A stretch of 64,000 nucleotides of DNA, taken from assembly GCA_018971105.1 (NCBI GenBank), contig JAGWVB010000002.1:513-64512 (forward strand), in the 5' to 3' direction. Every line of letters begins with the position of its first letter. Within the stretch, counting starts at the first letter, position 1. The translations under genes were made by a program, and so were the position numbers. The notes under the pieces are model-generated. The model had not been told where the DNA came from, searched no databases, and saw nothing but the letters and a program-made list of their open reading frames with translations. Shown piece after piece: positions 1 to 64,000 of the stretch. This stretch comes from Burkholderiales bacterium. GTDB lineage: Bacteria > Pseudomonadota > Gammaproteobacteria > Burkholderiales > Burkholderiaceae_C.

Positions 1-254
1 TCACCGTCGTCGTCGTGCTCAACGTGCGCGGCCGCGTCGTCGGCGCCGTCGTCGACTCGGTGTCGGACGTGCTCGAGCTGAGCAAGGACAACATCAAGCC
101 GTCGCCCGAACTCAATTCGAGCGTCGACGCCTCGTTCATCACCGGCATCGGCACGATCAAGAGCGGCCAGGGCGACAACGAGAGCGAGCGCATGCTGATC
201 CTGATGGACATCGAGGGCCTGATGAGCAGCGCCGACATGGGCCTCATTCAGTAG
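1..254 (+). CDS. cheW: Chemotaxis coupling protein CheW, 5'-truncated by window edge
   Basis: VVVLNVRGRVVGAVVDSVSDVLEL...FITGIG...MLILMDIEGLMS matches the CheW C-terminal pattern. Confidence 0.9.
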   Translation, partial: TVVVVLNVRGRVVGAVVDSVSDVLELSKDNIKPSPELNSSVDASFITGIGTIKSGQGDNESERMLILMDIEGLMSSADMGLIQ

Positions 255-1710
255 TCCCGGTAGCGGACCCCGGCGCCCGGCGCCAGGGGGCGCCGACCCA
301 GATCTGCCACAGCGGGTGCGACGCGAGGCGGACCGCGAGCGCCCAGGCCGCGGCGCCGGCCAGGGCACCCAGCGCGGCCCCCGCGAGCGTGTCGGCCTGC
401 TGCGGCCTGATCAGCCGCAACAGCGCCACCGGCGCAAGCGCCGCGCAGGTCGGCAGCAGGTTGCATCGAACCTGCTCCCAGCCCTCCGCGAGGGTCCAGC
501 GCGTCACCGCCTGCAGATGCCATTGGGCCCAGGCCACGCCGAGCAGCGAGGCTGCGAGCAGCCCCCAGCAGGCGCCCTCGAGACCCTGGGTCGCGCCGCC
601 GGCCAGGCCCAGGATCTGCGTCGTCTGCAGGCACAGCTGCAGGCGCGTGGCCTCGCGCACCGCGCCATGGGCCACGAGCGCGTCCTTGGCCACCATATGG
701 ATCAGGTCGATGGCCCCGACACCGCACAGCAGGGCCGCCAGCGGCACGCTGGCGGCCCATTGATCGCCGTACACGAGGCGGATCAGCGGCCGGGCTTCGA
801 GGCCCAGGAATCCCAGCAGCGGCCACCCGATGCCGATGAAGAACGCCATGTTGCGACCGTAGGCGTGGCGGAAGTCCCCGCTTTCCCGCACGGCGCGCGC
901 GAAATACGGCAGGCAGATCGGCGTCACGACGCGCGCGACCAGCTGGTTGAACATCTGCGTCAAACCGTAGCCCCGGCTGAACATCGCGACGCTGGTCAGG
1001 CCGAGCATCCGGCCCAGGATCATCTCGGGGGCGCCCCGGCCCAGTTGCGCCAGCAGGTTGGCACTGCCCGCCCAGCCGCCGATGCGCACCACTTCGCCGA
1101 GGCCCTGCAACGCGGGCCAGCGCGGGAAGCCGCGCGGACGCATGGCCAGCGACACCGCGACCGAGGTTGCGACACCGGCCAGCGATGACCAGGCCAGGCT
1201 CATCGCACCCTGGCCGCGCAGCGCAAGGACGACCGCGACGACCAGGCCGACCGCGTCGGAAGCGGCGCTGGCGATGAACATGGGACGGAAATTCATCTCC
1301 CGCCTGAAGCAGGCGAATCCGATGGCGCCGAATGGAATGAGGATGAAATTGCAGGCCTGCACATGCAGCAGGCCCGCGATCTCGGCCGAGCCGTAGAACC
1401 GGCTCAATGGGGCCGCCGCAGCGTAGATCACCAGCCCCGCGAACCAGGATACGATCAAATTGAGCGTGAACGCGGCCCGAATCCGGGCCGGCGTCAATTC
1501 CCGGGCCTGGATCAGGTATTCGCCGACGCCGAAGTCCCTGAACATGCTCGCCAGCGCGCGAAACACGGCAGCCACGGCGAAAACACCGATTTCAGCAGGC
1601 GTCAGCACCCGCGACAGGATCGCCGTGGAGGCGAATTGCATCGCGACGCCGAGATAGCTGCGCGCCGCCAGGAAGGCGATCGATCGATGCGCGCGGGCCC
1701 TCAATGCCAA
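244..1710 (-). CDS. Wzx/WzxC-type polysaccharide flippase (MOP superfamily)
   Basis: 488 aa, many hydrophobic segments; ILSRVLTPAEIGVFA, FRDFGVGEYLIQ, ILGRMLG motifs; TTG start with GGAG upstream. Confidence 0.85.
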   Translation of the reverse strand: MALRARAHRSIAFLAARSYLGVAMQFASTAILSRVLTPAEIGVFAVAAVFRALASMFRDFGVGEYLIQARELTPARIRAAFTLNLIVSWFAGLVIYAAAAPLSRFYGSAEIAGLLHVQACNFILIPFGAIGFACFRREMNFRPMFIASAASDAVGLVVAVVLALRGQGAMSLAWSSLAGVATSVAVSLAMRPRGFPRWPALQGLGEVVRIGGWAGSANLLAQLGRGAPEMILGRMLGLTSVAMFSRGYGLTQMFNQLVARVVTPICLPYFARAVRESGDFRHAYGRNMAFFIGIGWPLLGFLGLEARPLIRLVYGDQWAASVPLAALLCGVGAIDLIHMVAKDALVAHGAVREATRLQLCLQTTQILGLAGGATQGLEGACWGLLAASLLGVAWAQWHLQAVTRWTLAEGWEQVRCNLLPTCAALAPVALLRLIRPQQADTLAGAALGALAGAAAWALAVRLASHPLWQIWVGAPWRRAPGSATGTTE

Positions 1711-1902
1711 CTCCGATGATCGGAATCGTCCGATGTGGATAAATCGTGGTCACCCATGCATCACCAACGAATCGCAGCGTTTTGATTTATTCATTCGAAT
1801 TCTAGGCACCGGCGGGAAAGACCTTGAACCGGCGCCGGCATTGGCGGTCGGCCGGCCCGACCGACGCTCGCAGCCTGCCTGCGCCCCATCCCCGCGGGCT
1901 GG

Positions 1903-4461
1903 CTAGACGGCCCCGGCGCGCCGGAGCGTCTCGACCACCGGGCGCCGCAGCACCTCGCGCAGGCCCCACCAGCCCGCCGCCTGCGCCAGCAGCGCGCCGG
2001 CGACGATGCCCGCCAGCGGCACCCAGGGCGAAGGGTGCCAGCTGAAATCGAAGACCCGGTGCGCGAGCAGCCAGCCCAGCACGACCGCGGCGACCGATGC
2101 CAGCAGGCCCGCGAGCGCTCCGACGCCGAGCAGCTCGGCGCGCTGCACCTGCGCCAGCAGCCGGGCGCCGGCACCCAGCGCGCGCATCACCGCGAACTCG
2201 CGCGCGCGCGCCTCGCGCGTCGCGCTCACCGCGGCGAACAGCACGACGAGGCCGGCGGCGAGCGTGAAGGCGAACAGGAACTGGACCGCCGCGATGACCT
2301 GGTCGAGCACCGCCTGCACCTGGGCGATGGTGGCCGAGACGTCGATGTCGGTGATGTTCGGGAAGCGGCGCGCCAGCGAAGCGTCGAAGCCATGCTGCGG
2401 CGGCGCGCGGAAGGCGCTGATGTAGCTCAGCGGCAGGTCGTCCATGCGCGCGAGCGGGAAGAGGACGAAGAAGTTCGGCCGCATCGATCCCCAGTCGACC
2501 TTGCGCAGGCTGGTGATGCGGCCCTCGCGGAACTGGCCCGCGATGTCGAAGCGCAGCGTGTCGCCGAGCTTCAGGCCGAGTTCCTGCGCCAGCCCCTGCT
2601 CGACCGAGATCGCGCCCGCCTCGTCGGCGACCCAGCGCCCCGCGACGACGTCGTTCTTCGGCGGCAGCACGGCGCTGTGGCTGAGGTTGAACTCGCGTTC
2701 GACGAGGCGGCGCGCACGCGCGTCGGCGTAGTTCGAGGCCCGCACCGGGGCGCCGTCGACGGCGACCAGGCGGCCGCGGATCATCGGGTACCAGTCGTAG
2801 CGCGCGACGCCGCCGGCGGTCAAGGCGGCGCGGAAATCGCCGGCCTGGTCGGGCTGGATGTTGATGACGAAGCGGTCGGGCGCGTCGGGCGGCGTCGCCT
2901 CGCGCCAGCTCGCGATGAGGTCGGTGCGCAGCAGGATCAGCAGCACGAGCGCGAGCAGACCGACCGCCAGCGCCGAGACCTGGAGCACGGCATAGGCCGG
3001 CCGCGCACCGACCTGGCGCGTCGCCAGCAGCAGCCAGCGCGGCGCGCCGGCGGCCGGCACGAGGCGCAGCATCAGCCGCACGGCGGCCCAGGACGCGACG
3101 GCGAAGAAGGCGACCGCGGCGGCGAAGCCGCCGACCGCGATCAGCCCCATGCGCAGGTCCGAGGTCGCCGCCAGCAGCAGCGCGACGAAGCCGACGAGGC
3201 CCGCGGCCAGCACCGCGAGCGAGGCCGGCGCGAGCGCGCCGACATCGCGCCGGATCACGCGCAGCGGCGGCACGCGCGCGAGCTGCAGCACCGGCGGCAG
3301 CCCGAAGGCCAGCAGCAGCGTCATGCCGATGCCGAGGCCGAACAGCGCCGGTCCCGGCCCCGGCGGCGGCAGGTCGACGGCGACGAGTCCGGCAAGCAAC
3401 GCGACGAACACGCCATGCAGCGCGAGGCCGACGAGCAGGCCGAGCCCGCTCGCGGCGAGGCCGACGAGGCCGAACTCGATCGCGTAAGCGCCGGCGATGC
3501 GGCGCTGCGAGAGCCCGAGCACGCGCAGCATCGCGCAGCCGTCGAGCCGGCGCGCCGCGAAGTCGCGCGCCGCGATCGCCACCGCCACCGCGGCCAGCAG
3601 CGCCGCCAGCAGCGCGACGAGATTGAGGAACTTGGTGGCGCGGTCCAGCGCCTGCTTCATCTCGGGGCGGCCGCTCTCGACGCTCTGGATGCGGATGCCG
3701 CGCAGCGATTGCGCGCGCACGCGCTCGCGGCACCAGTCGGTGTAGCGGCGCACGGTGGCGTCGCCGCGCGCCACGCTCCACCCCGCCGGCGCGGCGACGG
3801 CCAGGCGGTAGCCGATGCGGCTGGCCGGCTGCACCAGACCGGTGGCCGGCAGGTCGGTCAGCGCCAGCATCACGCGCGGCGCGAAGCTCGTGAAGCCGGT
3901 GCCGCGGTCGGGCTCGACGACGATGAGGCGGGTGATCTTCAGCGTCGCGTCGCCCAGCTGGAGCGTGTCGCCGAGCCGCAGCTGCAGCGCGTCCAGCAGC
4001 GAGGCGTCGACCCAGGCCTGGCCCGGCGGCGGCGCGGCGGCCAGCACCTGCACCGGGCCGTCGGGCCGCTGGCGCAACTGCATGCGTCCGCGCAGCGGGT
4101 AGGCGGCGTCGACCGCCTTGACGGCGACGAGCCGGGTCGCGCCACCGCGGTCGTCGGGGGCACGCGCCATGCTCGGGAAGGTGGCCGAGTCGCTTGTGCG
4201 CAGGCCGAGCGCGCGCGCCTGGGCCGCGAATGCGGGCGGCGTGACCTCGTCGCTCTCGATCACGGCGTCGCCGCCGAGCAGCTGGTACGAATCGCGCTGC
4301 AGGCCGGCATCGAGCCGGTCGGCGAAGAAGCCGACGGCCGTCAGCGCGGCCACCGCGAGCAGCACGGCGAAAACGAGCAGGCGCAACTCGCCGGCGCGCA
4401 GGTCGCGCCGCGTCTGGCGCCAGGCCAGCAGGGCGATCGAAGGGGGGCGTGGATGGGACAT
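1903..4461 (-). CDS. YbbP-like FtsX-family ABC transporter permease
   Basis: 852 aa, duplicated FtsX architecture; LAWRQTRRDLRAGELRLL, FVINIQPDQ, EREFNLS, RKVDWGSMRPNFFV. Confidence 0.9.
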   Translation of the reverse strand: MSHPRPPSIALLAWRQTRRDLRAGELRLLVFAVLLAVAALTAVGFFADRLDAGLQRDSYQLLGGDAVIESDEVTPPAFAAQARALGLRTSDSATFPSMARAPDDRGGATRLVAVKAVDAAYPLRGRMQLRQRPDGPVQVLAAAPPPGQAWVDASLLDALQLRLGDTLQLGDATLKITRLIVVEPDRGTGFTSFAPRVMLALTDLPATGLVQPASRIGYRLAVAAPAGWSVARGDATVRRYTDWCRERVRAQSLRGIRIQSVESGRPEMKQALDRATKFLNLVALLAALLAAVAVAIAARDFAARRLDGCAMLRVLGLSQRRIAGAYAIEFGLVGLAASGLGLLVGLALHGVFVALLAGLVAVDLPPPGPGPALFGLGIGMTLLLAFGLPPVLQLARVPPLRVIRRDVGALAPASLAVLAAGLVGFVALLLAATSDLRMGLIAVGGFAAAVAFFAVASWAAVRLMLRLVPAAGAPRWLLLATRQVGARPAYAVLQVSALAVGLLALVLLILLRTDLIASWREATPPDAPDRFVINIQPDQAGDFRAALTAGGVARYDWYPMIRGRLVAVDGAPVRASNYADARARRLVEREFNLSHSAVLPPKNDVVAGRWVADEAGAISVEQGLAQELGLKLGDTLRFDIAGQFREGRITSLRKVDWGSMRPNFFVLFPLARMDDLPLSYISAFRAPPQHGFDASLARRFPNITDIDVSATIAQVQAVLDQVIAAVQFLFAFTLAAGLVVLFAAVSATREARAREFAVMRALGAGARLLAQVQRAELLGVGALAGLLASVAAVVLGWLLAHRVFDFSWHPSPWVPLAGIVAGALLAQAAGWWGLREVLRRPVVETLRRAGAV

Positions 4462-4562
4462 GACCGGACCTTAGCCGAATTGCGGCTTGCCCGGCGCGGC
4501 GCAGAATCCTGCGTGCAACGCCGCTGAACGCGCCCTCCTGCGGCCGATGTTCCAATCCAGGC

Positions 4563-5414
4563 ATGGACACGCTGCCCCCGCTCTTCCTCTCGCATGGCTC
4601 GCCGATGATCGCGCTCGAACCGCGCGCGGCGGGTGCCTTCATCGCGCGCCTGGGACCGGCGATCGACGCCGCCTTCGGGCGCCCGCGCGCCATCCTCGCC
4701 ATCTCGGGTCACACGCTGACGCGCGAACCGGCGTTGCTGGCCGCGCCGCGCCACGAGGCGGTGTACGACTTCGGCGGCTTCGACCCGCGGCTCTACGAGA
4801 TGCGCTACGACGCGCCCGGCGCGCCGGCGCTGGCCGGCCGCGTCGCCGAGCGGCTGCAGTCCGTCGGCCTGCCGGCGCACCGCGTCGACGCGGGTGGCCT
4901 CGACCATGGCATCTGGACGGCGCTGAAATATGCCTACCCGGGCGCCGACGTGCCGGTGCTGCCGCTGGGCTGGCCGCCGAACTGGGCCCCGCGCCGGCTG
5001 TTCGAGCTCGGCGCGGCGCTGGCGCCGCTGGCCGACGAGGGCGTGCTCATCGTCGGCACCGGCGGCATCACGCACAACCTGCGCCGCATCTTCGCCGGCG
5101 GCCTGCGCGTCGACGCCGACCAGGCCGTCACGCCCGAGAGCCTGGCGTTCCGCGACTGGTTCGCCGCGCGCACGGCGGCGGCTGACTGGGAAGCCCTGTT
5201 CGACTACCGGACCCTTGCTCCCCACGCGGTGCTGATGCACCCGACCGACGAGCATCTGCTGCCGTTCTTCGTCGCCGCCGGTGCCGGGGGCAATGGTCCG
5301 GCGCTGCGCATCCACGCCAGCCACACGCATGGCGACCTCGGCATGGACGCCTACGCCTTCGGCGCGACGGCCGCCCGGCTCGCCGCAGCCACGGCCGAGA
5401 CGGTCGCGGCCTAG
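4563..5414 (+). CDS. Extradiol ring-cleavage dioxygenase, LigB/DODA (YgiD-like) family
   Basis: LFLSHGSPM, GLDHGIW, GTGGITHNL, HPTDEHLLP motifs. Confidence 0.9.
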   Translation: MDTLPPLFLSHGSPMIALEPRAAGAFIARLGPAIDAAFGRPRAILAISGHTLTREPALLAAPRHEAVYDFGGFDPRLYEMRYDAPGAPALAGRVAERLQSVGLPAHRVDAGGLDHGIWTALKYAYPGADVPVLPLGWPPNWAPRRLFELGAALAPLADEGVLIVGTGGITHNLRRIFAGGLRVDADQAVTPESLAFRDWFAARTAAADWEALFDYRTLAPHAVLMHPTDEHLLPFFVAAGAGGNGPALRIHASHTHGDLGMDAYAFGATAARLAAATAETVAA

Positions 5415-5456
5415 CAGCCGTCCGGCTCGCCGCCGGGCGCGGTCGAGCCGCGGCCC

Positions 5457-6515
5457 TCAGGCCGAAGCGGCGGGGGCGGCGGCGAAGGCGGCGTCCAGCG
5501 CCGCGAACCACCCGGCCTTGCGTTCCGACGTCGCGAACGCGGCCTCGAAGCCGTTGCGCGCGAGCCGGTAGGCGTGCTCGCGCCCGAGCTGCGGCAGCGC
5601 GTCGAAGGCGGCGAGGTAGTTGTCGACGAGGTAGCCGCCGAAATAGGCCGGGTCGTCGCTGTTGACCATCGCGCACAGCCCGGCTTCGAGCAGCGCCGGC
5701 AGATTGTGGTCGGCCATCTTGTCGAACACGCGCAGCTTGACGTTGGACAGCGGGCAGACCGTCAGCGGCACGCGCGCGGCGGCCAGGCGCTGCACGAGGG
5801 CCGCGTCCTCGAGGCAGCGCACGCCATGGTCGATGCGCTCGACATGCAGGCGATCCAGCGCACTGCGGATGTAGGCGGGCGGCCCCTCCTCGCCAGCATG
5901 GGCCACGAGGTGCAGCCCGAGCTCGCGGCAGCGCGCGTAGACGCGCTCGAACTTCTCGGGCGGGTGGCCGCGCTCGCTGCTGTCCAGGCCGATGCCGATG
6001 AAATGCTGCCGGTGGGGCAGCGCCTGCTCGAGCGTCGCGAAGGCCGCCTCATCGCTCAGGTGGCGCAGGAAGCACAGGATGAGGTCGGCGCTGATGCCGA
6101 GCTCGGACTCGGCGCGGCGGCAGGCGCGGGCCAGGCCGAGGATCACGGCTTCGATGGGCACGCCGCGCTCGGTGTGCGTCTGCGGGTCGAAGAAGATCTC
6201 GGCGCGCACCACGTGGTCGGCGGCGGCACGCTCGAAATAGGCCCAGGCCATCGCAAAGAAGTCTTCCTCCTTCAGCAGCACGCTGGCGCCGGCGTAATAG
6301 ATGTCGAGAAAGCTCTGCAGATCGGTGAAGGCGTAGGCGGCGCGCAGCGCCTCGACGCTGGCGTAGGGCAGCGCGACGCCGTTGCGCGCCGCGAGCGCGA
6401 AGATCAGCTCGGGTTCGAGCGAGCCTTCGATGTGGATGTGCAGCTCGGCCTTGGGCATCGCGCGCAGCAGGGCGTGCAACGAGGAACGATCGGTGGCGGT
6501 TCGTGGGTTCGTCAT
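5457..6515 (-). CDS. add: Adenine/adenosine deaminase
   Basis: MPKAELHIHIEGSLEP, VAHAGEEG, ERIDHG, TVCPLSN, NSDDPAYFGG; start placed at MTNPR (6515). Confidence 0.92.
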   Translation of the reverse strand: MTNPRTATDRSSLHALLRAMPKAELHIHIEGSLEPELIFALAARNGVALPYASVEALRAAYAFTDLQSFLDIYYAGASVLLKEEDFFAMAWAYFERAAADHVVRAEIFFDPQTHTERGVPIEAVILGLARACRRAESELGISADLILCFLRHLSDEAAFATLEQALPHRQHFIGIGLDSSERGHPPEKFERVYARCRELGLHLVAHAGEEGPPAYIRSALDRLHVERIDHGVRCLEDAALVQRLAAARVPLTVCPLSNVKLRVFDKMADHNLPALLEAGLCAMVNSDDPAYFGGYLVDNYLAAFDALPQLGREHAYRLARNGFEAAFATSERKAGWFAALDAAFAAAPAASA

Positions 6516-6670
6516 GGCGGCGGCTGGTTGGCGTCGGCCCATCACTGTAACTGTCCACGCCGGCTGGCGGTCTCCGCGCACGGTCGTCCACGGTCGTCAT
6601 CAATACCGACGACGCCTGCAACCCGGCCTCGCCTGCGCATGGACATCTGCGCGGGGTCAGCCGGCATAGT

Positions 6671-7219
6671 ATGGGGAATCCCGTGGCCCCGACGACGACG
6701 ACATTCGCGATGCCTATGTCGACCCGCATCCTGCGGCACCTGCACCTCTGGTCCTGCGTGGCTCTGTGCTCGCTGCCCTGTGCGGCCGCCCCGGCGCAGG
6801 ACGCGCTGGCGCAACTGCAACTCGAAGCGCGGCTGTTCCAGAGCACCTCGGGAACCTTCTCGGCCGATGTGCTGGCACCGGGCGGACCCGAACTGTGGAA
6901 CGTGGTGACCGGCCCGGATTCGTCGACGGCGATGCTCGTGGTCGTGGCGGTGAAGCTGGCTCCAGGCGCCGTCCTGCGTGCACAGACGCCGGTGCGGCTG
7001 ATCGCGCGCGAACAGGCGACTCGCGGCGGCCACCGACGGATCCTGCTGGACCGCAGCCTGCCACTCGGTGCGCTGGCGCGCGGCGGCACGACGCATCTCG
7101 CCTTCTGGTTGCAGGGCACCGGGTGCCGCCCGCTGGATCTGCAGGTCACCATGCGCGCGGCGGATGCCGCGGCGCCGCTGTCGGCCGCGGCCACGGTACC
7201 GTTCGCTTGCGGCGAGTAG
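6671..7219 (+). CDS. Hypothetical secreted protein
   Basis: 182-aa ORF with signal-peptide-like segment ending AAAPA-QD, beta-rich body, C-terminal PFACGE; no family recognised. Confidence 0.65.
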   Translation: MGNPVAPTTTTFAMPMSTRILRHLHLWSCVALCSLPCAAAPAQDALAQLQLEARLFQSTSGTFSADVLAPGGPELWNVVTGPDSSTAMLVVVAVKLAPGAVLRAQTPVRLIAREQATRGGHRRILLDRSLPLGALARGGTTHLAFWLQGTGCRPLDLQVTMRAADAAAPLSAAATVPFACGE

Positions 7220-7271
7220 GCAGGCGGCAGGGAAGTCCTGCGCGCCCGACCACGGAGCGACGGGCGGACTC

Positions 7272-7716
7272 ATGCAAACAGGGAACGCCACCTGGGACAA
7301 GCGGGTGGGCGTCGTCGCGCCCGGATGATCCGCGCTGCCTGTGCTGCAGGGCGGCCGCATCGTCTGCCTCGAGGCCACGGGCGAGGAGTTGCAGCGCAAG
7401 CTGGCGGCGCATCTGCAGGCTTCGGGTCGCATGCGCTGGTCGGTATCCGGTTCGAACTACCGCTGCGACCTGGGCCTGGGCGGCACGCAGGTGGACGTGG
7501 GCACGGCGGCACAGATCTGGAACCTGGATGCGACGCTGACCCCGGCCACCTTGACGCAGACGCTGCGGGCCGCCGCCGCTGCTCGCAAGCAGCCACCACC
7601 CGAAGCGGCCACGGCTGCCGATGTGCAGACCCTGCGCCAGGCGCTGCGCGAACAGTTCGATCTGGCGGACGCGAACGGGGCGAACTGGACGCCTTGGCGG
7701 CCCTGCCCGCGGTCGA
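7272..7716 (+). pseudogene. Possible disrupted hypothetical gene with in-frame TGA
   Basis: ATG 7272 MQTGNATWDKRVGVVAPG, TGA 7326-7328, same frame continues SALPVLQGGRIVCLEATG... and runs into the lipA 3' end without a stop. Confidence 0.3.
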
Positions 7717-8685
7717 TTACGACGACGCGACGCCGACGGTCACGCCCGCCGCATGCGCCTGCTCGTCGGCGTGGTAGCTGCTGCGCACCATCGCGCCGAC
7801 GGCGGCGTGCGAGAAGCCCATCGCCATCGCCTCGCGCTCGAACATCGCGTAGGTGTCGGGATGCACATAGCGCCGCACCGGCAGGTGGTGGCCGCTGGGC
7901 GCGAGGTACTGGCCGATGGTCAGCATCTCGATGCCATGCTCGCGCATCTCGCGCATCACCTGCAGGATCTCCTCGTCGGTCTCGCCCAGGCCGACCATGA
8001 GCCCGCTCTTCGTCGGCACGCCGGGCACTTCCTGCTTGAAGCGCTGCAGCAGGCTCAGGCTGAATTGGTAGTCGGACCCCGGTCGCGCCTCCTTGTACAG
8101 GCGCGGGATGGTCTCGAGGTTGTGGTTCATCACGTCGGGCGGCGCGGCCTTGAGGATCTCGAGCGCGCGGTCGGCGCGGCCGCGGAAATCGGGCACCAGG
8201 ATCTCGATGCGCGTGGCCGGCGAGAGCTCGCGCGTGCGCCGGATGCAATCGACGAAATGCTGGGCGCCGCCGTCACGCAGGTCGTCGCGGTCGACGCTGG
8301 TGATGACGACGTACTGCAGCTTCAGCGCCGCGATCGTGCGCGCGAGGTTCTCGGGTTCGGCCGCGTCGAGCGGGTCGGGCCGGCCATGGCCGACGTCGCA
8401 GAACGGGCAGCGCCGCGTGCACTTGTCGCCCATGATCATGAAGGTCGCCGTGCCCTTGCCGAAGCATTCGCCGATGTTCGGGCACGAGGCTTCCTCGCAG
8501 ACGGTGTGCAACCGGTGCTCGCGCAGGATCTGCTTGATCTCGTAGAAGCGCGTCGACGGCGAACCGGCCTTGACGCGGATCCACGCCGGCTTCTTCAGCG
8601 TCTCGGCGGGGACGATCTTGATCGGGATGCGCGAGGTCTTGGCCTGCGATTTCTGCTTGGCGGTGGGGTCGTAGGCCGTCGACAT
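7717..8685 (-). CDS. lipA: Lipoyl synthase (radical SAM)
   Basis: [26 protein letters not shown] motifs. Confidence 0.98.
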
Positions 8686-8718
8686 GGTGGCTGGGCGCCT
8701 TCGGGGAAAGTCCCGATT

Positions 8719-9381
8719 TTACGGCGCCAGCCGTCGCTGCAGGGCCCGCGCCAGCCGCGCGGCCGCCTCGTCCCAGCCCACGTCGACGCCGCAGCGCCGC
8801 AGGTCCACCGTCTCGAGCCCGGCGTAGCCGCAGGGGTCGATGCGGTCATAGGGTTCGAGGTCCATCGCGACGTTCAGCGCCACGCCGTGGTACGCGCGGT
8901 GGTTCGTGACCTTGATGCCGAGCGCGGCGATCTTGCCCAGTCCGGCGAAGGGATGGCCGGCGTCGACCTCGAGCAGCGCGTGCGAGCGCGGGTCGGCCAG
9001 CCGCACATAGATGCCCGGCGCGCTGCGCACGCGATGGCCGACGACGCCCCAGGTCCATAGCGTGTCGATCACCGCCTCCTCGATGCGGTACACATATTCC
9101 TTGACGTAGATGCCCAGCCGCCGCAGGTCGACGAGCGGGTAGGCGACGACCTGGCCCGGGCCGTGGTAAGTGACCTGGCCGCCGCGGTCGGTGCGCACGA
9201 CCGGGATGCCGCCGGGCGCCAGCACATGGGCGTCGCGCCCGGCGATGCCCTGGGTGTAGACGGGATCGTGCTCGACGAGCCAGAGTTCGTCGGCGCTGTC
9301 GGCGCCGCGCGCCGCGGTGTGGGCGCGCATCGCGGTTTCGACTTCGAGGTAGGGCCGCCGGCCCAGCGTCAGGACATGCAT
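8719..9381 (-). CDS. lipB: Octanoyltransferase
   Basis: [38 protein letters not shown]; directly upstream of lipA. Confidence 0.97.
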
Positions 9382-9430
9382 CGGACTGCGCAGTCTACGG
9401 TCCCGGCCGCGCGCCGTCTCGCGCCGCGGC

Positions 9431-11569
9431 CTACAGATTCCCCGCGAACAGCCTGCCGATGAAGAGATCCTTGAAACTGTTCGCTTCGTCGATGCCGAGC
9501 CGTTCCAGATAGGCCCGCGGCGCCTCGCGTCCCTCCCAGAGGCTGCGCAGTGCCAGCGTCACGAGTTCGACCGGATGATGGCCAGCCTGCTGCAATCGTT
9601 TGAGGGCAGCGACAATATGCTGCTCGTCAGCGTTGAGGTCGGTACCGAAGGGATAAGGCGGCAGCCAACCGGCATCGATTCCAGGCTGCAGCCGCGCGCG
9701 CAAGGAGGCGGGCGTGTTGGGCCAGCGCTGCGGCGGCAGTTCCCAGCCCGGCTCGAGCTTGCCGGCGGCGCGCGCACGCGTGATCAGTTCCTCCTGGAAG
9801 CGCGCGTCGGCGACCGCGATCAGGCGCTTGACGACCTCGCCGTCGGTGTGCCCGCGCAGGTCGGCGACGCCGTATTCGGTGACGACGAGGTCGCGCAGGT
9901 GGCGCGGTATGGTCTCGTTGCCGCCGCCGTCCCAGACGATGTTGCTGGCCGGTCCGTCCGGGCCCTCGCGCGTCGAGCGCAGCATCAGGATGGAGCGCGC
10001 GTCGGGCAGCGCATGGGCCATCGCGACGAAGTTGTACTGGCCGCCGACGCCCGAGACGACGCCGCCGTCGGCCAGCGTGTCCGAGATCGCCGCGCCCAGC
10101 AGCGTGACCTTCATCGTCGTGTTGATGAAGCGGGCCTTGACGCGCTGCGCGCGCCTGAGCGCGCTGTCGCGCTGCGCCGCACCGTCGAGCTGGTTGACGA
10201 AATCGATGCGCGTCATCTCGACGCGCGAGCGCTCGCCTGCGGCCAGGCCGCGCAGGCGCTCGTAGAAGGCCTGCGGGCCGATGAAGAAGCCGGCCGTGAG
10301 CACGACGCCGCCGGCCAGGCGCGGCCCGAGCAGGGTCGGGCCGATGGCGGCCAGCACCTCGGGGTCGCGCAGGTCGTTGGGCAGTTGCATGCCGTCGGGG
10401 GCGACGAGGCAGTCCTCGCTCAGGCGCACGCCGCGCTGGAACACGCCGTGGCGGATCAGGTACGCGACATCGTCGGCCGTCAGCGGCGAGCGGATGCGGC
10501 CGGCCTGCAGCAGCGCCTGCAGCGTCGCCGCGCTGACCGCCGCCGGTGCGATGTCGCCGCGGTTGATCAGCTGCTGCAGCACGAGGTCGCCGTAGACCTC
10601 GCGCCGCACGATGCCGGCGTCGATCAGCTCGAGCAGGCCGGCGCCGAACATCTCCGAGCAGCCATAGAGGCCGCGGTAGAAGCGTCCGAGCTCGCGGCCC
10701 TGCGCGCCTCCCGGGCTGAGCCCGTCGACGAGCCGGCGGAAGCCGGCGTTCTCGCGTTCGCGCAGGATGAGCGAGCGCGCCACGGCGTCGCCGAGCGAGC
10801 CGATGCCGATCTGCAGCGTGCCGCCGTCGGCGACGAGACTGGCCGCCTGCAGGCCGATCGCGTAATCGGCGTCGGCGACCTCGGTGTTGGGCGGCCCGAA
10901 AAGCCGGTGCGTGCCCTCGGGCGCGTCGACGACGAGGTCGTAGAACATCGGCGCGACCTCGGCGCCGCCGCCCATATAGGGTAGTTCTCGGTTCACGACC
11001 GCGACCTTGTACAGCGGGGCGCCGGCGGCGGCGCAGCGCTCGGCGATCTCGAACGAGAGATCCGGGTTGCTCGACATCGACAGCCGCCAGCGCCCGCCCG
11101 CGCGCGTCTCGGCCACCGCCTGTGCGATCGCATTCACGCCCTGCAGCACCATGTCGCGGGCGACGAAGGTGTAGTTGGAGGCGATGAACGAGCGCTGCGC
11201 CGCGTCGTGGCCGAGATAGGCGCCGGAGCGGAAGAAGAACTCGCGCACCTCGATGTTCGGCGGCAGGCCGGCGCCGCGCGCATCGGCGAGATAGTCGAGC
11301 TCGGGATAGTCGCCGAACAGGCGCTCGACCAGCGGCTCGAGGAAATGGCGCTCGAGCTCGCTGCGGCCCTGCGGCCGCTCGAGCGACAGCGCGGTGACGA
11401 TGACGAGGCGGCGCTCGGGCCGCGCGCGGATGCGGCGGTAGAGCGCGTTGACGAAGCGGTTGGGCTTGCCGATGCCCAGCGGGAGCCCGAGCACGATGGT
11501 GCCGGGCACGGCCGCCAGCAAGCCATCGACCGCGGCTTCCATCGAATCGACGACGCGCGGCTGGGCCAT
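9431..11569 (-). CDS. Acetyl-CoA hydrolase/transferase family protein (long form)
   Basis: [46 protein letters not shown]; start at MAQPR. Confidence 0.85.
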
Positions 11570-11693
11570 GCTGATCTTTCCTCGGATAGGTGCCCGAGTC
11601 TGCGCCCTGCGCGGCGTTCCTGCACGCCGCGCCCGCAATGGCCTGCGGTCCCGCTAGGCCAAAAGCGGGAAGACAGCTTGCTGTGCTAGGCGG

Positions 11694-13949
11694 CTAGAAG
11701 ATGGCCTTGAACTGCAGACCGTAGGTGCGCGGATCGTTGATGAAGCCGGTCAGGTTGTTGAAGTCGATCGCGCCGGTGACCCGGATCTGGTTCGTCAAGT
11801 TGCGCACGTAGAGCGCGAGATCGTACTTGCCGTTGTTCCAGTCGTAGCCGGCGCGCAGCCCGCCCTCGGTCAGCGGCTTGCCGGTGAACTCGATCGAGCG
11901 GTAGAGGAAGAAGTCGACGCTGCTGCGGTAGGTCCAGTCGGTGTAGACGTAGAACTCGTTGCCGCCGCCGGTCGGGATCGCGTAGCGGGCGTTGAGGTTG
12001 CCGGTCCAGCGCGGCGCGTTCGGCAGCTGGTTGCCGTTCACGTAGACCTCGCCGCCGCCGCCGGGGACGGCCGGGCTGGTCACCTTGCAGCCGCCGCCGC
12101 AGCCGGCCACGGTCAGGTTCGGGTCGTGGATCCTGGCGTCGTTGAGGCTGGTGCTGAGCGAGAGCGTCAGATTGTCCAGCGGCAGCAGGTCCAGGCTGAG
12201 CTCGAAGCCCTGACCGATGACCTTGTTCGCGCTCTTGACGGTATTGCTGTTGCCGCCGCCGCCGACCTCGGTGAGCTGGAGGTGGTTGACGTCGTAGCGG
12301 TAGACGGCCGCCGAGAGCCGGCCGCGGCGTTGCCAGAATTCGCTCTTGATGCCGGCCTCGTACGAGGTGATCGTCTCGGGGCCGGCCTGGCTGAGCGGGC
12401 CGAACTCGCCTGCCGGCAGCGTCGTCGACGCGCGGAAGCCGGTGCCGATGCGCGCATAGACGTTGATGTCGGGCGCGATCGCGTACAGCGCCGAGAGATC
12501 CCAGGTCGTCTTCGTGTCGCTGGTGTCGGCGGCGACGCCGTTGCTCGTGTCCAGCACCTGGCCGCCCACCGCCGGCACATAGCTGTAGAGCTGCTTCTTG
12601 TCACGCGTGTAGCGCAGCCCCGCGCCGACCTTGAAGCGTTCGGTGACCTGGTACTTGGCCTCGCCGAACAGCGCCCAGGCCTGGTTCGCCTGATGCGTCT
12701 CCGAGTACACCGGCACCCCGGTGCCATAGGGCGGCGCGTTCGAATAGTCGATGTTCTCCCAGGTGTAGCGCTCGTCGAAGGCGTAGAGGCCGGCCTGCCA
12801 GCTCAGCGGCCCCGGCTGGCGCGACTCGAGCCTGAACTCCTGCGTCAGCTGGCGATGGCCATGCAGCGCGTCCGAGGTCTCGTCGGGGAACAGCGCGACA
12901 TTGAGCGCGCCGGTCGGGTAGGCGTAGATGCTGCCGCCGTCGACATCGCCGCGGCTGAAGGGTCGCACGGTCTCGATCGCGGTGATCGAGTGCAGGTCGG
13001 CGCCCGCCAGCGACCACTTCAGCCGGGCATTGGCACCGGTGGAGGTCACATGCTGGGCGTTGACGCCGTCGATCGACATGCGGTCGGGGTTGAAGCCGGC
13101 GATCAGGTTGTTGGTGCCGGGCTGGATGATGCCGGCGCGGAACAGCCGCGGGCTGCCGTTGAGGTCGCGGTGGTGGATGTTGAACAGCGCGCTGAAGGCC
13201 TGCGACGGCTGGTACAGCGCCTGCAGGCGCACGGCGAGATCCTCGTAGCCCTCGGTGGCCGGGGTCTGCCCGGCGGGGTCGGTGTTGTGGACCCAGTCCT
13301 TGCGGTGCTGGTCCTGGGCCGAGATGCGCATCGCCCAGTCCGGCCCGAGGGCGATGTTGCCGGCCCCTTCGGCGTTGATCGTCCCCAGGTTGCCGAAGCC
13401 GAGGCTGAAGTAGGCGTCGCGCTTGTGCGACGGCGCGACCGAATCGAACTTGACCACGCCGGCCGGCGTGTTGCGGCCGAACAGCGTGCCCTGGGGTCCG
13501 GCCAGCACCTCGACGCTCTGGACGTCGAAGACCGGGAATCCCTTGAGGATCGGGTTTTCCTGGACCACGTCGTCGTAGACCAGCGATACCGGCTGCGAGG
13601 CGTTGAGGTGGAAGTCGGTGTTGCCGTAGCCGCGCAGGTAGAAGCGCGGGAAGGCGCGTCCGAACGACGACTCGATGTTCAGGCTCGGCACGCGGCCGGC
13701 GAGGTCGCGCACGTCCTGGCCGCCGGCGCTCAGCGCGTCCATCAGGTCGCCGCTGACGACGCTGATCGAGCCCGGCACGTCCTGGATGTTCTCGACCCGG
13801 CGCTCGGCCGTGACGGTGATGGTCTGGAGCTGGGTCGGCGCCGTCTGGGCCGCGGCGCCCAGCTGCAGCGAGGCCAGCGCGGCGGCGGCGAGCACTGGGC
13901 GAACCGGCAGCGCCGGCCGCGGCTGACTTGGGGAACGAGACATGACCAT
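11694..13949 (-). CDS. TonB-dependent outer-membrane receptor
   Basis: Signal peptide, TonB-box-like LQTITVTA, plug motif GPQGTLFGRNTPAGVV, C-terminal PRTYGLQFKAIF. Confidence 0.95.
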   Translation of the reverse strand: MVMSRSPSQPRPALPVRPVLAAAALASLQLGAAAQTAPTQLQTITVTAERRVENIQDVPGSISVVSGDLMDALSAGGQDVRDLAGRVPSLNIESSFGRAFPRFYLRGYGNTDFHLNASQPVSLVYDDVVQENPILKGFPVFDVQSVEVLAGPQGTLFGRNTPAGVVKFDSVAPSHKRDAYFSLGFGNLGTINAEGAGNIALGPDWAMRISAQDQHRKDWVHNTDPAGQTPATEGYEDLAVRLQALYQPSQAFSALFNIHHRDLNGSPRLFRAGIIQPGTNNLIAGFNPDRMSIDGVNAQHVTSTGANARLKWSLAGADLHSITAIETVRPFSRGDVDGGSIYAYPTGALNVALFPDETSDALHGHRQLTQEFRLESRQPGPLSWQAGLYAFDERYTWENIDYSNAPPYGTGVPVYSETHQANQAWALFGEAKYQVTERFKVGAGLRYTRDKKQLYSYVPAVGGQVLDTSNGVAADTSDTKTTWDLSALYAIAPDINVYARIGTGFRASTTLPAGEFGPLSQAGPETITSYEAGIKSEFWQRRGRLSAAVYRYDVNHLQLTEVGGGGNSNTVKSANKVIGQGFELSLDLLPLDNLTLSLSTSLNDARIHDPNLTVAGCGGGCKVTSPAVPGGGGEVYVNGNQLPNAPRWTGNLNARYAIPTGGGNEFYVYTDWTYRSSVDFFLYRSIEFTGKPLTEGGLRAGYDWNNGKYDLALYVRNLTNQIRVTGAIDFNNLTGFINDPRTYGLQFKAIF

Positions 13950-14083
13950 GGCGACTCCTGGAAGGGTTAAGTCCTTGTGACTTCCATGATGCCGTCAAGG
14001 CCGCGCGGATGGCTTCGAGCCCCGAGAAACGTCATGCGAGTGACGCATGGGCGCAACATTCGAGGGGTAGATCGAACGAAACA

Positions 14084-14112
14084 CGCCCGAAGGCCGACAC
14101 GGCCTTCGGGCG
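14084..14112 (-). terminator. Rho-independent terminator of the small peptide gene
   Basis: Perfect 12-bp stem CGCCCGAAGGCC / GGCCTTCGGGCG with 5-nt loop, followed on the minus strand by TGTTTCGTTC, 26 nt after the peptide stop. Confidence 0.75.
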
Positions 14113-14138
14113 CGGCAAGCGCAGGTCGAGTTAAGAAA

Positions 14139-14291
14139 TCACTCGAGGTAGACCGTCTGAGTGGGCCTGACGGTCGCCTTTTCCAGATAGACCGTTTGCC
14201 CACCCGAAACCTGGCGCAGCTGCTCCAGGCTCAATTCCGGAATGGTCTTCTGGGTCTCGGTAGGTTGTGCAATCTGCTTCGAGTTCGTCAT
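14139..14291 (-). CDS. 50-aa double-glycine-leader precursor peptide (bacteriocin/RiPP-like): MTNSKQIAQPTETQKTIPELSLEQLRQVSGG-QTVYLEKATVRPTQTVYLE
   Basis: Hand translation; AGGAG RBS 7 nt before ATG; leader ELSLEQLRQVSGG; the two QTVYLE copies differ only at synonymous positions; own terminator; below the ORF-track size cutoff. Confidence 0.85.
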   Translation of the reverse strand: MTNSKQIAQPTETQKTIPELSLEQLRQVSGGQTVYLEKATVRPTQTVYLE

Positions 14292-14298
14292 TCAATAA

Positions 14299-14303
14299 CT
14301 CCT
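14299..14303 (-). promoter_or_regulatory. Shine-Dalgarno site of the peptide gene
   Basis: AGGAG on the minus strand, 7-nt spacer to ATG at 14291. Confidence 0.75.
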
Positions 14304-14485
14304 GTTTATCGTGAGTAAATGCGCCACGAGTGCGCAAGCCACGATCCCATGCCTCGACAGGGAATTGAAGCTGTAAACCTTCGCAGGGAGGACTTCCGCC
14401 TATTCCCGGCGGGCCGTTCGGGTCAACATTCCCCGGACGAGGTGCTTCTGTCGTATCTTGCACGGTTTCATGGCAGAAAGACCCG

Positions 14486-15739
14486 ATGGATCATGTGCCC
14501 GGCCGCAGCCATATCCGCTTGACTTCGCATCCGGGCCAGGGCCCGTCGGGCGCGCCGCCCCTGCACTGGGGCGCGAGCGATCCGCTGCCGCGCGGCCCGG
14601 TCGTCGGCACCACCGCCGACCGCGGCCAACGCAATGTCATCGGCACGCACAGCGGCAGCTACGGCGTCTATCGTGCACTCGCGGTGGCGGCCGGCAACCT
14701 CGGCCGCGGGCACCGCGCCGACCTCACCGACACCGCACCCACCGACCTCGTCGGGCCCTACCCGCAATGGGGCGATGCGGCCCGCATCGTCGCCATCGAC
14801 CCCTGGGGCGCCAGCGTGCAGCAGGTCTACGCCGGGTACCTCGCCGCCGGCTACGACATCCGGCCGACGATCGCCGTCACCAAGGCCCATGTCCACCTGC
14901 CCGAGATCCGCCAGGCGATCGCCTTCCAGCGCCTGGCCATCGACGGCCGCATCCTGCTCGAGGACGCCAGCGCCGCCGTCACCAAGGTCGCGATCGAGCC
15001 GGTCTGGTGGCTGCCCGGGGTCGCCGCGCGCTTCGGCGTCGGCGAGGCCGAGCTGCGCCGCGCGCTGTTCGAGGAAACCGGCGGCATGTACCCCGAACTC
15101 GTCACGCGCAGCGACCTCGAGGTGTTCCTGCCGCCGATCGGCGGCCAGACCCTCTATGTCTTCGGTGACATCCGCGACCTCGCCCGCCCCGAGGTGACGC
15201 TGACCGCGCGCGTGCACGACGAGTGCAACGGCTCGGATGTCTTCGGCAGCGACATCTGCACCTGCCGCCCTTACCTCACGCATGCGATCGAGGAATGCAT
15301 CCGCGGCGCCCAGGCGGGCGGCGTCGGCCTCATCGCCTACAGCCGCAAGGAGGGCCGGGCGCTGGGCGAGGTCACCAAGTTCCTCGTCTACAACGCGCGC
15401 AAGCGCCAGCCCGGCGGCGACCGCGCCGACAAGTACTTCATGCGCACCGAATGCGTCGCCGGCGTGCAGGACATGCGTTTCCAGGAACTGATGCCCGACG
15501 TGCTGCACTGGCTCGGCATCCGCAGGATCCACCGCCTCGTGAGCATGAGCAACGACAAGTACGACGCCATCGTCGGCAGCGGCATCGAGGTCGGCGAGCG
15601 CGTCAAGATCCCCGACGCCCTGGTGCCCGCCGACGCCCGCGTCGAGATCGAGGCCAAGATCGCCGCCGGCTACTTCACCGACCGCAGCGTTCCCCGCGCC
15701 TCCGATCTCGCACGGGTCCAGGGACGCGCCCTTGAGTGA
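14486..15739 (+). CDS. GTP cyclohydrolase II-like protein with N-terminal extension (URC1/Urg1 type)
   Basis: RNVIGTHSGSYGVYRALAVA N-domain; RVHDECNGSDVFGSDICTCRPYL, RKEGRALGEVTKFLVYNARK. Confidence 0.9.
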   Translation: MDHVPGRSHIRLTSHPGQGPSGAPPLHWGASDPLPRGPVVGTTADRGQRNVIGTHSGSYGVYRALAVAAGNLGRGHRADLTDTAPTDLVGPYPQWGDAARIVAIDPWGASVQQVYAGYLAAGYDIRPTIAVTKAHVHLPEIRQAIAFQRLAIDGRILLEDASAAVTKVAIEPVWWLPGVAARFGVGEAELRRALFEETGGMYPELVTRSDLEVFLPPIGGQTLYVFGDIRDLARPEVTLTARVHDECNGSDVFGSDICTCRPYLTHAIEECIRGAQAGGVGLIAYSRKEGRALGEVTKFLVYNARKRQPGGDRADKYFMRTECVAGVQDMRFQELMPDVLHWLGIRRIHRLVSMSNDKYDAIVGSGIEVGERVKIPDALVPADARVEIEAKIAAGYFTDRSVPRASDLARVQGRALE

Positions 15740-16970
15740 AGCCGCCATCCATGTCCTGCGCGGGCTGCACGACCCGGCGACGATACGCAGGCGCTGCCGC
15801 GCCATCCTCGCCGCCGTCGATGACGGCGTGAGCCCGCATTTCAGGATCGATCGCAGCGGCCTGCCGGCGCTCGCCGACCGCGTCGCGGCGCTGACGCGCA
15901 GCCGCTACCCCGACCTCGCGGTGCCGCTGCACAGCCGCTGGCGCCATTTCGAGGCCGGCGGCATCGACCGGCCGCGCCAGCTCGACGCCCTGCTCGCCGG
16001 CCGCAGCGCCGCCGAGGCCGCGCGCGCGCGCTTCGACCTGACCCTGGTCAGCGTGCTGCTCGACGCCGGCGCCGGCCCCGCCTGGTCCTATGCCGAGCCC
16101 GGCAGCGGCCTCACGCTCGCGCGCTCCGAGGGCCTGGGGGTGGCGAGCTGGCATGGCTTCCTCGGCGGGCGCTTTTCGGCCGACCCGGCCGACCCGCTGC
16201 GCGCCGATGCGGCGCGGCTGGAGGTGATCGGCCCCGGCGCCTTGCGCGAACTGTTCCAGGCCGGCGGCGCGAATCCGCTCGTCGGGCTCGACGGGCGTGC
16301 CGGCCTGCTCGCGCGGCTGGGCACGGTGCTGCGCGGCGAAGCCGGCAGCGTCACCGCGCGCCCGGCGCTGATCTACGACCGCCTCACCGACGGCGGCCTG
16401 CGCACCGAGGTCAGCGCCGCCGACCTGCTGGGCGAGCTGCTGCGCACGCTGGCGCCGATCTGGGGCGGCGGCAGCCGCATCCGCGGCCTGCCGGCCGGCG
16501 ATGTCTGGCCGCACCGCTGGGCGGGCGCGGCCACCGGCGGCGGCGAGGACGGCGGCACCGGCGGCTACGTGCCCTTCCACAAGCTGAGCCAATGGATAGC
16601 CTACTCGCTGGTCGAGCCGCTGCAGCGCAGCGGCGTTCGGGTGCGCGGCATCGAGGCCCTCACGGCGCTGCCCGAATACCGCAACGGCGGCCTGCTGATC
16701 GACGGCGGCGTCGTCGTGCCGCGCGCCGCCCACGCGCTCCAGCGCCCCTGGCGGCCGGGCGACGAGTTCGTCGTCGAATGGCGCGCGCTGACGGTGGCGC
16801 TGCTCGACGAGCTCGCGCCGCTGGTGCGCGAGCGACTCGACGCCCCGGACCTGCCGCTGGCCTGCATCCTCGAAGGCGGCACCTGGGCCGCCGGGCGCGA
16901 GATCGCGCGCGAGCGGCGCCGCGACGGCGCGCCGCCGCTGAAGATCGAATCCGACGGCACCCTGTTCTGA
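15732..16970 (+). CDS. URC4/Urg3 family (DUF1688) protein
   Basis: HSRWRHFEAGG, VSVLLDAGAG, RSEGL, FHKLSQW, LPEYRNGGLL, VEWRALTV, LEGGTW; overlaps upstream gene. Confidence 0.88.
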   Translation: MSEAAIHVLRGLHDPATIRRRCRAILAAVDDGVSPHFRIDRSGLPALADRVAALTRSRYPDLAVPLHSRWRHFEAGGIDRPRQLDALLAGRSAAEAARARFDLTLVSVLLDAGAGPAWSYAEPGSGLTLARSEGLGVASWHGFLGGRFSADPADPLRADAARLEVIGPGALRELFQAGGANPLVGLDGRAGLLARLGTVLRGEAGSVTARPALIYDRLTDGGLRTEVSAADLLGELLRTLAPIWGGGSRIRGLPAGDVWPHRWAGAATGGGEDGGTGGYVPFHKLSQWIAYSLVEPLQRSGVRVRGIEALTALPEYRNGGLLIDGGVVVPRAAHALQRPWRPGDEFVVEWRALTVALLDELAPLVRERLDAPDLPLACILEGGTWAAGREIARERRRDGAPPLKIESDGTLF

Positions 16971-17005
16971 ACCGGCGGCCGAAAGCCTAACGTCGAAAGC
17001 GAGCG

Positions 17006-17641
17006 ATGAGCGCAGCCGAAGTCCACGTCATCACCCACCCGCTGGTCCAGCACAAGCTGACGCTGATGCGGCAGAAGGACCTCAGCACGGCCAGCTTCAG
17101 GCGCCTGCTGCACGAGATCGCGATGCTCATGGCCTACGAGGTCACGCGCGAGATGCCGACGCAGCTGATCGAGATCGAGACCCCGCTCGAGACGATGCGC
17201 TCGCCGGTGATCGAGGGCCGCAAGACCGTCTTCGTCGTCATCATGCGCGCCGGCAGCGGCTTGCTCGACGGCATGCTCGAGATCGTGCCCGGCGCGCGCG
17301 TCGGCCATGTCGGCCTCTACCGCGACCCGAAGACGCTGGTCGCGATCGAGTACTACTTCAAGATGCCGCAGGACATGGCCGAACGCGACGCCATCGTGCT
17401 CGACCCGATGCTGGCCACCGGCAACTCGGCCGTCGCCGCGGTGGAACGGCTGAAGGAGACGCGGCCGCGCTCGATCCGCTTCGTCTGCCTGCTCGCCGCG
17501 CCCGAGGGGCTGCGCAACTTCCACGCCCATCACCCCGGCGTGCCGGTCTACGCGGCCGCCGTCGACCGCGAACTCGACGGCCACGGCTACATCCGGCCCG
17601 GGCTGGGCGACGCCGGCGACCGGCTCTTCGGCACCAAGTGA
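17006..17641 (+). CDS. upp: Uracil phosphoribosyltransferase
   Basis: [44 protein letters not shown]. Confidence 0.97.
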
Positions 17642-17660
17642 AGCCCCGGCCGGCGCGTTC

Positions 17661-18110
17661 TCAGCCGTCGGCGTAGGGGTCGGCGACGCCGAGCGCGGCC
17701 AGGATCGCGGTCTCGCGCGCCTGCATGCGCGCGGCCTCGTCGTCGTCCTCGTGGTCCCAGCCCTGCGCGTGCAGCGTGCCGTGGACGAGCAGATGGGCGT
17801 AATGCGCGGTCAGGCCGATGCCCTGCTCGGCCGCCTCGCGCGCGACCACCGGCGCGCACAGCACGAGGTCGGCGACGACCGTCGGCGCATGCTCGTAATC
17901 GAAGGTCAGCACGTTGGTGGCGTAGTCGCGCGCGCGGTAGTCGCGGTTCAACGCACGCGCCTCGTCGGCGCCGACGATGCGCACGGCGATCTGCGCCGGC
18001 GCATCGAGCGCGGCGCGGATCCAGCGCTGCACCCGGTGGCGCGGCAGCTCGGCGCGATGGCCAGGGTCGGCGAACTGCAGCGACAGCTGCAGCGGCGGCC
18101 GCGCCTTCAC
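17661..18110 (-). CDS. ybeY: rRNA maturation endoribonuclease YbeY
   Basis: [32 protein letters not shown]. Confidence 0.95.
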
Positions 18111-19084
18111 GCCGCGGCGTCCTTCACGCCTTGCGCCCGGCGCGCGCGGTCGTAGGCATCGACGATGCGCGCCACGAGCGGATGGCGCACGACGTCGCCA
18201 GCGCCGAACTCGGTGAACGCGATGCCCTCGACGCCCTGCAGCACCGCGCGCGCATCGACGAGCCCGCTCGTCACGCCCTGGGGCAGGTCGACCTGGCTCA
18301 CGTCGCCGTTGATGACGCAGCGGCTGCCGAAGCCGATGCGGGTGAGGAACATCTTCATCTGCTCGCGCGTCGTGTTCTGCGCCTCGTCGAGGATGACGAA
18401 GGCGTGGTTGAGCGTGCGCCCGCGCATGAAGGCCAGCGGCGCGATCTCGATCAGGCCCTTGTCGAAGGCCTTGGCGACGCGGTCCAGCCCCATCAGGTCG
18501 TAGAGCGCGTCGTAGAGCGGCCGCAGATAGGGGTCGACCTTCTGCGCCAGGTCGCCGGGCAGGAACCCGAGCCGCTCGCCCGCCTCGACCGCCGGGCGCG
18601 TGAGCACGATGCGCTGCACGCCGTGGCGCTCGAGCGCGTCGACGGCGCAGGCGACGGCCAGGAAGGTCTTGCCGGTGCCGGCCGGGCCGATGCCGAAGGT
18701 GATGTCGTGCACCAGCATCTGGCGCAGGTAGCGCACCTGGTTGGGCGTGCGGCCGGCGAGATCGCTGTGGCGGGTGTGCAGCACGACGGCCTCGTCGTCG
18801 GCCGCCGGCGCCGTCACCGCGCTGTAGTCGCGCAGCACGAGCTGCAGCTGCTGCGCGCCGATCGGCGCGCGCGCCATCGCGTAGAGCGTGTCGAGCAGGC
18901 GCACCGCACGCTCGATGCCGTCGCGCGGCCCCTCGATGCGGAAGCTCGCATCGCGCCGCTGCAGCGTCACCGCCAGCGCCGCCTCGATCGCGCGCAGATG
19001 GCCGTCGAGCGGCCCGCAGAGCTGGGCCAGGCGGCGGTTGTCGGCGCCTTCGAAGACGTGGCGCCGGATCAAGGAAGCGTGCAT
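18107..19084 (-). CDS. PhoH-like ATPase (YbeZ)
   Basis: GPAGTGKT Walker [36 protein letters not shown]; coupled to ybeY. Confidence 0.95.
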
Positions 19085-19138
19085 TCAGTCATGGCCGGCC
19101 ATTGTCGCAGCGCCGGGCCCAGGCACAATCGGCCCAGC

Positions 19139-21019
19139 ATGAGGAACCCGCGCATGCCGCTGCTGGCGGCCCTGTTCTGGCTGCTGCTGGGGCTGCCGGT
19201 GCAGGCCGCGACGCTGCACGTCGACGCGGCGCTGAGCGCCCCCGGCGACGTCGGCTCGACCGCATTCCCGACCGATGCCCCGGCGCGCGAGGTGCCGCTG
19301 CCCGACGAGTGGCGCAACAGCCGCCCGGGCTACGCCGGCACGCTGTGGTACCGCGTCGAGTTCGACGACGATGCCGCCGCGCTCGCCCCCGACGACCTGA
19401 TGGCGGTCTACATCCCGCATGTCTGCGCCAACCTGGAGGTCTACCTCAACGGCGAATTGCTGCACAGCGGCGGCCGCATGAACGCACCGATAGACGACCA
19501 CTGCAACGCGCCCCAGCTCGTCACGCTGCCGACGGCCCTGCTGCGCGGGCGGGCGAACCGGCTCGACATCAAGGTCGCCGGCCACGCGCTGGCCCAGGTC
19601 GGCGCGCGCCAGCGCGCCGGCGCGCTCTCGGCGCTCGAGATCGGGCCGCAGTCGGAACTGGCGCCGCGCCGGGCGCGGCTGGCGGCGATCCAGGTCGACG
19701 CGCCGCAGGCGATGAGCGCGACGCTGCTGCTGATGGGCGGCTTCATGTTCGTGCTCGGCTTCATCAACCGCAGCGAGAGCCATCTGGCCTATTTCGGCGC
19801 GCTCTCGGTGGGCTGGGCACTGATCGATGCGCGCGGCTGGCTGCGCGTGCTGCCGCTGCGCCCGCTCGGCCACTCGGAGGCCGAGTTCCTGAACTGCGCC
19901 GTGCTCGGCTTCGCGACCTGGGCCGCCGTGCAGTTCCTGCTGCGCTACGGCCGCGGACGCTGGCGCGTGGCCGACCTCGGCCTGCCGCTGCAATGCGCGC
20001 TGCTGGCGTTGAGCCTGATGCTCGGCGGCCCGCAGCGCATGCACCGCATCGCCAGCCTGTGGTACCTGGTGTTCGGCGCCGAACTCGCGGCCGCCGCCGT
20101 CTGGCATCTGCAGCGCCAGCGCGGCACGCGCCAGTTCTGGCTCATGGCAGCGATGCTCGGCGCGGCGGCGCTGGCCGGCGCGGTCGAGGCCGCCGTGCAA
20201 TGGGCCGGCTTGCCGCAGATCGCGGCCGGCCTGGCGCAGCTGCTGGTGCCGCTGGTGCTCGCGCTCGTCGGCCTGCGCCTCGTGCAGCAGCATGGGCGGG
20301 CCCTGCAGCAACACGGCCGCGCGCTGCAGCAGGCCGAGATCGGCAAGGCCGAGCTCGAGCTGCGCGTGCGCGAGGCGACGGCCGAGATCGAGCGCAATTT
20401 CCACCAGCTCGCCGAACTGCGCGTCGAGCAGGTCACCGAACGCGAGCGCAAGCGCATCGCGGCCGACCTCCACGACGACCTCGGCGCCAAGCTGCTGACG
20501 ATCGTCCACACGAGCGACAGCGAGCGCATCAGCACGCTCGCGCGCGAGGCGCTGGAGGAGATGCGGCTGTCGGTGCGCGGGCTCACCGGGCGCCCGGTGC
20601 GCCTGGCCGACGCGCTCGGCGACTGGCGCGCCGAGGTCGTCTCGCGCCTGGCGCAGGCCGGCATCGAGGGCGACTGGGAGGCACCCGAGGACCTGCCGCA
20701 GATGCTCTCGGCGCGCGCCTATGTGCAGACGACGCGCATCCTGCGCGAGGCCACGAGCAACATCATCAAGCACAGCGGCGCCACCCATTGCTCGGTCAGC
20801 GCCGACATCTCGGCCGGCGATTTCCACCTCGCGGTGCAGGACAACGGCGACGGCATCGCGCCCGAGACCGAGGGCCGGCTCGACCGCGGCCACGGCCTGG
20901 CGAGCATGAAGAACCGGGCCAAGCAGTTGCAGGGGCAATGCCTGGTCGAGTCGGGCCGCGGCTATGGAACCGTGATACGCCTCACGCTTCCGCTCGCGCG
21001 CGCGGTCGAAGGCCCCTGA
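19139..21019 (+). CDS. Sensor histidine kinase (periplasmic beta-domain, ~7 TM segments, HisKA_3, HATPase)
   Basis: Signal peptide, hydrophobic block, [15 protein letters not shown]-box, [23 protein letters not shown]. Confidence 0.92.
20285..20326 (+). repeat. Tandem 21-nt (QQHGRAL x2) duplication inside the histidine kinase
   Basis: CAGCAGCATGGGCGGGCCCTG / CAGCAACACGGCCGCGCGCTG: identical peptide, synonymous differences. Confidence 0.85.
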
Positions 21020-21080
21020 GGCGCTGTGGCCGCGACCGCTGCGGCCGATAAGATCGAATCCACCGCTTCCGCCCGCGCCG

Positions 21081-21731
21081 ATGAAGACCATCCTGCTGCT
21101 CGAAGACCTGCCCGAAATCCGGGCCTGGATGCGCAAGCTCGTGCTCCAGGTCTTTCCCGGCGCGACGATCTCCGAGAGCGCGCGCGTGCACGACGCGAAG
21201 GAACTCGTCGGCGTGGTCAAGTTCGACCTCGCGCTGATCGACCTCGGACTGCCCGACGGCAGCGGCGTCGACGTCGTGACCCGGCTGCGCGACATCCAGC
21301 CCGATGCGCAGAGCGTCGTCGTCACGATCCACGACGACGACGAACACCTGTTCCCGGCGCTGCAGGCGGGCGCCTTCGGCTACATCCTCAAGGAGCAGCC
21401 GCGCGAACTCATCACCGAGCAGCTGCAGCGCATCAGCCAGGGCGAGCCGCCGCTGTCGCCGAGCATCGCGCGGCGCGTGATGGCGTATTTCAGCGCCAAG
21501 GCCAAGCCGCAGCCGCAGGAGCACCTGATGCCCAGCGTGAGCCTGACGGACCGCGAGAGCGAGGTCCTGCTGCGCGTCGCCAAGGGCTACACGCTGCCCG
21601 AGATCGGGGTCCAGCTCGGCCTGTCGCGGCACACGATCGCCGACTACGTCAAGCAGATCTACCGCAAGCTCAACGTGAGCTCGCGCGCCGAGGCCGCGCT
21701 CGAGGCGCAGCGCCTGGGCCTGTTCCGCTGA
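21081..21731 (+). CDS. NarL/LuxR-family response regulator
   Basis: [31 protein letters not shown]...[13 protein letters not shown]. Confidence 0.95.
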
Positions 21732-21738
21732 CCGGGTC

Positions 21739-24300
21739 CTAGAGCGCGGCCGAGGCCGCGCGCGCAAGCGGCTCGGGCGGCGGCGGCGTCGCCCGCGCCG
21801 CCGGATAGCGGTGCGGACGGCGCAGCAGCGCGTCCAGCGCATCGCCCATGAGCGGTCGCGAGAGCAGGAAGCCCTGGCCGCAGTCGCAGCCCAGATCGCG
21901 CAGCATGCCGAGCTGGAGCTCGGTCTCGATGCCCTCGGCGATCACATGCTTGCCCAGCGATTTCGCCAGCAGCACGATGGCGTTGATCACGGCCGCCTCG
22001 TTCGATCCCGGGCGCAGGTTGCGCACGAAGGACATGTCGATCTTGAGGCTGTCGATCGGCAGCACCGCGAGGTGGGCGAGCGAGGAATAGCCGGTGCCGA
22101 AATCGTCCACCGCGAGGCCGACGCCCAGTTCGCGCAGCGCCTTGAGCGCGCTCATCGCGGCCTCGAGCTCGGCCATCAGGATGTTCTCGGTGAGCTCGAT
22201 GACGAGGCGCCGCGGCGCGATGCCGCTGGTGGCGAGCGCGCGCCGCACGCGCGGCACGAAATCGAGGTCGGCGAGGTCGCGCGCGGCGACGTTGACATGC
22301 ACCGCCAGCTCGCCCGCCCCCGGATGCTCGAAGGCCCAACGCCGCATCTGGGCGCAGGCGTCGTGCAGCACATAGCCGGTGAGCTGGGTGATGAGGCCCG
22401 ACTCCTCGGCGATCGGGATGAAGGCGCCGGGGCTGACCGGCCCGAGGTCGGGGTGGATCCAGCGCGACAGCGCCTCGAAGCCGATGAGCGAGCCGTCGAC
22501 GAGGTCGTACAGCGGCTGGTAGGCGATCGCCAGCCCCTGGGCGGCGAGCGCGTGGCGCAGGTCGGCCTCCAGGCGCACGCGCTGCGTCACCTCGGTGTGC
22601 AGGCGCACGTCGAAGAGCGCGTAGCGCGCCTTGCCGCCGACCTTGGCGCGGTACATGGCGATGTCGGCGTCGCGCAGCATGTCCTCGGGCCGCGCGTAGC
22701 CGATCGAGCTGAAGGTGATGCCGATGCTGGCGGTGGCGGCGATTTCCATCGCGCCCAGGCTGAGCGGCTCGTTGAGCGCCTCGAGCAGGCGCTGCGCGAG
22801 TTCGACCGCGACCGCGTCGTCGGGCAGGCCGGCGGCGAGGATCGCGAACTCGTCGCCACCCAGCCGCGCCAGCAGGTCGCCGCGGCGCAGGCAGCGCAGC
22901 AGCCGCTGCGCGGACTTGACGAGAAACTCGTCGCCGGCCGTGTGGCCCTTGCTGTCGTTGATGAGCTTGAAGCGGTCGAAATCCAGGAACAGCACGGCGA
23001 AGCCCTGCGCCGGATCGTCGCGCGCGGTGGCGATGGCCTGCGCCAGCACCTCGTTGAAGCGGTCGCGATTGGCCAGGCCGGTGAGCTTGTCGTGCGACGC
23101 CCGGTGCTGGAGTTCGAGTTCGGCGCGGTGGCGTGCGCTCACGTCCTGGACCTGGAGGATCAGGCTCGGCCCCTGCGCGGCCTGGTCGGCGAACAGGCTG
23201 CAGCTCAGGCTCGCCCAGACCTCGGTGCCGTCGTCGCGGCGACAGCTCACCTCGGCGGGATGGACGGCCTCTTCGCCGGCACTGGCGCCGTCCAGCGTCG
23301 CGCCGGCGCGCGCGCGATCGGCGCCGTCGACGAATTCGAGCAGGCCACGGCCCTCGAGCGCGCCCGCGGCGCAGCCCAGCAGCCGGTGCAGCGCCGGATT
23401 GGCCTGGTGGATGCGGCCGTCGTGCCCGACCAGCGCCATGCCGATCGAGGCATGGGTGAAGGCGTTGAGGAAGCGGCCCTCGGACAGTTCGAGCTCGCGC
23501 AGGTGCTGCGCGGCCTGCTCGGCCTCGCGCTGGCGCGCCTGGCTCAGCGCCAGCTCGGCCTCGCGCTCGACGGCGAGGGCCGCGGCGCGGCGCGCCGCCT
23601 CCTCGGCATCCTGCTGGCGCGTGAAATAGTGCAGCGTCGTCAGCACCAGCGCCATGATGGGCAGCACGGTCAGCATGACGCCCATGCCGGCGATGCGGGC
23701 GGTGATGAAGAGCACGGCGGCGATGCCGGCGGAACCGGCGCTGGCGGCGCCAACCCAGCCGAAAACGTCGCGGGCGTCCGAGAAGCTCAGGCGCTGGCCG
23801 CGCTTGAGGCGAGGCGTGGCCGACATCAGCAGCACATCGCAGATCGCATAGATCAGGCCGAACCCCAATGCCGCCAATACCAGAGTAGCGGCAGGCCTGT
23901 CCAGGTGCGAAGTTCGAAGAACGAGTATGAAGAGACTGCCACAGGACAGCGCGCAGGCCGAACTGATGGTCGCGCAGCCGAGTCGCGATGTCCAACGTTT
24001 CGAGCCGCGCCATGCACAAGCAAGGCCGGCAAGGCCCGCTGCAATGGCGCCAGCTGCAGGGCCGTACAGCAGAAGCAAAGTGAAACAAAATACGTCGACC
24101 GACAGGAAATGCTGCTCGGTCCTCGGTATCTTGAGCGGAACGAGCGACGCGAGCATCGCCAGCAAGGTACCCGCCGCGACCTGCGCGACGGTCGGCAGCC
24201 CCATTGCAAGGACCTCGGCGCAGGACCCGATGAAGCAGCCCCCGCCCAGCAGCACCATCGTCCACCAGTAGATCGTGGCATTGCGGTTGTAGTCCGGCAT
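21739..24300 (-). CDS. Membrane-anchored PAS-GGDEF-EAL protein (c-di-GMP turnover)
   Basis: N-terminal TMs; PAS ([16 protein letters not shown]); [31 protein letters not shown]; [26 protein letters not shown]; start MPDYN at 24300. Confidence 0.95.
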
Positions 24301-24657
24301 CAACGAGGCATGGATGCGCCGGCCGATGCGCCGCACCGGCCCGATCGCCCCGCCCTGCCCTGCGTACACTGCCATAGCCGCTCTCGTCGACCGGGTCGCG
24401 CGACGCACGACCCGGCACCACCGGCGATGGCCGGTCCTGGGAGGGCTTTCGGCAATCCGCGGCCAGACTTGAAGCGCCGTTCCAACGCCCCACCCCGTGG
24501 GCTGGCCCCGGCTGCGCGCCCGCCCTCGCCGCCGGCGATGCCGGCGCTGCACCCGGCGACGGCGACGCGTGCCGCCCGGGCATATCGACATGAGTTCCGC
24601 GTCGTTGCGACGCAGCGCCGGCCCTGCTACCGTAGCCGGCTCTCCAGGAGTCCCGCC

Positions 24658-25635
24658 ATGCCCCACTTCTACACCGACAACTCGCTCTCGATCGGCCGCA
24701 CGCCGCTGGTGCGGCTGAACCGCGTCACCGATGGCGCCCGGGCCACCGTGCTGGCCAAGATCGAAGGGCGCAACCCGGCCTATTCGGTGAAGTGCCGCAT
24801 CGGTGCGGCCATGGTCTGGGACGCCGAGCAGCGCGGCCTGCTCGGCCCGGGCAAGGAACTGGTCGAGCCGACGAGCGGCAACACCGGCATCGCGCTGGCC
24901 TTCGTCGCCGCCGCGCGCGGAATCCCGATCACGCTCACGATGCCCGACACGATGAGCGTCGAGCGCCGCAAGCTGCTGCTGGCCTACGGCGCCAGGCTGG
25001 TGCTCACCGAAGGCGCCAAGGGCATGAACGGCGCCGTCGCGAAAGCCGAGGAGATCGCCGCCTCGGACCCGAAATACGTGCTGCTGCAGCAGTTCAAGAA
25101 CCCGGCCAACCCGGCCATCCACGAGGCCACGACCGGCCCCGAGATCTGGGACGACACCGATGGCGCCATCGACATCTTCGTCGCCGGCGTCGGCACCGGC
25201 GGCACCGTGACCGGGGTCTCGCGCTACATCAAGCGCAAGCGCGGCAAGGCCATCACGACGGTCGCGGTCGAGCCCAGCGCGAGCCCGCTGCTGACGCAGA
25301 AGCGCGCCGGCCAGCCGCTGCAGCCGGGCGGGCACAAGATCCAGGGCCTGGGTGCCAACTTCATCCCCGAGGTGCTGGACCTCTCGCTCATCGACGCGGT
25401 CGAGACGGTCGGCAACGACGAGGCGATCGCGATGGCACGCCGGCTCGCGCGCGAGGAAGGCATCCTCTGCGGCATCTCCTGCGGCGCCGCGACGGCGGCC
25501 GCGCTGCGCTGGGCGCACAAGCCCGAGCATGCGGGCAAGACCATCGTCGTCGTGCTGCCCGATTCGGGCGAGCGCTACCTCAGCTCGGCGCTGTTCGAGG
25601 ACCTGTTCGACGCCGGCGGCCATCCGCTGGCCTGA
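24658..25635 (+). CDS. cysK: Cysteine synthase A
   Basis: [49 protein letters not shown]; AGGAG RBS. Confidence 0.96.
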
Positions 25636-25724
25636 GGGGCCTGGAGGCCGCGCCGTCGGCGGCGCCCGGGCGGCGATCGCCGCGGTCCGGATCGGGGCGC
25701 GGCCGGGCCCGCGCCGGGATGCGC

Positions 25725-26084
25725 TCAGGTGCGCCGCAGGCGGCGCGCGAACGCCTCCACCGCGGGCGGCTGCGGCGTGGCGCGCGGGAGCGCGAGCGCG
25801 GCGTCGAGCACGCGCCGCAGCGTCTGCGGCTGCGGCGTCAGCGCGCCGGCGAAGAGCACGCCGCGCGCGTCGGTGACGACCAGGGTCGGGAAGGTCTCGA
25901 CGTCGTAGTCGCCGACAAGTTCGGCCTCGTCCTCGATGTCGATCCAGCGCATGCGCAGCCCCGGGTGCTCGACGCGCAGCGCCGCGAGCACCGACTCGAA
26001 CACGCGGCCGTAGCTCTCGCAGGTGCGGCACCAGGCGGCGCACAGGCAGGCGATATGCAAGGCTGGATCTTCCGGGTTGTTCAT
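25725..26084 (-). CDS. Thioredoxin-family protein
   Basis: CLCAAWCRTC, WIDIEDEA, DVETFPTL. Confidence 0.85.
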   Translation of the reverse strand: MNNPEDPALHIACLCAAWCRTCESYGRVFESVLAALRVEHPGLRMRWIDIEDEAELVGDYDVETFPTLVVTDARGVLFAGALTPQPQTLRRVLDAALALPRATPQPPAVEAFARRLRRT

Positions 26085-26164
26085 CGCGGCCGCGATGGTA
26101 AGCCGGCGCCGGCCCGACGCCGGCCCACCCCGACGAGACACAATGCGGGCAAGGAGAACGAGGG

Positions 26165-26632
26165 ATGAACATCAAGACCCACCGCATCGCGGCGATCGCG
26201 ACCCTGGCCGCCTGCGCGCTGGGCGGCGGCACCCCGGCGCTGGCGGCACCCGGCGCTGCGCCCGAGCCGCCGCCGGCGTCGACGCCGAACCACGACCGCG
26301 ACCACAACCGCACGGCTTCGCTGCCGGCGCAGGGCCTGTTCGCCGGCGACCAGCTCACGGCGGCGACCCGCTCGCGCATCGACGCCCTGATCGCCGAGGC
26401 CCAGGACATGCGTATCGAGGTCGTCCTCGTCGTGCCGACCGGGCCCTGGACGATCGACGGCGGCACGCACAAGGACAACGACCTCACGCGGGCACGGCTC
26501 GCGAACGTGCGCCGCTACCTCGCCGGGCATGGCCTCGACCCGCGGCGCATCTTCGTCGAGCGTCGCACCGACAAGCGGGTGCGCGAGCCGCATCTCGAAG
26601 TGCAACTCGTAGGCGAAATGCATCAGGACTGA
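26165..26632 (+). CDS. Secreted protein with degenerate OmpA-like C-terminal domain
   Basis: Signal peptide, Pro-rich linker, LPAQGLF...DLTRARLANVRRYL...LEVQLVG resembles the OmpA_C fold but lacks GHTD. Confidence 0.6.
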   Translation: MNIKTHRIAAIATLAACALGGGTPALAAPGAAPEPPPASTPNHDRDHNRTASLPAQGLFAGDQLTAATRSRIDALIAEAQDMRIEVVLVVPTGPWTIDGGTHKDNDLTRARLANVRRYLAGHGLDPRRIFVERRTDKRVREPHLEVQLVGEMHQD

Positions 26633-26779
26633 GCCCCGCGGCTCCAACTCGCCCTGCGGCGAGTTGGACGGGGCGAAGGCCGGGACCGTCCCCGGTCCCG
26701 GCTGAGCCCCGCGGCTCCAACTCGCCCTGCGGCGAGTTGGACGGGGCGAAGGCCGGGGCCGTCCCCGGTCCCGGCTGAG
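26629..26779. repeat. Two tandem 73-bp REP/BIME-like units, each with two hairpins
   Basis: Units 26629-26701 and 26702-26774 differ at one base; stems TCCAACTCGCC/GGCGAGTTGGA and GCCGGGACCG/CGGTCCCGGC; partial third CTGAG. Confidence 0.9.
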
Positions 26780-26826
26780 GCGCACCCGATGCGCCGCGCC
26801 CGTCGATGGCATTGCGCAGCGCGACT

Positions 26827-28107
26827 TCAGTACCGCCCCGTGATCCCTGCCATGCGCAGGTATACCGCCGCCACCCAGGCGACGAACCCGCGCCGGATCC
26901 AGCCGCGCCAGCCGGCGCGCCGCGGCCGGGCCGAGACCTCGGCCGAGGCCGCGAAGGCGGCGTCGAGCCGGCGCCCGAGCTCGGCGGCAAAACCGGCATC
27001 ATCGACGACGAGGTTCGCCTCCAGATTCAGCAGCAGCGACATCGGGTCGATGTTCGAGCTGCCGACCGTCGCCCAGCGGCCGTCGATCACCGCCACCTTG
27101 GCATGCAGGAACGCCGGCGTGTACTCGTAGATGCGCACGCCGCGGGCGCACAGCTCGTCGTAGAGCGCCTGCGCCGCCAGCGCCGCGAAGCGGTAGTCGA
27201 TCTTGCCCTGCAGCAGCAGCCGCACCTCGACCCCGCGCTGCGCGGCGTTGCGCAGCGCGCGCCTGAACAGCCGCCCGGGATAGAAGTACGGCACCGCGAG
27301 ATCGACGCGCTGCTGCGCGGCGCGGATCGCATCGATGTAGCTGCGCTCGATCGTGCGCCGCTGGCGCAGGTTGTCGCGCACCAGCAGCGCCGCGCGCACC
27401 GGCTGCAAGGGCGCCGCGTCGGGGCCGCGCAGCGACCCGGCGCCGCGCAACCCGCGCGCGAGCGCGCGCGCGCGCGACAGCGGGCGCGCGCTGCGCGCCA
27501 GCTCGCGCACCTCCTCGGGCCACAGGCGCAGGAGCTGCGATCGGGCCCAGATCGCGCGCGCCGCGACCTGCACCGAGGCCGCCAGCGGGCCCTCCAGCGC
27601 GACCGCGAAATCAAGCCGCGGCGCCTCGGCCCAGCCATGGTGGAGGTCGTGACGGTCGTCGATCAGGTTGATGCCGCCAACGAAGGCCAGGCCGCCGTCG
27701 CAGGCACACAGCTTCTGGTGCAGGCGCCGCAGCTGCCCCGGCTGCAGCCAGGCGGTCCAGCGCTCGAGCGGGCGGAACACCTCGAGCTGGACGCCGCTGG
27801 CGGCGCAGCGCCGGCGCAGCCAGGGCAGGCCGGGCCGCGAGCCGAAGCCGTCGACGACCACCCTCACGGCGACCCCGCGCCGCGCGGCACGGTCGAGCGC
27901 ATCGGCGACGGCGGCGGTCGAGGGGTCGTCGTTGAAGATGTAGGTCGCGAGCCAGACCTCGCGCGCCGCGGCATCGATGGCCGCGATCATGCGCGGGAAC
28001 ATCTCGTCGCCGCCCTGCAGCAGCTCGATCCGGTTGCCGCCCAGCCAGTGCGGCGCCGGCTGCGCGGCCCAGCGGCGCCAGCGCGCCGGTTGCGACCGCG
28101 CCGGCAT
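26827..28107 (-). CDS. clsB: Cardiolipin synthase ClsB-type phospholipase D
   Basis: Two HKD motifs (LHQKLCACD, LHAKVAVID), GGINLID, GSSNID; start position approximate. Confidence 0.88.
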   Translation of the reverse strand: MPARSQPARWRRWAAQPAPHWLGGNRIELLQGGDEMFPRMIAAIDAAAREVWLATYIFNDDPSTAAVADALDRAARRGVAVRVVVDGFGSRPGLPWLRRRCAASGVQLEVFRPLERWTAWLQPGQLRRLHQKLCACDGGLAFVGGINLIDDRHDLHHGWAEAPRLDFAVALEGPLAASVQVAARAIWARSQLLRLWPEEVRELARSARPLSRARALARGLRGAGSLRGPDAAPLQPVRAALLVRDNLRQRRTIERSYIDAIRAAQQRVDLAVPYFYPGRLFRRALRNAAQRGVEVRLLLQGKIDYRFAALAAQALYDELCARGVRIYEYTPAFLHAKVAVIDGRWATVGSSNIDPMSLLLNLEANLVVDDAGFAAELGRRLDAAFAASAEVSARPRRAGWRGWIRRGFVAWVAAVYLRMAGITGRY

Positions 28108-28916
28108 CAGGCGGGATGCAGTTCGGCGACCAGCGGGAGATGGTCCGACATGCGCGCCCACGCCAGGCCGCGCGGCACCATCGTGTGGCGGCAGGCGAGG
28201 CCGCGCAGGTAGAAGCGGTCGAGCGCGAACACCGGCACCAGCGACGGGAACGTCGGTCGCGCGCCGCGCTCGAGCTCGGCGTCATGGGCGCGCGTCAGGC
28301 CCAGCTCGGCCATCGGCTCGTCCAGGCGCTCGCCCCAGTCGTTGAAGTCGCCGGCGACGACGAGCATCTCGCCCGGCGGCACCTCGTCGCGGATGAAGCG
28401 CGCCAGCCGCTGCACCTGGCGCACGCGGCTGCTGTGGACGAGGCCGAAATGCACCACCACCGCATGCACCGGGCTGCCGTTCCAGCTCACCGGCACATGC
28501 AGCAGGCCGCGCTGCTCGAACGGGTGGTCGCTGACGTCCTGGTGGCCGACATCGCCCATCGGCCAGCGCGAGAGCAGCGCGTTGCCATGCTCGCCATGGC
28601 GCGTCACGGCGTTCGTGCGGTAGGCCACCTCGTAGCCCTGCGGGGCGAGGAATTCGGCCTGGCCCTGCGGCGGCCAGCCGAACGAGGTGCGGTCGAACTG
28701 GCGCGCCTGCCGCGTGTGGAACAGCCGTACCTCCTGCAGGAACACGAGGTCGGCGTCGAGCGCCTCGACGGCCAGGCCCAGGTTGTGGATCTCGAGGCGC
28801 TTGCGCGGGCCGATGCCGCGCACGCCCTTGTGGATGTTGTAGGTCGCCACGCGCAGGCATTCGATGCCGGTGTACGGCGGCAGCAGCGTCGACTGCATCT
28901 GGTTGAGCCGGTTCAT
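28107..28916 (-). CDS. Endonuclease/exonuclease/phosphatase family protein (YbhP-like)
   Basis: VATYNIHKG, LVFLQEV, HGNALLSR, AGDFNDW, SDHLPL; co-oriented with clsB. Confidence 0.9.
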   Translation of the reverse strand: MNRLNQMQSTLLPPYTGIECLRVATYNIHKGVRGIGPRKRLEIHNLGLAVEALDADLVFLQEVRLFHTRQARQFDRTSFGWPPQGQAEFLAPQGYEVAYRTNAVTRHGEHGNALLSRWPMGDVGHQDVSDHPFEQRGLLHVPVSWNGSPVHAVVVHFGLVHSSRVRQVQRLARFIRDEVPPGEMLVVAGDFNDWGERLDEPMAELGLTRAHDAELERGARPTFPSLVPVFALDRFYLRGLACRHTMVPRGLAWARMSDHLPLVAELHPA

Positions 28917-29371
28917 GGCGGCGCCGCCGTGACCTCGGGCAGGCGGCGGATGGCGCGCGCGTTGCTCGGCGAGAAGCAGAGCTCGGCCGCCTCGGGCCAG
29001 GGCAGCCAGCGCCAGGCCAGGTGTTCGCGCGGGTTCAGCGTCACCGGCGTGCCGGGCTCGACGCAGAGGCTGAACACATGCTCGGTGTTGTGCGTCACGC
29101 CCGGCGCGTAGCGGTGGCGGTAGCGCGCGTAGATCTCGTAGTCGTAATGCAGCTGCCAGTCGCGCAGCGCGCCGCCGGTGATGCCGGTCTCCTCGGCGAC
29201 CTCGCGCCGCGCCGTCTGCGCCAGCGCCTCGTCGGGATGGTCGACCGAGCCGGTCACGCTCTGCCAGCTGCCGGGGTCGTCGGCGCGCTCGATCATCAGC
29301 ACCTCGAGTGCCGGGGTGTGGATCACCACCAGCACCGAGCGCGGGATCTTGTAGGGGCGGGGTTCGGACAT
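28913..29371 (-). CDS. nudB: Dihydroneopterin triphosphate diphosphatase
   Basis: YKIPRSVLVVIH, WQSVTGS, Nudix REVAEETG, NTEHVF; downstream of aspS. Confidence 0.9.
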   Translation of the reverse strand: MSEPRPYKIPRSVLVVIHTPALEVLMIERADDPGSWQSVTGSVDHPDEALAQTARREVAEETGITGGALRDWQLHYDYEIYARYRHRYAPGVTHNTEHVFSLCVEPGTPVTLNPREHLAWRWLPWPEAAELCFSPSNARAIRRLPEVTAAPP

Positions 29372-29441
29372 CGGGCTCCACGGCGCCGCGGCGCCTCCAA
29401 CCCCACCGTCAGGCAGGGCACCCGCCCATGCTAGCCCAGCG

Positions 29442-31238
29442 TCACGACGCGGGCACCGGGTTGCGCAGCCGGATGTGCAGTTCGCGCAGCTGGCCCTCGT
29501 CGACGAAGCTCGGCGCGCCGGTCAGCAGGCATTGCGCGCGCTGCGTCTTCGGGAACGCGATGACGTCGCGGATGCTCTCGGCGCCGGTCAGCAGCGTCGC
29601 GATGCGGTCCAGCCCGAAGGCCAGTCCGCCGTGCGGCGGCGCGCCGTACTGCAGCGCGTCGAGCAGGAAGCCGAACTTCAGCCGCTGCTGCTCGGGCGTG
29701 ATGTTCAGCGCCTCGAAGACCTTGGCCTGCACGTCGGCGCGGTGGATGCGCACCGAGCCGCCGCCGATCTCCCAGCCGTTGAGCACCATGTCGTAGGCCT
29801 TCGCGAGGCAGGCGCCGGGGTCGGTCTTCATCAGCGCCTCGTGCCCGTCCTTGGGCGCGGTGAACGGATGGTGGACGGCGTTCCAGCGCCCGTTCTCCTC
29901 GTCGGCCTCGAACATCGGGAAGTCGACCACCCACAGCGGCGCCCACTTGTCCTCGAACAGGCCATGGCTGCGGCCGAATTCGCTCAGGCCGATCTTCAGC
30001 CGCAGCGCGCCGAGCGCGTCGTTGACGACCTTGGCCTTGTCGGCGCCGAAGAAGATCAGGTCGCCGTTGCAGGCGCCGGTACGGGCGATGATCTCGGCCA
30101 GCGCGGCGTCGTGCAGGTTCTTGACGATCGGGCTCTGCAGGCCCTCGCGGCCCTTGCCGGCGTCGTTGACCTTGATGTAGGCCAGGCCCTTGGCGCCGTA
30201 GATCTTCACGAACTCGGTATAGCCGTCGATCTCGCCGCGGCTCAGCTCGCCGCCGCCGGGGATGCGCAGCGCCGCGACGCGGCCGCCGGCCATCGTCGCC
30301 GCGCCGGCGAAGACCTTGAAGTCCACCGTCTTCATCAGGTCGGTGAGCTCGGTGAACTCGAGCCTGACGCGCAGGTCGGGCTTGTCCGAGCCGTAGCGGT
30401 GCATCGCGTCGGCGTAGGTCAGCTCGGCGTAGACCGGCAGCTCGATCGCCATCGTCTTGCGGAACACGGTGCGGATCATCGCCTCGGTGATGGCGCGGAT
30501 CTCGTGCTCGTCGAGGAACGAGGTCTCGAGGTCGATCTGCGTGAACTCGGGCTGGCGGTCGGCGCGCAGGTCCTCGTCGCGGAAGCACTTCGTGATCTGG
30601 TAGTAGCGGTCGAAACCGGCCACCATCAGCAGCTGCTTGAACAGCTGCGGGCTCTGCGGCAGCGCGAAGAAATGGCCGTCGTGGACGCGGCTGGGGACGA
30701 GGTAGTCGCGCGCGCCCTCGGGCGTGCTCTTGGTCAGCATCGGCGTCTCGATGTCGATGAAGCCCTGCTCGTCGAGGAACTTGCGCACCTCGATGGCGAC
30801 GCGGTAGCGCAGCATCAGGTTCTTCTGCATCTGCGGCCGGCGCAGGTCGAGCACGCGGTGCGTCAGGCGCACGGTCTCGCTCAGGTTCTCGTCGTCGAGC
30901 GGGAACGGCGGCGTCACGCTCGGGTTCAGCACCTCGAGCTCATGGCACAGCACCTCGACCTTGCCGCTCGTCAGCGCCGCGTTCTCGGTGCCGGCCGGGC
31001 GCGCGCGCACGCGGCCGACGACCTTGAGGCAGAACTCGTTGCGCACGCCCTCGGCGACCTCGAACATCGCGGCGCGGTCGGGGTCGCAGACGATCTGCAC
31101 CAGGCCCTCGCGGTCGCGCAGGTCGATGAAGATCACGCCGCCATGGTCGCGGCGGCGATGGGCCCAGCCCATCAGGGTCACGGTCTGGTCCATCAGCGCT
31201 TCGCTGACCAGGCCACAGTAGGTGGTTCTCATCATCAC
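29442..31238 (-). CDS. aspS: Aspartate--tRNA ligase
   Basis: [58 protein letters not shown]. Confidence 0.98.
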
Positions 31239-31341
31239 ACTCCAAACGATTCGGGGGTTGTCTTGCGTCGCGGCGCTGTTGCGGGCCCGATGGCGGTCGG
31301 GCGCGTCAGGGCTGGCCGGCTGCCGGGCCGGACCAGCCCGG

Positions 31342-31989
31342 TCAATTTCGGGCGCCCGCCGCGCCCGCCGGCGCGCTCAGCTCGGGCGTGACCACGCCCA
31401 TCGAGATGACGTACTTGAGCGCCTCGTCGACGCTCATCGCCAGGCACACGACATCGTCGCGCCGCATCATCAGGAAGAAACCCGAGGTCGGGTTGGGCGT
31501 CGTCGGCACATAGACGCTGATGTGGTCCGGCCCCAGGTGCTGGGCGACCTCGCCGCCGGGCTTGCCGGTGACGAAGGCGATGGTCCAGCTGCCGGGGCGC
31601 GGGTACTGCACCAGCACGGCCTCGCGGAAGGCATTGCCGTTGCTCGAGAACAGCGTGTCCGAGACCTGCTTGACCGAGCTGTAGATCGACTTGACGATGG
31701 GGATCTTGCCCATCAGCAGGTCCCATTGGCGCAGCCACCACTGGCCGACGAAGTTGGCCGCGAAGACGCCGGTGGCCAGCATCAGCAGCAGCATCGTGAC
31801 GACGCCCATGCCCGGCACATGGCGCAGGGTCTCGATGCCGGCGCGCGCCGACTCGGGCAGCACGGCCTGCGTCGCCGACAGCAGCCAGGCGAAGACGCCG
31901 TCGAGCGACCCGAGCACCCACGAGAGGACCCAGATCGTGATCGCCAGCGGCAACCACACCAGCAAGCCGGCGACGAGATATTTCTTCAC
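31342..31989 (-). CDS. DUF502 membrane protein
   Basis: [38 protein letters not shown]. Confidence 0.9.
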
Positions 31990-31998
31990 GGGCGGCGT

Positions 31999-32370
31999 TC
32001 AGTCGCTCGAGGCCGGCGGCGCCGCCGCCGGGCTCGCCGGGGCTGGCGCCGCTGCCGGCGCGGCGGGCTTGTCGGCAGGCTTGTCGGCGGATTTGTCGGC
32101 CGCCTTGTCGGCCGCCTTGTCGCCTGCACCGCCCCCTTCGGCGGCCGTCGCGTCGCCCTGGCCCTCGGTCTTCGCGGGCGCGCTGTTGCCGCCGCGGAAG
32201 TCGGTCACGTACCAGCCCGAACCCTTGAGCTGGAAGCCGGCCGCGGTGACCTGCTTCTGGTAGGTCGCGGCGCCGCAGGCCGGGCAGACGGTGAGCACCG
32301 GGTCCGAGATCTTCTGCAGAACGTCCTGCGCATGGCCGCAGCCGGCACAGCGATAGGCGTAGATGGGCAT
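31999..32370 (-). CDS. FmdB-family zinc-ribbon protein with low-complexity tail
   Basis: MPIYAYRCAGCG...CPACG...FQLKGSGWYVTDFR; DKAA/DKPA repeats. Confidence 0.9.
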   Translation of the reverse strand: MPIYAYRCAGCGHAQDVLQKISDPVLTVCPACGAATYQKQVTAAGFQLKGSGWYVTDFRGGNSAPAKTEGQGDATAAEGGGAGDKAADKAADKSADKPADKPAAPAAAPAPASPAAAPPASSD

Positions 32371-32397
32371 GGCTAAATGGTTGATTCGAAAGGCGAA

Positions 32398-32403
32398 ATT
32401 ATA
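32398..32403 (-). promoter_or_regulatory. Perfect sigma70 -10 hexamer upstream of the fmdB-DUF502-aspS run
   Basis: TATAAT on the minus strand 28 nt before the fmdB ATG; no clear -35. Confidence 0.45.
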
Positions 32404-32406
32404 GGG

Positions 32407-33969
32407 TTACCCCGAAGACAAGGCGGGCAGCAGGGCGCGCATCACGATCAGCCCGGCGGCAAAGCCCAGCGCCAGCCACAACAGCGTCTGCAACAGGCGG
32501 TTCGTGCGGCGCTGTTCGGCCAGCAAGGCCTGCAGCGCCTGGGCGCCTGGCGCCGGGTGCGCGCGCCGGTGCAGCGCGCCGTGCAGCAGGCGCGGCAGCT
32601 CGGGCAGCAGCTGGGCGTAGCGCGGCGCTTCCTGCTGCAGCCGCTCGACGAGGCCGCGCCAGCCGATCTGCTCGTTCATCCAGCGCTCGAGGAAGGGCTT
32701 GGCCGTGACCCAGAGGTCGAGCTCGGGGTCGAGCTGGCGCCCCAGGCCCTCGATGTTGAGCAGCGTCTTCTGCAGCAGCACGAGCTGGGGCTGGATCTCG
32801 ACGTTGAAGCGGCGCGAGGTCTGGAACAGCCGCATCAGCACCTGGCCGAGCGAGATGTCCTTGAGCGGGCGGTCGAAATGCGGTTCGCAGACGGCGCGGA
32901 TCGCGCTCTCGAGCGCGTCGATGCGGGTGTCGGGCGGCACCCAGCCGCTTTCGACGTGCAGCTCGGCGACGCGCTTGTAGTCGCGCCTGAAGAAGGCGAT
33001 GAAGTTGTACGCGAGGTACTCCTTGTCGCTTTCGGTGAGCGTGCCGATGATGCCGAAGTCGAGCGCGATGTAGCGCCCGAAGGTCCTCGGATCCAGGCTC
33101 ACCTGGATGTTGCCCGGGTGCATGTCGGCGTGGAAGAAGCCGTCGCGGAAGACCTGGGTGAAGAAGATCGTGACGCCGTCGCGCGCGAGCTTGGGGATGT
33201 CGACGCCGGCGGCGCGGATGCGCTCGATCTGGCTGATAGGCACGCCGTGCATGCGCTCCATCACCATCACCGTGGGCGTGCACAGCTCCCACACCATCTC
33301 GGGCACGAGGACGAGGTTCAGCCCCGCCATGTTGCGCCGCAGCTGGGCCGCGTTGGCGGCCTCGCGCACGAGATCGAGCTCGTCGTGCAAGTAGCCGTCG
33401 AATTCGGCCACGACCTCGCGCGGCTTGAGCCGCTTGCCGTCGGCCGAGAGCCGCTCGACCCAGCGCGCCAGCAGGTGCAGCAGCGTCAGGTCCTGGTCGA
33501 TGACCTCGAGCATGCCCGGGCGCAGCACCTTCACGGCGACCTCGCGCCCGCCCGGCAGCGTCGCGAAATGGACCTGGGCGATCGACGCGCTGGCCACCGG
33601 CTCGGCATCGAAGCTCGCGAACACCTGCTCGACCGGCTTGCCGTAGGCCTTCTCGACCAGCGCGCGCGCCTGCGCCGCCGGGATCGGCGGCACGCGGTCC
33701 TGCAGCTTGGCGAGTTCGTCGGCGACATCCAGCGGCATCAGGTCGCGCCGCGTCGACAGCACCTGGCCGAACTTGACGAAGATCGGCCCCAGCCGCTCGA
33801 GCCCCAGGCGCAGGCGCTCGCCGCGCGGCGCGTCGAGGCGGCGCCCGATCGTGACCAGGCGCACGAAGCCGCGCACCGAGCGCTGCCGGAACGACGACAG
33901 CGCGACCTCGTCGAGCCCGAAGCGCAGGACCGTGACGACGATCGTGACGAGGCGGCCGAAGTGGATCAA
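32407..33969 (-). CDS. ubiB: Ubiquinone biosynthesis kinase-like protein UbiB
   Basis: [43 protein letters not shown]; TTG start overlapping the ubiJ stop. Confidence 0.95.
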
Positions 33970-34508
33970 GGATTGCGCGCGCGCAGGCGCTCGCCGAACG
34001 CGCCGGCGCCTTTGGACGCGAGGTCCAGCGCCGAGCGCAGCGCCCGCGCCAGCGTCGAGCCGATGCGGTGGATCGTCGACCCGACCGCGGGGCCGAACAG
34101 GCGCTCGAGGTCGGCGGCGACATCCCAGCGCAGGTTCTGGATCAGCCAGCCCACATCGGCGGCGAGCTGCGCATCGCCGTCGATCTGCACCGGCGGCGCC
34201 TCGCCGCCGAGCGCGCGTGCCACCAGCAGCGCCGGATTCGCGGCCTCGAGATGCACGGCGAGCTCGGGCGCGGCGCCGCCGTCGACGCCGCTCCACTCCA
34301 GCATGCCGGCCGGTGTCACGCGCCAGGCCAGGCGCGGCGGCGCCGGCAGCAGCGCCGGCCAGCGCTCGATCTGCAGCGCCAGCTCGCGTCCGGCATGCGG
34401 GCGCAGGCGCGCGGTGGCCGCCGGCTCGGCGGCCAGCACATGGTTGATGACCAGCGTCAGGCGCTCGGCCAGGGCGGGGGCGACCAGCGCCTGCAGATCT
34501 TGAAGCAT
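33966..34508 (-). CDS. ubiJ: Ubiquinone biosynthesis accessory factor UbiJ (SCP2 domain)
   Basis: [36 protein letters not shown]; coupled to ubiB. Confidence 0.85.
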
Positions 34509-34617
34509 TCAGGTCCACCCGGCCTGTGCACGGGTCCTGGAAGCCCCCGAGGTCACGGAGGAGCCCTTCCGGGTCCCCGGAAGCGGCGAGCGCAGCGAGC
34601 GTGGCGGTTTCATGCCA

Positions 34618-34633
34618 GCGATTGTAGGCAGCG
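34618..34633 (-). promoter_or_regulatory. Promoter-like 16-mer with TACAAT upstream of ubiJ
   Basis: CGCTGCCTACAATCGC on the minus strand; identical 16-mer at 59497-59512 upstream of argJ. Confidence 0.5.
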
Positions 34634-34800
34634 CCCCGCCGTCACCGGCCGCACGGGGTATCCGGAGCGTCCAAAGGGTCTCGGACGATGCGACAGAATG
34701 ACTCGATCGCCCCAGGGCAGACCCTGCTCCGCCGTTTCCCGACCTGGCATCGGGTCCCCGCGCGGCAGCCGCTCCGCATCGCACCCGCCGGCCGTTTCCG

Positions 34801-35860
34801 ATGTTCGAGGACCGAGGGTACAAGCGCACTTTCTACAGCGCGCCCCAGTCGGTGACTTCGCTGTTCGCGGCCTTCCTCGAGCCCTCGATCACGGTGTCGG
34901 TCGTCGTCGGCGCCGGCAGGCTCGGCGTCAAGGTCGCGCAGGCCTTCCGCGCGCGCGGCGACATCGGGCTCGAATTCCTCGGCCATTTCGACGCCCGCGC
35001 CGACGAGCGCGCCGACGACGCCGCCTTCCAGCGCCTGGGCTGCCTGCACCAGGTCGGCCCCTACACCTGCGCGCAGGGCGTGCACGAGGTCTGCATCACG
35101 CTGCCGCTGGGATCGCAGCCGCGCATCGTCGCGCTGCTCGCGCGGGTGCAGGGGACGACGGCGAGCGTCTTCTCCGTGCCCGACGTGTTCGGCATCAGCA
35201 TCATCCAGGGCCGGCTGCAGGACATGAACGGCGTGCCCGTCGTCGGCCTGTGCGAGACGCCGTTCACCGGCACCAACCGCCTCGTCAAGCGCCTGAGCGA
35301 CATCCTGCTCGCCTCGGGCATCCTGGTGCTGATCGCACCGGTGCTGGCGCTGATCGCGCTCGGCATCAGGCTCAGCCCGCCGGGGCCGGTGATCTTCAGG
35401 CAGCGCCGCAACGGCCTGGACGGCGGCGAGATCGTCGTCTACAAGTTCCGCTCGATGCGCACCCAGGACGACGGCGCCGTGATCCGCCAGGCGACCAGGG
35501 ACGACGCGCGCATCACGCCCTGCGGCGCCTTCCGGCGCCGCACCTCGCTGGACGAACTGCCGCAGTTCGTCAACGTGCTGCAGGAGCGCATGAGCATCGT
35601 CGGCCCGCGCCCGCATGCGGTCGCGCCCAACGAGCAGTACCGCCGGCTCATCAAGGCCTCCCAGGTGCGCCACAAGGTCAAGCCCGGCATCACCGGCCGG
35701 GCCCAGGCGCACGGCCTGCGCGGCGAGACGCACAAGACAGACAAGATGCAGGCGCGCGTCGAATACGACCTCGAGTACCTGCGCAACTGGTCGCTCGGGC
35801 TCGATCTGCAGATCATCGCCCGCACCGTCAAGGTGTGTTCTTCGACCGCAACGCGTATGG
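34801..35860 (+). pseudogene. Degenerate undecaprenyl-phosphate glucose phosphotransferase (WcaJ/EpsB-like)
   Basis: Sugar-transferase core (RTSLDELPQ, GPRPHA, KPGITG, DLEYLRNWS) present; membrane block missing after EPSITV; natural end VFFDRNAY is in another frame and lacks its stop. Confidence 0.8.
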
Positions 35861-35966
35861 AGCGCCCCCAGACCTGCCGCTGCGCGTCAGGTCCCCCGGG
35901 ACCCAAAGGGGCCCCTGCGAGGCCCTTGGGGGTCAAGGAAACTTGGGAGCGGCCCGGCGTTTCCTC

Positions 35967-36941
35967 GTGAGCATCGGCCGGCTCCAGCTGAGGTCCGCCA
36001 TCCGCATCGGCGCTCGCGCCGCCCGCCTCCTGCTGGGCGCCGCAGCGCTCGGCGCCGGCAACGCCCGGGCCGACGCGTCGCCCTATGTGCTGGCCGCCGG
36101 CATCACGACGACGCACGACTCGAACCTGCTGGCGCTCGGCGACGGCGGCGTCGCGCCGGCCGGCTTCGCGCGCACCGACGCCGTCACCGGCGCGCAGCTG
36201 GTGGGCGGATTCCACAAGGCCTACGGCCGCCAGCACGACTACGGCAACGCCTCGATCTTCGGCATCACGCTGGGCGAGGCACTGGCGGTCTACCCGAACT
36301 ACTACCGGCGGCCCGACGGCAGCTTCGAGCGCGACCGCTATACGCAGCCGACGCTGGACCTCAGCGCACAGTACCGGCCCACCGCCGCCAGCGCCTTCGA
36401 GGCGCGCCTGGGCTACCAGCACACGCGCTACGACCTCGACGCGCCGCGCGACGGCTCCGGCGCCACGGCGCCCCTGAACTGGACCTGGCAGCCGAGCTAC
36501 CGCACGCGCGTGCTGACGCGCCATGCGCACGACACGGGGCAGAACGCCTACAGCACCACGGTGCCGACGATCGACTGGAGCCGCTTCCAGATCATCGACA
36601 TCCAGGGCATCTCGGCCTATAGCCAGACCTACGACACGCTGCGCCTGCAGGGCGAAACCAGCTCGGCCCCAAGACCGGCTTCACCGCGGCCGTGCAGACG
36701 GTCCGGCGCCGCCTGGGCAATTGTTCAGCAGCGGATCGAACCTCTGCGGCAACTACCGCCTGCGCGGGAGCGACCGCACGACGACGCGCTCCTTCGGCGT
36801 GCGCTGGGCCCCCTGCGGAGTGTGAATTTCGGCTGCGATGACGCCGCGACGCGACGCAGCGCCGGCGGCGACCCCGGACTGACCTACCCGCTGCACGACA
36901 ATATCGTCTCCTGCCACGGCCAGTTCCTACTGCAACGATGA
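35967..36941 (+). pseudogene. Frameshifted exopolysaccharide-associated outer-membrane beta-barrel gene (EpsL-like)
   Basis: Signal peptide, THDSNLL, alternating beta-strand pattern, terminal SCHGQFLLQR; strand-like segments LGPKTGFTAAVQ and DRTTTRSFGVRW lie in other frames. Confidence 0.65.
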
Positions 36942-37957
36942 AATCCACGGTCCTGCTCACCGGCGCCACCGGCTATATCGCCAGCCACACCTGGCTGGCC
37001 CTGCAGGAGGCGGGCTACGAGGTGGTCGGGGTCGACGACTACTCCAACAGCTCGCCGGTCGTGCTCGAGCGGCTGCGCGAGATCGGCGGCCGCGTGCCGG
37101 TGTTCGAGCGCGCCGACTGCGGCGACGCGGCGGCGATGGAGGCGATCTTCCAGCGCCACCGCATCGACGCGACGGTGCATTTCGCGGCCCGCAAGGCGGT
37201 CGGCGAGTCGACCGCGAAGCCGCTGGACTACTACGCCAACAACCTCGGCAGCCTCGTCAACGTCTGCCGCACGATGCAGCGCCACGGCGTGCGCCGCTTC
37301 GTCTTCAGCAGCAGCGCCACCGTCTACGGCCAGCCGGAGCGGCTGCCGCTGCGCGAGGACGCGCCGGTCTCGGCCACCAATCCCTACGGCCAGACCAAGC
37401 TCATCGGCGAGCAGATCCTGCGCGATCTCGGCGCCGCCGACCCGGCCTGGCAGACCGGCTGCCTGCGCTACTTCAACCCGGTCGGCGCGCACGCGAGCGG
37501 CCGCATCGGCGAGGACCCGCGCGGCGTGCCCAACAACCTGATGCCCTATGTCGCGCAGGTGGCCGTGGGCCGGCGCGAGCGGCTGGCGGTGTTCGGCAAC
37601 GACTACCCGACGCCCGACGGCACGGGCGTGCGCGACTACATCCACGTCGTCGACCTCGCCGAAGGCCATGTCGCAGCGCTGCGCCGGCTGTTCGAGGCCG
37701 AGGGCTCCTACACCGTCAACCTCGGCACCGGGCGCGGCTACAGCGTGCTCGAACTCGTCGCCGCCTACGCCGCCGCGAGCGGACGCGAGATCCCCTACCG
37801 CATCGAGGCGCGCCGTCCCGGCGACGTCGCGGCCTGCTATGCCGACCCGACGCTGGCGCGCGAGCTGCTGGGCTGGTCGGCGCGGCATGACCTGGCGCGC
37901 ATGTGCGCCGACAGCTGGCGCTGGCAGGCGCTGAATCCGCGCGGTTTCGAAGCATGA
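36938..37957 (+). CDS. galE: UDP-glucose 4-epimerase
   Basis: TGATGYIASH, FSSSATVYG, YGQTK, LRYFNPVGAH, DGTGVRDYIHV. Confidence 0.96.
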   Translation: MKSTVLLTGATGYIASHTWLALQEAGYEVVGVDDYSNSSPVVLERLREIGGRVPVFERADCGDAAAMEAIFQRHRIDATVHFAARKAVGESTAKPLDYYANNLGSLVNVCRTMQRHGVRRFVFSSSATVYGQPERLPLREDAPVSATNPYGQTKLIGEQILRDLGAADPAWQTGCLRYFNPVGAHASGRIGEDPRGVPNNLMPYVAQVAVGRRERLAVFGNDYPTPDGTGVRDYIHVVDLAEGHVAALRRLFEAEGSYTVNLGTGRGYSVLELVAAYAAASGREIPYRIEARRPGDVAACYADPTLARELLGWSARHDLARMCADSWRWQALNPRGFEA

Positions 37958-38015
37958 GCGCGCCGGACCGCTCCCCGGCGCGCCGCCCCGAGCACGCATC
38001 ACCAAAGGTTTAGTC

Positions 38016-39449
38016 ATGACTTCCATCGCCGTCCAGCCGGTCATCATGGCCGGCGGCTCGGGCACGCGGCTGTGGCCGCTGTCGCGCGCCGGTTTCCCGA
38101 AGCAGTTCCTGGTCCTCTCGGGCGACAGCAGCCTGTTCCAGCAGGCCGCGGCGCGGCTGCAGGACCTGGGCGACGCGCGCATCGCCGTCGCGGCGCCGCT
38201 CGTCGTCGGCAACGAGGACCATCGTTTCCTCGTCCTCGACCAGCTGCGCGAGCTGAAGATCGAGCCCGCCGCCGTGCTGCTCGAACCGGTGGGCCGCAAC
38301 ACCGCGCCGGCGGTGACGCTGGCGGCGCTGCAGGCGCTGGAGTCGCCGGCGGGCGGCGCCGACCCGGTGCTCGTCGTCGCCGCCGCCGACCAGACGGTGA
38401 CCGACGGCGCCGCCTACACCGCCGCGCTGCGCGGGGCGATCGCGATGGCGGCCGAGGGCGCGATCGCCATCCTCGGCGTCCACCCCGACCGGCCCGAGAC
38501 CGGCTACGGCTACATCCGCGCCGAGGGCGAGCGCGTGGCGGAGTTCGTCGAGAAACCCGACCTCGCGACCGCGCAGCGCTACCTCGCCGCAGGCAGCTAC
38601 TACTGGAACGCCGGCATGTTCGTGCTGCGCGCCTCGGTCTGGATGGCGGCACTCGAGCGCTTCCGTCCCGACATCGCCGCCGCCTGCCGCAAGGCCTGGG
38701 CCGCGCGCAGCGGCGATGCGAAGTTCGTGCGTCCCGGCAAGGCCGAATTCGCCGCCGTGCCGAGCGAATCGGTCGACTACGCGGTGATGGAGCGCTGCCC
38801 GGGGCTGCTCGACATCCGCATGCAGCCGCTGGCCGCGGGCTGGAACGACCTCGGCGCCTGGGAGGCCGTGTGGCAGGTGGCCGAGAAGGACGGCGCCGGC
38901 AACGCCAGCGTCGGCGACGCCATCGTCAGCGACAGCCGCAACACGCTGGTGCACGCGACGAGCCGGCTCGTCAGCGTCGTCGGGCTCGAGGACGTCGTCG
39001 TCGTCGAGACGCCCGACGCCGTGCTCGTCGCCAGCCGCGGGAAGAGCCAGGACGTGAAGAACATCGTCAACCAGCTCGGCCGCGAACAGCGCGGCGAGCA
39101 GGCGCTGCACCGCAAGGTGCACCGCCCCTGGGGCTGGTACGACGGCATCGACCAGGGCCCGCGGCACCAGGTCAAGCGCATCCTCGTCAAACCCGGCGCC
39201 AGCTTGAGCCTGCAGATGCACCACCACCGCGCCGAGCATTGGATCGTCGTCAGCGGCACCGCCGAGGTTACCAACGGCGACAAGGTGATCCTGCTGAGCG
39301 AGAACCAGAGCACCTACATCCCGCTCGGCCAGACGCACCGGCTCGCCAACCCGGGCAAGGTGCCGCTCGAGATCATCGAAGTGCAGTCGGGCAGCTACCT
39401 GGGCGAGGACGATATCGTCCGCTTCGAAGACACCTACGGCAGAACATGA
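38016..39449 (+). CDS. manC: Mannose-1-phosphate guanylyltransferase / mannose-6-phosphate isomerase
   Basis: [41 protein letters not shown]. Confidence 0.95.
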
Positions 39450-39474
39450 CCATCCTCGTCAAGGAGCAGCAACC

Positions 39475-40536
39475 ATGACCGTACTGGTCACCGGGGGCGC
39501 CGGCTTCATCGGCAGCAACTTCGTGCTGGACTGGCTCGCCCAGTCCGACGAGACGGTCGTCAACCTCGACGCGCTGACCTACGCCGGCAACCGCCGCAAC
39601 CTGGCCGCGCTGGACGGCGACGCGCGCCATGTCTTCGTCCATGGCGACGTCGTCGACCGCGCCTTGCTCGACCGCCTGCTGGCCGAGCATCGGCCGCGCG
39701 CGATCGTCCATTTCGCCGCCGAGAGCCATGTCGACCGCAGCATCCACGGCCCGGGCGCGTTCATGAAGACCAACGTCGAGGGCACGTTCACGCTGCTCGA
39801 GGCGGCGCGCGCGCACTGGTCGGCGCTGGAAGCCGATGCGAAGTCGGCTTTCCGCTTCCACCATGTCTCGACCGACGAGGTCTACGGCAGCCTGGCCGCC
39901 GACGCGCCGGCCTTCACCGAGACCCATCCCTACGAGCCCAACAGCCCGTACAGCGCGAGCAAGGCCGCCAGCGACCACCTGGTGCGCGCCTGGCACCACA
40001 CCTACGGCCTGCCGGTGCTGACGAGCAACTGCAGCAACAACTACGGGCCCTTCCATTTTCCCGAGAAGCTGATCCCGCTGATGATCGTCAACGCGCTGGC
40101 CGGCAAGCCGCTGCCGATCTACGGCGACGGCCAGCAGGTGCGCGACTGGCTCTACGTCGGCGACCATTGCAGCGCCATCCGCGCCGTGCTCGCGCGCGGC
40201 CGCGTCGGCGAGACGTACAACATCGGCGGCTGGAACGAGCAGACGAACAAGCAGATCGTGCACCAGGTCTGCGCCCTGCTCGACGAGCTGCGCCCGAGCG
40301 CCGAGGGACCCTACGCGCGGCTGATCACCCATGTCACCGACCGCCCGGGCCATGACCGGCGCTATGCGATCGACGCGCGCAAGATCGAGCGCGAACTCGG
40401 CTGGCGCCCGGCCGAGACCTTCGCCAGCGGCATCCGCAAGACGGTGCAGTGGTACCTGGAGCATGGCGACTGGGTCGCCGATGTGCTGAGCGGCGGCTAC
40501 CGCGACTGGGTCGCGACGAACTACAACGCGCGATGA
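39475..40536 (+). CDS. rfbB: dTDP-glucose 4,6-dehydratase
   Basis: [48 protein letters not shown]. Confidence 0.97.
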
Positions 40537-41432
40537 AGATACTGCTGCTCGGCAAGAACGGCCAGGTCGGCTGGGAACTGCAGCGGTCGCTGGCGCCGCT
40601 GGGCGAGGTCGTCGCTTGCGATTTCGACAGCGCCGGTGACTTGAAGGCCGACTTCAGCCGCCCCGAATCGCTGCTGCCGCTGATTCGCAGCGTGCGCCCC
40701 GACATCATCGTCAATTCCGCCGCGCACACCGCCGTCGACCAGGCCGAGAGCGAGCCCGAACGGGCGCGCGCCATCAACGCCGCCGCGCCGGGGCTGATCG
40801 CGCGCGAGGCGGCGGCGCTCGGCGCGCTGCTCGTGCACTACAGCACCGATTACGTCTTCGACGGCAGCGGCGACGCGCCGCGCGACGAGACCGCCGCGAC
40901 GGCGCCGCTGAGCGTCTACGGCCGCACCAAGCTCGAGGGCGAGGAGCTGATCCGCGCCGCGGGCGGGCCGCACCTGATCCTGCGCACGAGCTGGGTCTAC
41001 GCGGCGCGCGGCGGCAATTTCGCGCGCACGATGCTCAAGCTCGCGGCCGAGCGCGAGGCGCTGAACGTCATCGCCGATCAATACGGTGCGCCGACCGGCG
41101 CCGAGCTGCTCGCCGATGTCACCGCGCATGCGCTGCGCCGCACGCTGGCCGTGCCCGCACTGGCCGGCACCTACCATTGCGTGGCCGCCGGCGAGACCCA
41201 TTGGCATGGCTACGCGACGCATGTCATCGACTGGGCGCGTGCCCAGGGCGTGCCGATCCGCGTCGCTGCCGACGCCGTCAAGCCGATCCCCACCAGCGCC
41301 TACCCGACGCCGGCGCGGCGGCCGCTGAATTCGCGGCTGGACACGAAGAAGCTGCGGGCGGCGTTCGACCTCGCGCTGCCCGACTGGCGCGGCGGCGTCG
41401 ACCGCATGCTGACCGAGATCCACGCCCGCTGA
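40533..41432 (+). CDS. rfbD: dTDP-4-dehydrorhamnose reductase
   Basis: [35 protein letters not shown]. Confidence 0.96.
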
Positions 41433-41445
41433 AGGAATCGACGCC

Positions 41446-42327
41446 ATGAATCGCAAAGGGATCATCCTCGCCGGCGGCTCCGGCACCCGGCTGCACCCGG
41501 CGACGCTGGCGATGAGCAAGCAGTTGCTGCCGGTGTACGACAAGCCGATGGTCTATTACCCGCTGTCGACGCTGATGCTGGCCGGCATGCGCGACGTGCT
41601 CGTCATCAGCACGCCGCAGGACACGCCGCGCTTTCAGGCCCTGCTCGGCGACGGCAGCCGCTGGGGCATGAACCTGAGCTACTGCGTGCAGCCCAGCCCC
41701 GACGGGCTGGCCCAGGCCTTCATCCTCGGCCGCGACTTCGTCGCCGGCGGGCCGAGCGCGCTCGTGCTCGGCGACAACATCTACTACGGCCACGATTTCG
41801 CGCAGCTGCTCGCGCGCGCCGATGCGCGCAAGAGTGGCGCCAGCGTCTTCGCCTATCACGTCACCGATCCCGAGCGCTATGGCGTCGTCGAATTCGACGC
41901 CAGCCGCCGCGCGCTCAGCATCGAGGAGAAGCCCAAGGCGCCGAAGAGCAATTACGCCGTCACCGGCCTGTATTTCTACGACGAGCAGGTCTGCGACATC
42001 GCCGCCGCGATCCAGCCCAGTGCGCGCGGCGAGCTCGAGATCACCGAGGTCAACGCGCAGTACCTGCGCCAGGGCCAGCTCGAGGTCGAGATCATGGGCC
42101 GCGGCTATGCCTGGCTCGACACCGGCACCCACGACAGCCTGCTCGAGGCCGGCCAGTTCATCGCCACGCTCGAAAAGCGCCAGGGTCTGAAGGTCGCCTG
42201 CCCCGAGGAGATCGCCTACCGCGCCGGCTGGATCGGCGCGGCGCAACTCGAGGCGCTGGCCGCGCCGCTGCTGAAGAATGCCTACGGCCAGTACCTGATG
42301 CAGGTGCTGCGCGAGAAGGCCTACTGA
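41446..42327 (+). CDS. rfbA: Glucose-1-phosphate thymidylyltransferase
   Basis: [36 protein letters not shown]. Confidence 0.97.
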
Positions 42328-42896
42328 TGAAACTCGTCCCCACCTCGCTTCCCGGCGTCGTCGTCGTCGAACCCCAGGTCTTCGGCGACGACCGCGGCTG
42401 GTTCTACGAGAGCTACAACGAGGCGCGGTTCGACGCCGCGCTGCGCGAGCTCGGCCTGCCGCCGGCGCGCCGCTTCGTCCAGGACAACCACAGCTCGAGC
42501 AAGGCGGGCGTGCTGCGCGGCCTGCATTACCAGCTGCCGCCGCATGCGCAGGGCAAGCTCGTGCGCGTCGTGCGCGGCTCGGCCTGGGACGTGGCGGTCG
42601 ACATCCGCCGCGGCTCGGCCACTTTCGGGCATTGGGTCGGCGTCGAGATCAGCGCCGAGAACAAGCGCCAGCTCTGGATCCCCGAGGGCCATGCGCATGG
42701 ATTCGTCGCGCTCGAGGACGACACCCATTTCCTCTACAAGACGACCGACGTCTACGCCAAGGACTGCGAGCGCAGCATCCTCTGGAACGACCCGGCGCTG
42801 GCCATCGCCTGGCCGCTGCCGCCGGGCGCGCCGATCGTCGCCGCCAAGGACGCCGCGGCGCCGCGGCTCGCGCAGGCCGAGTTGCCGCCGCTGTAG
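42327..42896 (+). CDS. rfbC: dTDP-4-dehydrorhamnose 3,5-epimerase
   Basis: FGDDRGWFYE, QDNHS, VLRGLHYQ, HGFVAL, YKTT. Confidence 0.97.
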   Translation: MKLVPTSLPGVVVVEPQVFGDDRGWFYESYNEARFDAALRELGLPPARRFVQDNHSSSKAGVLRGLHYQLPPHAQGKLVRVVRGSAWDVAVDIRRGSATFGHWVGVEISAENKRQLWIPEGHAHGFVALEDDTHFLYKTTDVYAKDCERSILWNDPALAIAWPLPPGAPIVAAKDAAAPRLAQAELPPL

Positions 42897-42922
42897 CACG
42901 CCGCGCGGGCCGCGAGCAGACG

Positions 42923-42950
42923 AAAAAAAACCGCAGCCTGCGCTGCGGTT
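42923..42950 (-). terminator. Rho-independent terminator after the cold-shock gene
   Basis: AACCGCAG/CTGCGGTT stem followed by T8 on the minus strand. Confidence 0.85.
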
Positions 42951-42972
42951 CCTTTTGGGCCGAAGCCCAGGC

Positions 42973-43254
<282 letters not shown>

Positions 43255-43356
43255 TCACCGAACGAGAAATCCAACGAAACCCGCCGTGAAGCGGGGCACA
43301 CCAGACACTGCCTGAAAAACCGTCTTGCTCAAATCTACGGGGTCGAATATAGCCGC

Positions 43357-43380
43357 AAAACGACCCCGGCGTCGGGGTTG
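43357..43380 (-). terminator. Rho-independent terminator after ugd
   Basis: CAACCCCGAC-GC-CGGGGTCG hairpin followed by TTTT on the minus strand. Confidence 0.6.
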
Positions 43381-43398
43381 CCGCGAAATCAATGCGAC

Positions 43399-44733
43399 TC
43401 AGCGCGCGGCCAGGCGACCGATGCCACGGTAATCGATGCCATGCAGTTGCATCAGCGCCGGCTCATAGATGTTGCGGCCGTCGAAGATCAGCGGCTGCTT
43501 GAGCGCGGCCTTGATGGCGTCGAAGTCGGGGTTGCGGAACTCCTTCCACTCGGTCACGACGACGAGCGCATCGGCGCCGGCCAGCGCCTCGGCCTGGTGG
43601 GCCACCAGCGTCAACCCCGGCGTGCCCTCGAAGACGCGGCGCGCCTCGTCCATCGCCACCGGGTCGTAGGCGCGCACCGCGGCACCGCGGCGCGTGAGCT
43701 CGCCGATGACGACGCGGCTCGGCGCCTCGCGCATGTCGTCGGTGTTGGGCTTGAACGCCAGGCCCCAGACGGCGAAGGTGCGCCCGGCGAGGCTCTCGCC
43801 GTACTGCGCGACGATCTTGTCGACCAGCACATGCTTCTGGCGCTCGTTGGCCGCCTCCACCGCCTGCAGCACGCCCAGCTCCATGCCGTTCTCGTGCCCG
43901 GTGTGGATCAGCGCCTTGACGTCCTTGGGAAAGCAGCTGCCGCCGTAGCCGGTGCCGGGATAGAGGAAATGGGTACCGATGCGCGGGTCGCTGCCCATGC
44001 CCTTGCGCACCATCTCGATGTCGGCGCCGACCTTCTCGGCCAGCCGCGCGAGCTCGTTCATGAAGCTGATGCGCGTGGCCAGCATCGCGTTGGCGGCGTA
44101 CTTCGTGAACTCGGCGCTGCGCACGTCCATCAGCTGCAGGCGGTCGTGGTTGCGCATGAAGGGCAGGTAGAGCGAGCGCATCAGCAGCACGGCGCGCTCG
44201 TCGTCGGCGCCGACGACGATGCGGTCGGGCCGCATGCAGTCGTCGACGGCCGCGCCCTCCTTGAGGAACTCCGGGTTGCTGACGACGGCGTAGGCCATCT
44301 CGCCCAGGCCGCGGGCGACGAGCGCCGCGCGCACCGCGTCGCGCACCTTGTCGGCCGTGCCCACCGGCACGGTGCTCTTGTCGACGATGACCTTGTAGTC
44401 GGTCATGTGGCGGCCAATGTTGGTCGCCGCGGCCAGCACGTACTGCAGGTCGGCCGAGCCGTCCTCGTCGGGCGGCGTGCCCACGCCGATGAACTGCACC
44501 GTGCCATGGCCGACGGCGGCCGCGACATCGGTCGTGAACTGCAGCCGCCCGGCGGCCACGTTGCGGTGGACGATGGCCTCCAGCCCGGGCTCGTGGATCG
44601 GGATGCCGCCCTCGTTGAGCAGGCGGATCTTGCGTTCGTCGATGTCGAGGCAGACCACGTGATTGCCCATTTCGGACAGGCAGGCGCCTGTGACCAGACC
44701 GACATAGCCGGTGCCGACGACGGTGACTTTCAT
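43399..44733 (-). CDS. ugd: UDP-glucose 6-dehydrogenase
   Basis: [48 protein letters not shown]. Confidence 0.96.
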
Positions 44734-44909
44734 GAGGGTGCTGTGTCTTCCTGAGGCCGCGCCGGCCGATCCGGCGGGTAACCCCTCATTTTCGCATCGC
44801 AAGATGGAGAAATTGCGACAGCCGGCGCCGACGCGCCAAGAGCGTCACGAAGCGCCGCCGACCCTGCGCAGTGTTATCTTCGCCGGTTGCTTCGAACCGA
44901 CCTCCGCGC

Positions 44910-46037
44910 ATGACCAAGACCGCACTCATCACCGGCGTCACCGGCCAGGACGGCGCCTACCTGGCCGAACTCCTGCTCGCCAAGGGCTACGAGGTGCACG
45001 GCATCAAGCGCCGCTCGTCGTCGTTCAACACCGACCGCGTCGACCACCTGTACGAGGATCCGCATGTCGACCACCCGCGCTTCAAGCTGCACTACGGCGA
45101 CCTCACCGACAGCACGAACCTGATCCGCATCGTCCAGCAGGTGCAGCCCGACGAGATCTACAACCTGGGCGCGATGAGCCATGTCGCGGTCAGCTTCGAG
45201 CAGCCCGAGTACACGGCCGACGCCGACGCCGTCGGCACGCTGCGGCTGCTCGAGGCGATCCGCATCCTCGGCCTCGAGAAGAAGACGCGCTTCTACCAGG
45301 CCAGCACGAGCGAGCTCTACGGCCTGGTGCAGGAAGTGCCGCAGAAGGAGACGACGCCCTTCTACCCGCGCAGCCCCTACGCGGTGGCCAAGCTCTACGC
45401 CTACTGGATCACGGTCAACTACCGCGAGGCCTACGGCATCTACGCCTGCAACGGCATCCTGTTCAACCACGAGAGCCCGATCCGCGGCGAGACCTTCGTC
45501 ACGCGCAAGATCACGCGCGCCGTGGCGCGCATCGCGCTCGGGCTGCAGGAGACGCTGTACCTGGGCAACCTGGGCGCGCTGCGCGACTGGGGCCATGCGC
45601 GCGACTATGTCCAGATGCAGTGGCTGATGCTGCAGCAGGCCCAGGCCGAGGACTACGTCATCGCCACCGGCCGCCAGCACAGCGTGCGCGAGTTCGTGCA
45701 GCGCGCCGCCGCCGAACTCGGCGTCACGGTGGGCTTCGAGGGCGAGGGCGCGACCGAGGTCGGCATCGTCAAGGCGGTGGCCAAGACCGGCGGCGAGCTG
45801 CGCGCCAAATGCAAGCCGGGCGACGTCATCGTGCGCGTCGACCCGCGCTATTTCCGCCCGACCGAGGTCGAGACGCTGCTCGGCGACCCGTCCAAGGCCA
45901 AGGCGCGCCTGGGCTGGGAGCCGACGACGACGTTCGAGCAGCTGGTGCGCGAGATGGTCGAGAGCGACTACACGAGCGCCAAGCGCGACAGCCTCGTCAA
46001 GCTGGCCGGGTTCCAGGCCTACGACCACCACGAATGA
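44910..46037 (+). CDS. gmd: GDP-mannose 4,6-dehydratase
   Basis: [42 protein letters not shown]. Confidence 0.97.
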
Positions 46038-46059
46038 CGCCGCGCGCCGACGACCGCCC

Positions 46060-47046
46060 ATGAATCCCGATGCCCGCATCTACGTCGCCGGCCACCGCGG
46101 ACTGGTCGGCAGCGCCCTCGTGCGCCGGCTGCAGGGAGCCGGCTACCGCGCGCTGATCACGCGCAGCCATGCCGAGCTCGACCTCGCCGACGCCCGCGCC
46201 ACCGCGGCCTTCTTCGAACGCGAGCGCCCCGAGTACGTGTTCCTGGCAGCCGCCAAGGTGGGCGGCATCGTCGCCAACAACAGCCGGCCGGCCGAGTTCA
46301 TCCGCGACAACCTCGCGATCCAGACCAGCGTCATCGACGCCGCCTGGCGCAGCGGCGCGCGGCGGCTGCTGTTCCTGGGCAGCAGCTGCATCTACCCCAA
46401 GCTGGCGCCGCAGCCGATGCGCGAACGCGACCTCCTCACCGGCCCCCTCGAGCCGACGAACCGACCCTATGCGCTGGCCAAGATCGCCGGCATCGAGATG
46501 TGCTGGAGCTACAACCGCCAGTACGGCACGCGCTACCTGGCGGCGATGCCGACCAACCTCTACGGCCCGGGCGACAACTACCACCCGACGCACAGCCACG
46601 TCATCCCGGCGCTGCTGCGCAAGTTCCATGAAGCGCGCCGGCGCGGCGACGCTGCCGTCACGGTCTGGGGCACCGGCAGGCCGCGGCGCGAGTTCCTCTA
46701 CAGCGACGACATGGCCGACGCCTGCGTGCACCTGATGCAACTGCCCGACGCGCGCTTCGACGCGCTGCTGGGCAGCGACGAGAGCGTGAGCGGGCGCTTC
46801 GAGCCGCCGCTGGTCAATATCGGCGTCGGCTCCGACGTCACGATCGCCGAGCTGGCAGCGCTGGTGGCACATGTCGTCGGCTACGACGGCGCCATCGAGT
46901 ACGACCACGGCAAGCCCGATGGCACGCCGCGCAAGCTGATGGACGTGAGCCTCCTGGGCGCCACCGGCTGGCGCGCCCGCACCGGCCTGGAAGACGGACT
47001 GCGGTCGGCCTACGCCGAATTCAAGGCCACCCAGGCCGACGCCTGA
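46060..47046 (+). CDS. fcl: GDP-L-fucose synthase
   Basis: [55 protein letters not shown]. Confidence 0.95.
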
Positions 47047-47273
47047 AGCGATTTCCGGGCGCCCGGTGAAAGTTCACGCCCCGGCGCGGGGCCTGACCGC
47101 GGCGGATTGTTGCCATTCGCGATGCGGGCCGGCGACAATGCGGACACATTGAGACACGCTGCGCCGCATAATTTGATGCTCCGCGACAAGCGTCGAGTCC
47201 GCGGTCGATCCAGCGACCGACACCTGAGCCCTTGGCACCGCCCGACGCCGCGCACCCATCGTCCCGAGCCGAG

Positions 47274-47984
47274 ATGATCCCGTTCACCGGACTCAAACCG
47301 CATCTGCGCCTGCCGGCCGGCATCCTGTTGAGCGTGCTGCTGCTGGCCGGTGTCGCCGCGGCGGGCTTGATCGGCATGTCCAAGGTGCAGCGGCGGCTCG
47401 AAGCGGTGACCCGGATCCACAACGCCGAGAGCCGCCAGGCGCGCGAGATGCATTCGGCGAGCTTCGAGATGTCGCGCCTGATCCGCGACCTGGTCCTGGT
47501 GACGGACGGGGCCGCGATGAACCGGCTCCACGCATCGTTCGAAGTCGCACGGGCCAACTATCAGCAGCACGAGAGCACGCTGGCGAGCATGTTCGCGAAC
47601 CCGACCTCCCCCGCCTCGAACGAGGAGCGCGAGCTGTTCGATCAGATCCGGGCGTTGCGGGAGCTGGCCCAGGCGCCGATGAACCAGGTCGTCGCGCTGG
47701 GGCTGAAGAACGACAACGTCGAGGCCACGCGCGTGCTGATGGAAGACACCCAGCCCAGGATCGCCTCCTGGATGCGCGCCCTGGGCGAACTGGTCGACCT
47801 CGAGGACCAGATCAACGACGAATCGACGGCCGAAGCCGCCAGCGCCTATGCGACGGCGCGCATGATGATCTTCGGGCTGGGCGGCCTGGCGCTGGTGCTG
47901 GGAGCGGGGCTTGCGTGGTGGGTTGCGCGGGCCGGCGCGGCAGTGCCGCAGGTCGACGGCTCCGGCCATCCCGGTTCGCCGTAG
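47274..47984 (+). pseudogene. Truncated methyl-accepting chemotaxis protein (TM1, four-helix sensor, TM2 only)
   Basis: Hydrophobic TM1, SRLIRDLVL...QAPMNQVVALG four-helix-bundle sensor, TM2 IFGLGGLALVLG, then a stop with no HAMP or signalling domain. Confidence 0.75.
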
Positions 47985-48050
47985 GCGGGCAGCGGGCGCG
48001 AACACCGGCAAGCGCGGCCGGGCGGTGCGTCGGCACGGCGGCGCATAAGC

Positions 48051-49218
48051 TAGTGTAGTGTTTCGTTCTTGATTGAACTTAAATGAACAGCCTCGCTCCA
48101 CTGCTCTACTTGGGCCTGAAGTGGAGCGAGAGAGTGCGAGTTGCGCCGGCGATCGAGTTGACGGAAGAGCGGAGAAGCGAGCTGACGCGGCTGTCGCGCT
48201 CGGGGCGTACGAGCGTGCGTCTGGCGCAGCGAGCACGCATCGTCCTGCTCGCGGCCGACGGCATGCAGAACAAGGACATTGCCGAGGAATTGGGTATCGG
48301 GCGGGTTCAGGTCGCGCGCTGGCGCGAGCGGTATTTGCAGGCGGGGATCGAGGGGATCGAACGAGATCTGCCCCGGGGCGCGCCGCCGGTGAAGGTCGAC
48401 GTGGCCGAACTGGTGAGGTTGACCACACAGACCAAGCCTGAAGCGGCAACGCAATGGAGCACCCGCAAGCTCGCCGCCGAACTGGGCGTTGCGCCCAGCA
48501 CAGTCCTGCGTCATTGGCAGGCCAATGGCCTGAAGCCGCATGTCGTGCGCGGGTTCAAGGTGTCGCGCGATCCAATGTTCGTCGAGAAGCTCGAGGACAT
48601 CGTGGGCCTGTATATGTCCCCGCCCGAACATGCACGGGTGCTGTGCTGCGACGAGAAGAGCCAGGTTCAGGCGCTGGACCGAACGCAGCCCGGACTGCCG
48701 CTGAAGAAGGGCCGCGCCGAGACCATGACGCACGACTCCAAGCGCCACGGCACGACCACGCTCTTCGCTGCCCTGAACGTGCTCGACGGCAAGGTCATCG
48801 GCCAATGCCTGCAGCGGCATACCCATGCCGAATGGCTGAAGTTCCTGCGCCAGATCGACCGCGAGACGCCCAAGGGCAAGACGCTGCACTTGATCGCCGA
48901 CAACGACGCCACGCACAAACATCCCGCAGTGCAACGATGGCTGGCCAGGCACCCGCGGTTCCACATGCACTTCACCCCGACCTCGGCGTCGTGGCTGAAC
49001 ATGGTCGAGCGATTCTTCCGCGACATCACGACGGAAAGAATTCGCCGCGGCGTATTCACCAGCGTGCCCGAACTCGAATCGGCAATCGACGAATACGTCG
49101 CTCATCACAACGTCAACCCCAGGCCGTTCATCGGGACCAAGAGCGCGCGCGACATCCTGCAGAAGGTCATTCGCGCCAATTCGCGCTCAAGTTCCAAATA
49201 GAACGAAACACTACACTA
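48051..49218 (+). mobile_element. IS630-family insertion sequence
   Basis: Perfect 20-bp inverted ends CTAGTGTAGTGTTTCGTTCT (48050-48069, 49200-49219) including the flanking TA; single transposase. Confidence 0.95.
48134..49201 (+). CDS. IS630 DDE transposase
   Basis: RARIVLLAADG HTH, CDEKSQVQAL, KRHGTTTLFAAL, ADN, HFTPTSASWLNMVERFF; GTG start with GGAG upstream. Confidence 0.92.
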   Translation: MRVAPAIELTEERRSELTRLSRSGRTSVRLAQRARIVLLAADGMQNKDIAEELGIGRVQVARWRERYLQAGIEGIERDLPRGAPPVKVDVAELVRLTTQTKPEAATQWSTRKLAAELGVAPSTVLRHWQANGLKPHVVRGFKVSRDPMFVEKLEDIVGLYMSPPEHARVLCCDEKSQVQALDRTQPGLPLKKGRAETMTHDSKRHGTTTLFAALNVLDGKVIGQCLQRHTHAEWLKFLRQIDRETPKGKTLHLIADNDATHKHPAVQRWLARHPRFHMHFTPTSASWLNMVERFFRDITTERIRRGVFTSVPELESAIDEYVAHHNVNPRPFIGTKSARDILQKVIRANSRSSSK

Positions 49219-49452
49219 GAGCAGCCCGATGTCGCCGATGCGCCCGTCCAGCGTCAGATCGAGGTTCTGGAACAAGGCGATGCGCACGACGTCGCCCGCG
49301 CCGAGCCGGTATTCGAGCGGCGCCGAGGCATTCGGGCCCGCCGGCGATGCCGGCGCCACCGGGGGCGCCGCCAGCGCCTGCGCCGGCCCCACGCCCAGTT
49401 GCGGCAGCAGCAGCGCCTTCAGCAACGCGGCCAGGCGCCTGGTCGTTCCCAT
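49216..49452 (-). pseudogene. Polysaccharide export protein EpsE/Wza, 5' fragment cut at the IS630 end
   Basis: Signal peptide then EYRLGAGDVVRIALFQNLDLTL; stop TAG falls on the IS terminal TA. Confidence 0.85.
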
Positions 49453-49472
49453 CGGCCCGCCGCGCCCTGCCT

Positions 49473-50450
49473 TCACTTCAGCCCCATGCCCTTGCTGATG
49501 TCGCTGTCCGACAGGCCGGCGCTGGCCGGTAGATCGGGAACCTCGGCCGGCGCCGCGGCGGGAGCCGACGCAGTGCTGGCCGCCGCCGATGCCGGCGGCG
49601 CGAACTTGCCGACATATTCGATCTGGGCCGCGGCGCGCAGGCGCTTCATCTCGGCCTCGATCAGCTTGCGCTTGCGTTCATTGAGCAGGTATTGCTCGAT
49701 CGCCGGCTTGGCCTGGTCGATGCTCACCGGCTGGCTGCGCGAACCGGCCAGCAGGAGCACGTCGATGCCCTTGGGCGTGGGCGTGATCAGCGCCTGGCCG
49801 TCCTTCATGCGCGCGATCGCATCGAGCGACGCCATCGGCAACTGCTCGGCCGAGCGCACGGCCTGATTGCCGGCGAACTTGATGCCCTGGGCCTTCAGGT
49901 ATTCGATGAAATCGGCCACGTTCTTGCTGGACGCCAGGCGGGCACGCAGATCGGGAACCTGTTCCGGCGTGGCCTCGACCGAGAGTTCCTGCAGGTTGTA
50001 GATGCGGCGATCGCTGAACAGCGCCGGCTTATCCTCGTAGTACTTCTCGATCTCCTGCTGCGTCGGCTTGGCGGCAGCCTCGCCGACCTTCTCGAGATAG
50101 GCGCGCGCCAGCACTTCGCGGCGCGCCGCATCGAGTTGCTGGGCGACGCGCGGGTCGCGGTCCAGCTTCTGGTCGTCCGCCTGCTGCACGGCCAGGTCCT
50201 GGTCGATCAGGCGCTCCAGGATCTGGTGCGCGGCGGCCTCGGCCTGATCCTGACGCAGGCCGCGCTGCTGCTGGAGCATGAAATTGATCTGGTGGACGGT
50301 GATTTCGTCCTTGTTCACGCGGGCCGCGGTCTGCGTCGCCGCCGGGTCCTTCTTGTCGCCGCAGCCCGCCAGCATCAGGGTGCCGGTCACGACTGCGATC
50401 GCGATCGCGGTCAGCGTCAGTCGGAAGGGGGATTGCGTCTTCGGATTCAT
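49473..50450 (-). CDS. EpsD-family peptidyl-prolyl isomerase-like lipoprotein
   Basis: Lipobox LAGC, ARVNKDEITVHQIN, ILERLIDQ, YNLQEL, RSAEQLP, IEYVGKF; upstream of the epsE fragment. Confidence 0.85.
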   Translation of the reverse strand: MNPKTQSPFRLTLTAIAIAVVTGTLMLAGCGDKKDPAATQTAARVNKDEITVHQINFMLQQQRGLRQDQAEAAAHQILERLIDQDLAVQQADDQKLDRDPRVAQQLDAARREVLARAYLEKVGEAAAKPTQQEIEKYYEDKPALFSDRRIYNLQELSVEATPEQVPDLRARLASSKNVADFIEYLKAQGIKFAGNQAVRSAEQLPMASLDAIARMKDGQALITPTPKGIDVLLLAGSRSQPVSIDQAKPAIEQYLLNERKRKLIEAEMKRLRAAAQIEYVGKFAPPASAAASTASAPAAAPAEVPDLPASAGLSDSDISKGMGLK

Positions 50451-50485
50451 CGGGGGGGGTCCTTGGAGGGGAAACTGGATCGCGG

Positions 50486-50502
50486 TGCGAATGACATGCC
50501 GG
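50486..50502 (-). promoter_or_regulatory. Candidate sigma54 -24/-12 promoter for epsD
   Basis: CCGGCATGTCATTCGCA has GG-N10-GC spacing about 35 nt before the ATG; imperfect match. Confidence 0.3.
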
Positions 50503-50744
50503 ATATCGCGGGCTCCGCATGGAAATCGAAAACCCTGCTGGAAAACCGTGCCGACCGTTTGAAGAATCTTGAATTCTACTGGCGGGCTTTGCCGTTCGGG
50601 TTAGCCCAGAACCACCCCGGGTGGCCGGGTACTCCCAATTGACCAAGGCTGCCGCGTTAATTCAGTGCTCAACGGTGCGCCAGAACCCGCATTCGGGGTG
50701 GAGGGAAATCAACCGGTTCGGGCCGGGATTTCCGACCGATCAAT

Positions 50745-51476
50745 TCAACATTTCACGCCGACATGCAGCGCGACAATACCGGCGGCGAGGTTATGGACAT
50801 CGACATGGCCGAATCCGGCCGCCTTGAGCATCGCCTTGAGCGTCGCCTGATCCGGATGCATGCGGATGCTTTCGGCCAGATAGCGGTAGCTGTCGCCGTC
50901 CTTCGCGATCAGCCGGCCCAGCATCGGCATGAGGCGGAAGGAGTACCAGTCGTAAGGCTTGCGCAGCGCATCGACCGGTTTGGAGAATTCAAGCACGAGC
51001 AGGCGGCCGCCGGGGCGCAGCACGCGATTCATCTCGGCCAGCGCGGATTCCTTGTGCGTCATGTTGCGCAATCCGAAGGCGACGCTGACGAGGTCGAACG
51101 TGGCATCGGCGAAAGGCAGCCGCTCGGCATCGCAGGCCGCCGTGGGAATGACCAGGCCTTCGTCGAGGAGGCGGTCGCGGCCGACACGCAACATGGATTC
51201 ATTGATGTCGCTGAGCACGACGCACCCGCCGGGGCCGGCCTTGCGCGCGAAGGCGCGCGCCAGGTCGCCGGTGCCGCCGGCGATGTCCAGCACCTGCATG
51301 CCCGGCTGCACGGCGGCGACGGCGACGGCGTACGACTTCCACAGCCGGTGCATGCCCATCGAGAGCACGTCGTTCATCAGGTCGTAGCGCGAGGCGACCG
51401 AGTCGAACACGCCGCGCACGCGCTGCGCCTTTTCCGCGTCCTCGACGGTTTCATAGCCGAAATGCGTCTGGGCCAT
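50745..51476 (-). CDS. ubiE: Demethylmenaquinone/ubiquinone C-methyltransferase
   Basis: [47 protein letters not shown]. Confidence 0.97.
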
Positions 51477-51480
51477 GGTC

Positions 51481-51897
51481 TCAGTGCTTCGAGCAGGCGC
51501 CGCCGCCACCGGCGGCGATCATCGGCGCGTCGCGGTCGAGGCCGGCCTGCTGCAGGCGCTCCTCGTAGCGGCGCCAGAGTTCGGTCTGCGTCGCGCCGAG
51601 CTCGTAGAGGTAGGCCCAGGAGTAGATGCCGGTGTCGTGGCCGTCGCTGAAGGTCGGCTGCACGGCGTAGCGCCCGACCGCGACCAGATCGACGATGCCG
51701 ACCTCGCGCTTGCCGGTCTGCAGCACTTCCTGCCCCGGGCCATGGCCCTGGACCTCGGCCGAGGGCGAATACACGCGCAGCAGCTCGAAGGGGATGCGGA
51801 AGCGGGCGCCGTCGTCGAAGGCGATTTCGAGCGCGCGCGTGGCCTGATGCAGCGTCAGGTCAGTGGGCTGGGGTGTCTGGGAATCGAGTCCGGCCAT
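51481..51897 (-). CDS. DUF971 (GBBH N-terminal-like) protein
   Basis: [38 protein letters not shown]. Confidence 0.9.
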
Positions 51898-51977
51898 CGG
51901 TTGGGGTCCATGGAGGCGCGAGCGCCAAGTTTAGCCCTCGCGCGTGAAGGGGCCGGCGGACGCAGCGCCGCCGGGGT

Positions 51978-54900
51978 TCAGACCAGCACGCGCTCGATGC
52001 CGCCGGCGTTGGCGCGCGCCACGTACTCGGGCATCCAGTCCTCGCCCAGCAGCTTGCGCGCCATCTCGACGACGATGTAGTCGGCCTCGAGCAGGCCGCT
52101 CGCCATGTCGTCCTCGTAGCGTTTGAGCCCCTGCAGGCAGCTCGGGCAGCTGGTGAGTATCTTCACGTTGGCCGGCGCCGCGGCGCCCATGCGCAGCCGC
52201 AGCGCGGCCTCGCCCTTGCGCAGTTCCTCCTCCTTGCGGAAGCGGACCTGGGTCGCGATGTCGGGCCGCGTCACGCCCAGCGTGCCGCTTTCGCCGCAGC
52301 AGCGCTCGTTCTTGACGACATTGGGGCCGAGCAGCGCCTGCACCGTCTTCATCGGCTCCTGCTGCTTGAGCGGGCTGTGGCAGGGGTCGTGGTAGAGGTA
52401 GTTGCCTTCCTCCCCCTCGAGCCGGATGCCCTTCTCGAGCAGGTACTCGTGGATGTCGATGATGCGGCAACCGGGGAAGATGTCCTCGAATTTGTAGCCC
52501 TGGAGCTGGTCGTAGCAGGTGCCGCAGCTGACGACGACGGTCTTGATGTCGAGGTAGTTCAGCGTGTTGGCGACGCGGTGGAACAGCACCCGGTTGTCGG
52601 TGATGATCTTCTCGGCCTTGTCGGCCTGGCCGCCGCCGCGCTGCGGGTAGCCGCAGCACAGGTAGCCCGGCGGCAGCACGGTCTGCACGCCGGCATGCCA
52701 GAGCATGGCCTGGGTCGCGAGGCCGACCTGGCTGAACAGGCGCTCGCTGCCGCAGCCGGGGAAGTAGAAGACGGCCTCGGTCTCGGACGTCGTGCGCGCC
52801 GGGTCGCGGATGATGGGGACGTAGTTCTTGTCCTCGATGTCCAACAAGGCGCGCGCGGTCTTCTTCGGCAGGCCGCCCGGCATCTTCTTGTTGATGAAGT
52901 GGATGACCTGTTCCTTGATCGGCGCCGGCCCCAGCGTCGCCGGCGGCGCTGCCGTCTGCCTGCGCGCCGCGAGCTTGAGCACGCGGTTGGCGATGCGCTG
53001 CGCCTTGAAGCCGAGCTCGACCGTGGCCAGGCGCAGGAACTTGATCGCGTCCGGGCTGGTGGCGTTGAGGAAGGCCATCGCCGCCGCCTTGCCGGGGCGG
53101 AAGCTCTGCTTGCCCAGGCGGTGCAGCAGGCCGCGCATGGCCATCGTGACGTCGCCGAAGTCGATCTTGACCGGGCAGGGGCTCTCGCACTTGTGGCAGA
53201 CCGTGCAGTGGTCGGCCACATCCTCGAAATCCGCCCAATGCTTGACGCTGACGCCGCGCCGCGTCTGCTCCTCGTAGAGGAAGGCCTCGATCAGCAGCGA
53301 GGTGGCGAGGATCTTGTTGCGCGGGCTGTAGAGCAAGTTGGCGCGCGGCACGTGGGTGGCGCAGACCGGCTTGCACTTGCCGCAGCGCAGGCAGTCCTTG
53401 ATGCTGTGGCTGATGGCGCCGATGTCGCTCTGCTGCATGATCAGCGACTCGTGCCCCATGAGGCCGAAGCTGGGCGTGTAGGCGCCGGTGAGGTCGGCGC
53501 CCTTGAGCAGCTTGCCGCGGTTGAAGCGGCCCTCGGGGTCGATGCGCTGCTTGTACTCGGCGAACGGCCGCATCTCCTCGTCGCTCAGGAACTCGAGCTT
53601 GGTGATGCCGATGCCATGCTCGCCGCTGATGACGCCGCCCAGGCGCCGCGCCAGCGCCATGATGCGCGCCACCGCCTCATGCGCCGTCTGCAGCATCGCG
53701 TAGTTGTCGCTATTGACGGGGATGTTGGTGTGCACATTGCCGTCGCCGGCGTGCATGTGCAGCGCGACCCAGACGCGGCCGCGCAGCACCTGCTGGTGGA
53801 TCTTCCGGCACTCCTCGAGCAGCGGCGCGAAGGCGCTGCCGGCGAAGATCTGCTGCAGCGGGGCGCGGATCTGCGTCTTCCACGAGGCGCGCCAGCGCCA
53901 GTCCTGCAGCATCGCGAAGCAGGTTTCGCCCCCACCCTGGCCGGCCCCGGCCTGGACGACGTCGAGCTGGTCGAGCCAATGCTGCCATTGCCCGCGCACC
54001 TCGGCCAGCAGCGCCTGCGCCTGCTGCACGCGGTCCTCGAGCAGCTCGGCGCTCGGGATCTCGCCGGCGTCGTCGCTCTTGCCCAGCGGCAGGTTGCCGC
54101 GGCCGAAGAAGGCCTGCAGCGCGTCGACGAGCTCGAGCTTGTTGCGCAGGCTGAGCTCGACGTTGATGCGCTCGATGCCCTCGGTGTACTCGCCCATGCG
54201 CGGCAACGGGATCACGACGTCCTCGTTGACCTTGAAGGCATTGGTGTGGCGCGAGATCGCCGCCGTGCGCTTGCGGTCGAGCCAGAACTTCTTGCGCGCG
54301 TCGGCGCTGACGGCGACGAAGCCCTCGCCGCCGCGCGAGTTGGCGATGCGCACGACCTCGCTCGTCGCATGCGCGACGGCATCGGCGTCGTCGCCGACGA
54401 TGTCGCCGACGAGCACCATCTTCGGCAGCCCCGAGCCGACGGCGGCGCGCTTGCTCTTCGTCGCGTAGCCGACGGCGCGCAGGTAGCGGTCGTCGAGATG
54501 CTCGAGCCCGGCGAGCAGCACGCCGCTGCCGGTGAGCGAGAACAGGTAGTCGCGGATCTCGACGATGGCCGGCACCGCGTCCTTGGCGTTGCCGAAGAAT
54601 TCGAGGCAGACGGTGCGCGTGTGCGCCGGCATGCGGTGCACGATCCAGCGCGCGCTCGTGATGAGGCCGTCGCAGCCTTCCTTCTGGATGCCGGGCAGGC
54701 CGGCGAGGAACTTGTCGGTGACGTCCTTGCCCAGCCCTTCCTTGCGGAACACGCTGCCGGGGATCTCGAGCAGCTCGCTGCGCTCGAGCGTCCTGCCCGT
54801 GGCGTCGTAGTAGTCGAGCTTGAAGCGCGCCAGCGCGACATCGTGGATCTTGCCGCGGTTGTGGTCCAGCCGCGTCACCTCGAGCCATTTCGCCTCCGGC

Positions 54901-55880
54901 GTGACCATGCGCCACGAGGCCAGGTTGTCGAGTGCCGTGCCCCACAGCACGGCCTTCTTGCCGCCGGCGTTCATCGCGATGTTGCCGCCGATGCAGCTCG
55001 CCTCGGCCGAGGTCGGGTCGACGGCGAAGACGTAGCCCGCGCGCTCGGCGGCGTCGGCCACGCGCTGGGTGACGACGCCGGCCTCGGTGCGTATCGTCGC
55101 CACCGGCTCGGCCAGGCCGGGCAGCGCCACGAGTTCGACCTCGCCCATCCCCTCGAGCTTCTCGGTGTTGATGACGGCGCTCTTCCAGATCAGCGGCACG
55201 GCGCTGCCGGTGTAGCCGGTGCCGCCGCCGCGCGGGATGATCGTCAGCCCGAGCTCGATGCAGCCGGCCACCAGCGCGGCCATCTCGGCCTCGCTGTCGG
55301 GCGTGAGGACGATGAACGGGAATTCGACGCGCCAGTCGGTCGCGTCGGTGACATGCGAAACGCGCGAGAGGCCGTCGAACTTCAGGTTGTCGCTCGCCGT
55401 GTGGCGGCCGAGCACGCGGCGCGCGGCGCGGCGCAGTTCGCCGACCTCGCGGAAGCGCTCGGCGAAGGCGTCGATGGCGGCGCGCGCCGCTGCCAGCAGC
55501 TCGCCGACGAGGGCGTCGCGCTGGGCGTCGGCGGCGGGGTCGCGGCGCTTGCCGACTTCCTCGAGCCGGTGCTGCAGCGCCTCGATCAGCAGCGCGCGCC
55601 GCTTCGGGTTGTCGAGCAGGTCGTCTTCGAGATACGGATTGCGCTGGACGACCCAGATGTCGCCCAGCACCTCGTAGAGCATGCGCGCCGAACGCCCGGT
55701 GCGGCGCTCCTGGCGCAGCAGGTCCAGGATTTCCCAGGCACGCCGGCCGAGCAGGCGCAGCACGATCTCGCGGTCGGAGAACGAGGTGTAGTTGTACGGG
55801 ATCTCGCGCAGGCGCACCGCTTCGGTGGCTTCGGGTGCGGCGGCGGATGCGAGCGGGGTCAGGTGCTGCGGAGCGTTCAT
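51978..55880 (-). CDS. Large FAD-linked/4Fe-4S oxidoreductase (DUF3683-GlcD-GlcF type)
   Basis: [55 protein letters not shown] motifs; start MNAPQ. Confidence 0.9.
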
Positions 55881-56080
55881 AGGGGTAACTGCGGATCCTA
55901 CCGCAGGGGTCCGGGCGGCGCCGGGGCCGGCGGACAAGGCAGGTGACGCCGGTCGCCCGATGCGGCTGCCACCCGACCGCGGCCGGCCCGTGCAGGCGCC
56001 GGCGCCGGGGCGTGCCGCCCGCGTGGATTCGAAGCCGCGCATGGGCGCAGAATCCGGGCCCATCGACGCGATCGCCGCCG

Positions 56081-56116
56081 ACTTCGCCGCAAACCTCGCC
56101 ACAAACTTCGCCGCCG
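56081..56116 (+). repeat. Three imperfect 12-bp tandem repeats upstream of ugpQ
   Basis: ACTTCGCCGCAA / ACCTCGCCACAA / ACTTCGCCGCCG. Confidence 0.6.
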
Positions 56117-56127
56117 TGATCGCCCCC

Positions 56128-56889
56128 ATGATCGACTCAACCCTGCCGCTGTGGATCGCCCATCGCGGCGCCGGCCGGCTCGCGCCCGAGAACACGCTGG
56201 CGGCCTTCCGCCTCGGCGCCGCGCATGGCTTTCGCGCCTTCGAATGCGACGTCAAGCTCAGCGCCGACGGCGTGCCCTTCCTGCTCCACGACGACACGCT
56301 GGAGCGCACCAGCGACCGCCGCGGCATCGCCGGCGATCTGCCCTGGTCCACGCTGTCGCGCGTCGATGCCGGCAGCTGGCTGGGTCCGGCCTGGGCCGGC
56401 GAGACGCTGCCGACGCTGGCTGCGATCGCGCGCTGGGTCATCGCCAACGGCCATGGACTGAACCTCGAGATCAAGCCGACGACCGGCCTCGAGCGCGAGA
56501 CCGGGCTCGCGGTGGGCCGCGCCTGCGCCGAGCTCTGGCGCGGCGCCGCGACGCCGCTGCTGCTGAGCTCGTTCCAGCCCGACGCGCTCGAGGGCGCGCG
56601 CACGGCGGCGCCGGGGATCGCGCGCGCGCTGCTGCTCGACCGGCTCGGGCCGGGCTGGTTCGACATCGCGCAGGGGCTGGCCTGCGTCGCCGTCGTCACC
56701 CACCACCGCTGGATGGACGCGGCGCTGCTGGCGCGCCTGCATGCCGCCGGCCTGCGCGCGCTGTGCTACACGGTCAACGAGCCGGCCGACGTGCGCCGGC
56801 TGCTCGCGCTGGGCAAGGCCGGCATCGACGGCATCGACGGCATCATCACCGACGCCGTCGACCGCTACCCGGCGGCGGCCCTGGCCTAG
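56128..56889 (+). CDS. ugpQ: Glycerophosphodiester phosphodiesterase
   Basis: [33 protein letters not shown]. Confidence 0.92.
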
Positions 56890-56901
56890 CCCGGGCCGGG
56901 C

Positions 56902-58221
56902 TCAGGTTCCGGCTTCGCCCTCGGGCAGATAGCCCGGACCGGCCTCGACGCCCAGCCATTGCGCCTCGGTCTCGGGCGCAGGAAGGCCCTTGAGCTCGCG
57001 CATCAGCGGCAGGCGCCAGGCCACCAGCGCCAGCAGCGCCGAGACTCCGCCCGCAAAGGCCAGCGCCCAGCGCAGCCCGGCATGCTGGCCGAGCCAGCCG
57101 CCGATCAGCGCCCCCGGCGAGGCCGCGAGCAGCGAGAGCCAGCGCATCGTGCTCGTCATGCGGCCGAGCAGCGGCTCGGGCGTGACGGCCTGGCGCAGCG
57201 CAAGGAAGTTGATGAAGATGAAGACCGCGCCCATCGAAAAGGCCATCAGCATGACCGAGAACGCGGCCACGCCCCAGCGGTTGGCCGGCGCCACCGCCAC
57301 CAGCAGCCAGCCGGCGGCGCTGATCGCGTAGCCGAGCACGAGGCAGGGTCCGGGCCCGATGCGCAGGCTGACGCGGCGCCCGAGCAGGCTGCCGCTGATC
57401 GTCCCCACGCCCATGCCCATGTAGCACAGGCCCACCTGCTGCTCGGACAGGCCGAGCGTGCGCGTGGCGATGAGGATCTGCACCGTCGTCGCGGCGTAGT
57501 TGCACATCTGCCAGATCGCCATCAGCAGCGCCAGCGTCAGGAGCAGGCGCTGGCCGGCGACGAAGCGCAGGCCATGGCGCAGGTCGCGCCAGAAATGCGC
57601 GTCGGGCCGGTGGTCGCGGCGCTCGTGGACGCGGATGTTGCGCAGGATGGCCGCCGAGCCGAACAGCAGCACGGCATTGACGAGCAGCGCCAGCGGCGCG
57701 CCGAAGACGCGGATCAGCGCCCCCGCGACGCCGGGTCCGGCGACCTCGGCGCCCGAGGTCGCGAGGGCGTTCTTCGCATGGGCCTCGACGAGACGCTCGC
57801 GCGCGACGACCTGGGTCAGCACGACCTGCGCCGCGCTGCCGGCCACGGTATTCACGGCGCCGATCACGAAGGCTGCGGCGTAGAGCCAGCCCATCGCCAG
57901 CCAGCCCAGCCACCAGGCCAGCGGCACGCTGGCGGCGACGAGGGCGATCGTCGATTCGCCGACGACATAGACCGGCAGCTTGCGCACGCGGTCGAGCCAG
58001 ACGCCGGAGGGCAGCGAGAAGATCAGGAACGGCAGCAGCTCGACCGCCGTCAGCTTGCCCATCTGCACCGGGGTCGCGTGCAGCAGCACCGCCGCCGTCA
58101 GCGGCAGCGCGAGCAGCATCACCTGGTTGCCGAACGAGCTCGTGAGGATCGAGCTCCACAGGCGCCGGTACGACGGGTCGCGGAGCAGGTCTCCCGGGGC
58201 GAGTTGGAAGAGCGCCCGCAC
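56902..58221 (-). CDS. MFS transporter (12-TM exporter-like)
   Basis: YRRLWSS, GVWLDRVRK, two hydrophobic halves, LLGRMTSTMR. Confidence 0.9.
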   Translation of the reverse strand: MRALFQLAPGDLLRDPSYRRLWSSILTSSFGNQVMLLALPLTAAVLLHATPVQMGKLTAVELLPFLIFSLPSGVWLDRVRKLPVYVVGESTIALVAASVPLAWWLGWLAMGWLYAAAFVIGAVNTVAGSAAQVVLTQVVARERLVEAHAKNALATSGAEVAGPGVAGALIRVFGAPLALLVNAVLLFGSAAILRNIRVHERRDHRPDAHFWRDLRHGLRFVAGQRLLLTLALLMAIWQMCNYAATTVQILIATRTLGLSEQQVGLCYMGMGVGTISGSLLGRRVSLRIGPGPCLVLGYAISAAGWLLVAVAPANRWGVAAFSVMLMAFSMGAVFIFINFLALRQAVTPEPLLGRMTSTMRWLSLLAASPGALIGGWLGQHAGLRWALAFAGGVSALLALVAWRLPLMRELKGLPAPETEAQWLGVEAGPGYLPEGEAGT

Positions 58222-58232
58222 TCAGGACCGAT

Positions 58233-59462
58233 TCACGACCGGTAGTCGGCGTTGATCGACACGTAGTCGTGCGAGAGGTCGCAGGTCCAGACCAGCGCCG
58301 ATGCCGCGCCGCGGTGCAGGTCGACGCGCACCGTGATCTCGCTGCGCTTCATCACGCGCTGGCCGTCCTCCTCGCGGTAGTCGGGGTGGCGGCCGCCGTC
58401 GCGCACGACATGGACCTCGTCGAGATGGAGGTCGATCAGGTTCTGGTCGAGGTCGCCGATGCCGGCATAGCCGACGGCGGCGAGGATGCGGCCAAGGTTG
58501 GGGTCGCTGGCGAAGAACGCCGTCTTGACGAGCGGCGAATGGGCGATCGCGTAGGCGGCGAGCCGGCATTCGGCCTCGTCGCGGCCGCCATCGACGCGCA
58601 CCGTGATGAACTTGGTCGCGCCCTCGCCATCCCGCACGATGGCCTGGGCGAGCTGCTGCGCCACCGCGACGACGGCATCGCGCAGCGTCCGGCCCGCGGC
58701 CGTATCGAGGGCGCCGATCTCGGCGTGGCCGGCGCGGCGGGTGGCGACGAGCAGCAGCGAATCGTTGGTCGAGGTATCGCCGTCGATCGTGATGCGGTTG
58801 AAGCTCAGGTCGGCCGCCTCCTTGATCAGCGGCTGCAGCAGCGCGGGCGCGATCACCGCGTCGGTGGCGATGAAGCCGAGCATCGTCGCCATGTTCGGCC
58901 GGATCATGCCGGCGCCCTTGGAGATGCCGGTGACGGTGACGCTGCGCCCGTCGATCGTGACACGGCGCGAGGCCGCCTTGGGCAGCGTGTCCGTGGTCAT
59001 GATGCCGGCGGCGGCATCGGCCCAGCCATCGTCGCGCAGCGACGCCAGCGCCGCCGGCAGCGCGGCCTCGATGCGCTCGACGGGCAGCGTCTCCATGATC
59101 ACGCCGGTGGAGAAAGGCAGCACCTGCGCCGGCGCGACGTGCATCAGCGCGGCCAGCGCGTCGCAGCTGCGGCGCGCGCGCGCCAGGCCGTCGGCGCCGG
59201 TGCCGGCATTGGCGTTGCCGGTGTTGATGACGAAGGCGCGGATGCCCGCGCCCGCGGCCAGATGCTCGCGGCAGAGCTGGACCGGTGCGGCGCAGTAGCG
59301 GTTCGACGTGAAGACGCCGGCCGCGGCGGCCCCCTCGTCGAAGGCAAAGACGACGAGGTCGCGCCGGCCCGCCTTGCGCACGCCGGCCATCGCGGTGCCG
59401 ATGCGCAAGCCGGGCACCGGATGCAGTTGGGCAGGGTCGGGAGCGGCGAGATTGACGGGCAT
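58233..59462 (-). CDS. argJ: Bifunctional ornithine acetyltransferase / N-acetylglutamate synthase
   Basis: [52 protein letters not shown]. Confidence 0.97.
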
Positions 59463-59496
59463 GGCGGTGGTCTTGCGGGGCTGGCAGGGGTGGCCC

Positions 59497-59512
59497 GCGA
59501 TTGTAGGCAGCG
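59497..59512 (-). promoter_or_regulatory. Promoter-like 16-mer with TACAAT upstream of argJ
   Basis: Identical to 34618-34633; about 35 nt before the argJ ATG. Confidence 0.5.
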
Positions 59513-59592
59513 GTCTTCGAAAGCAAGCCGGGGATGCGGCCTCGCGGTCGCAGCCCCGGCGCGGGTTCCGGCGTTCCCGGTGCTTGCGGCGC

Positions 59593-62337
<2,745 letters not shown>

Positions 62338-62628
62338 GCGGAGTCCAGGCTCAGGCTTCACTCGTTGACGGTTGCGCGGGCGCCCGTTGCCGCCATGACG
62401 CCGGCCCACGCCGGGGCGCCGGGCCACGCCGACCGGGCCCGAACCGGCAGCCGGCACGACCGGCCCGCGGGTCCGCGCTCCCGGACCGTAGCTGCGGCCC
62501 CGAGGGTGGGCCCCAAGCCAGCCGGCAGGCCACGCGCAAAACGGTCGAGTCTATCACCCGGCCCCGGCGCGGCCGGGCGCTCCGGTCCGGGCGCAGCGCG
62601 GTACCGGGCCGCCCTTAAACTGCCGCCG

Positions 62629-62937
62629 ATGTCGACACCGGCAAACCTCGGACTCCCGCTGGCGGCGGCGCTCGACCGCAGCGAGCCGCTGACCGGCCTG
62701 CTGCGGCGCCTGGCCGAGTCCAGGGCGCGCTACGAGGCCATCGCCGACCTCCTGCCGCCGGGGCTGCGCGGCGACACACGGCCCGGACCGCTGGACGAGA
62801 CGCAGTGGGTACTGCTCGTCGGCCATGCCGCGGCGGCGGCCAAGCTGCGCCAGCTGCTGCCGGCCTTCCGGCAGGCGCTGCTCGAGCGCGGCTGGAGCGG
62901 ACCCGAGATCCGCATCAAGGTCCTGCCCCGGCCCTGA
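62629..62937 (+). CDS. DciA/DUF721-like protein
   Basis: 102 aa divergent from secA; AAAAKLRQLLP...IRIKV pattern and typical position. Confidence 0.7.
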   Translation: MSTPANLGLPLAAALDRSEPLTGLLRRLAESRARYEAIADLLPPGLRGDTRPGPLDETQWVLLVGHAAAAAKLRQLLPAFRQALLERGWSGPEIRIKVLPRP

Positions 62938-63726
62938 TCAGTCCTGGAACGGCGGCCGCCGCGTCGCGCGGCGCCACAGCAGACCCGGCAGCCGCAGCGC
63001 GAACTCGAGCATGAGCCGGATGTGCATCCAGGTCAGCAGCAGGTTGTCGCGGCCATAGCGGAAATGCGAGACGCCGCCCTCCGCGGCACTGAGGTAGCGC
63101 ACCGGCGCGTCGCGGTTGATCGGCTTGACGCCGCGCCAGGCCAGGCGCACGACGGCCTCGGTGTCGAAATCGAAGCGCCGCATCCAGCGCTGGCGCCGCA
63201 TCACCGCGATCAGCTCGGCCACCGGGTAGACGCGGAAGCCGTAGAGCGAATCGGCGACGCCGGCGCCCAGGGTCTCGAGATCGGTCCACCAGTTCGAGAC
63301 GCGGCGCCCGCGCACGCGCAGCAGCGGCGCGCTGGCGTCGAACACCGGGCGGCCGAGGATCATCGCCTGCGGCCGCCGCTGCGAAGCCGCCATGAAGTCG
63401 GCGATCAGCGCGGCCGGGTGCTGGCCGTCGGCGTCCATCGTCAGCGCATGCGTGTAGCCGGCGGCGGCGGCGCGCTCCAGGCCGTGCAGCACGGCCGCGC
63501 CCTTGCCGGCGTTGCGTTCGAGCACCCAGACGCGCAGCCCGGGGTCGGCGTCCGCCAGACGCTGCAGCGCCGCGTCGCTGCCGTCGTCGCTGCCGTCGAC
63601 GACGACCCAGACCGGGCACCAGGCGGCGCGCGCCGCGCGCACCGTCGCCAGCACCTGGGCGCCGGTGTTGTAGCTCGGGATCAGCACCAGATGCGTCGTC
63701 GACGCGCCAGCCCCCGCGCCGGTCAT
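62938..63726 (-). CDS. Glycosyltransferase family 2
   Basis: LIPSYN, VVDGSDDG, GKGAA, MDADGQH, DSLYGFR, FDFDTE. Confidence 0.92.
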   Translation of the reverse strand: MTGAGAGASTTHLVLIPSYNTGAQVLATVRAARAAWCPVWVVVDGSDDGSDAALQRLADADPGLRVWVLERNAGKGAAVLHGLERAAAAGYTHALTMDADGQHPAALIADFMAASQRRPQAMILGRPVFDASAPLLRVRGRRVSNWWTDLETLGAGVADSLYGFRVYPVAELIAVMRRQRWMRRFDFDTEAVVRLAWRGVKPINRDAPVRYLSAAEGGVSHFRYGRDNLLLTWMHIRLMLEFALRLPGLLWRRATRRPPFQD

Positions 63727-64000
63727 CGGCGCTCCGGGCCGCGCAGCATGCCGGCGGCGAAGCAGGCCTCGACCTCGTCGCGCAGCGCATGCGGGTCGGA
63801 CGGCGGCTCGAAGCGCCGTCCCAGGCGCACGCCGAAGCGGATCGGCAGTGGCGGCAGCCTCCACAGCGGCCAGCCCTTGCCGAGGTAGGGCGAGTCGGTG
63901 TCGATGAAGACCGCCTGCACCGGCACGCGCGCGCGCTTGGCGATGAGTGCGAAGCTGGCGTGGAAATGGTTCACCGGCGCGTGCGTCGTGCGCGTGCCCT
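63723..64000 (-). CDS. Lysophospholipid acyltransferase (PlsC-like), 3' part only
   Basis: Window edge reads GTRT (end of the PEGTR motif), then IAKRARVPVQAV, YLGKGW; 4-nt overlap with the GT2. Confidence 0.7.
   Translation of the reverse strand, partial: GTRTTHAPVNHFHASFALIAKRARVPVQAVFIDTDSPYLGKGWPLWRLPPLPIRFGVRLGRRFEPPSDPHALRDEVEACFAAGMLRGPERR

Follow-up and report, generated by a model that had tools for sequence, protein, structure and literature searches.

A candidate exported peptide with a conserved double-glycine leader and a hypervariable core in uncultured Burkholderiales

The locus described here lies in a 64,000-nucleotide stretch of DNA (hereafter the window) from an uncultured Burkholderiales bacterium of mine drainage and freshwater. 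On the minus strand, a small ORF occupies the 536-bp intergenic region between a divergent URC-type operon and a gene for a TonB-dependent receptor. This ORF runs from ATG 14291 to TGA 14139 and reads MTNSKQIAQPTETQKTIPELSLEQLRQVSGGQTVYLEKATVRPTQTVYLE. Its parts and immediate surroundings are:

14139..14291, minus strand: precursor peptide ORF, 50 aa plus stop (sequence and translation)
14199..14291, minus strand: leader of 31 aa, made up of invariant MTNSKQ, variable residues 7-16 and invariant IPELSLEQLRQVSGG (residues 17-31)
14142..14198, minus strand: hypervariable core of 19 aa, QTVYLE-KATVRPT-QTVYLE (alignment to REEB380)
14299..14303, minus strand: Shine-Dalgarno sequence AGGAG, 7-nt spacer to the ATG, unchanged in 6/6 aligned sequences
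14072..14114, minus strand: intrinsic-terminator-like hairpin (14082-14114) with T-rich tail (sequence, folding)
11694..13949, minus strand: TonB-dependent receptor gene, co-oriented, starting 190 nt past the peptide stop (Plug and barrel domains)
14304..14485, no strand assigned: conserved 5' region common to the divergent URC operon, with presumed promoters (88% identity between two species)

A preliminary description of this DNA had reported the ORF, its ribosome-binding site, a terminator and a pocket of lower GC. The translation was reproduced as first written, AGGAG was found at 14303-14299, and GC is 0.55-0.62 across the intergenic region as against ~0.70 in the flanks. The terminator had been given as a perfect 12-bp hairpin 26 nt downstream. 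A hairpin with a T-rich tail is indeed present, but the figures need correction: the structure at 14114-14082 has 15 pairs, 12 of them G-C, around a 3-nt loop, and it begins 24 nt past the stop. It folds at -35.8 kcal/mol (z = -5.2) and is followed by a modest T-rich run, TTTCGTTCG. The ORF had also been called unannotated, which holds for the annotation track supplied and not elsewhere, where the protein and a homologue have already been gene-called: the homologue in the metagenome-assembled genome (MAG) Burkholderiales bacterium REEB380 is listed at NCBI as hypothetical protein KGN16_13445, and the protein collection that we searched contains the exact window protein and two 52-aa homologues. 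Upstream of the gene, the conserved 5' region is less diverged between the window and REEB380 than the synonymous sites of the neighbouring genes (pS 0.17 for the cyclohydrolase and 0.23 for the TonB receptor, both with dN/dS of 0.1-0.2). We found no sigma-70 consensus in this region, and a search of 13800-14600 against Rfam (E <= 1) returned no riboswitch or other family.

The surrounding genes are of recognizable types. The URC-type operon (14486-17641, plus strand) encodes a GTP cyclohydrolase II with a GTP_CH_N domain, a DUF1688 protein and a uracil phosphoribosyltransferase; it points away from the peptide gene, and its conservation extends to REEB380 and to same-genus relatives. The TonB-dependent receptor has no specific NCBIfam equivalog, and similarity to a solved structure (FyuA) is confined to its plug domain. 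Between the receptor gene and lipB-lipA lies a gene for a 735-aa protein (9431-11638, minus strand), likewise conserved in REEB380, with a C-terminal acetyl-CoA hydrolase/transferase domain and ~450 N-terminal residues that match nothing in Pfam.

Homologues of the peptide gene were recovered from a small number of sources. The REEB380 copy (JAGWTU010000022) sits among neighbours that match those of the window (i.e., the URC operon, the peptide gene, the TonB receptor gene, the acetyl-CoA hydrolase-like gene, lipB and lipA), and a second 52-aa homologue lies on a short Logan contig, L024. Frame, start codon and ribosome-binding site are the same in both full-length homologues, each of which is flanked by the URC cyclohydrolase gene on one side and the TonB receptor gene on the other. 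Partial alleles came from contigs of some eight further metagenome runs, covering freshwater, freshwater sediment, pond, subsurface and microbial mat, and all of them retain the 5' region and leader; most of the additional alleles are incomplete reconstructions from Logan contigs of low depth. All runs containing the locus are DNA metagenomes.

Several lines of evidence make it very likely that the ORF is a real gene for a small exported peptide, a conclusion drawn from comparative sequence data. The peptide frame is the only one in the 536-bp intergenic region that is open in all alleles. The window ORF has GC1/2/3 values of 0.55/0.40/0.76, and the order GC3 > GC1 > GC2 (0.76-0.81, 0.55 and 0.40-0.46, respectively) recurs in all three full alleles in the peptide frame only; the untranslated regions on either side have no codon-position GC periodicity. 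The three full-length sequences (window, REEB380 and L024) all retain MTNSKQ and IPELSLEQLRQVSGG, and the syntenic homologues keep the frame despite a 6-nt (two-codon) indel and ~54% core divergence. Between the window and REEB380, the codons of IPELSLEQLRQVSGG (residues 17-31) have dN = 0 and dS = 0.30. The first five variable sites in this segment (P18, E19, L20, Q24 and G31) are all synonymous (5/5, P ~0.0016), and the last set of sequences added two more of the same kind, I17 and L22. Furthermore, the two QTVYLE copies within the window core (14181-14198 and 14142-14159) differ at 4 sites, all of them synonymous. The preliminary description had named a short-query homologue search as a check, and had stated that its reading would be contradicted by a lack of transcription or translation together with a lack of homologues that retain the GG leader and the frame. 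Homologue searches recovered the syntenic REEB380 gene with frame and GG leader kept, and the changes in IPELSLEQLRQVSGG are synonymous only. An overlapping antisense ORF of 113 aa (13977-14318, plus strand) was considered and discarded, as it is broken in REEB380.

The strand of evidence that concerns RNA rather than protein is the hairpin. REEB380 has a hairpin at the same place with a different sequence (GCCCGCAG..CTGCGGGC and then TTTTCTTTC), so the structure has been kept by compensatory change. The order of ORF, terminator and receptor gene resembles that of a leader-peptide attenuator, and one could suppose that the ORF acts in cis, as a uORF or RNA element regulating the TonB receptor gene, and that its peptide has no function. 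We consider this very improbable. The ORF has no regulatory codon runs, the terminator forms in three alleles and no competing antiterminator was found; the Rfam search gave no match; such an element would not be expected to show constraint at the protein level in the GG motif and the QTVYLE copies; and orthologues of the receptor occur in relatives without the ORF. In the window allele, the core RNA itself also folds into a strong hairpin (GGGUGGGC..GCCCACUC; 14142-14205, minus strand), in the segment that encodes both QTVYLE copies. This second hairpin is confined to the window allele and is not conserved in other alleles.

The receptor orthologues bear on the origin of the locus. About nine same-genus species have one (52-59% identity), and several of these genes are divergent neighbours of the URC cyclohydrolase gene, at a distance of 1.9-4.6 kb. 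In the two such gaps that were scanned, no peptide gene was found. The receptor thus appears to be ancestral at the URC locus and the peptide gene to be novel to the lineage of the window's genome and REEB380. Both scanned gaps (loci L067 and L069, from relatives G017 and G006) contain a gene for a PhyH-family dioxygenase, and the one in G017 also contains a gene for a 963-aa AAA/TPR regulator; these genes are absent from the window, where the peptide gene sits in a shortened spacer.

We found that the N-terminal part of the precursor has the features of a double-glycine leader. Hydrophobic residues occupy positions -15 (I), -12 (L), -7 (L) and -4 (V) and are followed by GG (I PE L SLEQ L RQ V SGG), which is the pattern that defines such leaders, and the motif is invariant in all recovered alleles. 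Profile NF033456 gave a weak match of 18.8 bits (E = 1.1e-3) against a cut-off of 24, and a Pfam search of the peptide matched no family. AlphaFold2 placed a helix at residues 22-28 with low confidence (pLDDT 63) and was otherwise uninformative. The view that this is a GG-type leader, taken from the preliminary description, is strengthened by the invariance of the motif and by the presence in the genome of a catalytically intact C39 ABC transporter together with an HlyD-family gene.

Searches for relatives of the peptide indicated a very narrow distribution. No homologue was found among 60 relatives or among 36 same-genus species representatives; among 185,579 species genomes the only one was that of REEB380; and the exact motif had no match in JGI metagenome contigs. 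An HMM search of 1.84 billion representatives returned the peptide's own cluster and one loosely similar GG peptide, P0009. Profile and homologue searches thus agree with the earlier impression that the core is unlike any described peptide. The peptides form a new, narrow and lineage-restricted family of orphan GG-leader peptides. To our knowledge, nearly all double-glycine peptides described from Gram-negative bacteria are either 5-10-kDa microcins of Enterobacteriaceae or modified RiPPs. The gene described here encodes a much smaller and apparently unmodified product, in uncultured Burkholderiales of mine drainage and freshwater.

The window's genome (4.8 Mb, 98% complete) contains exactly one Peptidase_C39 match, on contig C61. 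This CvaB-like peptidase-containing ABC transporter (PCAT; G000:C61 6203-8311) has 702 aa with Peptidase_C39 (113 bits), ABC_membrane and ABC_tran domains, and its catalytic motifs are present (Cys motif QTEAAECGLACL and His region HWDLSHFVVL). An HlyD-family gene (4950-6206) lies directly 5' of it, and further upstream is a gene for a LuxR-type autoinducer-binding regulator (3720-4592). The scanned parts of the window contain no C39, HlyD or ABC exporter gene. The PCAT lies on another contig, so the peptide gene lacks the adjacency to an exporter gene that is common, though not required, for such precursors.

Between the LuxR-type regulator and the HlyD-family gene, C61 carries a small GG-leader ORF of its own (L027 4649/4715-4879, plus strand), which reads MKSLLNLVRRTQVAQPLKAPQLLPVADLKKVGGG up to the predicted cut and LPRVGGLTGNCTVSPSGVTS after it. 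Its cleavage region (..LLPVADLKKVGGG before LPRVGGLTGNCTVSPSGVTS) ends in DLKKVGGG, and the REEB380 version has ..SDLKKVSGG followed by LPRAGGLT..; both endings are close to the EQLRQVSGG of the studied peptide. Amino-acid identity of this ORF to REEB380 is 57%, as against 86% identity of the flanking DNA, so it too appears to be fast-evolving. A loose regex scan of the whole genome in six frames returned no other convincing GG-leader ORF. The C61 exporter thus probably has its own neighbouring substrate, to judge from gene order. Since the PCAT lies on another contig and has this candidate substrate, we treat processing of the studied peptide in trans as an assumption; export in trans by the C61 PCAT is plausible given the similar cleavage regions.

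REEB380 also encodes PCATs. One of them, on its contig C10 (genome G061, ~9289-11985), adjoins an ATP-grasp gene (TIGR04187-like, 198 bits) in what is likely a graspetide cluster. A second locus, on C30 (~72000-75000) and ~12 kb from the peptide gene, combines a GT41 glycosyltransferase with an HlyB-like ABC transporter that has a weak C39-like domain. Neither locus has a counterpart in the window's genome.

RaxX of Xanthomonas is a useful comparison for a Gram-negative PCAT substrate. Its GG-type leader is removed by a PCAT, it is tyrosine-sulfated by an adjacent sulfotransferase, and the rax cluster includes the exporter. RaxX and the studied peptide are alike as small GG-leader peptides of Gram-negative proteobacteria, secreted or presumed so, with cleavage by a PCAT; they differ in that sulfation and export of RaxX are encoded in one cluster, and the two peptides have no sequence similarity. 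Modification of the core by a distantly encoded enzyme would make the studied ORF a RiPP precursor, for instance with Thr-Glu/Asp ester cross-links or an aromatic cyclophane. The core positions that are conserved among alleles (T at +2, an aromatic residue at +4, D or E at +6, a central Pro and a C-terminal Glu) could serve such chemistry, and in REEB380 an ATP-grasp gene adjoins a PCAT. Nevertheless, the 64-kb window contains no maturase, and the only radical SAM enzyme nearby is LipA, which is placed there by synteny with REEB380. The window's 98%-complete genome has no TIGR04187-type ATP-grasp at E <= 1e-3, which led us to reject the graspetide form of this reading (T..E esters). In addition, the aromatic residue at +4 varies among Y, F and W. 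We regard a RiPP precursor as improbable and the product as probably linear and unmodified.

In marked distinction to the leader, the core is hypervariable. The window and REEB380 share 88% of their nucleotides in the 5' region and 86% in the leader but 46% in the core. Other core alleles include QTIFVDTIRILPAPTGITMAE, MTIWVDTKVAPPTPNGITMAE and AIVYFEKAVA.., and core length varies between 19 and 21 aa (~2.2-2.3 kDa; unmodified masses are 2240 Da for the window allele, A, and 2288 and 2273 Da for alleles B and C, respectively). The cores are Cys-free, slightly acidic and not membrane-active-looking.

Comparison of closely related strains revealed that the core can be exchanged on its own. L024 and REEB380 differ by 24 mismatches in 1257 nt, and 23/24 of these fall within 98 nt at the peptide gene (binomial P = 7e-25). 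In run X12, the L024-type allele is the only one present (depth 18.5), and between the strain that carries it and REEB380 there are 2 SNPs, both at third positions, along 1747 nt of the receptor gene and ~4 SNPs across 9.4 kb upstream, a span that includes a histidine kinase and a NarL-type regulator. Strains with a swapped core thus differ otherwise by a handful of SNPs over ~12 kb. Inside the patch, divergence reaches dS = 0.63 and dN = 0.39, and this core dS exceeds the dS of 0.20-0.27 measured for neighbouring genes between the two species. The alleles must therefore be old and must have been introduced by short-patch recombination rather than by a recent mutational burst. The same pattern appeared in other lineages. 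The freshwater lineage X16 is ~9% different in the 5' region and leader, yet its core begins as in REEB380, with a single, synonymous difference in 30 nt; the freshwater allele AIVYFEKAVA.. groups with the QTVYLEKATV class of the window, the differences being partly synonymous. Together, these data indicate that balancing, frequency-dependent selection acts on the product of 19-21 residues and that recombination has moved old allele classes between backgrounds. The swapping of the core between otherwise identical strains suggests that the peptide serves in rivalry or recognition among them.

Variation so concentrated could also come from a chance ORF in a fast-evolving or recombining spacer, or from a target of a diversity-generating retroelement (DGR). 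The very narrow family, the lower GC than in the flanks and the single reverse transcriptase in each genome (the window's genome and REEB380) would fit such an origin. We excluded a DGR target because neither genome contains a template repeat or second copy of the core, and because the changes are not adenine-specific but include synonymous third-position changes and whole-codon replacements. As for a chance ORF, all alleles keep the frame, the start, the ribosome-binding site and the GG motif, with synonymous-only change. We thus give this pair of explanations hardly any weight.

We favour the following account, which we think has somewhat better than even prospects of being right as a whole: the gene encodes a lineage-restricted GG precursor whose polymorphic product is exported by a PCAT and acts between cells. 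The precursor would be translated from its own ribosome-binding site, on a transcript that would mostly end at the conserved hairpin. An amphipathic leader helix (I-15, L-12, L-7, V-4 and GG) would be recognized by the C39 domain of the CvaB-like PCAT on C61, which would cut after Gly31 and export the product by a route of PCAT, HlyD and outer-membrane channel. The cut after G31, export in trans and the biological role are all inferred here. The product would be a linear, Cys-free peptide of 19-21 residues and ~2.2 kDa that acts between cells. Its core polymorphism would be held by balancing, frequency-dependent selection, with allele classes that predate the species split and are moved by short-patch recombination. 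One feature that counts against this account is the leader, which at 31 aa is longer than the 15-18 aa typical of microcins and falls short of the NF033456 cut-off; the tiny size of the family and the incomplete state of most additional alleles weigh in the same direction.

Class II microcins are a natural candidate for what such a product could be. Their mature proteins measure 5-10 kDa, their signals are 15-18 aa long, and a gene for a small membrane immunity protein lies next to theirs (PMC12219008); microcins use CirA or FhuA together with TonB (PMC12219008). A classical member of this class would be taken up through a TonB-dependent receptor of the target, with an immunity protein protecting the producer. 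The end of the leader is CvaC-like (SVSGG in MccV, QVSGG here), the genome holds a CvaAB-like exporter, and a TonB receptor gene is adjacent; as with MccV/CvaC and CvaAB (PMC12219008), the setting is a Gram-negative cell with a PCAT that has catalytic Cys and His and an HlyD-family adaptor, and class II microcins share the biological link of peptide to TonB-dependent receptors. They differ in that the gene studied here is apart from the exporter, has no immunity gene and encodes a core without sequence similarity to theirs. Sizes of signal and mature peptide fall outside the class as well, with a core of 2.2 kDa behind a 31-aa leader. The 536-bp intergenic region contains no second conserved ORF on either strand that could encode immunity, and swaps of the core leave the receptor essentially unaltered. 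We therefore consider a classical class II microcin distinctly unlikely. PADLOC defence-system models gave no match.

A peptide pheromone of the ComC/BlpC type, with a specific receptor and with allele classes that act as pherotypes, would account for a different part of the evidence. ComC/CSP, BlpC and plantaricin A are linear peptides of 17-25 aa that are released by a C39 ABC transporter and have an adjacent, co-varying histidine kinase receptor, and streptococcal comC has a conserved leader, a variable core and old alleles. The studied gene likewise combines a GG leader with an unmodified-looking core of 19-21 aa, and its leader is conserved while its core varies in old alleles; a LuxR-type regulator is encoded at the PCAT locus and a histidine kinase/NarL-type pair 4-5 kb from the peptide gene. 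ComC/CSP-type pheromones are thus alike in their short linear core, conserved leader and old, recombining allele classes. However, they belong to Gram-positive bacteria and have an adjacent co-varying kinase, whereas here the host is a Betaproteobacterium and nothing co-varies within ~12 kb. We know of no peptide quorum-sensing system of the ComC kind that is established in Betaproteobacteria. The polymorphic short core in discrete old classes is what a pheromone would have; a linked co-varying receptor is missing, since the kinase and the TonB receptor stay unchanged when the core is swapped. Specifically, strains with core alleles B and C have essentially the same histidine kinase/NarL-type regulator pair and the same TonB receptor. 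Short-patch recombination would also part an unlinked specific receptor from its ligand. A pheromone with a specific receptor is, in our judgement, unlikely.

What the peptide does between cells can be narrowed by the same observations. A short recombination patch alters the peptide alone in an otherwise identical genome, which disfavours functions that need a matched partner. Because no linked receptor or immunity gene co-varies, we rank a peptide that antagonizes or interferes with particular strains or species, with no dedicated immunity, above a pheromone with a specific receptor, and hold the former as a tentative possibility. Since the core is small, slightly acidic and not membrane-active-looking, and no immunity gene was found, antagonism is a guess. 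We also considered a strain-specific recognition or signalling peptide, i.e., a 'pherotype' system in Burkholderiales with PCAT export under LuxR-type control followed by uptake through the co-transcribed TonB receptor or by homotypic action, and judge it doubtful. Within that scheme, uptake by way of T+2, the aromatic residue at +4, D/E at +6 and the C-terminal E is an equally doubtful proposal. Its alternative, homotypic self-assembly by beta-strands, in which the peptide alone must vary, is similarly far from probable.

The adjacent receptor is essentially unchanged between strains with swapped peptide core, and this lack of co-variation speaks against a pairing of receptor and ligand that is specific to the allele. 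That the two genes are neighbours may be accidental or may have to do with shared regulation. Mimicry of a TonB box was tried as a link between the two and rejected: scored against a matrix derived from 7 receptors of the window's genome, the best core 9-mer reached 6.8 bits (allele B) and the other alleles at most 3.3, as against 24-31 for real boxes (the box of the adjacent receptor is LQTITVTAER).

The population data give the locus its interest. Its population-genetic signature is very sharp, with a 98-bp patch that carries nearly all strain differences and with allele classes older than the species, and it identifies the product of ~20 residues as what frequency-dependent selection acts on directly in natural communities. 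In textbook models of bacteriocins and pheromones, a gene for immunity or for a receptor is linked to the peptide gene; its absence here is a departure from them. Chemical synthesis of peptides this short is feasible, which opens their activity and allele specificity to direct testing even without a cultured host.

Parts of the leader were also seen in other sequences. In run X18 (a pond metagenome), a 265-nt contig aligned to L020:10070-10103 over a 34-nt stretch homologous to codons 24-35 (QLRQVSGGQTI). This stretch sits in a different small ORF with its own AGGAG and a leader of 12 aa (MIID-QLRQVSGG), which suggests that the cleavage-site module is present in other peptide genes. The loosely similar peptide P0009 (L028 608-766, Logan SRR22091216) reads MKNLDRLKKQNVRSVESRKAPAALSLDQLRQVSGG before the predicted cut and NTYFHPNAGNDVCVLTN after it; its contig is short, and a hairpin follows the ORF there too.

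Follow-up and report, generated by a model that had tools for sequence, protein, structure and literature searches.

The window analysed here is a stretch of 64,000 nucleotides from the genome of an uncultured freshwater Burkholderiales bacterium. At positions 14139-14291, on the minus strand, it holds a small peptide ORF without earlier annotation, present in a single copy in the genome, whose product can be parsed into a leader, MTNSKQIAQPTETQKTIPELSLEQLRQVSGG, and a core, QTVYLEKATVRPTQTVYLE. The features of the locus are these:

14299-14303, minus strand: AGGAG, the ribosome binding site, which lies 7 nt ahead of the ATG and is the same in each of the four aligned loci
14139-14291, minus strand: precursor peptide gene, 50 codons plus TGA, product MTNSKQIAQPTETQKTIPELSLEQLRQVSGGQTVYLEKATVRPTQTVYLE, with the ORF kept in three alleles
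14199-14291, minus strand: double-glycine leader, residues 1-31, in which LSLEQLRQVSGG matches L-12 S-11 xx E-8 L-7 xx V-4 x G-2 G-1
14181-14198, minus strand: QTVYLE copy 1 (CAA ACG GTC TAT CTG GAA), core residues 1-6, just after the predicted cleavage site
14160-14180, minus strand: spacer KATVRPT (AAG GCG ACC GTC AGG CCC ACT), core residues 7-13
14142-14159, minus strand: QTVYLE copy 2 (CAG ACG GTC TAC CTC GAG), core residues 14-19
14020-14216, minus strand: hypervariable segment (core, 3′ UTR and terminator), 42-67% identical to the sister lineage against a background of 91%
14082-14114, minus strand: intrinsic terminator of the peptide gene, a 15-bp stem with 12 G-C pairs and a T-rich tail
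11694-13949, minus strand: TonB-dependent receptor gene (Plug and beta-barrel, TonB box LQTITVTAE), co-oriented with the peptide gene and about 190 nt downstream of it

The gene order common to the peptide loci is a URC1-like cyclohydrolase gene pointing away, the peptide, the TonB-dependent receptor, a CoA-transferase-like gene, lipB and lipA. The peptide gene looks real. Its reading frame is intact across three divergent alleles (50 and 52 amino acids), and the terminator recurs at the same place in the other alleles with a different stem sequence; frame, ribosome binding site and terminator have thus been kept despite cores that are about 50% identical and a length difference of two codons. 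A search of the flanks against Rfam returned no riboswitch or known RNA at E <= 1. The idea that the promoter region is more conserved than its surroundings was rejected, as the counted identity of about 90% equals the background. The base composition of the gene (G+C 57%, GC3 76%) lies below that of the genome (G+C 70.8%, or about 71%, and GC3 91%), which is consistent with a gene of recent or foreign origin, or with weak selection on codons.

Leaders of the double-glycine type follow the consensus L-12, S-11, E-8, L-7, I/V-4, G-2, G-1. Every one of these positions is matched in LSLEQLRQVSGG, which is invariant at the protein level in the three alleles, and when the whole genome was scanned for the motif in six frames, the leader of this peptide was the sole match to the full consensus. 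Between lineages, leader residues 17-31 (IPELSLEQLRQVSGG) have undergone three synonymous and no non-synonymous changes, whilst residues 7-16 change freely. The best match among curated profiles was the leader model NF033456 (CCRG-2 family RiPP), at 18.8 bits against a cut-off of 24 bits, with residues 19-31 of the peptide aligned to model positions 5-17 of 18; PF04604 was matched by the homologues only, at 13.5-14.3 bits against a cut-off of 21.7. The likeness to the CCRG-2 family is one of a generic double-glycine leader helix, below the cut-off and with an unrelated core. An AlphaFold2 prediction of the precursor shows a helix at residues 22-28 only and a core without confident structure (mean pLDDT 63).

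The core is built around two copies of the hexapeptide QTVYLE. That the copies differ at four synonymous sites, and that the second forms the C-terminus, had been claimed in an earlier note on this DNA and was confirmed base by base: the differences (CAA/CAG, TAT/TAC, CTG/CTC and GAA/GAG) all fall at third positions, and copy 2 is the exact C-terminus, with the TGA (14139-14141) directly after it. For four random substitutions in 18 bases under neutrality, the probability that all are synonymous is 0.003-0.008 by an analytic calculation (kappa 1-4) and 0.0016-0.0023 by simulation, values below 0.01 that should be read with the caveat that the hexads were picked after the pattern had been seen. 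With that post hoc character in mind, the pattern is beyond chance, and it supports the suggestion of the same note that selection acts on the peptide motif. Copy 1 includes codons that are rare in this genome (CAA, TAT and GAA account for 7%, 18% and 22% of their respective synonyms), and copy 2 is built from the genome's preferred codons. Third positions have changed in four of the six codons, so the copies do not represent a recent DNA duplication, and the two hexads are held at the level of the protein. The hexad pair is most plausibly a repeat internal to this one allele, kept by purifying selection, and may serve as a bivalent or two-strand recognition element.

Homologues are few. Among 5.8 billion clustered proteins there were only two, P0003 with the core QTIFVDTIRILPAPTGITMAE and P0002 with the core MTIWVDTKVAPPTPNGITMAE, both of 21 residues and both with unlike ends. 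A profile search of 1.84 billion representatives added one distant double-glycine-leader peptide, P0009, on a 1.3-kb contig (leader LSLDQLRQVSGG, core NTYFHPNAGNDVCVLTN). Scans of JGI metagenomes with a protein pattern and with the exact leader DNA yielded no additional alleles, nor did a scan of GTDB genomes, which returned the known sister MAG only. Across the protein, JGI metagenome and GTDB scans the gene is therefore restricted to one narrow lineage, and every peptide locus lies in a Burkholderiales MAG or on a related metagenome contig. The known alleles number three, each with a conserved leader and a divergent core.

Comparison of the three cores shows what is held constant. All have Thr at position 2, a beta-branched residue at 3, an aromatic residue (Y/F/W) at 4, an aliphatic one at 5 and an acidic one at 6, together with one Pro in the middle, which lies in the KATVRPT spacer of the present allele, and a C-terminal Glu. 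The N-terminal motif x-T-[VI]-aromatic-[VL]-[DE] is accordingly retained in both homologues. The exact repeat is not conserved, since the C-termini of the homologues read GITMAE. The Tyr of the first motif becomes Phe or Trp and that of the second becomes Met; the first motif keeps its T-x3-[ED] spacing, and in the second the T-x3-E found here is T-x2-E in the homologues, a comparison that extends to three sequences only. The number of repeats is constant across the alleles. The earlier note had looked to homologues for invariant Thr, Tyr and Glu and a variable repeat number; what they keep is the Thr and the C-terminal Glu, without the Tyr or the exact repeat, and at a fixed number. What the homologues carry is at most a loose two-fold resemblance (TIFVD / ITMAE), and three sequences are too few to test so short a pattern. 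On the best reading, the two hexads elaborate a looser pattern common to all alleles, in which a Thr/Ile/Val-rich segment, an aromatic residue or Met, and an acidic end would recur at each terminus around a Pro-containing middle.

The variation between alleles is sharply localised. The window and the sister-lineage locus L019 are 91% identical over 10 kb, and a scan of identity between them in windows of 60 nt identified the core and terminator as the least similar stretch in those 10 kb. A closer comparison is provided by loci L023 (allele P0002) and L019 (allele P0003), which differ at 24 of 1257 positions; 21 of these differences lie inside the 45 nt for core residues 1-15 (binomial P ~1e-27). 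They include synonymous changes as well as replacements of whole codons, which points to old, deeply diverged alleles recombined into near-identical backgrounds and not to recent point mutation. The mature part of this peptide is an allelic hotspot, set against a leader and flanks that are conserved from strain to strain. A constant leader joined to an exchanged mature part is typical of strain-specific extracellular peptides, namely pheromone pherotypes and bacteriocin allele families. A diversity-generating retroelement was considered as the source of the variation and rejected: a short-word blastn search of the whole genome with 14051-14300 found no template repeat, the region itself being the only match, and stretches of as many as 11 adjacent mismatches are not what adenine-specific mutagenesis would be expected to leave.

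A double-glycine leader requires consideration of the export route. The genome contains only one C39 peptidase ABC exporter, on contig C61 (G000 C61:6203-8311; Peptidase_C39, ABC_membrane and ABC_tran domains), with the catalytic-Cys motif QTEAAECGLACL and with an HlyD adaptor gene preceding it (C61:4950-6206). This pair lies on a different contig from the peptide gene and would have to act in trans. The exporter and its own cognate peptide have orthologues in the sister genome that bears allele P0003; the exporter is common in the genus, so the co-occurrence of exporter and peptide is uninformative. As the exporter sits on another contig and has a double-glycine peptide of its own, we can only infer that it is used in trans by the orphan precursor.

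The exporter locus has some features of its own. Locus L058 (G000 C61:3876-8311) runs from a LuxR/SdiA-like autoinducer-binding regulator through a double-glycine peptide to the HlyD adaptor and the C39 ABC exporter. The cognate peptide has 54 residues, with the leader MKSLLNLVRRTQVAQPLKAPQLLPVADLKKVGGG followed by LPRVGGLTGNCTVSPSGVTS, and a 57%-identical orthologue lies beside the orthologous exporter in the sister MAG. That MAG also has, 12 kb from its peptide gene, a cluster (L060, G065 C30:70500-78500) made up of a TPR/glycosyltransferase-like gene, a gene for an ABC transporter whose N-terminal domain matches C39 weakly, and then one for an HlyD adaptor. As the exporter of the peptide studied here this transporter was rejected, having no orthologue in G000 (best match 28% identity).

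Taking these observations together, we consider the gene to encode an orphan precursor with a double-glycine leader, from which cleavage after Gly31 would release a linear 19-mer for export in trans, a reading to which we assign a probability of about 0.58. The precursor would be translated from its own transcription unit. Its leader helix (residues 17-31, IPELSLEQLRQVSGG) would be bound by the C39 domain of the C61 exporter, whose cysteine-peptidase activity would cleave after Gly31, and the core QTVYLEKATVRPTQTVYLE would then leave by way of the ABC transporter, the HlyD adaptor and an outer-membrane channel. The exported peptide, with a computed monoisotopic mass of 2238.19 Da and a pI of 6.3, is near-neutral, and would probably be linear and unmodified except for a possible N-terminal pyroglutamate. 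It would presumably act outside the cell in a strain-specific manner. Between the two roles that suggest themselves we lean somewhat towards a strain-specific signal and away from an antagonistic peptide, because the product is short, non-cationic, free of Cys and without an adjacent immunity gene. An unmodified peptide with a repeated epitope was among the products offered by the earlier note, and is the only one of them to survive the present analysis.

The other products offered there were chemically modified. Such a reading holds that an enzyme from another locus, possibly of an undescribed type, cross-links the T-x3-E units or the Tyr residues through lactones or C-C/C-O bridges. It can draw on the retention in all three alleles of Thr at position 2, the aromatic residue at 4, the acidic residue at 6 and the C-terminal Glu. 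In graspetides, GG motifs occur in roughly half of the precursors, and the C39 peptidase is usually not at the ATP-grasp locus (PMC8939145). The enzyme inventory, drawn from a genome that is 98% complete, nevertheless speaks against it. No match to the MvdD-type ATP-grasp family (PF21068) was found in the genome, and the two RimK-type matches (PF08443) are glutathione synthetase (GshB) and one further gene whose neighbours, from inspection of the ORFs by eye, look like a tetrahydromethanopterin gene cluster. A graspetide was rejected on these grounds. The bicyclic Thr-Glu lactone proposed earlier finds no support either, given the lack of a RiPP ATP-grasp enzyme, the altered Thr-to-Glu spacing of the second unit and the unconserved repeat.

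For the Tyr residues the position is much the same. The single SPASM radical-SAM gene in the genome, on the 4-kb contig C219, lies next to pqqB and a typical pqqA and is thus PqqE; with PqqE assigned to its own PqqA, a radical-SAM cross-link of the triceptide or darobactin-like kind was rejected. The single P450 (contig C191) is found among dehydrogenase-like genes, a metabolic context with no peptide ORF nearby, and the Tyr of the second copy is Met in the homologues, so a P450 cross-link was rejected as well. A Tyr-modified RiPP, also suggested in the earlier note, is hard to maintain when Tyr gives way to Phe, Trp or Met and when the enzymes available are PqqE and a metabolic P450. Precursors of graspetides and of radical-SAM and P450 RiPPs are normally located beside their enzyme, and no enzyme-like or immunity-like gene adjoins the peptide gene at any peptide locus. 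The search for RiPP ATP-grasp, SPASM and P450 enzymes having produced no candidate, and the motif not being kept in the homologues, the case for a macrocycle has largely gone. We regard a modified product as unlikely, although a modifying enzyme of an undescribed type is conceivable.

Beyond the peptide gene, the neighbouring receptor invites attention. In a receptor-coupled role the TonB-dependent receptor would import or sense the exported peptide as a ligand, or the peptide's N-terminal QT[VI]x[VL] would imitate the TonB box (LQTITV) and engage TonB. The two genes are co-oriented and 190 nt apart at every peptide-carrying locus, and the synteny is retained in the peptide-bearing MAGs. The cores begin QTVYL, QTIFV or MTIWV and the TonB box reads QTITV, and one loop of the receptor carries an indel between lineages. 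Against this, the whole neighbourhood is syntenic among close relatives, so that adjacency is of little weight, and a strong terminator separates the genes. The resemblance to the TonB box extends over only 4-5 residues. Across lineages the receptor is 89% identical with the one loop indel, and strains with different cores have the same TonB box and the same first 107 residues, so no co-variation is visible. Related receptors (52-59% identity) are encoded in 19 other species of the genus, always without a peptide gene in front of them, which indicates that the peptide gene is a lineage-specific addition. The nearest pair of a histidine kinase and a NarL-type regulator lies 5 kb from the peptide, behind housekeeping genes; the kinase is ~80% identical across lineages in its N-terminal 200 residues, which we take to be periplasmic, and ~95% identical elsewhere. 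Co-variation with the core was looked for both in the TonB box and in this kinase, and none was demonstrable with so few alleles. A role coupled to the receptor therefore appears improbable.

The restriction of the gene to one narrow lineage, its base composition far below that of the genome and the terminator ahead of the receptor gene would also suit an ORF whose product is not exported at all, either a young and functionless lineage-specific ORF or a small cytoplasmic or regulatory one that affects transcription into the receptor gene. It is difficult to reconcile this with a frame, a ribosome binding site and a terminator function that have been kept across alleles about 50% different in the core and changed in length by two codons, or with a double-glycine leader block and two hexads in which change has been synonymous only. 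The codon runs and alternative hairpins typical of attenuation leaders are also absent. We doubt that this explanation is correct.

A more elaborate proposal would join the peptide and the receptor in a Gram-negative pherotype system, in which a C39-exported hypervariable peptide is recognised or imported by the downstream receptor, with mimicry of the TonB box by QT[VI]-aromatic-[VL]. If it were true, balancing selection on strain-specific recognition would explain the divergent core alleles on near-identical backgrounds. We consider it very unlikely. Least credible of all is the release of two identical QTVYLE hexapeptides from a multi-core precursor, an idea raised in the earlier note on the strength of two identical hexads that do appear to be under purifying selection: the residues preceding them are SGG and RPT, no second GG or shared cleavage motif stands before copy 2, and the homologues have a single 21-residue core with unlike ends and a fixed repeat number. 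The hexads are best read neither as separate cores nor as a recognisable substrate for macrocyclisation or lactone formation.

For the linear exported peptide that we favour, the closest parallels are the unmodified Gram-positive pheromones ComC/CSP, BlpC and plantaricin A. These have a leader of about 30 residues that ends in an LSxxELxxVxGG-type motif and a linear, Cys-free mature peptide of 17-27 residues. As in pherotypes, strains whose DNA is otherwise alike share the leader here but differ sharply in the mature part. There are differences too: the host is a Gram-negative member of the Burkholderiales, no histidine kinase/response regulator pair and no exporter is adjacent to the gene, and the sequence similarity is limited to the leader motif. 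Short linear double-glycine peptides are well understood as pheromones of Firmicutes, and a longer form is represented by the microcins of Enterobacteriaceae; to our knowledge, short linear peptides with such leaders are almost unstudied in Betaproteobacteria. Orphan double-glycine-leader peptides are a known kind, and judged from its sequence this peptide is a further example.

The class II microcins (MccV, MccL and MccN; families in PMC12219008) share with the peptide a double-glycine leader in a Gram-negative host, and the route by a C39 ABC transporter, HlyD and an outer-membrane channel is the one expected here; known members use outer-membrane receptors for uptake. The criteria applied to the class are an adjacent small membrane immunity protein, size and an adjacent exporter (PMC12219008). 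At the present locus, by contrast, the core has 19-21 residues and not several tens, is not Gly/Ser-rich, and lacks an adjacent membrane immunity gene, whilst the exporter lies on another contig. No small membrane immunity ORF was found between the URC1-like and receptor genes, where the intergenic spaces measure 194 and 189 nt. Class II microcins have been described as too long for chemical synthesis (PMC12219008); the peptides considered here, at 19-21 residues, would be cheap to synthesise, and a set of three alleles in which the leader is kept and the core exchanged makes a compact case for study. Plesiocin-type graspetides have in common with the peptide repeated short units with Thr upstream of Glu, and GG motifs are common in their precursors (PMC8939145). 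They differ in that no ATP-grasp ligase is found here, adjacent or genome-wide, and in that repeat and spacing are unconserved in the homologues.

If the variation of the core reflects recognition specificity, then diversification of the pherotype kind would operate in freshwater Gram-negative populations too. There is also a caution here for genome mining of RiPPs, in that a conserved Thr...Glu repeat with purely synonymous divergence looks like a substrate for macrocyclisation, a view that in this case neither the homologues nor the enzymes of the genome bear out.

A number of further observations were made on the genome and around the locus. On contig C219 (G000 C219:2266-3447), pqqA (ending in FGFEITLYVSAR) and pqqB adjoin the only SPASM-domain gene, and with pqqA, pqqB and PqqE present we conclude that the organism makes PQQ. 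In the receptor, the only patch that diverges strongly between the two lineages is a loop at 12898-12975 (minus strand) with a 4-residue indel, GS----IYAYPTG against GSAPYTFFASPTG, and the TonB box LQTITVTAE shares its opening QT[IV]x[VL] pattern with the peptide cores. The receptor gene is followed directly, at 9431-11638 on the minus strand, by a gene for a protein of 735 residues in which a known domain (AcetylCoA_hyd_C) is recognised over residues 454-621 only; the gene always occupies this position in the peptide-bearing lineage and is not found beside the related receptors of the genus. The kinase gene (19139-21019) has, at about 20280-20370 on the plus strand, an in-frame tandem duplication of 7 residues after the last predicted membrane segment, present as a single copy in the sister lineage. 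Finally, a three-gene operon at 14486-17641 on the plus strand, divergent from the peptide gene, encodes a GTP-cyclohydrolase-II-like protein with a long N-terminal domain (NF005536, 762 bits), a DUF1688 protein and a uracil phosphoribosyltransferase (UPRTase, PF14681), a content that matches the URC-type uracil utilisation operon to which these genes had earlier been assigned.
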